Shown: positions 1 to 26,138 of the stretch, piece by piece
Layout of the letters: every line of letters starts with the position of its first letter
Position numbering within the stretch: the first letter of the stretch is position 1
IMG/VR virus record: IMGVR_UViG_3300032219_001109
Coordinates: 1 to 26,138 of that record
From: a virus
Lineage: Duplodnaviria > Caudoviricetes
Reading direction: 5' to 3' (one strand)
DNA length: 26,138 bases
Notes under the pieces: generated by a model
Seen by the model: only the letters and a program-made list of their open reading frames with translations
Databases searched by the model: none
Told to the model about the DNA's origin: nothing
Translations under genes and position numbers: made by a program

Positions 1-483
1 AAACTTAGACCTTGGGACAATCCTGAAGATATGGATGAAGAAATGATAAAGCGTTGGAACGAAACAGTTCGTCCTAACGATAAAGTTTATCATCTAGGCG
101 ATGTTGTGATTAATCGTAAGGCACTTGTAACGCTAAGTAGATTAAATGGTGATAAAGTTCTAATACGTGGTAACCACGATATCTTTAGAGATGATGAGTA
201 TCGCAAATATTTTCGTGAACTACGTGCATATCATGTAATGAATGGAATGATTCTTAGTCATATTCCAATTCACTCAGATAGTCTAGGTCGTTTTGGTACT
301 AACATACACGGCCATCTTCATGCTAATCGTGTAATGAAAGATAGTGTGATCGATGTTCGTTATCATTCCGTGTGCGTAGAACAAACAGATTTTAAACCTA
401 TACTGTTTGAAGATGTTATTAAAAAGATTGAAGCAGAAGGCGGTACAATAGGATTTCAAAACGGTAACGGTCCTACAATGTAA
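1..483 (+). CDS. Calcineurin-like metallophosphoesterase, 5'-truncated by the window edge
   Basis: Frame is open from base 1 (KLRPWDNPEDMDEEM...). Metallophosphoesterase motifs HLGD, RGNHD, SH and HGHLH are present. Confidence 0.88.
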   Translation, partial: KLRPWDNPEDMDEEMIKRWNETVRPNDKVYHLGDVVINRKALVTLSRLNGDKVLIRGNHDIFRDDEYRKYFRELRAYHVMNGMILSHIPIHSDSLGRFGTNIHGHLHANRVMKDSVIDVRYHSVCVEQTDFKPILFEDVIKKIEAEGGTIGFQNGNGPTM

Positions 484-487
484 AAAT

Positions 488-563
488 GGTGTCTATAGTG
501 TAGTGGTTCGCACACTAGTCTGTGGAACTGGAAGAATGAGTTCGATCCTCATTAGACACCCCA
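488..563 (+). tRNA. tRNA-His(GTG)
   Basis: Acceptor GTGTCTA/TAGACAC, encoded G-1 opposite C73, anticodon loop CT-GTG-GA, T-loop TTCGATC, encoded CCA. Confidence 0.95.
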
Positions 564-590
564 ATATTATTTTTTAAAAGGAGACCTGTC

Positions 591-629
591 ATGGATAGTG
601 ACAAGAGTGACAAGACTATGGGTGCGTAA
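591..629 (+). CDS. Possible 12-aa mini-ORF (MDSDKSDKTMGA) ending inside tRNA-Lys
   Basis: AAGGAG at 578-583, ATG at 591, TAA at 627-629 within the tRNA 5' end. Confidence 0.3.
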   Translation: MDSDKSDKTMGA

Positions 630-694
630 CTCAGAGGCAGAGTAACCGGCTTTTAACCGGTAAGTCGAGATTTCGAAATTCTCCGCACCTACCA
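620..694 (+). tRNA. tRNA-Lys(TTT)
   Basis: GGGTGCG/CGCACCT acceptor, ACCGG-CT-TTT-AA-CCGGT anticodon arm, TTCGAAA T-loop, ACCA end. Confidence 0.95.
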
Positions 695-804
695 TAGTAA
701 AGCATATTTCAGGTTGGACTATTTCTATAGGATAGTTATTTGGGTCGGTAGATAGGATTTGATGCCTAATCGAGACTAAGATACGGAGTATGCTTTACTA
801 TGGT
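691..804 (+). ncRNA. Unidentified structured RNA element closed by a 20-bp stem
   Basis: 691-710 ACCATAGTAAAGCATATTTC pairs with 785-804 GGAGTATGCTTTACTATGGT (18 Watson-Crick plus 2 G-U). Internal hairpins at 717-737 and about 743-776. Confidence 0.6.
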
Positions 805-809
805 TTTGA

Positions 810-885
810 TGGAGATTCGCCAAGTTGGTAAGGCATCGGATTTTGATTCCGACATTCACAGGTTCGAGTCCTGTATCTCCTACCA
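810..885 (+). tRNA. tRNA-Gln(TTG)
   Basis: TCGGA-TT-TTG-AT-TCCGA anticodon arm, TTCGAGT T-loop, GGAGAT/ATCTCC acceptor with an unpaired 1:72 position, ACCA end. Confidence 0.93.
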
Positions 886-892
886 AGAATAT

Positions 893-967
893 GGTCTCAA
901 AGTGTTCATGGACGCACATATGCCTGTCACGCATAAAGAAGGGGATCGTTACCCCTTGAGACCGCCA
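893..967 (+). tRNA. tRNA-Asp(GTC)
   Basis: GGTCTCA/TGAGACC acceptor, TATGC-CT-GTC-AC-GCATA anticodon arm, G73, CCA. Non-canonical T-loop ATCGTTA. Confidence 0.92.
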
Positions 968-1176
968 TGCCCCGTCGGAGTAACGTCTGGCTACTGTGAC
1001 CCGCAGGAAGTGAAATGAGTTCGTCACTCATGGGTGGTACTGTTCAAACCGAAACAGCGTTGGCAATACGAGAATCCTCTCTGGTTGGGGAGCGGGTGGA
1101 GGCTGTAGAAGTATTCCCCTTGAAAGAGGACATGTTTACTGATACGGTATAATTACCGCCGCAGAGAGGAAGCACC
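968..1176 (+). ncRNA. Unidentified multi-stem ncRNA (about 210 nt) between tRNA-Asp and tRNA-Asn
   Basis: GC-rich with no tRNA cloverleaf. Stems 1075-1083/1162-1170, 1092-1099/1153-1159, 1102-1107/1143-1148, 1015-1020/1026-1031, 999-1002/1032-1035, 1040-1044/1053-1057, and a GAAA-capped hairpin at 1118-1129. Confidence 0.7.
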
Positions 1177-1179
1177 TAT

Positions 1180-1258
1180 TCCGCAGAACCCGAGCAAGGT
1201 GCATGGGCGTGACTGTTAATCACTGGCTAGTAGAGTTCGATTCTCTAATGCGGAGCCA
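1180..1258 (+). tRNA. tRNA-Asn(GTT), atypical
   Basis: TCCGCA/TGCGGA acceptor, GTGA-CT-GTT-AA-TCAC anticodon arm, TTCGATT T-loop, GCCA end. Enlarged D-loop. Confidence 0.85.
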
Positions 1259-1265
1259 AGTTTTA

Positions 1266-1350
1266 GGGTGATATGGAACAATGGCGTTCTAGCGGGCTGT
1301 AACCCCGTGGTCTTTATGGCAGGTAGGTTCGATCCCTACATCACCCACCA
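1266..1350 (+). tRNA. tRNA-Tyr(GTA)
   Basis: GGGTGAT/ATCACCC acceptor, GCGGG-CT-GTA-AC-CCCGT anticodon arm, long variable arm, TTCGATC T-loop, ACCA end. Confidence 0.92.
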
Positions 1351-1352
1351 AT

Positions 1353-1427
1353 GGGCTGTTAGTGCTAATGGGAACACATCTGGTTTGCAACCAGAAATTG
1401 AGAGTTCGATTCTCTCACGGTCCACCA
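1353..1427 (+). tRNA. tRNA-Ala(TGC)
   Basis: Anticodon arm TCTGG-TT-TGC-AA-CCAGA. G3:U70 Ala identity pair in GGGCTGT/ACGGTCC, A73, CCA. Confidence 0.94.
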
Positions 1428-1445
1428 TAAATATTTAAATAGTAT

Positions 1446-1519
1446 GCTCTTTTAGTTAAATGGAATAACACTTGCCTTGTAAGCATGAATTGGTGGTTCG
1501 ATTCCATCAAGGAGCACCA
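1446..1519 (+). tRNA. tRNA-Thr(TGT)
   Basis: GCTCTTT/AAGGAGC acceptor, loop CT-TGT-AA, TTCGATT T-loop, ACCA end. Confidence 0.92.
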
Positions 1520-1528
1520 AAGTTTTTT

Positions 1529-1602
1529 GCGGGATTAGTTTAATGGTAAAACTAGAGATTTCCAATCTTTCGTTATCAGTTCGATTCTGATATCCCGCTC
1601 CA
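1529..1602 (+). tRNA. tRNA-Gly(TCC)
   Basis: GCGGGAT/ATCCCGC acceptor, loop TT-TCC-AA, U73, CCA. Confidence 0.95.
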
Positions 1603-1609
1603 GTTTTAT

Positions 1610-1685
1610 CTGAGTATAGTGTAGCCCGGCAACATACCTGCTTTGGGAGCAGGCGTCCAAGGTTCAAATCCTTGTACTCAGACCA
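1610..1685 (+). tRNA. tRNA-Pro(TGG)
   Basis: CTGAGTA/TACTCAG acceptor, CCTGC-TT-TGG-GA-GCAGG anticodon arm, TTCAAAT T-loop, ACCA end. Confidence 0.95.
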
Positions 1686-1688
1686 TAA

Positions 1689-1763
1689 GGTAATGTAGCA
1701 CAATGGTAGTGCAGCACCTTCATACGGTGTGTGTTGGGAGTTCAAGTCTCTCCATTACCACCA
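1689..1763 (+). tRNA. tRNA with CAT anticodon (elongator Met or lysidine-modified Ile2)
   Basis: GGTAATG/CATTACC acceptor, GCACC-TT-CAT-AC-GGTGT anticodon arm, ACCA end. Met versus Ile2 cannot be resolved by eye. Confidence 0.9.
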
Positions 1764-1765
1764 AG

Positions 1766-1801
1766 TTTAAGTTTACAGTAGTATGTTTTTAAGTTTACAG
1801 T
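1766..1801 (+). repeat. 14-bp direct repeat TTTAAGTTTACAGT x2 in a tRNA spacer
   Basis: Copies at 1766-1779 and 1788-1801. Confidence 0.8.
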
Positions 1802-1876
1802 CGGTCTTTAGTAAAATGGATATTACGGGTGGCTACGGACCATCAAGTGGGAGTTCGATTCTCTCAGGACCGGCCA
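1802..1876 (+). tRNA. tRNA-Arg(ACG)
   Basis: CGGTCTT/AGGACCG acceptor, GGTGG-CT-ACG-GA-CCATC anticodon arm, TTCGATT T-loop, GCCA end. Confidence 0.93.
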
Positions 1877-1883
1877 ATATTAT

Positions 1884-1957
1884 CCTCTCTTAGCTTAAAG
1901 GTAGAGCACCCGCTTGATAAGCGGTAGACGTTGGATCGTTACCATCAGAGAGGACCA
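1884..1957 (+). tRNA. tRNA-Ile(GAT)
   Basis: CCTCTCT/AGAGAGG acceptor, loop TT-GAT-AA, non-canonical T-loop ATCGTTA, ACCA end. Confidence 0.9.
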
Positions 1958-1974
1958 AATAAGGAGTTAAATAT

Positions 1975-2142
1975 TTGTCTGATGGTGGTAAAGGAAGTAA
2001 TCCTAGACCGTTTAGTGTCGATCAAAAGACATATCAAAACAACTGGGATAATATCTTCAAAAAGAAAGATTTGAAATGTAAATGTGAAAGTTGTAAATGT
2101 GATACAAAAAAAGATAAAAAAGACAATCTCGGTGTGATGTAA
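1975..2142 (+). CDS. 55-aa small protein (MSDGGKGSNPRPFSVDQKTYQNNWDNIFKKK...CKCESCKC...), not in the ORF track
   Basis: AAGGAG at 1961-1966, TTG start, open frame to TAA at 2140-2142. The GGKGS..RP.....W..IF pattern resembles small phage proteins I recall. Confidence 0.7.
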   Translation: MSDGGKGSNPRPFSVDQKTYQNNWDNIFKKKDLKCKCESCKCDTKKDKKDNLGVM

Positions 2143-2201
2143 TGGTAGCATCGCAGTCTCCAAAACTGTTCGTTGCGGTTCGAGTCCGTACACCGAGGCC
2201 A
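2128..2201 (+). tRNA. tRNA-Trp(CCA)
   Basis: CTCGGTG/CACCGAG acceptor, GCAGT-CT-CCA-AA-ACTGT anticodon arm, G73, CCA. Confidence 0.94.
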
Positions 2202-2214
2202 AATAAGAAAAATC

Positions 2215-2685
2215 ATGAAAAAATTAAATCTTCAAGAAGTCAAAGATTTTATTCAAGCACAATCACCTGAAACAAAAATTTATTTAGGTGCTGACTCTGA
2301 AAGATTTAATCAAGGTGATGCGTGGTACGCCGACTACACTCTTGCTGTAGTTGTACATATTGATGGTTGTCATGGTTGTAAAATATTTGGTGAAGTACAA
2401 AGAGAAAGAGATTATGATCAACGCAAGGATCGTCCATCTATGCGTTTAATGAATGAGGTTTACAAAGTATCAGAGTTGTTTCATAGTCTTGCTGATGTAT
2501 TAGAAGATAGACATGTTGAAGTGCATCTTGACATTAACCCAAATGAAATGTATGGTTCATCTTGTGTAATTCAACAAGCAGTAGGTTATATTCGTGGTAC
2601 ATGTAATGTGATACCTATGGTTAAACCAAAGGCGTTTGCAGCATCTTATGCCGCAGATAGATTGAAGTTCGTATTAGCAACATAA
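2215..2685 (+). CDS. RNase H-like YkuK/DUF458-family protein
   Basis: Motifs IYLGADS, R(L)MNEV, VEVHLDIN and KP.AFAASYAAD. The real start is probably ATG 2215, because the track start at 2173 lies inside tRNA-Trp. Confidence 0.8.
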   Translation: MKKLNLQEVKDFIQAQSPETKIYLGADSERFNQGDAWYADYTLAVVVHIDGCHGCKIFGEVQRERDYDQRKDRPSMRLMNEVYKVSELFHSLADVLEDRHVEVHLDINPNEMYGSSCVIQQAVGYIRGTCNVIPMVKPKAFAASYAADRLKFVLAT

Positions 2686-2700
2686 CTAAAAGGATTTATA

Positions 2701-2943
2701 ATGTATAAACCACTACGTGATAATATTATTGTAGAGAAACTAGAAAAAGATTTAACAACTGCTTCTGGAATTATTTTAAAGTCAAATGATGATGCAGATA
2801 AAGCAAAAGTAATTGCAATTGGTCCTGATGTAACTGACGTTGCATTAAATGAAGTTCTTTTAGTTAATTGGAACAAAGCAAAAAAAATAGAAAACGATAC
2901 ATATCAAATTAACATTCAAGATGTTATTGGTGTGTTTGACTAA
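2701..2943 (+). CDS. groES: Co-chaperonin GroES/Cpn10
   Basis: KPLRDNIIV, TASGIIL mobile loop, AKVIAIGP, C-terminal DVIGV. Confidence 0.9.
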   Translation: MYKPLRDNIIVEKLEKDLTTASGIILKSNDDADKAKVIAIGPDVTDVALNEVLLVNWNKAKKIENDTYQINIQDVIGVFD

Positions 2944-3019
2944 GCACCTTTAGCTGATGTGGTCATAGCAACGGTTTGAAGAACCGTGGAACTAGGTTCG
3001 ATCCCTAGAGGGTGCACCA
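2944..3019 (+). tRNA. tRNA-Phe(GAA)
   Basis: GCACCTT/AGGGTGC acceptor, ACGGT-TT-GAA-GA-ACCGT anticodon arm, TTCGATC T-loop, ACCA end. Confidence 0.94.
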
Positions 3020-3165
3020 TATAATTTATTCCAATCGATAGGAATAAAAGCTTTATTTTGATCTTGATTATAAATTGGTACAAACTTATTGGCTTTAGTA
3101 TTGCTTGTGCAATGAGCATGTACTCCAATAGTTCTTTCGTAGTAATCAAAATTTTCGTATGTCAT
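2992..3165 (-). CDS. Possible 57-aa minus-strand protein (MTYENFDYYERTIGVHAHC...IPIDWNKLYGAPSRDRT)
   Basis: ATG at 3165 and an open frame that fills the otherwise unexplained AT-rich spacer, ending antisense to tRNA-Phe. No clear Shine-Dalgarno site. Confidence 0.4.
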   Translation of the reverse strand: MTYENFDYYERTIGVHAHCTSNTKANKFVPIYNQDQNKAFIPIDWNKLYGAPSRDRT

Positions 3166-3202
3166 ATTAATATTTTAGAAGTCAGTCTTTAATAGTATAT
3201 AT

Positions 3203-3279
3203 GCCCTGGTGACGGAACTGGTATACGTGTTGGTCTTAGAAGCCAAATTTTAGGAGTTCGACTCTCCTCTAGGGCACCA
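3203..3279 (+). tRNA. tRNA-Leu(TAG) with a short variable loop
   Basis: GCCCTGG/CTAGGGC acceptor, TTGGT-CT-TAG-AA-GCCAA anticodon arm, 5-nt variable region, A73, CCA. Confidence 0.9.
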
Positions 3280-3283
3280 AATA

Positions 3284-3366
3284 GCGAGTATGATGAAATT
3301 GGTATACATAGGAGACTTAAAATCTCCCGCTTCGGCGTCCCGGTTCGAGTCCGGGTACTCGCACCA
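3284..3366 (+). tRNA. tRNA-Leu(TAA)
   Basis: GCGAGTA/TACTCGC acceptor, GGAGA-CT-TAA-AA-TCTCC anticodon arm, variable arm with a TTCG loop, ACCA end. Confidence 0.95.
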
Positions 3367-3378
3367 CTAAATACATAT

Positions 3379-3452
3379 TGCGGATTGGTGAAATGGTATC
3401 ACAGAGGACTCATAATCCTCAATTCCTTGTTCGAATCTTGGGTCCGCAACCA
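3379..3452 (+). tRNA. tRNA-Met(CAT), initiator-like
   Basis: TGCGGAT/GTCCGCA acceptor resembles fMet tRNAs. GAGGA-CT-CAT-AA-TCCTC anticodon arm, ACCA end, imperfect T-stem. Confidence 0.85.
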
Positions 3453-3462
3453 ATTATAAATT

Positions 3463-4251
3463 TTATTTTTTTATTGGTATTTCACAATCTATCCATTTTA
3501 AATTATTATAATGATTATACAACCAACCACCTTTAGGAAGTAAACATCTTCCTAGTTCTGGGGAATGTTCTATTCGTATCTGAACTACCGCCCAAACTAA
3601 CCAAACAATATAAACTATGAATATTGCAGTTATTCCATATTTCCATGCGTCACATCTTATTTTTTGAATTCTTCTTTGTCTGATAATTTCTGATTTTGCT
3701 TGTTGCTGCATTTTTTCAGCAATTATTATAGACTGTTCTTCTCCCACTACCTCCATCATTGCTTGTACTTCAGTCCATAATGCACCTAACTCTTTAGGAC
3801 TTTCATACACCATAATCTCACGTAATTCTGCACCCATAGCGTCTAACTGTTTTTTAAGTAAAACACGCTGTAAAGCACGTTTACCTATACTATCTTCACC
3901 AGTATAAACTTCGGTTTTACTACGGCGTTCTTCTTCTCTAAATATTGCGTTACATTTATGAAGATTATCAAAATAGACACCTAGTTGTTGTCCAATATCT
4001 GTATAGATACTAGATGTGTCTCCGTCTCTTTTGTTCAGATCAATAACACGATTCTTTTCTTGAATGTATTGATTGTGTTCGGCTACAGTTGGAGGTCTAT
4101 CTCTATGGGCGGTATGAAACTGGTCCTCTAAGTCTTTAAGGACACCTTTAATATCTCCAGAAGCAGATTTAATATCTTTATACAGCTTGCAACCTTCTTT
4201 TACAAGCTTTACGGCGCCATTTGCCAACGCAAATAAAGTTAATGGATCCAT
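3463..4251 (-). CDS. Hypothetical helical protein with a C-terminal transmembrane segment
   Basis: 262-aa ORF with GGAG Shine-Dalgarno, hydrophobic stretch YGITAIFIVYIVWLVWAVV, and an upstream TATAAATA on the same strand. Confidence 0.85.
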   Translation of the reverse strand: MDPLTLFALANGAVKLVKEGCKLYKDIKSASGDIKGVLKDLEDQFHTAHRDRPPTVAEHNQYIQEKNRVIDLNKRDGDTSSIYTDIGQQLGVYFDNLHKCNAIFREEERRSKTEVYTGEDSIGKRALQRVLLKKQLDAMGAELREIMVYESPKELGALWTEVQAMMEVVGEEQSIIIAEKMQQQAKSEIIRQRRIQKIRCDAWKYGITAIFIVYIVWLVWAVVQIRIEHSPELGRCLLPKGGWLYNHYNNLKWIDCEIPIKK

Positions 4252-4346
4252 TTTCTCCGCATAAGGTTATCATAACGAAGAAAATTAATGTATTATTTTA
4301 ACTTCAGAGTCATTTTGGAATGGTTAACGAAATGAACTACTCATAG

Positions 4347-4354
4347 TATTTATA
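4347..4354 (-). promoter_or_regulatory. T4-type late promoter TATAAATA
   Basis: The + strand reads TATTTATA, about 95 bp upstream of the minus-strand ORF. Confidence 0.65.
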
Positions 4355-4366
4355 CCATAAAAATCA

Positions 4367-4395
4367 TTGCTTTATCTTAAAAAACATGTTATACT
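4367..4395 (+). promoter_or_regulatory. Sigma70-like early/middle promoter for the replication block
   Basis: TTGCTT, 17 nt, then TATACT with a TG extended -10. The -35 context ATTGCTTTA also resembles a MotA box. Confidence 0.6.
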
Positions 4396-4421
4396 AATAA
4401 AACTTATTTTGAGGAGAAACT

Positions 4422-4733
4422 ATGGAAAACATTATTGTATTGAAACTTGTCACCGGAGAAGATATTCTGGCACAAATTGACGAAGATGAAACAAATGTAA
4501 TTATTACCAATCCTGTCAGAATTGCTATGGTACCAGGACAGAACGGTCAACCAAACATTGGTTTTGCTCCGTGGCCAACTCATGCTGGTCAGGAAAAAGA
4601 TGCTGAATTTGTTATCTCAAAAAAACATGTGGTCTATTCATATGCACCAGCAGAAGAATATTTAAACAATTATAATCAAATCTTTGGATCAGGTATCGTA
4701 GTTCCACCAACTAAACAAATCATCACAGGCTAA
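4422..4733 (+). CDS. Small beta-rich (Sm-like) protein typical upstream of T4-like DNA polymerase genes
   Basis: LKLVTGEDILA...NP...FAPW...Y...FGSGIVVP pattern, with a GAGGAG Shine-Dalgarno. Confidence 0.75.
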   Translation: MENIIVLKLVTGEDILAQIDEDETNVIITNPVRIAMVPGQNGQPNIGFAPWPTHAGQEKDAEFVISKKHVVYSYAPAEEYLNNYNQIFGSGIVVPPTKQIITG

Positions 4734-7270
4734 TGTCAAACTTTTATACGAACGTGCAATGTTTTGGTAACCACATCCTATATCGGGGTGTGGTTAATGG
4801 TAAACGAATAAAAGAACGTTTTGATTATCAACCAACTTTATATGAAGTAGTTCGTAAAGAAACTCCATTTAAAACACTAAGTGGAGAAAATCTTCATGAA
4901 TTTAAATTTGATTCTATTCGTGATGCAAAAGATTATCTAAAACAAAATCAAGATATTTCAAATAAGAAAGTTTATGGAAATACTCGATTTGAATATAATT
5001 TTATTGCAGATCAACATTCAAATGAAGTTGATTGGGATCAATCACAACTTTCAATTGTAATACTCGATATTGAAGTTGGTTCAGAGAATGGTTTTCCAGA
5101 TCCATATATAGCTTCAGAACCAATTACTGCTATCGCAGTTCGTCAATTAAATGGTGGTACAACAGTCTATGGTTGCGGTGATTTTGAAACCAAAGATGAT
5201 TCTGTTACCTATATTAAATGTAAAGATGAATGGACACTTTGCAAACAATTTCTCAGAGACTGGAAAGATAACTATCCAGATATTATTACTGGATGGAACA
5301 TTAAGTTCTTTGACTTTCCTTATTTGATTAATCGTTTTAAACGAGTTCTTTCTGAAGATGATGCAAAGGCACTTTCTCCTTGGAACTTTATTTCTGAGCG
5401 TAGTGCTGTACTAATGGCTAAATCCCATACCGTATATGACTTAGTTGGCGTACCAATGTTGGACTATATTGAATTGTATCGTAAATATGCTCCTGGTGGT
5501 GCTTCACAAGAATCGTATAAATTGGATCATATTGCACACGTAGAACTTGCAAAAAGAAAAATTGATTATTCTGAATATGAAAGCTTACATCAACTTTACA
5601 GATTAAACTTTCAAAAATTTATTGAGTATAATATTGTTGACGTTGCTCTTATCGAAGAACTTGAAGATAAGTTGAAGTTGATTGAGTTGGCATTAACTCT
5701 TGCATATGATAGTAAAACAAACTATGATGATGTGTTTACACAAGTTCGTATGTGGGATATCATCATATACAACTTCTTACGCAAAGACAATATAATTGTT
5801 CCACCTACAGAACGAAAAGATAAGTCTCAAGCATTTGAAGGTGCTTATGTAAAAGAACCACAAGTAGGCAAACATGATTGGGTAGCATCATTTGACTTGA
5901 ACAGTCTATACCCCCACCTTATCATGCAATACAATCTTTCTCCTGAAACATTGGTGAATTCAGATGACTACAATCAAGAAATGTTTGAAATCATTAATGA
6001 TGGTGTCAATGTAGATAAGTTACTAAACAGAGAAATCAATACATCAAACCTGAATGGAGTAACACTCACACCAAACGGACAATTCTTCTATACGAATAAA
6101 CAAGGTTTTCTTCCTAAACTTATGGCAGCAATGTATGAAGATCGTAAGATATACAAGAAGAAATCATTAGAATCTAAACACGAATTGGAAAAAGAATCAG
6201 ATTCAACTAAACGATTCATTATTGAAAAACGTATTGCACGATACAACAATCTACAATTAGCCAAAAAAGTATGTTTGAACTCTGCTTATGGTGCGATGGG
6301 TAATGAATATTTTCGTTTCTTTGATTTGCGTATTGCTTTGGCAGTTACGATGTCTGGTCAACTATCGATTCGTTGGATTGAAAATGCGTTAAATGATTAT
6401 TTAAACAAATTACTTAAAACAGAAAATGAAGATTACGTTATTGCATCAGATACAGATTCGATTTATCTTAAACTTGGTTCACTTGTCAACAAAGTGTTCC
6501 AAGAAGGAGAGCGAACTGATAAGGTTATTGCCTTCATGGACAAGGTCTGTGAAGATAAAATTCAACCGTATATTGATAAGAGTTATCAGGTACTTGCTGA
6601 TTATGTCCATGCACATGATCAAAAAATGCAAATGAAGCGTGAGGCTCTTGCAGACAAAGGTATTTGGACTGCAAAGAAACGTTACATTATGAATGTGTAT
6701 AATAATGAAGGTGTTCAATATGCAGAGCCTCATCTAAAAGTGATGGGTCTTGAAATGGTTAAATCTTCTACACCAGCACCAATTCGTGAGAAGATGGAAC
6801 AGATGATTAAACTTATGATGCATGGTACTGAAGAAGATATACAAGAATTTATTGGTAATTTTCGAATACAATTTAAAAATTTACCACCAGAAGATATATC
6901 ATTTCCTCGAGGAATTCGTGGCATCAAAAAGTATTCTGATGCGGTTACCTTATACTCCAAAGGAACACCCATTCATGTTAAAGGTGCAATCATATATAAT
7001 AATGCACTCAAACAAATGAATTTGGATAAAAAATATCCATTCATTAACGAAGGCGAAAAAATTAAGTTTTCATATCTCAAAACTCCAAATCCATTCAAAG
7101 AAACAGTCATATCTTTTCCGGTAAAACTCCCGAAAGAATTTGACTTAGAGAAGTATATCGATTATGATATGCAATTCGAAAAGGCTTTTATTGAGCCAAT
7201 TAAAGTAGTTTTGGATTGTATGAACTGGTCTGTAGAGAAACAAAGTACCTTGGAGGACTTCTTCGGATGA
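4733..7270 (+). CDS. gp43: Family B DNA polymerase (T4 gp43-like)
   Basis: Exonuclease motifs DIEV, GWN..FFD and YNIVD. Polymerase motifs SFDLNSLYPH, K..LNSAYG, DTDS and KKRY. C-terminal clamp-binding LEDFFG. Confidence 0.98.
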   Translation: MSNFYTNVQCFGNHILYRGVVNGKRIKERFDYQPTLYEVVRKETPFKTLSGENLHEFKFDSIRDAKDYLKQNQDISNKKVYGNTRFEYNFIADQHSNEVDWDQSQLSIVILDIEVGSENGFPDPYIASEPITAIAVRQLNGGTTVYGCGDFETKDDSVTYIKCKDEWTLCKQFLRDWKDNYPDIITGWNIKFFDFPYLINRFKRVLSEDDAKALSPWNFISERSAVLMAKSHTVYDLVGVPMLDYIELYRKYAPGGASQESYKLDHIAHVELAKRKIDYSEYESLHQLYRLNFQKFIEYNIVDVALIEELEDKLKLIELALTLAYDSKTNYDDVFTQVRMWDIIIYNFLRKDNIIVPPTERKDKSQAFEGAYVKEPQVGKHDWVASFDLNSLYPHLIMQYNLSPETLVNSDDYNQEMFEIINDGVNVDKLLNREINTSNLNGVTLTPNGQFFYTNKQGFLPKLMAAMYEDRKIYKKKSLESKHELEKESDSTKRFIIEKRIARYNNLQLAKKVCLNSAYGAMGNEYFRFFDLRIALAVTMSGQLSIRWIENALNDYLNKLLKTENEDYVIASDTDSIYLKLGSLVNKVFQEGERTDKVIAFMDKVCEDKIQPYIDKSYQVLADYVHAHDQKMQMKREALADKGIWTAKKRYIMNVYNNEGVQYAEPHLKVMGLEMVKSSTPAPIREKMEQMIKLMMHGTEEDIQEFIGNFRIQFKNLPPEDISFPRGIRGIKKYSDAVTLYSKGTPIHVKGAIIYNNALKQMNLDKKYPFINEGEKIKFSYLKTPNPFKETVISFPVKLPKEFDLEKYIDYDMQFEKAFIEPIKVVLDCMNWSVEKQSTLEDFFG

Positions 7271-8346
7271 CAATAGCAATATTTACATTTTTAAATGCCA
7301 TATTACTTTCTGGTGTGGCCGCATACTATTCCGTAATTGGATTAGCATCAATATTTCCAGGTTCATTTTGGCCTGTTGTTTTGATGGGTTCAGTATTAGA
7401 ATCTGCAAAATTAGTAACTACATCTTGGCTATTTCGTAATTGGAAAACAGCACCAAGAATACTGAAATATTATTTAACCTTTGCGGTTGCGATTTTAATG
7501 CTCATCACATCAATGGGCATTTTTGGTTATTTGTCTAAAGCACATTTAGAACATACGTCTGATATTGGTCCAGTTGCAGATAAAGTGTTAATGTATGATG
7601 AGAAGATCAAAACATTGAAGGAGAATGTAGATGCTAATAAGTTGGCACTCAAACAGCTTGATGCGGCTGTGGACCAAGTCATGGTACGAACAGAAGATGC
7701 GAGAGGAGCAGAACGGTCGGTTCAAATCCGTAAAGCCCAACAGAAAGAGCGCATACAACTTACTGAAGAAATTACGAAGCAACAAAAAGAAATCAATACG
7801 CTCACCGAAGAAAGATCGCCACTTGCGAATGACCTCCGCAAGGCTGAATCGGATTTCGGCCCGATTAAATATGTTGCCGAATTAATTTATGGTTCGGGAG
7901 ATAGAGATATTATTGACAGAGCAGTTCGTTTGGTAATTATGCTCATTATGATTGTATTTGATCCTCTAGCTGTGTTATTATTGATTGCAAGTAATATTTC
8001 TATGGCAGATACAGAAGAAAAAGAACCAAAAAAGAAACAAGATGAAAAAGATACAGATCCAGTCTATCAAAGAGTACAGGAAGCTAAAAAGAAGCTTGAG
8101 GAACGAGAGACTGAGACTAATGAAGAAGTTCCCCGGAAAGAAGAATCTAGACCTCAGGAAAGCTCTAGTGAAGTTCTACAGGTACCTAAAGAAAATGTCA
8201 TAATTATAGATGAAGCATCTGGTGAATCTATACCACCTATTTCAGATAATAAGGCAACCAAAAGAGGATTTCCTAAAAGAAAGACCAAATTAGAATCATA
8301 TGATTATGATGAACCATTAGCATTCAAAGAAAAGGACAATAAATGA
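7267..8346 (+). CDS. Multi-pass membrane protein with a central coiled coil and charged C-tail
   Basis: ATG 7267 overlaps the gp43 stop (ATGA). Three N-terminal hydrophobic segments, a heptad-rich middle, and a further TM segment IMLIMIVFDPLAVLLLIA. Confidence 0.85.
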   Translation: MTIAIFTFLNAILLSGVAAYYSVIGLASIFPGSFWPVVLMGSVLESAKLVTTSWLFRNWKTAPRILKYYLTFAVAILMLITSMGIFGYLSKAHLEHTSDIGPVADKVLMYDEKIKTLKENVDANKLALKQLDAAVDQVMVRTEDARGAERSVQIRKAQQKERIQLTEEITKQQKEINTLTEERSPLANDLRKAESDFGPIKYVAELIYGSGDRDIIDRAVRLVIMLIMIVFDPLAVLLLIASNISMADTEEKEPKKKQDEKDTDPVYQRVQEAKKKLEERETETNEEVPRKEESRPQESSSEVLQVPKENVIIIDEASGESIPPISDNKATKRGFPKRKTKLESYDYDEPLAFKEKDNK

Positions 8347-9413
8347 GTATACTCGATAAAATTAAAAAGAATAGCAGCATTAAAGAATCTGCTGTTCTTT
8401 CTAAATCAAAGTTCTTTACACAAAAAGATATGATACCTACTGCAATACCTGCAATCAATATTGCACTAAGTGGTAAATTGGATGGTGGTCTTACTCCAGG
8501 TCTTACGATGTGGACAGGACCATCAAAGCACTTTAAAACAGCCTTCAGTCTATTGATGGCAAAATCTTACTTGGACAAATACGAAAATGCTGCTTTACTA
8601 TTTTACGATAGCGAGTTTGGGACTCCTCAATCTTATTTCGATTCATTCGGTATTGATACCAATCGTGTGCTCCATACCCCTCTTACAGATATCGAACAAT
8701 TAAAATTTGATATTATGCAGCAGCTATCAAACATTGAAAGAGATGATAAATTAATTATTGTTGTTGATTCGATTGGTAATCTACCTTCTAAAAAAGAAGT
8801 TGAAGATGCACTTGAGCAAAAATCTGTTGCTGATATGAGTCGTGCAAAACAAGTTAAATCATTGTTTCGTATGGTTACTCCGCATCTCACGATGAAAGAT
8901 ATACCAATGATTGTTGTTAATCATACGTATAAAGAAATTGGTATGTTTCCTAAAGATATTGTTGGTGGCGGTACAGGTTCTTATTACTCAGCAGATAATA
9001 TCTTCATTATTGGTCGTCAGCAAGAAAAAGAAGGAACAGAAATTATTGGATATAATTTTATAATTAATGTGGAAAAAAGTCGTTATGTTAAAGAAAAATC
9101 CAAGATACCTATTACTGTATCCTTTGACGGTGGTATTAGCAAGTGGTCTGGTTTACTTGATATTGCAATCGAAAGTGGTCACGTAATAAAGCCAAGTAAT
9201 GGTTGGTACTCACGCCGTGATGATGATGGCGTATATGAAGATAAAAAGTATAGATTAAAAGATACAGACACCAAAGATTTTTGGTTACCTATCTTGAAAC
9301 AAAAGTCCTTCCGTGAATTCATCGAAAACAGATATTGTATTGCACATGGTGAAATCATTTCAGACAAAGATGCGGAAGATGTGTTTGCAGTAGAAACAAC
9401 AAACGGAGTGTAA
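8343..9413 (+). CDS. uvsX: UvsX RecA-like recombinase
   Basis: Walker A variant GPSKHFKT, FYDSEFG, IVVDSIGNL, NHTY, GGGTG, VEKSRYVKEKS. Confidence 0.96.
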   Translation: MSILDKIKKNSSIKESAVLSKSKFFTQKDMIPTAIPAINIALSGKLDGGLTPGLTMWTGPSKHFKTAFSLLMAKSYLDKYENAALLFYDSEFGTPQSYFDSFGIDTNRVLHTPLTDIEQLKFDIMQQLSNIERDDKLIIVVDSIGNLPSKKEVEDALEQKSVADMSRAKQVKSLFRMVTPHLTMKDIPMIVVNHTYKEIGMFPKDIVGGGTGSYYSADNIFIIGRQQEKEGTEIIGYNFIINVEKSRYVKEKSKIPITVSFDGGISKWSGLLDIAIESGHVIKPSNGWYSRRDDDGVYEDKKYRLKDTDTKDFWLPILKQKSFREFIENRYCIAHGEIISDKDAEDVFAVETTNGV

Positions 9414-9414
9414 T

Positions 9415-9735
9415 ATGACAGAAGGAATAGACTATTGTTTCATATATTCCAAAGATGACCAAGAAACAGTTCATATTCGATTGTTAACTGGTAATTATAA
9501 AGACACCGTATTCAAATATGGTAAAGTAAAATTTGAAGAAAGACATGGGAATGTCTATTTACTTTTTGCTTATGATGTGTTAGAATCTACAGTTGATACC
9601 CCAAGAAAATTGGAAAAAAACACAGATTTTAAAAACTACCTTGGTGATTTATTGGTAGAAATTATGTCAGGCAATCTAGAACAGGATATTATTGATGAAA
9701 CTGGAACAAGTGATATTGAGGAATCTGGTATATAA
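9415..9735 (+). CDS. Hypothetical protein between uvsX and gp41 (position of T4 gene 40)
   Basis: 106-aa ORF tightly coupled to both neighbours. Function not assignable from sequence. Confidence 0.75.
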   Translation: MTEGIDYCFIYSKDDQETVHIRLLTGNYKDTVFKYGKVKFEERHGNVYLLFAYDVLESTVDTPRKLEKNTDFKNYLGDLLVEIMSGNLEQDIIDETGTSDIEESGI

Positions 9736-11107
9736 TGAAGAATATCTCCGTAAGGTTATTCCATTTTTAAAACCAGAATACTTCTCAGACAGAACAGAAA
9801 GAACAATTTTTGATGAGATATCATCATTCGTATCATCTTACAACACTACGCCAACGATTGAAGCTATTACACTTGCCGTAAAAGAAAAGAAAAATTTCAC
9901 AGATGACCAAGTGGTGATGTGTGAAGCATACATACAGAAAATTGTTGAAGCTAAGGAGAATACTTCCAAAATCGACTGGCTCCTTAAACAATCCGAAATA
10001 TTTTGTCAAGAAAAAGCGATTTATAATGCTGTCTTGGCGTCTATTTCTATTCTTGATGGAAAAGATAAACAGCAAGAGAAGGGGTCTATTCCCAAGATAC
10101 TGGCTGACGCATTGGGTGTAGGTTTTGATACAAATATTGGACACGATTATCTTGACAATGCAGATGAGCGATATGAATTCTATCATAGAAAAGAAAAACG
10201 AATTCCTTTTGATCTTGAATACTTCAACAAGATTACTAAAGGTGGTCTCCCAATCAAAACTCTCAATATTGCCTTAGCCGGTACTGGTGTTGGTAAGTCA
10301 CTATTCATGTGTCATGTTGCCGCTGGTTGCATGGTGCAAGGTAAAAATGTTCTCTATATCACAATGGAAATGGCAGAAGAAAAAATTGCAGAGCGAATAG
10401 ATGCTAATCTTTTGAATGTAACTATTGACGATTTAATGCAATTACCTAAAGAAATGTATGATAAGAAAGTTTCCCGTGTTCGTGAAGCAACTACTGGAAA
10501 ACTTATTATCAAAGAATATCCAACTGCTAGTGCATCAACTATACACTTTAGAACCTTATTAAATGAATTACATCTCAAACGCAATTTTGTACCTGACATT
10601 ATTTTTATTGATTATCTTAATATTTGTGCTTCCGCTAGAATTAAACCAGGAGCAAGCGTTAACTCTTACACCTACGTCAAATCAATTGCCGAAGAATTGC
10701 GAGGTCTTGCCGTTGAGTTCGGAGTACCAATTGTTTCTGCGACACAAACAACTAGGTCGGGTTTTACAAGTTCAGACCCCGGACTTGAGGACACAAGTGA
10801 ATCTTTTGGTTTGCCGGCTACCGCTGACTTAATGTTTGCTTTGATAACCTCAGAAGAACTTGAGGCTCTTGGACAAATTATGGTCAAGCAGTTGAAGAAT
10901 AGATATTCTGATCCTACAACACATAAGAGATTTGCTATAGGTATTGATAGAGCCAAAATGAAATTATTTGATGTCGAACAATCTGCTCAAGATGGTATTA
11001 TAGATGCTGGAAAGGTTGATGATAAACCATTAAACTCTTTTGGTGAACGAGAACGTCTTAGCCAATTTAAAACAAAACATAATAAATTTGGAGGATTCAA
11101 AGTATAA
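9695..11107 (+). CDS. gp41: DnaB-like replicative helicase (T4 gp41-like)
   Basis: AGTGVGKS Walker A, ITMEMAEEKIAERIDAN, IFIDYLNIC Walker B, ATQTTR, KQLKNRY. Confidence 0.97.
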   Translation: MKLEQVILRNLVYNEEYLRKVIPFLKPEYFSDRTERTIFDEISSFVSSYNTTPTIEAITLAVKEKKNFTDDQVVMCEAYIQKIVEAKENTSKIDWLLKQSEIFCQEKAIYNAVLASISILDGKDKQQEKGSIPKILADALGVGFDTNIGHDYLDNADERYEFYHRKEKRIPFDLEYFNKITKGGLPIKTLNIALAGTGVGKSLFMCHVAAGCMVQGKNVLYITMEMAEEKIAERIDANLLNVTIDDLMQLPKEMYDKKVSRVREATTGKLIIKEYPTASASTIHFRTLLNELHLKRNFVPDIIFIDYLNICASARIKPGASVNSYTYVKSIAEELRGLAVEFGVPIVSATQTTRSGFTSSDPGLEDTSESFGLPATADLMFALITSEELEALGQIMVKQLKNRYSDPTTHKRFAIGIDRAKMKLFDVEQSAQDGIIDAGKVDDKPLNSFGERERLSQFKTKHNKFGGFKV

Positions 11108-11110
11108 ATA
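11103..11110 (+). promoter_or_regulatory. T4-type late promoter TATAAATA
   Basis: Exact consensus overlapping the gp41 stop, upstream of the glycosylation cluster. Confidence 0.7.
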
Positions 11111-11153
11111 CTTGAATGTAACTATAAATTATGTTAATATGTAAGGATTAAAA

Positions 11154-11438
11154 ATGGGTCTTTCGAATAATATAAATGACATTCTTAAAGAGTATCAAAA
11201 TCTAAATGACGATTTTGGATTTTCTGCTGTATCTGAGGAAGAATATAATTCAGCCATAAACAAAACAGCAGAAACAGCAGATGACTATAAAACAAGGCTA
11301 CACGAAGTAGAAAAATTAGTTATTCCATTTTTACAAAAACTGTATCAAACTGCCGATAAAGAATACATCTATTGGCCTAATCGCAAATCTGTTATTGAGA
11401 AACAAATTGAAAAAATACTTAAATTAACAAGAGAATAA
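11154..11438 (+). CDS. Hypothetical protein (DDFGFSAV...KEYIYWPNR)
   Basis: 94-aa ORF with an AAGGA Shine-Dalgarno. Confidence 0.8.
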   Translation: MGLSNNINDILKEYQNLNDDFGFSAVSEEEYNSAINKTAETADDYKTRLHEVEKLVIPFLQKLYQTADKEYIYWPNRKSVIEKQIEKILKLTRE

Positions 11439-11457
11439 TATCCTATAGGAATATAGA

Positions 11458-11694
11458 ATGAAACAATTATTAGAGATATTACCTAAACTTTTAGGTATGT
11501 TGCCTGAGATTGTAAAGTATATTAAATATATTCCAATTATCATGATATTAGCTGGTGTGTGTTACGGTGCATACTATGCTACAATAAATTTTAAAGATCC
11601 ATATAAGTGCCACGAAAATGAAATATATGAACAAGTGAATATGTTATCCGGTGTTTATAAATTCAAAGGTGGATATTGTATAAGCGATAAATGA
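11458..11694 (+). CDS. Small single-TM membrane protein
   Basis: Hydrophobic IPIIMILAGVCYGAYYA, followed by a short Cys-containing domain. Confidence 0.7.
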   Translation: MKQLLEILPKLLGMLPEIVKYIKYIPIIMILAGVCYGAYYATINFKDPYKCHENEIYEQVNMLSGVYKFKGGYCISDK

Positions 11695-11704
11695 TGGAGT
11701 GATT

Positions 11705-12415
11705 ATGAGTGCTGTTGTTATTTTGCCTACTACAGGTACAACTGAAGTGCATGATGCAATTAATAGTGTATTGAATCAAACGTATCCAACAAAATGTTAT
11801 TTAATATGTGATGGTGATCAATTCAAAGGCAGAGTCAAAACTATTGCTGATAATTATCTAGGCAATAAAAATTTTAAAGTCTGCTATCTTCCAGAAAACG
11901 TAGGTGCAAATGGATTCTATGGGCATAGAGCATATGCTGCATTCTCACATTTAGTAAATGAAGATCATGTTCTATTTCTTGATCAAGACTGTTGGTTTGA
12001 ACCAACACATGTACAAAATTGCGTAGAATTAATCCAAAAACAAAATCTAGAATGGTCATATTCTTTGAGAAGAATTATGGATAAAAAAGGAAACTTTCTA
12101 TGTAATGACGATTGTGAGAGTCTTGGTAAATGGCGAGCATGGACAGATACAAATCATATTGACACAAATAGTTATTGCATTCGCCGAGATGTTCTGATAA
12201 AATTAGCATCTGCTTGGCATGGCGGTTGGGGTCAAGATAGAGTATTCTTCCAAACAATAGCAACACATTTTAAAAATTGGGATTGTACAAAAGAATATAC
12301 GGTCAATTATAAAATTGATGGTAATCAAGGATCAGTAACAGAAGAATTTTTTGTCAAAGGAAACCATATGATGGATCTAGTGCATAAAGGAAAACTTCCT
12401 TGGCAAAAAAATTAA
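11705..12415 (+). CDS. Glycosyltransferase family 2-like (GT-A)
   Basis: AVVILPT...SVLNQT...ICDG and FLDQD (DxD). Probable start ATG 11705. Confidence 0.88.
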   Translation: MSAVVILPTTGTTEVHDAINSVLNQTYPTKCYLICDGDQFKGRVKTIADNYLGNKNFKVCYLPENVGANGFYGHRAYAAFSHLVNEDHVLFLDQDCWFEPTHVQNCVELIQKQNLEWSYSLRRIMDKKGNFLCNDDCESLGKWRAWTDTNHIDTNSYCIRRDVLIKLASAWHGGWGQDRVFFQTIATHFKNWDCTKEYTVNYKIDGNQGSVTEEFFVKGNHMMDLVHKGKLPWQKN

Positions 12416-13191
12416 TAATAGGCAAAACGAGTTTTATTGGTAATGAATTAATCAAACTCAAAAATTATGATATCGTAGCATATAAAGATATCCATCATGT
12501 TGACATTTCTCAATATGATGGTGTTATTAATTGTGCTTTAAATCCTGCGTTCAAAACACAGGCATACGATGAAAAAATTGATGTTGATTATAAGATGGCC
12601 AAACTCGCCTATGAGAATAATTGTCATTACACTATGGTATCAACTAGAAAAGTTTATGGTTCATCAGTAGAGTTAAAAACATATACAGAAGATAGTCCAA
12701 CAAATCCATTTGATTTCTATAGTGAAAATAAATTAATATGTGAAAATAAAATTCTACAGCAGTTTGGTGACAAATGTGTTATTGTTCGTGGATCAAATCT
12801 TTTTGGTTTTGAATTAGGCAGACAATCATTTATGGGTTTTTGCATGAATCAATTGAAGCATAGTGAAAAGATTATATTCTCGATTGATGAAAATACTAAA
12901 AGAGATTTTATTGATATACATACATCATCTTTCTTACTAGACAACATCTCAAGAAAGAAATTAACAGGAATATATAATTTAAGTTCAAACTATGGACTAG
13001 AAATTGGAAAAGTAGCAAAATATTTAATACGTGGTTATGGTAAAGGTGAGTTTATATGTACCAGTAATATTGTCAAAGAACAGTTTATCATAGACAATAC
13101 AAAACTAATCAAAGAACTCAAACTTATTTCTAATCCAATTTATATTACTGGTGTTATTGAAGAATTAGGAAAACAACTATGCAAGATATAA
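12400..13191 (+). CDS. NAD-dependent epimerase/dehydratase or RmlD-like reductase (extended SDR)
   Basis: IIGKTSFIG Rossmann motif, INCA, VST..VYG, YSENK (YxxxK), RDFI. TTG start. Confidence 0.85.
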   Translation: MAKKLIIGKTSFIGNELIKLKNYDIVAYKDIHHVDISQYDGVINCALNPAFKTQAYDEKIDVDYKMAKLAYENNCHYTMVSTRKVYGSSVELKTYTEDSPTNPFDFYSENKLICENKILQQFGDKCVIVRGSNLFGFELGRQSFMGFCMNQLKHSEKIIFSIDENTKRDFIDIHTSSFLLDNISRKKLTGIYNLSSNYGLEIGKVAKYLIRGYGKGEFICTSNIVKEQFIIDNTKLIKELKLISNPIYITGVIEELGKQLCKI

Positions 13192-14027
13192 TTATTAGTG
13201 CCGTATCTGAATATGGATACGATAAATTGAAATATTGGGTGAACTCTATCAAGATGTCTGGCTTCAAAGGTAAAATAGGAGTCATAGCATTCAACATCAA
13301 AGATGAAACTCTAAACAAACTCAAATCTGAAGGCGTAGAAGTTTATCTAACTATAGATAAACGAAACAAAAATAATGATGGGTATTTGTTTGCAGAAGGA
13401 TTGACATATCAGGTTCCGATGCTTAGACATTATTATTATTGGGCAGTCTTATCACAACTAAAGAACATACGATATGTTATTTCTACTGATATCTCTGATG
13501 TTGTATTTCAGAGTAACCCGTCTGAGTGGCTCGAACAAAACTTGGGCGACAAAAAACTAAACTATGGGTGTGAAGGTTTAAAATATAAAGATGAAGCGTG
13601 GGGAAATCAAAACATGATAGAATGTTTTCCACAACTATATCATCATATGAAAGATAGACCAATTTACAATGCTGGTTCTATGGCTGGCGAGTTTGAGATG
13701 TTTAAAGACTATTCTTTGGCAGTATCTCTTGCAGTAAATAATATTCAGCATCCAACTCCAGATCAAGCTGGTGTTAATGTGATGTTATCTATTGAACCAT
13801 ATCACTCAATTACCAAATTTAATGACCACGATACAAACTGGGCATGTGAATGTGGGACTACAGTAGACCCAAATAAAATAAACAGCTTCAGACCCCATCT
13901 ATTGAGTCCTGAGCCTACTTTTGATGGGGAATATGCATATACAAGTAAAGGTGAGAAATATGTAATGGTGCACCAATACAACAGAGTACCGGAATGGAAA
14001 GAAAAGATTGAGAGAAAATATGGATAA
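13179..14027 (+). CDS. Putative GT-A-fold glycosyltransferase
   Basis: TDISDVVFQ, YNAG, PDQAGVN and VHQYNR motifs. Confidence 0.65.
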   Translation: MQDIIISAVSEYGYDKLKYWVNSIKMSGFKGKIGVIAFNIKDETLNKLKSEGVEVYLTIDKRNKNNDGYLFAEGLTYQVPMLRHYYYWAVLSQLKNIRYVISTDISDVVFQSNPSEWLEQNLGDKKLNYGCEGLKYKDEAWGNQNMIECFPQLYHHMKDRPIYNAGSMAGEFEMFKDYSLAVSLAVNNIQHPTPDQAGVNVMLSIEPYHSITKFNDHDTNWACECGTTVDPNKINSFRPHLLSPEPTFDGEYAYTSKGEKYVMVHQYNRVPEWKEKIERKYG

Positions 14028-14844
14028 TAATATTTCAGTAGTTACAGCATTTTATGATATTGGTAGAGGCGATTTACCAAAAGTAAAACATGGTAGAGAA
14101 CTTCCATTCTATCAACATAGAAGTGTGGATCAGTATTTTGAATTCTTCAATAATCTAGCAAAACTTCAAAACGAAATGGTCATTTACACAACACCAAACT
14201 TTGAAGATAGAATTCAAACTATTAGAAAAAATCATGGTTTAGAAGAACTTACTAAAGTTGTTACTACAGAATCATACATGCCCCAAAGATATGAACTAAT
14301 CAAACCGATGGTTCAAAAAGTTATGGATAATCCAAATTACTATAATAAAGTAATCAATCCTCAACTTATTGAATATTGGCATGCCGATTATGTTTTAGTC
14401 AATATTTTCAAAGCATGGTACGTTACAGATGCTATTGAAAAGCAACTAATAACAAATGATCTGACTGCTTGGATTGATTTTGGTTATGTTCGTAACGATA
14501 CTACAATTCCATCATCAAAACGTTGGACATATAATTTTGATCGTGAGAAAATTCACTTCTTTAATCAATATCCGATTGAGCCGACTAGACCAATAGATAG
14601 TATTATCTACACAGGTGATGTTTATATTCAAGGATGTCACATTGTAGCAGGAACAAAAAAGTGGTTAATACTTAAAGACCTAGTATTAAAAAGCTTAGAC
14701 GTTCTGTTGCAAAACAATTTGATTGATGATGACCAAACATTATTATTAATGTCTTATTTGAGTAGTCCACTAGATTGTGAATTACATCCTGCTGATCCAA
14801 ATGATTGGTTCAGAGTGTTTAGAAAATATAATGACCAAATATGA
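14020..14844 (+). CDS. HtrL/YibB (WlaTC)-family glycosyltransferase-like protein
   Basis: VVTAFYDIGRG, WIDFGY and IDDDQTLL are characteristic of HtrL/YibB. Probable start ATG 14020. Confidence 0.85.
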   Translation: MDNNISVVTAFYDIGRGDLPKVKHGRELPFYQHRSVDQYFEFFNNLAKLQNEMVIYTTPNFEDRIQTIRKNHGLEELTKVVTTESYMPQRYELIKPMVQKVMDNPNYYNKVINPQLIEYWHADYVLVNIFKAWYVTDAIEKQLITNDLTAWIDFGYVRNDTTIPSSKRWTYNFDREKIHFFNQYPIEPTRPIDSIIYTGDVYIQGCHIVAGTKKWLILKDLVLKSLDVLLQNNLIDDDQTLLLMSYLSSPLDCELHPADPNDWFRVFRKYNDQI

Positions 14845-15575
14845 TTAAAATTTATTCACCTAGAATTCACAATCTAGGAGACTTTATGCATTGTCTTCCT
14901 ACTCTATCTGGATTACAAAAAAAATTTGGAGATAAGATATCTTTTAGTATTTGTGATAGACTAGAGAGGTTTGTTGGTATAAAAGAACTTCTTCTTCAGC
15001 AAGAGATGTTTGGTGAAGTTAAATTCATGCATGAAGAAATAAAGATAGCTAAAAGTTACATGCTGATTGATGATGTTGGACAAGAAAAGAATCATGGAGA
15101 TAGTCCAATAGTTTGTCACAAATTTTATAATTTTATTCGCAATAACTATGGAATTGATTTTGATATTGATGATGATTTTGAACTACATGTTTCAAAATTA
15201 GATATAGATTATTCTCCAGATAAATTAGTTATCGGTGATAGATGGTCACCTAAAGATGCTCCCGATGTGGATGAAAGACGTTACTCGAATCTGATAGAAT
15301 CAGCGCAAATTATACCAAAAGAAAAATCAATATATCTTGACTATAAAAAAGATTTAAGTTATAATTGTTCATTAATCAAATATAATCCAAACCCATTCAT
15401 TACTACTTTTACCGGTATTGGTATTGTAGCAGATTTGATGAAAAAAGATTGTTATATCCTTTGGGATGAAGATTTAAGAAATTGGCAAGGTTGGGGTGTA
15501 GAGTATGATTACAAACTACACTATTACCAAAATAGAAAATCAAAACTTGTTTATATAAAAGACTTTAAAATATGA
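14841..15575 (+). CDS. Putative GT9-like (GT-B) glycosyltransferase
   Basis: N-terminal HNLGDFMHCLP resembles the heptosyltransferase GD motif. C-terminal FITTFTGIGIVAD. Confidence 0.55.
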   Translation: MIKIYSPRIHNLGDFMHCLPTLSGLQKKFGDKISFSICDRLERFVGIKELLLQQEMFGEVKFMHEEIKIAKSYMLIDDVGQEKNHGDSPIVCHKFYNFIRNNYGIDFDIDDDFELHVSKLDIDYSPDKLVIGDRWSPKDAPDVDERRYSNLIESAQIIPKEKSIYLDYKKDLSYNCSLIKYNPNPFITTFTGIGIVADLMKKDCYILWDEDLRNWQGWGVEYDYKLHYYQNRKSKLVYIKDFKI

Positions 15576-16273
15576 TTATTAATGTTCCTCTTGGTGCCTT
15601 TGGTGGACCTTTAAGAAACGGCGATATGGTTGCTGTAGCTAATGTGGTTGAGTATTTAAGAAAAACCGATAATCTCGATATCAAATTTCACCTATTGTCG
15701 GATGCAATATCACAAACAGAATACTGTCAAAAGTTTTATCAATTCTTGTTATCGAATACAGATTATTTTTCTGTTGAACCTGGTATGCAACATCTCACAT
15801 GGAAAAATATCAATCTCTGGGATTTCAGAGGACTGTCTGGTGATTTAGTTAAGATTCAAAATAATAAAATCAAAGAAGATAAGGTGGTAGTTTTTCCATT
15901 ACTTAACGCTGAATATAACACATATAGAAATTGGCCAAATTATGTGTTTAATGATGTCATTGAGAAAAACAATAAACTTTATCCAAATTCTAGAAAAATA
16001 CTTTGCTTAGAAAAAACAATCGATGAGATTGAAGGTTGGGAACAATCTACAGATTTTTTAACAAATTTAGAGCATATTATGACATGCAAAGCATTTGTTG
16101 GAGGAGATACAGGAACAAGTCATTTTACTGGCGCATTAGAAAATGGACCAGATAGAATATTTTACATGTATTCTGGTCACGGATTACTACATACTACTCC
16201 ATTTTACTCTACATTGGGTAAGGGAAAAATTATTCACTATTGGCACAATTTAGAACATACTAATTGGAATTAA
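15572..16273 (+). CDS. Putative GT9-like (GT-B) glycosyltransferase
   Basis: RNGDMV at the N-terminus and FVGGDTGTSH (GT9 D-S/T-G-x-x-H signature). Confidence 0.65.
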   Translation: MIINVPLGAFGGPLRNGDMVAVANVVEYLRKTDNLDIKFHLLSDAISQTEYCQKFYQFLLSNTDYFSVEPGMQHLTWKNINLWDFRGLSGDLVKIQNNKIKEDKVVVFPLLNAEYNTYRNWPNYVFNDVIEKNNKLYPNSRKILCLEKTIDEIEGWEQSTDFLTNLEHIMTCKAFVGGDTGTSHFTGALENGPDRIFYMYSGHGLLHTTPFYSTLGKGKIIHYWHNLEHTNWN

Positions 16274-16274
16274 C

Positions 16275-16982
16275 ATGAAAATTAAATTATTCAGTCACAT
16301 GATTGATATCGGATGTGGTAAAGATATTACAATAGAACAAACAGAACTGTTAGAGAAAACAGGACTACTTGATGAAATAGATCATGGTTATTTCTTTACG
16401 CACTTTAATATGGAGAATTATTCTTGGTTAGAAGAAAGATGGAAAGATAGAAAGAATATTGATATTCTACATTATAATAATGATTATCAACCATGGTATG
16501 AAGCAACTTCTGTAAACTATCTGCAAGAATATTGTCATACTAATGAAGAAGAATTTTATGTGTGTTTCATAACGCATAAAGGTGCAAGTCATGGACCAGG
16601 TGGTCATCAGAATTGGCGTAAGTACATGCAGTATTGGAATATAGAAAAATGGAAAGAATGTGTTGAAAAACTTGATGAAGGTTACGACATGTGTGGTGCA
16701 TCATTCTTAAATAATTCTCCATATCCTTTCTATGCGGGTAATTTCTTTTGGGCTAAAGCATCTTATCTCAGAAGGTGCCGCAGATTAAAAACACCACCAG
16801 AAAACATGTTCAAGCCGCAATTTGAAGGCCAGCCACATCATCGTTTTGATCTTGAGTGCTGGCACGGTAGTGGTAAACCTAATGCGTATGATATGCATCC
16901 AGGAGAAACAAATCGTTGGTATTTACCACCAGAAACATACAGAGATGATATTGAATCCACTTTTACATATTCAACAATATGA
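16275..16982 (+). CDS. Putative glycosyltransferase-like protein
   Basis: THKGAS, NWRKYMQYW, YAGNFFWAKASY and RFDLECW motifs, inside the sugar cluster. Confidence 0.55.
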   Translation: MKIKLFSHMIDIGCGKDITIEQTELLEKTGLLDEIDHGYFFTHFNMENYSWLEERWKDRKNIDILHYNNDYQPWYEATSVNYLQEYCHTNEEEFYVCFITHKGASHGPGGHQNWRKYMQYWNIEKWKECVEKLDEGYDMCGASFLNNSPYPFYAGNFFWAKASYLRRCRRLKTPPENMFKPQFEGQPHHRFDLECWHGSGKPNAYDMHPGETNRWYLPPETYRDDIESTFTYSTI

Positions 16983-17620
16983 ACGATACTGCAATTATAG
17001 TTACCTCTTATTGTGGAGGTAATTTTCAAAACGAGAAAAGAAAGATGACAAGGACAATATGCAAAATGTTGTCGGAGAAAGGCCACTATGTTATTCTTTC
17101 AGCACATTCACCAATAGATATTGAAACGCAGAATTATTGTGACTTATTCATTTATGATAAAGATAATCGTTTTTCTTTTGATGGTGTTCCACAAAGAACA
17201 ACAAATCATGGTGTTGCAGAATTAACACTAATGCACAATGCAGTAAATTTAATACCAAAAAGATTTAAATATTTACTAAAAATGGCATATGATAATAAAC
17301 CAGATTTAGATTATCATGATCTTATACAAAAATGTAAAGAAACTGGAAAAAAAGCAGTAACAGGTAAATGGGGAAATGAAATTAGTTTAGGAACTCAAAT
17401 GTATTTCTCCGAGATTGATTTTTTTAATAAAACGCTGTCTATAGATGAACTGTATCGATGTGAAAAAGACCTAGAATATGTTTGGTTCGATTCAGTTAAA
17501 GATAAAGGCTTGTTAGATCAAGTTCACACAATAGACATCTATAGAGACTTTTTAGGACATGATGTTTTACAATACGCTCATGCAGCAGGAACTTTCGTAG
17601 ATCACTATCCATATGATTAG
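16979..17620 (+). CDS. Hypothetical protein, possibly GT-A-like
   Basis: 213-aa ORF overlapping both neighbours, with SAHSPI...D.FIYDKDN and KMAYD motifs. Confidence 0.6.
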   Translation: MNDTAIIVTSYCGGNFQNEKRKMTRTICKMLSEKGHYVILSAHSPIDIETQNYCDLFIYDKDNRFSFDGVPQRTTNHGVAELTLMHNAVNLIPKRFKYLLKMAYDNKPDLDYHDLIQKCKETGKKAVTGKWGNEISLGTQMYFSEIDFFNKTLSIDELYRCEKDLEYVWFDSVKDKGLLDQVHTIDIYRDFLGHDVLQYAHAAGTFVDHYPYD

Positions 17621-18284
17621 TATAACTTGTATCGATGCCTTGAATTATGAACCAACAATCAGGGCACTTAAAAGCACAATGTCTTGCATTCCTATCAGTA
17701 AGGTATACTGGTTTAGTGACATGGAATTGCAGACAGATGATTTTTCAGTAACTTGGGTAAAAATAAACAGATTTAAAAGGTACACTGATGAATACAATTT
17801 TATTACATTAAAGTTGGTTCCTCATATTGTTACTGAACCTTATAATATTATAATACATTCTGACGGTTTTGCCGTGAATGCGAATGCTTGGGATGATAAG
17901 TTTTTAGATTATGATTATATTGGTGCTAGATGGAACAATGGTGCAGTTGGTAATGGTGGATTTTGTCTAAGAAGCAGAAAATTATATGATGCATTACTAG
18001 ATATGGATGTCAAGAGTAAAACCTCAGACTATCCGCAAGAGGTGATTAACAACTCAGAAAACTATGTATTTGATGGATACGGTGATAAAGTTATCCCTGA
18101 AGATAATATTATTTGTAAGATACATAGAAAAGAACTTGAAGAAAAATATGAAATTAAATTTGCTGATGGAGATATAGCAGACAAATTTAGCATAGAACAT
18201 AACATGAGTTCTTCTTGGTTAGGAAAAAGTTTAGGGTTTCATGGTAAACATGGAATAGCAAATCATTATGGAGTTGAATTATGA
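17613..18284 (+). CDS. DUF5672-family (GT-like) protein
   Basis: IHSDGF, WD..FL.YDYIGA.W, VGNGGFCLRSRKL, PED, FSIE and GFHG motifs. Confidence 0.82.
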   Translation: MISITCIDALNYEPTIRALKSTMSCIPISKVYWFSDMELQTDDFSVTWVKINRFKRYTDEYNFITLKLVPHIVTEPYNIIIHSDGFAVNANAWDDKFLDYDYIGARWNNGAVGNGGFCLRSRKLYDALLDMDVKSKTSDYPQEVINNSENYVFDGYGDKVIPEDNIICKIHRKELEEKYEIKFADGDIADKFSIEHNMSSSWLGKSLGFHGKHGIANHYGVEL

Positions 18285-18332
18285 TTTGGAACAAGGAATA
18301 ACAAAAACACTACAATGGTATGGAGAAATTAA

Positions 18333-19613
18333 ATGACACCAAATGAAATGATTGAAGCATTATCAAAATCAGTACAACCAAAATATGTAAAAAACTATGA
18401 TAACTATGTTGAAGGTCAGTTTGTGCAATACTCTGGTCAGCTATGGGATCATAATGAAATTCATGCCGCTATTGATACCTTATTGAATGGTTCATGGATT
18501 GTTTCAGGTGAAAAAGTATCTGAATTCCAAGACGCCTTCAGTAAAAGATTCAACGTTAAGTATTCACATATGGTGAATTCTGGTAGTTCAGCAAATCTTG
18601 TTCTTGTAACTGCTGCAAAGAAATTTTATAAGTGGAATGATGGTGATGAAATCATCGTATCACCTGTTGGTTTTCCAACAACAATTGCTCCTATCATACA
18701 GAATGGAATGAAACCAATATTTGTTGATATTGAATTAGACACTCTAAACTTTGATATTAATAAAATTGAAGAAAAGATCAATTCAAAAACTAGAGCAATT
18801 TTTGTATCTCCTGTCTTAGGTAATCCTCCAAATTTGGACGTTATTGTTCATCTGTCTGAAAAATATAGCCTTACGCTATTGGGTGACAATTGTGATTCTT
18901 TGGGTTCGTTGTGGAAAGGCAAACTGATTACTGATTATTATGATGCATGGACAACTTCATTCTATCCTGCTCATCACATCAGTACAGGTGAAGGTGGAAT
19001 GGTTTGCTCAAATGACGAAACATTCATTAAAGAGGCAAGAAGCATTTCATGGTGGGGTAGAGATTGTTACTGTGTTGGTGCAAACAATTTACTAGAGTGT
19101 GGTACTTGCGGTAAACGATTTGATACATGGCTCAACGACTATGATGGTATTATTGACCACAAATATTTGTTTACAAATATTGGTTACAATCTAAAACCAC
19201 TTGATTTGCAGGGTGCTATTGGATTAGAGCAACTTAAAAAGTTTGATATGCTTGAAGGCAAACGCAGAGAATATAAAGAAAAAATTCAAAAGTATATTGA
19301 AGATAATATTTCTGGTGCAAGAGTAATCAATGCAACTCCAAACTCAGATCCATCTTGGTTTGGTGTTCCTATCTATTGCGAATCTCAAGAAATGAAAGAA
19401 TTTATGGTATCTCATTTTGAGAGCAATAAGATTCAAACTAGAAACTATTTTAGTGGTAATATTTTATTGCATCCTGGGTACAAGCATTTAGATAACTACA
19501 AAGACTATCCAAACTCAAATTTGGCTTTAAGTAATGTATTCTTCATTGGGTGCTCTCCGCTCTATAATGAAAAAGTATTGAATTACATTGAAGGAGTATG
19601 TAAACAATGGTAA
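18333..19613 (+). CDS. rfbH: CDP-4-keto-6-deoxyglucose 3-dehydrase (E1, RfbH/DdhC), DegT/DnrJ PLP/PMP family
   Basis: VNSGSSANL, DNCDSLG, SFYPAHHISTGEGG (His in place of the Schiff-base Lys), and the GRDCYC...CGTCGKRF Fe-S Cys motif. Confidence 0.9.
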   Translation: MTPNEMIEALSKSVQPKYVKNYDNYVEGQFVQYSGQLWDHNEIHAAIDTLLNGSWIVSGEKVSEFQDAFSKRFNVKYSHMVNSGSSANLVLVTAAKKFYKWNDGDEIIVSPVGFPTTIAPIIQNGMKPIFVDIELDTLNFDINKIEEKINSKTRAIFVSPVLGNPPNLDVIVHLSEKYSLTLLGDNCDSLGSLWKGKLITDYYDAWTTSFYPAHHISTGEGGMVCSNDETFIKEARSISWWGRDCYCVGANNLLECGTCGKRFDTWLNDYDGIIDHKYLFTNIGYNLKPLDLQGAIGLEQLKKFDMLEGKRREYKEKIQKYIEDNISGARVINATPNSDPSWFGVPIYCESQEMKEFMVSHFESNKIQTRNYFSGNILLHPGYKHLDNYKDYPNSNLALSNVFFIGCSPLYNEKVLNYIEGVCKQW

Positions 19614-20416
19614 ATGTATTAGGTGCAGGATTTGTTGGTGGTAGATTTACTGAACTAACTCCTGATGTTATAGTAAACCATAGGAATGAATATACTGTAC
19701 ACTCAAATGAGGTTTTGTACTTTGTTTCTACTGTGGATAACTATAACGTCTGGACAAACCCATACATAGACATCGATACAAATCTAACTCATCTGATTAG
19801 AACTTTGGAGACTTGCAAAGGTAAAGATGTTACTTTTAACTTTGTAAGTTCTTGGTTTGTGTATGGTGATGTTGAATTGCCAGCTAAAGAGACGGCACAT
19901 TGTGACCCAAAAGGCTTCTACAGTATTACCAAAAGAACAGCAGAACAACTACTTATTTCATATTGTGAAACGTTTGGTATCAAATATAGAATCCTTCGTT
20001 TAGCAAATGTTTTGGGTGAATCTGATAAAAAAGTATCTAAAAAGAAGAATGCTTTACAATACATGATAGGCGAACTGAAATCAGGAAATCCGGTTTCTTT
20101 ATATGATGGTGGCGAAGCTTTTAGAGACTACATATATGTTGACGATGTAGTCTCTGCAATCAATCTTATTATGTCTAAAGGAAAGACGAATGAGATATAT
20201 AATATTGGAAATGGAGTACCTGTTCGTTTAGTTGATGCCATTAACTACGCTGCGGAAAAACTAAATTCAACGTCCGAGATAAAGAACATAGAAACCGCAG
20301 CATTTCATAAAGTTGTTCAGGCCACAAATATGGTCTTAGATATAACAAAACTTAAAGAATTAGGATATTTACCAAAATACGATATTTACGGCATAGTAGA
20401 TAAATTAATCGTATAA
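19607..20416 (+). CDS. NAD-dependent epimerase/dehydratase/reductase (extended SDR)
   Basis: LGAGFVG, SSWFVYG, YSITK (YxxxK), RDYIYVDDV, YNIGNG. Confidence 0.9.
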   Translation: MVNVLGAGFVGGRFTELTPDVIVNHRNEYTVHSNEVLYFVSTVDNYNVWTNPYIDIDTNLTHLIRTLETCKGKDVTFNFVSSWFVYGDVELPAKETAHCDPKGFYSITKRTAEQLLISYCETFGIKYRILRLANVLGESDKKVSKKKNALQYMIGELKSGNPVSLYDGGEAFRDYIYVDDVVSAINLIMSKGKTNEIYNIGNGVPVRLVDAINYAAEKLNSTSEIKNIETAAFHKVVQATNMVLDITKLKELGYLPKYDIYGIVDKLIV

Positions 20417-20419
20417 ATA
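20412..20419 (+). promoter_or_regulatory. T4-type late promoter TATAAATA
   Basis: Exact consensus about 50 bp upstream of ORF 20468. Confidence 0.72.
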
Positions 20420-20467
20420 TACTCAATAGGTAATCACAGAGTATTACCATTTATATTTGAGGATTTC

Positions 20468-21658
20468 ATGCTAAAATTCAAAACTTTTTTAAAAGAACAG
20501 ACCGAAGATCAGGAAGGCGAAAAGCTCAAACATATTGAGCATTTAGAGGACCATCCTATCAATCACGGCGCTAAAGGTTTTCATCATGCCTTGGGTGTTT
20601 TGAACCAAGTACACAATCATATTACTTCTGGTAATAAAGATGCTTCTTTAACTATGAAGCACGATGGTTCTCCGTCAATTGTTTATGGTCATCATCCAGA
20701 AACTGGAAAGTTCTTTGTTGCGTCTAAATCTGCATTCAACAAAAATCCAAAAGTTAATTATACAGAAAAAGATATTGTCAGAAATCATGGCCATGCGCCA
20801 GGGCTTGTAGAGAAGCTAAAACATGCCTTAGAACATTTACCAAAAGTAGCTCCAAAAAAAGGAGTATTCCAGGGAGATGTATTATTTTCTGGTAAAGACA
20901 AGAAAAAAGAAGGCGACAAACATACCTTTACTCCAAATACAATCAAGTATTCTGCTGACAAAAAATCAGAAGAAGGCAAGAAAATTGGAAAAGCTAAGTT
21001 TGGAATTTATAATCACACAGAATATGTTGGTTCTACAGCAAAATCTATGGCTGCAAATTATAATCCAGATTTGAGCAATTTTAAAGACCATCCTGATGTG
21101 TATCATAGACGTCCTGGCCATGATACCTCAAAAGTTAAAATGCAAGCAGCAGATCATGCAGATTTTGCTGGTCATGTAGCAGCAGCACAAAAAATACATG
21201 ATAAACATAAAGATACAATATATCATGCTGTTGAGCCTCTTAAGGATCACGTTAAAACATATATTAACCATGCGGTTCGTACAAATGAAACACCTTCAAG
21301 TGAAGGATTGCAGAAACATATTGAAGGTAAATATCAGAAAGAAATCGACAAAGTAAAGACAGAAAAATCTAAATCTGCTAAGAAATCAGAAGCAGATGCA
21401 CTTACTAAACATATTACCATGCACAAAACACATATTAATAATTTTTTGAAAATGCATCATCATCTTGCTCAAGCAAAAAATGTATTAGTCCGTGTATTGT
21501 CACAGCATACTGGTGGATTAGAACACGAAGTTGGTGGTCAAAAAGTTAAACCAGAAGGTTTTGTAGCTACCCATAAAGGTCAAGTGACCAAATTAAATGA
21601 CCGAAACGAATTCAATAGATTGAACTTTTTAAAATCTCAAAATAATAAGAAGGATTAA
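20468..21658 (+). CDS. His-rich protein with ligase/nucleotidyltransferase-like motifs (DUF6267-like), probable head protein
   Basis: KHDGSP (KxDG), FQGD, PEGFV and KLNDR. N-terminus MLKFKTFLKE resembles a capsid-targeting sequence. Confidence 0.75.
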   Translation: MLKFKTFLKEQTEDQEGEKLKHIEHLEDHPINHGAKGFHHALGVLNQVHNHITSGNKDASLTMKHDGSPSIVYGHHPETGKFFVASKSAFNKNPKVNYTEKDIVRNHGHAPGLVEKLKHALEHLPKVAPKKGVFQGDVLFSGKDKKKEGDKHTFTPNTIKYSADKKSEEGKKIGKAKFGIYNHTEYVGSTAKSMAANYNPDLSNFKDHPDVYHRRPGHDTSKVKMQAADHADFAGHVAAAQKIHDKHKDTIYHAVEPLKDHVKTYINHAVRTNETPSSEGLQKHIEGKYQKEIDKVKTEKSKSAKKSEADALTKHITMHKTHINNFLKMHHHLAQAKNVLVRVLSQHTGGLEHEVGGQKVKPEGFVATHKGQVTKLNDRNEFNRLNFLKSQNNKKD

Positions 21659-21662
21659 AAAA

Positions 21663-22835
21663 ATGGCTTCACTACAATTACAACTTTGGTTGCAACAAGC
21701 TGGAATATTAAAAGAATCCAAAGAAAAAATTACCCGTGCAGAAATAAAAAAAATTTTGCAAGATTTAGAAAAAGAAAAAGGTTGGCATGAAGGCGATAAA
21801 GATGATGAAGAAGAAAATGAAAAAAAACATTTAAATGAAGCAAAAACAGCAAAACCTACAGAAGGTCCTGAAAAAGGTAAAGTGTCTTCCGATACAAAAG
21901 GAAAGTTACATGAACTTCTTGTTGGGTATCATCTAAATGGTGGATCACACATGTCGCAGCATCCAGACAGGGAAGGTGACACACCAAAACAAGCTCATGA
22001 TAAATTAAAAAAGTCTATTCATCCAGATGACTACAAAAAAATAAATGCAAGAGCAAAATCGGCAGCAGAAGATGTTAGAAAAAAAGTTGAAGTTGGTGGC
22101 CATATAGTTCATTCTGTTCATTGGACATCAAAGCCTGGCGATATTCAAAGAAGTACAGGAATAAAATCTTCTCAAAAAGAAGATTCTTCGGATGTTGTTG
22201 TTACTACAAAAAATAAAAAAAAGCAACAAGTACATCATGGCGTAAGTTTAAAAGTAACAGATAGTTCGAATAAACACGTACCAGTATCTAATCCTGGAGA
22301 AAAAACATTTCATGGTGCAGATAAACACTTAGAAGCACATCGAACTGACATTCTGCAACAGCATCCAGAATTAAAACATGCTGGAAACAGAGAAGCAAGA
22401 AAAGCAATGATGAAGGCTAATCCTAAAATGAAGGATTACGTTAAAAAGAAAAATGCTGAAACTTTGCATAATGTTGCAAAAACATACCATGAACATTTAT
22501 CAAATCTTCCAAAACATGAACTTGCGGATCATATAAGACATCTAATGCACTCGCATCAGACACCTATGCAACAACAAGGTCACAATCATATTAGACATAC
22601 GACATATTCACAATCCGCAAGAGCAGGTGGTGGATATGGTCATCACTCTATTGTTCCAAGTGCCCATCATGAACATATATACAATGATCCACACAATATA
22701 GAAATTCATCACAGCGGAAGCAGCATTCATTTTAAACATAAAGGAAAAACCTTTGGTAGAGTTGGATTAAAGTTTAGTTCACAAAGCGATCCTCTAAGTT
22801 CAATTAAAGGTTCAGGGCAAACTGCCGGAGATTAA
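21663..22835 (+). CDS. His-rich protein with a possible PD-(D/E)xK nuclease fold
   Basis: GKLHELLV helix, then SSDVVV...GVSLK. Charged N-terminal leader ending HLNE. Confidence 0.6.
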   Translation: MASLQLQLWLQQAGILKESKEKITRAEIKKILQDLEKEKGWHEGDKDDEEENEKKHLNEAKTAKPTEGPEKGKVSSDTKGKLHELLVGYHLNGGSHMSQHPDREGDTPKQAHDKLKKSIHPDDYKKINARAKSAAEDVRKKVEVGGHIVHSVHWTSKPGDIQRSTGIKSSQKEDSSDVVVTTKNKKKQQVHHGVSLKVTDSSNKHVPVSNPGEKTFHGADKHLEAHRTDILQQHPELKHAGNREARKAMMKANPKMKDYVKKKNAETLHNVAKTYHEHLSNLPKHELADHIRHLMHSHQTPMQQQGHNHIRHTTYSQSARAGGGYGHHSIVPSAHHEHIYNDPHNIEIHHSGSSIHFKHKGKTFGRVGLKFSSQSDPLSSIKGSGQTAGD

Positions 22836-22842
22836 AGAAATA

Positions 22843-24708
22843 ATGAAATCGTTTTCTCAATTAACAGAAGAAAAACAAAAAAAACTCACGATGTTGTTTG
22901 GTCGTATGAATCCTCCTACCAAAGGGCATGAGGAGAATATCGAGAGCCTAAAGAAAACAGCAGATAAAGAAAATTCTGACCACTTAGTAATTGCATCTCA
23001 TTCACAAGATGCAAAGAAGAATCCTTTATCTCCAGAAACTAAGCTAAAGCATTTAAAACGATCTTTTCCAAATACCAATATTATAACATCAAGCAAAGAG
23101 AAACCTACCATCATGCATCATGCAGCAGATGCTCATGCGAAAGGATATACTCATCTTCATGTTATTGCGGGTGCAGATAGAGTAGATGAGTATAAGAGAT
23201 TATTAAATCACTACAATGGAAAATCTCACGATGAATCTGGTAAACCATTCAAGCATGGTTCATATAATTTTAAGAAAATAACTGTATCTTCATCTGGTGA
23301 GAGAAAGAAAGGTATCTCCGGTACCGATATGCGTAATCATGCACAGAATAATGATTACAAATCGTTCAAGAGCAATCTTTCTTCACATATGCAAAACAAT
23401 GATAAACATGCAAAAGAACTTTTTCATGATGTCCGTAAAGGAATGGGGTTACATGAAAATGTGAATCGTGGCATGTTCAAAGCTATCTTTATTACTGGTG
23501 GACCTGGTTCAGGTAAAGATATTATCATTCGTGAAGGTATCGCAGAACAAAAAGCAGTTGAACTAAGTGCAATTCAAGCATTTGAATATTTGATGGACAA
23601 AAAGAAGTTATCTGAAAGCAGTAAAGACTTCCGTAGAGAAGCTATTCGTAGTCGTGGACCATTAGTGATTAATGGTACAGCAGATAGTATCGATATAATA
23701 TTTACCGTCAAAGAAGAATTAGAAGATATTGGTTATAATACTATGATGGTCTATGTTAATACTTCAAACGAAGTAAGTCGTGAAAGAAACATGGGATTGA
23801 AACGAATGATATCAGAATCTATACGTGAAGATAAATGGAACAAAGCTCAGACAAATAAAATAAAGTTTTACGAGATGTTTCACGATTTCAATCTATTCGA
23901 AAATAATGATAATCTACAAATAGTTGAAGAATCTATGAGTGATGTTTACGAGCATGTAAATGACTTTTTAGATAGAAATACATTAAACGAAACATCAATC
24001 GATTGGTTGATGAGAAATAAGAAATTAAACATCAACGAAAAGGTTTCATTACTATTTAAGGAGCAAGAAAATGCTGAAAATGATTCTAAGTCTATTCAAA
24101 GGTCCAACTTCAGAAGCAAAGGTATCAGAGGACAATACATTGCAGACAACAACGCCCCAGCCATGCAAATTGCCAGAAAAGCAGGAAAAATTGATGACGT
24201 CCGTGACGGAGACGTTGCCAGCAACTCCAGCTACATCTTTAGAGCCTACGAAGGACAAAAGCCCACCCTCAAAATCAACCCGCCCCCAAAAGAAAGCAAC
24301 TTCAGCAAAGACAAAGAAAAAGTAAAGAAAAAAGGTTTGGTTGATTCACCAACTCAAAGTCAACGACTGAGAAATGTGGCAGGATTAGGACCAGAATATG
24401 ATACAAGACAACAAGGTACTGTATATCCTATGTCTGGTTTGGGCGATGTAACATACCGTGAAAATACAGAACTTCCTAAACATAAATATATGAAGGAAGA
24501 CACCGCAGCAGGGCTTCGCATAAGTTTCAATCAATTCAGAGGTCAAAAGACGAATGAAGCAATAGACGATCCCGGTGCTGTAGATATGGGTGTCGGTGGA
24601 GTATTAAACGGTGCTACAAATAAAGAACCCATCCAAACCTACAAAGATGAAGATAAAACAACAGGTTTGTTAATCAAAAAGAATAAGAAACAAAAACAGG
24701 AGAAATAA
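22843..24708 (+). CDS. Cytidylyltransferase-like (HxGH) nucleotidyltransferase fused to a P-loop kinase and a disordered tail
   Basis: FGRMNPPTKGH, KNPLS, AGADR and ISGTDMR, followed by ITGGPGSGKD, INGT and YV.TS.EVSRERN. Confidence 0.85.
   Translation: MKSFSQLTEEKQKKLTMLFGRMNPPTKGHEENIESLKKTADKENSDHLVIASHSQDAKKNPLSPETKLKHLKRSFPNTNIITSSKEKPTIMHHAADAHAKGYTHLHVIAGADRVDEYKRLLNHYNGKSHDESGKPFKHGSYNFKKITVSSSGERKKGISGTDMRNHAQNNDYKSFKSNLSSHMQNNDKHAKELFHDVRKGMGLHENVNRGMFKAIFITGGPGSGKDIIIREGIAEQKAVELSAIQAFEYLMDKKKLSESSKDFRREAIRSRGPLVINGTADSIDIIFTVKEELEDIGYNTMMVYVNTSNEVSRERNMGLKRMISESIREDKWNKAQTNKIKFYEMFHDFNLFENNDNLQIVEESMSDVYEHVNDFLDRNTLNETSIDWLMRNKKLNINEKVSLLFKEQENAENDSKSIQRSNFRSKGIRGQYIADNNAPAMQIARKAGKIDDVRDGDVASNSSYIFRAYEGQKPTLKINPPPKESNFSKDKEKVKKKGLVDSPTQSQRLRNVAGLGPEYDTRQQGTVYPMSGLGDVTYRENTELPKHKYMKEDTAAGLRISFNQFRGQKTNEAIDDPGAVDMGVGGVLNGATNKEPIQTYKDEDKTTGLLIKKNKKQKQEK
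24071..24325 (+). CDS. Probable overprinted 84-aa protein in the +1 frame
   Basis: AAGGAG at 24058-24063, ATG 7 nt later, local switch to C-ending codons in the host frame, and an amphipathic N-terminus with a T/P/S/K-rich tail. Confidence 0.6.
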   Translation: MLKMILSLFKGPTSEAKVSEDNTLQTTTPQPCKLPEKQEKLMTSVTETLPATPATSLEPTKDKSPPSKSTRPQKKATSAKTKKK

Positions 24709-24709
24709 C

Positions 24710-26138
24710 ATGTTTGCTAAAGATAAAGTGTCTCAATCAATGATTGATGCAGTTAATAAAGTTCTTACTACAGAATCAAATATTAAAAAAGAACCAGAAA
24801 AGCTTGATGAAGCTTTCCCTACTGTAGCAGATGCTAAAAAAAGAGCAAGTGAACCAAAACCAAGAGGCGATTCTGGTATTAAGTTAGGAACACGTTATGG
24901 TGGTGGTCGTCAAGCGGATGCTCCTGAAGAAGATGATGATGATGAGCCAAAGAAGAAAGGTCTAACTGGTGCCCATCAAAAACGTAGAACAAACACTAAG
25001 CTTTATAAAGAAGAAGGTTTAGAAGGCAGTAAAAAAGATAAAGAAGAAGATAAAAAACTAGCCAAAAAACATGGCATGACCCTTACGCAATGGGAAAAAT
25101 CTTCTGCTGATAAAAAGCACGACATGGAAGAAGAACTAGTAGGAAAACAGCGTAATATCGATGCGAATAAAAATGGAAAAATTGATGCTCAAGATTTTGA
25201 AATTCTTCGTTCAAAGAAAAAGAAAATGAATGAAGAATCATTCGCTGCTCGTCTAGTAGAGTCGATGTATGGTAAAAAGTCTGCTCTTCCTATGGACGAA
25301 AGAGAAATGACTGATACTGAAACAAAGAAAAAAGAAGAAATTGCCAAAGCAATGAAACGTACACCTGCTGATGTTGAAGATATGAAAAAACGTTATGGTT
25401 CACGTTGGAAAGAAGTTCTATATGCTACTGCTACTAAGAAAGCAATGAAAGAAGCAGAAGAACACAAAGATGAAGATGAAGAAGGTCAACTAGACGAATC
25501 TGTAAATCGTCCTCAACCCAATTTACCATCAATGTCATCTGATGACGCAGTTGCCAATGCACAAAATAGGGTTCAAAGACAAAAAAAATATTTGGAACTT
25601 TTAAAAGCACAAGATAAAACTACAGATTACGAAACACAACGACGTAAAAAAGAAAATCCAATCCCAAAAGAAGATGGTTTTCTACGTAGTCTAAGTATGA
25701 AGAATGAAGCTGCATTTGGTAAAGATAAAGCTTTACTGAAGAAGATGGTAAAAAAATCTGCATTGAAAGAAGAAGAACAGCTAGATGAACGTGCAAAATG
25801 GAGAACATCTAGCATTGCTCATGACACAGGTTATCGTAAAGATGGCGCACATGGTGGCATTGAAAACACAGCCGATACTGGTAAAGAAGATATGTTGAAA
25901 AATAGAGGTCGTGGAATAAGAAGCGGCACTCCACTAACAAAATATGACACAAAAAGTTTGAAAAAAAGCATTACCAAAAATATTGCACAAATGAGAAAAG
26001 AAGAAGCAGAACAGATTGAGGAAGGCGATACACCATACAATGACCAATTATCTTTGCGTGGTGTTACTGCGCCTGGAGCACCAATGGACAATCGTCATGG
26101 ACACAAAAAATCTGGCACAGGTGCATACTTTGGTGGTA
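24710..26138 (+). CDS. Long charged low-complexity probable internal head protein, 3'-truncated and absent from the ORF track
   Basis: AGGAG Shine-Dalgarno, ATG 24710 (MFAKDKVSQSMIDAV...), frame open to the window end. EF-hand-like DANKNGKIDAQD and repeated (Q/K)LDE and MxE motifs. Confidence 0.88.
   Translation, partial: MFAKDKVSQSMIDAVNKVLTTESNIKKEPEKLDEAFPTVADAKKRASEPKPRGDSGIKLGTRYGGGRQADAPEEDDDDEPKKKGLTGAHQKRRTNTKLYKEEGLEGSKKDKEEDKKLAKKHGMTLTQWEKSSADKKHDMEEELVGKQRNIDANKNGKIDAQDFEILRSKKKKMNEESFAARLVESMYGKKSALPMDEREMTDTETKKKEEIAKAMKRTPADVEDMKKRYGSRWKEVLYATATKKAMKEAEEHKDEDEEGQLDESVNRPQPNLPSMSSDDAVANAQNRVQRQKKYLELLKAQDKTTDYETQRRKKENPIPKEDGFLRSLSMKNEAAFGKDKALLKKMVKKSALKEEEQLDERAKWRTSSIAHDTGYRKDGAHGGIENTADTGKEDMLKNRGRGIRSGTPLTKYDTKSLKKSITKNIAQMRKEEAEQIEEGDTPYNDQLSLRGVTAPGAPMDNRHGHKKSGTGAYFGG

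What the first reader, a model, noticed from the sequence alone, without database searches (positions are those of the whole stretch)
24058..24325. Overprinted gene hidden in the +1 frame of the nucleotidyltransferase-kinase tail
Seen: a perfect AAGGAG-N7-ATG. Across this ORF the host frame abruptly favours C-ending codons (TCC AAC TTC ... GCC AGC AAC TCC AGC TAC ATC ... CCC ACC CTC) in an otherwise A/T-ending genome, and it reverts after the TAA at 24325. Host third positions are second positions of the +1 frame, giving its Thr/Pro/Ser/Ala richness. The product MLKMILSLFK...KKATSAKTKKK has an amphipathic N-helix, a disordered linker and a basic tail. Inference: a genuine dual-coding region encoding a membrane- or DNA-associating microprotein.
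Basis: partly seen in the sequence, partly recalled or inferred. Interest (0 to 1): 0.7.

Follow-up and report, generated by a model that had tools for sequence, protein, structure and literature searches.

The report
Hidden overprinted gene inside phage enzyme
A freshwater T4-like phage and over a hundred relatives keep a second, usually unannotated reading frame of about 85 codons, with its own conserved start signal, inside the tail of an enzyme gene; it likely makes a small protein predicted to grip the membrane with a short helix and nucleic acid with a positively charged tail, though its translation has not been observed.

Summary
Confirmed. An AAGGAG-N7-ATG at 24071 opens an 84-codon +1 frame inside a T4-like phage cytidyltransferase-kinase gene. 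There 42% of host codons end in C, against 12-13% outside. Of 147 distinct homologous loci, 114 keep the +1 ORF (all ATG, nearly all with a clear Shine-Dalgarno) and show the bias. The other 33 lack the ORF and, with one relic excepted, the bias. In carriers, Asn/Asp/Tyr/His/Phe/Cys codons end in C 90% of the time inside the overlap and 31% upstream. That choice cannot create +1 stops, so selection acts on the +1 product's amino acids. Over the N-terminal helix, host silent changes fall five-fold and the +1 frame shows purifying selection. Antisense, +2, RNA-structure, frameshift and spanin readings fail. No stand-alone homologue, family or paper was found. The tree suggests an early origin and repeated losses. 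Odds: real gene about 0.93; membrane-helix plus basic-tail tether about 0.45. Translation and function are untested. The scan earlier noted a similar hidden helix-plus-basic-tail gene in a different gene of another phage (unchecked). A second probable overprint lies at 7631-7885.

The parts
24058..24063 (+). Shine-Dalgarno AAGGAG of the nested gene, written in host codons F-K-E
   Evidence: in 80 of 88 carriers AGGA lies exactly 8 nt before the ATG
24071..24325 (+). Overprinted +1-frame ORF, 84 aa plus TAA
   Evidence: kept in 67 of 80 loci, 88 of 110 distinct CDS, 114 of 147 distinct loci
24071..24103 (+). Residues 1-11: cationic amphipathic helix; here the +1 frame carries the constraint
   Evidence: AlphaFold2 helix 2-9; mean hydrophobic moment 0.67, net charge +2.1; +1 pS 0.090 > pN 0.041, host pS 0.043
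24104..24247 (+). Residues 12-59: Thr/Ser/Pro/Gln/Glu-rich unstructured linker, lying over the host's conserved DDVRDGD...YIFR block
   Evidence: composition; C at 90% of host NNY codons; no secondary structure predicted
24248..24322 (+). Residues 60-84: lysine-rich tail ending T-S-x-K-T-K-K-K
   Evidence: median 9 K/R per 25 codons in 70 carriers against 4 in the same frame of 21 non-carriers; alignment
22843..24708 (+). Host gene, 621 aa: capsid-targeting-like leader, cytidyltransferase-like domain (18-164), P-loop kinase-like domain (about 213-380), low-complexity tail holding the overlap (codons 410-495)
   Evidence: Pfam PF01467, weak Zeta_toxin/AAA_19; phrog_3041/395/12810; leader F4 100% (required by my extraction pattern), E10 97% in 92 distinct leaders
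20412..20419 (+). T4-type late-promoter consensus (motif recalled) ahead of the DUF6267 - unknown ORF - host-gene cluster; likely source of the mRNA
   Evidence: 3 matches in the window against 3.6 expected, so only its position (49 nt before 20468) is suggestive

Best explanation
The region is a selected dual-coding stretch: a nested +1-frame gene with its own conserved ribosome-binding site, likely translated from the phage's late mRNA into an 84-aa protein whose N-terminal amphipathic helix is predicted to sit on the host inner membrane and whose lysine-rich tail would bind nucleic acid through a flexible linker. SHOWN (comparative): the start, frame and stop are conserved; the two frames share the constraint, with +1 ruling the first 12 codons and the host ruling the rest; the host's silent positions are used to keep the +1 product polar; several lineages lack the gene. 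INFERRED: translation; late timing; origin by overprinting of the host tail near the base of the clade; repeated loss, hence an accessory role; membrane binding; nucleic-acid binding. The tether would hold phage DNA or assembling heads near the membrane. Odds: translated functional gene about 0.93; this tether mechanism, given that, about 0.5.
For: (1) Co-occurrence: 67 of 80 loci carry the ORF and 13 do not; the +1 frame is open in 67 of 67 carriers and 1 of 13 others. C3 is 0.30-0.60 in 88 carriers and 0.02-0.23 in 22 non-carriers, classed without using C3. With metagenome loci, 114 of 147 carry it, all with ATG. (2) Selection on +1 amino acids: host NNY codons end in C at 0.90 in the carrier core against 0.31 upstream; non-carriers show 0.22 and 0.24. 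G at NNR codons is unchanged (0.20 vs 0.21), so this is not a GC island. Ile ATA, which makes a +1 stop before A or G, is at frequency 0.00 of 155 against 0.17 upstream. (3) Close pairs: host pS is 0.233 upstream, 0.116 in the core and 0.043 over the helix; non-carriers show 0.181 and 0.207. Over the helix +1 pS is 35/387 and pN 68/1646, P 0.0002. (4) The host segment under the SD and helix is deleted or eroded in non-carriers; L270 retains an ATG-Leu-Lys without SD and with a premature stop. (5) The helix has hydrophobicity 0.70, moment 0.67 and net charge +2.1. The MreB1-9 membrane helix peptide (with an added Trp) has H 0.700 and charge +4 (PMC7766051 Table 1), and that helix is necessary and sufficient for membrane binding (PMC3163269 passages). 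Noc joins an N-terminal helix to DNA binding (PMC4331003 abstract). (6) The tail is more basic and far less hydrophobic than the same frame in non-carriers: 9 vs 4 K/R and 1 vs 9 hydrophobic residues per 25. (7) Method control: the same scan recovers a lipobox o-spanin-like gene nested in an i-spanin-like gene.
Against: No expression or protein data. Outside the helix the +1 frame shows pN above pS (core 0.058 vs 0.029; linker 0.101 vs 0.050), so its selection there is on composition only. Host pS in the core is only slightly below the downstream tail (0.116 vs 0.141, P 0.01). Pair counts on a spanning tree are not fully independent. The pattern used to class carriers itself demanded M-[LFI]-[KRNQS] plus two hydrophobics, so that part of the logo is circular; searches did not demand it and gave the same helix. 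An 11-residue helix binds membranes weakly on its own (PMC3163269, PMC4331003). The same i, i+1, i+3, i+4 pattern fits a protein-binding or capsid-targeting helix. Lysine richness partly follows from the A-rich host codons. Codon adaptation does not say which frame is older (0.46 vs 0.48), and the tree's base is unresolved.
Confidence: 0.45

Rival explanations
1. The product is a capsid-packaged basic internal protein. Its helix acts as an uncleaved capsid-targeting sequence, and its lysines help neutralise packaged DNA.
For: It is nested in a gene with a capsid-targeting-like leader, among neighbours with similar leaders. Its hydrophobic spacing (5, 6, 8, 9) equals the host leader's (4, 5, 7, 8) shifted by one. 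T4-like internal proteins are basic, only their lysines contact packaged DNA (PMC3012670), and loss of processing at residue 10 still allows targeting (PMC9026906).
Against: The equivalent of targeting residue 4 is aromatic in 2% of 83 distinct N-termini. The equivalent of Glu10 is acidic in 1%, against 98% in host leaders. Net charge is +2.1 against -1.0 and hydrophobicity 0.70 against 0.35. Only 9 of 107 have a [LIF]xE site in the first 25 residues.
Confidence: 0.22
2. The helix docks into a protein groove (its own host enzyme, a neighbour such as DUF6267, or a bacterial target), making the product a small inhibitor or adaptor with a solubilising tail.
For: Sequence-level constraint is confined to about 12 residues, as for a short binding motif. 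The kinase-only lineage without the transferase domain lacks the gene (L034, L082, L083, L183).
Against: Most non-carriers keep the transferase domain. The helix tolerates free exchange among L/I/V/F/W, which suits lipid better than a shaped pocket.
Confidence: 0.17
3. It is a lysis accessory, like an embedded o-spanin or a cationic outer-membrane disruptor.
For: Embedding in +1 is the lambda Rz/Rz1 architecture (PMC6139136); the product is cationic, Pro-rich and probably late.
Against: A lipobox is present in 0 of 107 products and no transmembrane segment is seen (best 19-residue hydropathy at most 0.94). The host tail is not a membrane protein. Two near-complete carrier genomes have their own spanin-like pair.
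Confidence: 0.05
4. No +1 protein is made; the signal comes from an antisense or +2 gene, an RNA structure, foreign DNA or a frameshift extension.
For: The same-register antisense frame is open in 57 of 67 carriers; 36 of 88 carriers have a slippery-type heptamer near the ATG.
Against: The antisense ORFs have no ATG start in 26 of 28 carriers and scattered ends. The +2 frame is open in only 12 of 67. The overlap folds no better than shuffles (z +0.83). G3 is unchanged. The invariant Met and fixed SD spacing fit initiation, and the window itself has no slippery run.
Confidence: 0.05
5. The ORF is translated only to tune ribosome traffic on the late mRNA; the product is merely kept harmless and soluble.
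For: The linker is selected mainly against hydrophobic residues; the gene is dispensable in several lineages.
Against: A purely regulatory ORF needs no conserved amphipathic helix under purifying selection and no extra lysines.
Confidence: 0.06

Closest known systems
Overprinted (de novo) viral genes, segregated/asymmetric model (PMC8227390, PMC6195259)
   Same: Same-strand nested frame; enrichment in C, Ser and Pro and in disorder-promoting residues; constraint divided between the frames; orphan product.
   Different: Those data sets excluded phages and genomes over 30 kb. This case lies in 160-170-kb T4-like genomes, is Lys/Thr- rather than Arg-rich, and comes with many natural loss lineages.
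Embedded o-spanin (lambda Rz1 in Rz; PMC6139136)
   Same: Small Pro-rich gene in the +1 frame of a phage gene, with its own start, missed by gene callers.
   Different: No lipobox, no signal or transmembrane segment; the host is an enzyme fusion, not an i-spanin; carriers have separate spanin-like genes.
N-terminal membrane-targeting helices of E. coli MreB and B. subtilis Noc (PMC3163269, PMC4331003)
   Same: Short cationic amphipathic helix starting at Met1 with similar hydrophobicity; in Noc it is coupled to DNA binding.
   Different: No homology and no folded domain; any nucleic-acid binding would come from a disordered lysine tail; binding untested.
T4 internal proteins with capsid-targeting sequence (PMC9026906, PMC3012670)
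   Same: Small, basic, encoded among putative head cargo; helix periodicity alike.
   Different: Lacks the aromatic targeting residue and the Glu processing site that its own host gene shows.
Phage T4 gene 30.3' nested in 30.3 (recalled; two searches found no paper on it)
   Same: As recalled, a small basic gene embedded one base out of frame in a T4 gene.
   Different: Different host gene; no PHROGs match links the two; not otherwise tested.

Membership tests
Overprinted nested gene | Conserved independent start and open alternative frame | tested here: met
Overprinted nested gene | Selection acting on the alternative frame | tested here: met
   host pS reduced, +1 pN < pS over the helix, NNY C 0.90 vs 0.31
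Overprinted nested gene | Host frame independently conserved | tested here: met
   core block kept in non-carriers, host pN 0.015 vs pS 0.207
Overprinted nested gene | New frame younger than the host frame (de novo) | tested here: inconclusive
   no stand-alone homologue found, but non-carriers are nested in the tree, the base is unresolved and codon use is equal
Overprinted nested gene | Translation demonstrated | not testable with these tools
   needs ribosome profiling or proteomics
Embedded o-spanin | Lipobox with Cys after a signal peptide | tested here: not met
   0 of 107
Embedded o-spanin | Host gene is a membrane-anchored i-spanin | tested here: not met
   host is a cytidyltransferase-kinase fusion; spanin-like pair lies elsewhere
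T4-type internal protein | Aromatic targeting residue at leader position 4 with a hydrophobic residue at 7 | tested here: not met
   aromatic in 2% at the equivalent position; the second hydrophobic position is met
T4-type internal protein | Glu processing site at about residue 10 | tested here: not met
   acidic in 0-1% at positions 10-11
T4-type internal protein | Present in the virion | not testable with these tools
   no cultured phage carries the tail
Membrane-targeting amphipathic helix | Short cationic helix with a strong hydrophobic moment at a terminus | tested here: met
   moment 0.67, H 0.70, charge +2.1 over 78 distinct 11-mers; helix 2-9
Membrane-targeting amphipathic helix | Directs a reporter to the membrane | not testable with these tools
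   bench test needed

The most novel reading that the evidence does not exclude
Large freshwater T4-like phages repeatedly create small basic proteins by overprinting. This family is a de novo membrane-to-DNA tether, born inside head-cargo genes, kept almost entirely by composition-level selection through the host's silent sites, and lost many times. Standard annotation misses a whole layer of such nested genes: two probable cases lie in this 26-kb window alone.
Probability: 0.3. Interest if true: 0.75.

Novelty: new member of a known kind. Interest (0 to 1): 0.56.

Why it matters
It adds a protein family with no match in Pfam, PHROGs, NCBIfam or PDB sequences, hidden in a common group of freshwater phages. 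It gives an unusually clean natural experiment on gene overlap. The same host block occurs with and without the second frame in several lineages, so one can measure what an overprinted gene costs its host (host pN/pS rises from about 0.07 to 0.31) and see selection working on the composition of a disordered protein rather than on its sequence. It also suggests that nested non-lysis genes in large phage genomes are under-annotated, and offers a simple way to find them.

Tried and rejected
Antisense gene, +2 gene, RNA structure, GC island and frameshift: rejected. Family searches: no match for the 84-aa product in Pfam or PHROGs at E 0.1. For the 29 aligned members, NCBIfam gave 0 families and PHROGs one marginal hit in 1 of 29 (E 0.029). 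PDB sequences gave 0 hits at E 1. Protein collections gave 13 and 12 hits, 16 different proteins, all resembling this same family; the 7 looked up are singleton clusters. Their genomic context could not be read, so 'no stand-alone homologue' is by likeness only. The 'longer' and 'shorter' length searches were not run, though one search has no length limit. ESM Atlas: three unnamed viral clusters of 83-97 aa at score 0.88, a lead only; no named hit. No second copy was found in three carrier genomes and none in two partial non-carrier genomes (51% and 42% complete). No cultured phage has the host tail. Expression: no RNA holder listed; four DNA contig runs confirmed the assembly without gaps, but the full-length one may be the source. 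Complex prediction of residues 1-40 with the host enzyme part: no answer, score 0.00; this is evidence neither way. Start-region folding was weaker than shuffles in 4 of 4 carriers (z 0.65-1.61); weak. I looked for a compensating nested helix-plus-basic gene in neighbouring genes, including the DUF6267 part held, and found none. The sigma-70 scan was at chance level. Literature: ten searches listed no paper on this gene; the library lacks most subscription journals and no supplements were read.

Full report
SETTING. The window is a whole 26,138-base virus record. Its genes read as those of a T4-like phage: DNA polymerase, recombinase and helicase genes (by inspection), 17 tRNA genes and a DUF6267 gene. 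ORF 22843-24708 (621 aa) matches the cytidyltransferase PHROGs and PF01467, has a P-loop kinase-like middle and ends in a low-complexity tail. Cultured T4-like phages share the enzyme domains at under 60% identity, but none has the tail. Of the eight runs listed as holding related DNA, four are labelled freshwater metagenome and none is RNA.

THE OBSERVATION. AAGGAG (24058-24063), seven bases, ATG (24071) and TAA (24323-24325) are as described, in frame +1. Host codons end in C in 36 of 86 cases in the overlap (9.5 expected, z 9.5), against 0.12 before and 0.13 after. The best window in 22 other genes is z 3.4. In two near-complete relatives the overlap is the top C3 window among 118 and 128 long ORFs (z 9.3 and 7.8). 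Other genes there reach 7.3, 7.2 and 6.7 with closed +1 frames, so the bias alone is not proof. The open frame alone has P about 0.02 in this window.

CONSERVATION AND NATURAL CONTROLS. One search kept the best 80 of 250 confirmed loci. Of these, 67 have an SD-ATG +1 ORF and 13 do not. Adding loci (103 of 105 parsed) gives 110 distinct coding sequences including the window. The 88 carriers have ORFs of 78-115 aa, the stop at one host position in 74, and C3 of 0.30-0.60. The 22 non-carriers have C3 of 0.02-0.23; C3 was not used to class them. With 74 metagenome loci, 260 entries reduce to 147 distinct kinase-plus-tail loci (17 skipped as truncated or lacking the motif, the rest duplicates). Of these 114 are carriers, all starting with ATG: 96 with AAGGA(G), 14 with GAGGA, 4 weaker. 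The other 33 are non-carriers with maximum C3 at or below 0.26, except L270 at 0.37. AGGA lies 8 nt before the ATG in 80 of 88. The sampling was seeded by four queries, three of them non-carriers, and is not a census.

WHAT IS SELECTED. The host's third position is the +1 frame's second position. Across 28 carriers it is T in 59% of the first ten codons (hydrophobic residues), C in 34-56% thereafter (Thr, Pro, Ser, Ala), and background just past the stop. Seven non-carriers show no such change. For host NNY codons the C/T choice cannot create a +1 stop, yet C stands at 0.90 in the carrier core against 0.31 upstream, and at 0.22 against 0.24 in non-carriers. G at NNR codons is unchanged. In 57 close carrier pairs host pS is 0.233 upstream, 0.043 over the helix, 0.116 in the core and 0.141 downstream. 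In 10 non-carrier pairs it is 0.181 upstream and 0.207 in the core. Over the helix the +1 frame has pS 0.090 and pN 0.041 (P 0.0002) while the host frame has pS about equal to pN. In the core the host frame dominates and the +1 frame has pN above pS. This is the segregated or asymmetric pattern named in PMC8227390 (passages). The C, Ser and Pro enrichment matches PMC6195259, whose data set excluded phages (passages).

RIVAL SIGNALS. The same-register antisense frame is often open (57 of 67), a side effect of avoiding TTA, CTA and TCA. It has no ATG start in 26 of 28 carriers and its ends scatter. The +2 frame is open in 12 of 67. The overlap has no unusual fold. A frameshift would need neither the invariant Met nor the fixed SD spacing.

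HISTORY. A 35-row tree of the enzyme domains needs three changes and puts the window's clade next to a non-carrier clade (100/99). An 82-row kinase tree rooted on four cultured-phage kinases needs nine changes, at least five forced by well-supported branches, with non-carriers mostly nested among carriers. It is a quick tree with an unresolved base and a long-branch warning. Relics fit loss: L270 keeps ATG-Leu-Lys without SD and with a premature stop, and L092, close to carrier L087, has lost the start. An early origin with repeated losses is the simplest reading; recombination is not excluded. That the +1 frame is the younger one is inferred from its orphan, low-complexity product and from the host block's independent conservation; it is not shown.

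THE PRODUCT. Consensus M-L-K-x-(L/I)-(L/I)-(D/N)-(F/L/W)-(L/F)-K, then a T/K/S/P/Q/E-rich stretch almost free of aromatics, then a tail with a median of 9 K/R in 25. AlphaFold2 gives one helix (2-9) and no other structure, pTM 0.15. There is no lipobox in 107 products and no transmembrane segment. No family or solved relative was found. The 16 database hits look like the same ORF called by chance, and the seven checked are singletons.

HOW IT MOST LIKELY WORKS. A T4-type late-promoter motif (recalled consensus) at 20412 precedes the cluster, although the motif occurs at chance frequency in the window. The host and its neighbours begin with leaders like T4's capsid-targeting sequence, whose key positions are 4, 7, 8 and 10 (PMC9026906 passages). 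Cytidyltransferases have been detected in cyanophage virion proteomes, with the authors' caveat about contamination (PMC10665884 passage). I infer late internal initiation at 24071. The helix resembles the MreB and Noc membrane-targeting helices in length, charge and hydrophobicity (PMC3163269 passages; PMC7766051 passages and Table 1; PMC4331003 abstract). It differs from the host's own leader in lacking the aromatic residue and the Glu site. I therefore commit to a membrane-anchored, flexible, basic tether for phage nucleic acid or assembling heads (0.45). Behind it come an uncleaved capsid-cargo protein (0.22), a protein-binding helix (0.17), regulatory translation (0.06), lysis (0.05) and no protein (0.05). 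Lysis is weak because carriers G001 and G003 have their own spanin-like pair (definitions from PMC6139136 passages).

NOVELTY. Nested +1 genes in phages are a known kind (Rz1; T4 30.3', recalled only). This family was not found in the ten literature searches listed under Tried and rejected. The scan's earlier notes described the host as capsid-targeted in other genomes, an idea I had noted beforehand. They also described a similar hidden helix-plus-basic-tail gene in a ligase-like gene of another phage, which I could not find in my loci. Verdict: a new member of a known kind, with strong comparative proof of coding and an untested function. Interest 0.56.

Noticed in passing
window 7618-7885 (+), inside ORF 7267-8346: A second AAGGAG-N7-ATG opens an 84-aa K/R-rich +1 ORF. 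It was the strongest C3 window among the other window genes (z 3.4). In 68 distinct homologues the +1 frame is open over 65 codons in 60 (26 with SD and ATG at the same place), and +2 in none; GC3 is 0.43 in open against 0.18 in closed loci. Probably another overprinted gene; half of the open loci lack an ATG at that position.
   Followed up: partly
L294 (G004; L209 minus strand), metallophosphoesterase-like gene: Nested +1 ORF of 77 aa with a TTAGGAG SD, a hydrophobic N-terminus and a basic tail, C3 z 7.4. In 35 distinct homologues with the anchor (40 of 80 loci lacked it), 32 have the ATG, giving ORFs of 32-36 aa (21) or 57-77 aa (11). The SD lies in conserved host codons, so it may be incidental.
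   Followed up: partly
L207 and L212 (minus strand); L195 13587-14281; L201 16461-16968: Spanin-like pairs: a lipobox gene embedded in +1 of an i-spanin-like gene in G004 and G005, a similar match in G003, and an adjacent pair in G001.
   Followed up: partly
L270, L092, L245: Non-carriers with remnants of the lost nested gene: start without SD, premature stops, residual C bias in L270.
   Followed up: partly
L034, L082, L083, L183, L221: A lineage in which the host gene lacks the cytidyltransferase domain (373-404 aa) and follows a roughly 605-aa gene; all lack the nested ORF.
   Followed up: no
window 20468-26138: Run of genes with capsid-targeting-like leaders and E/K-rich low-complexity bodies (DUF6267, a 390-aa ORF, the host, a 476+-aa ORF) behind a late-promoter-like motif.
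   Followed up: partly
window 489-3452: Cluster of 17 tRNA genes.
   Followed up: no
L278: A carrier-like open +1 frame that appears to start at GTG behind a GGAG (read; not counted among the 147).
   Followed up: no
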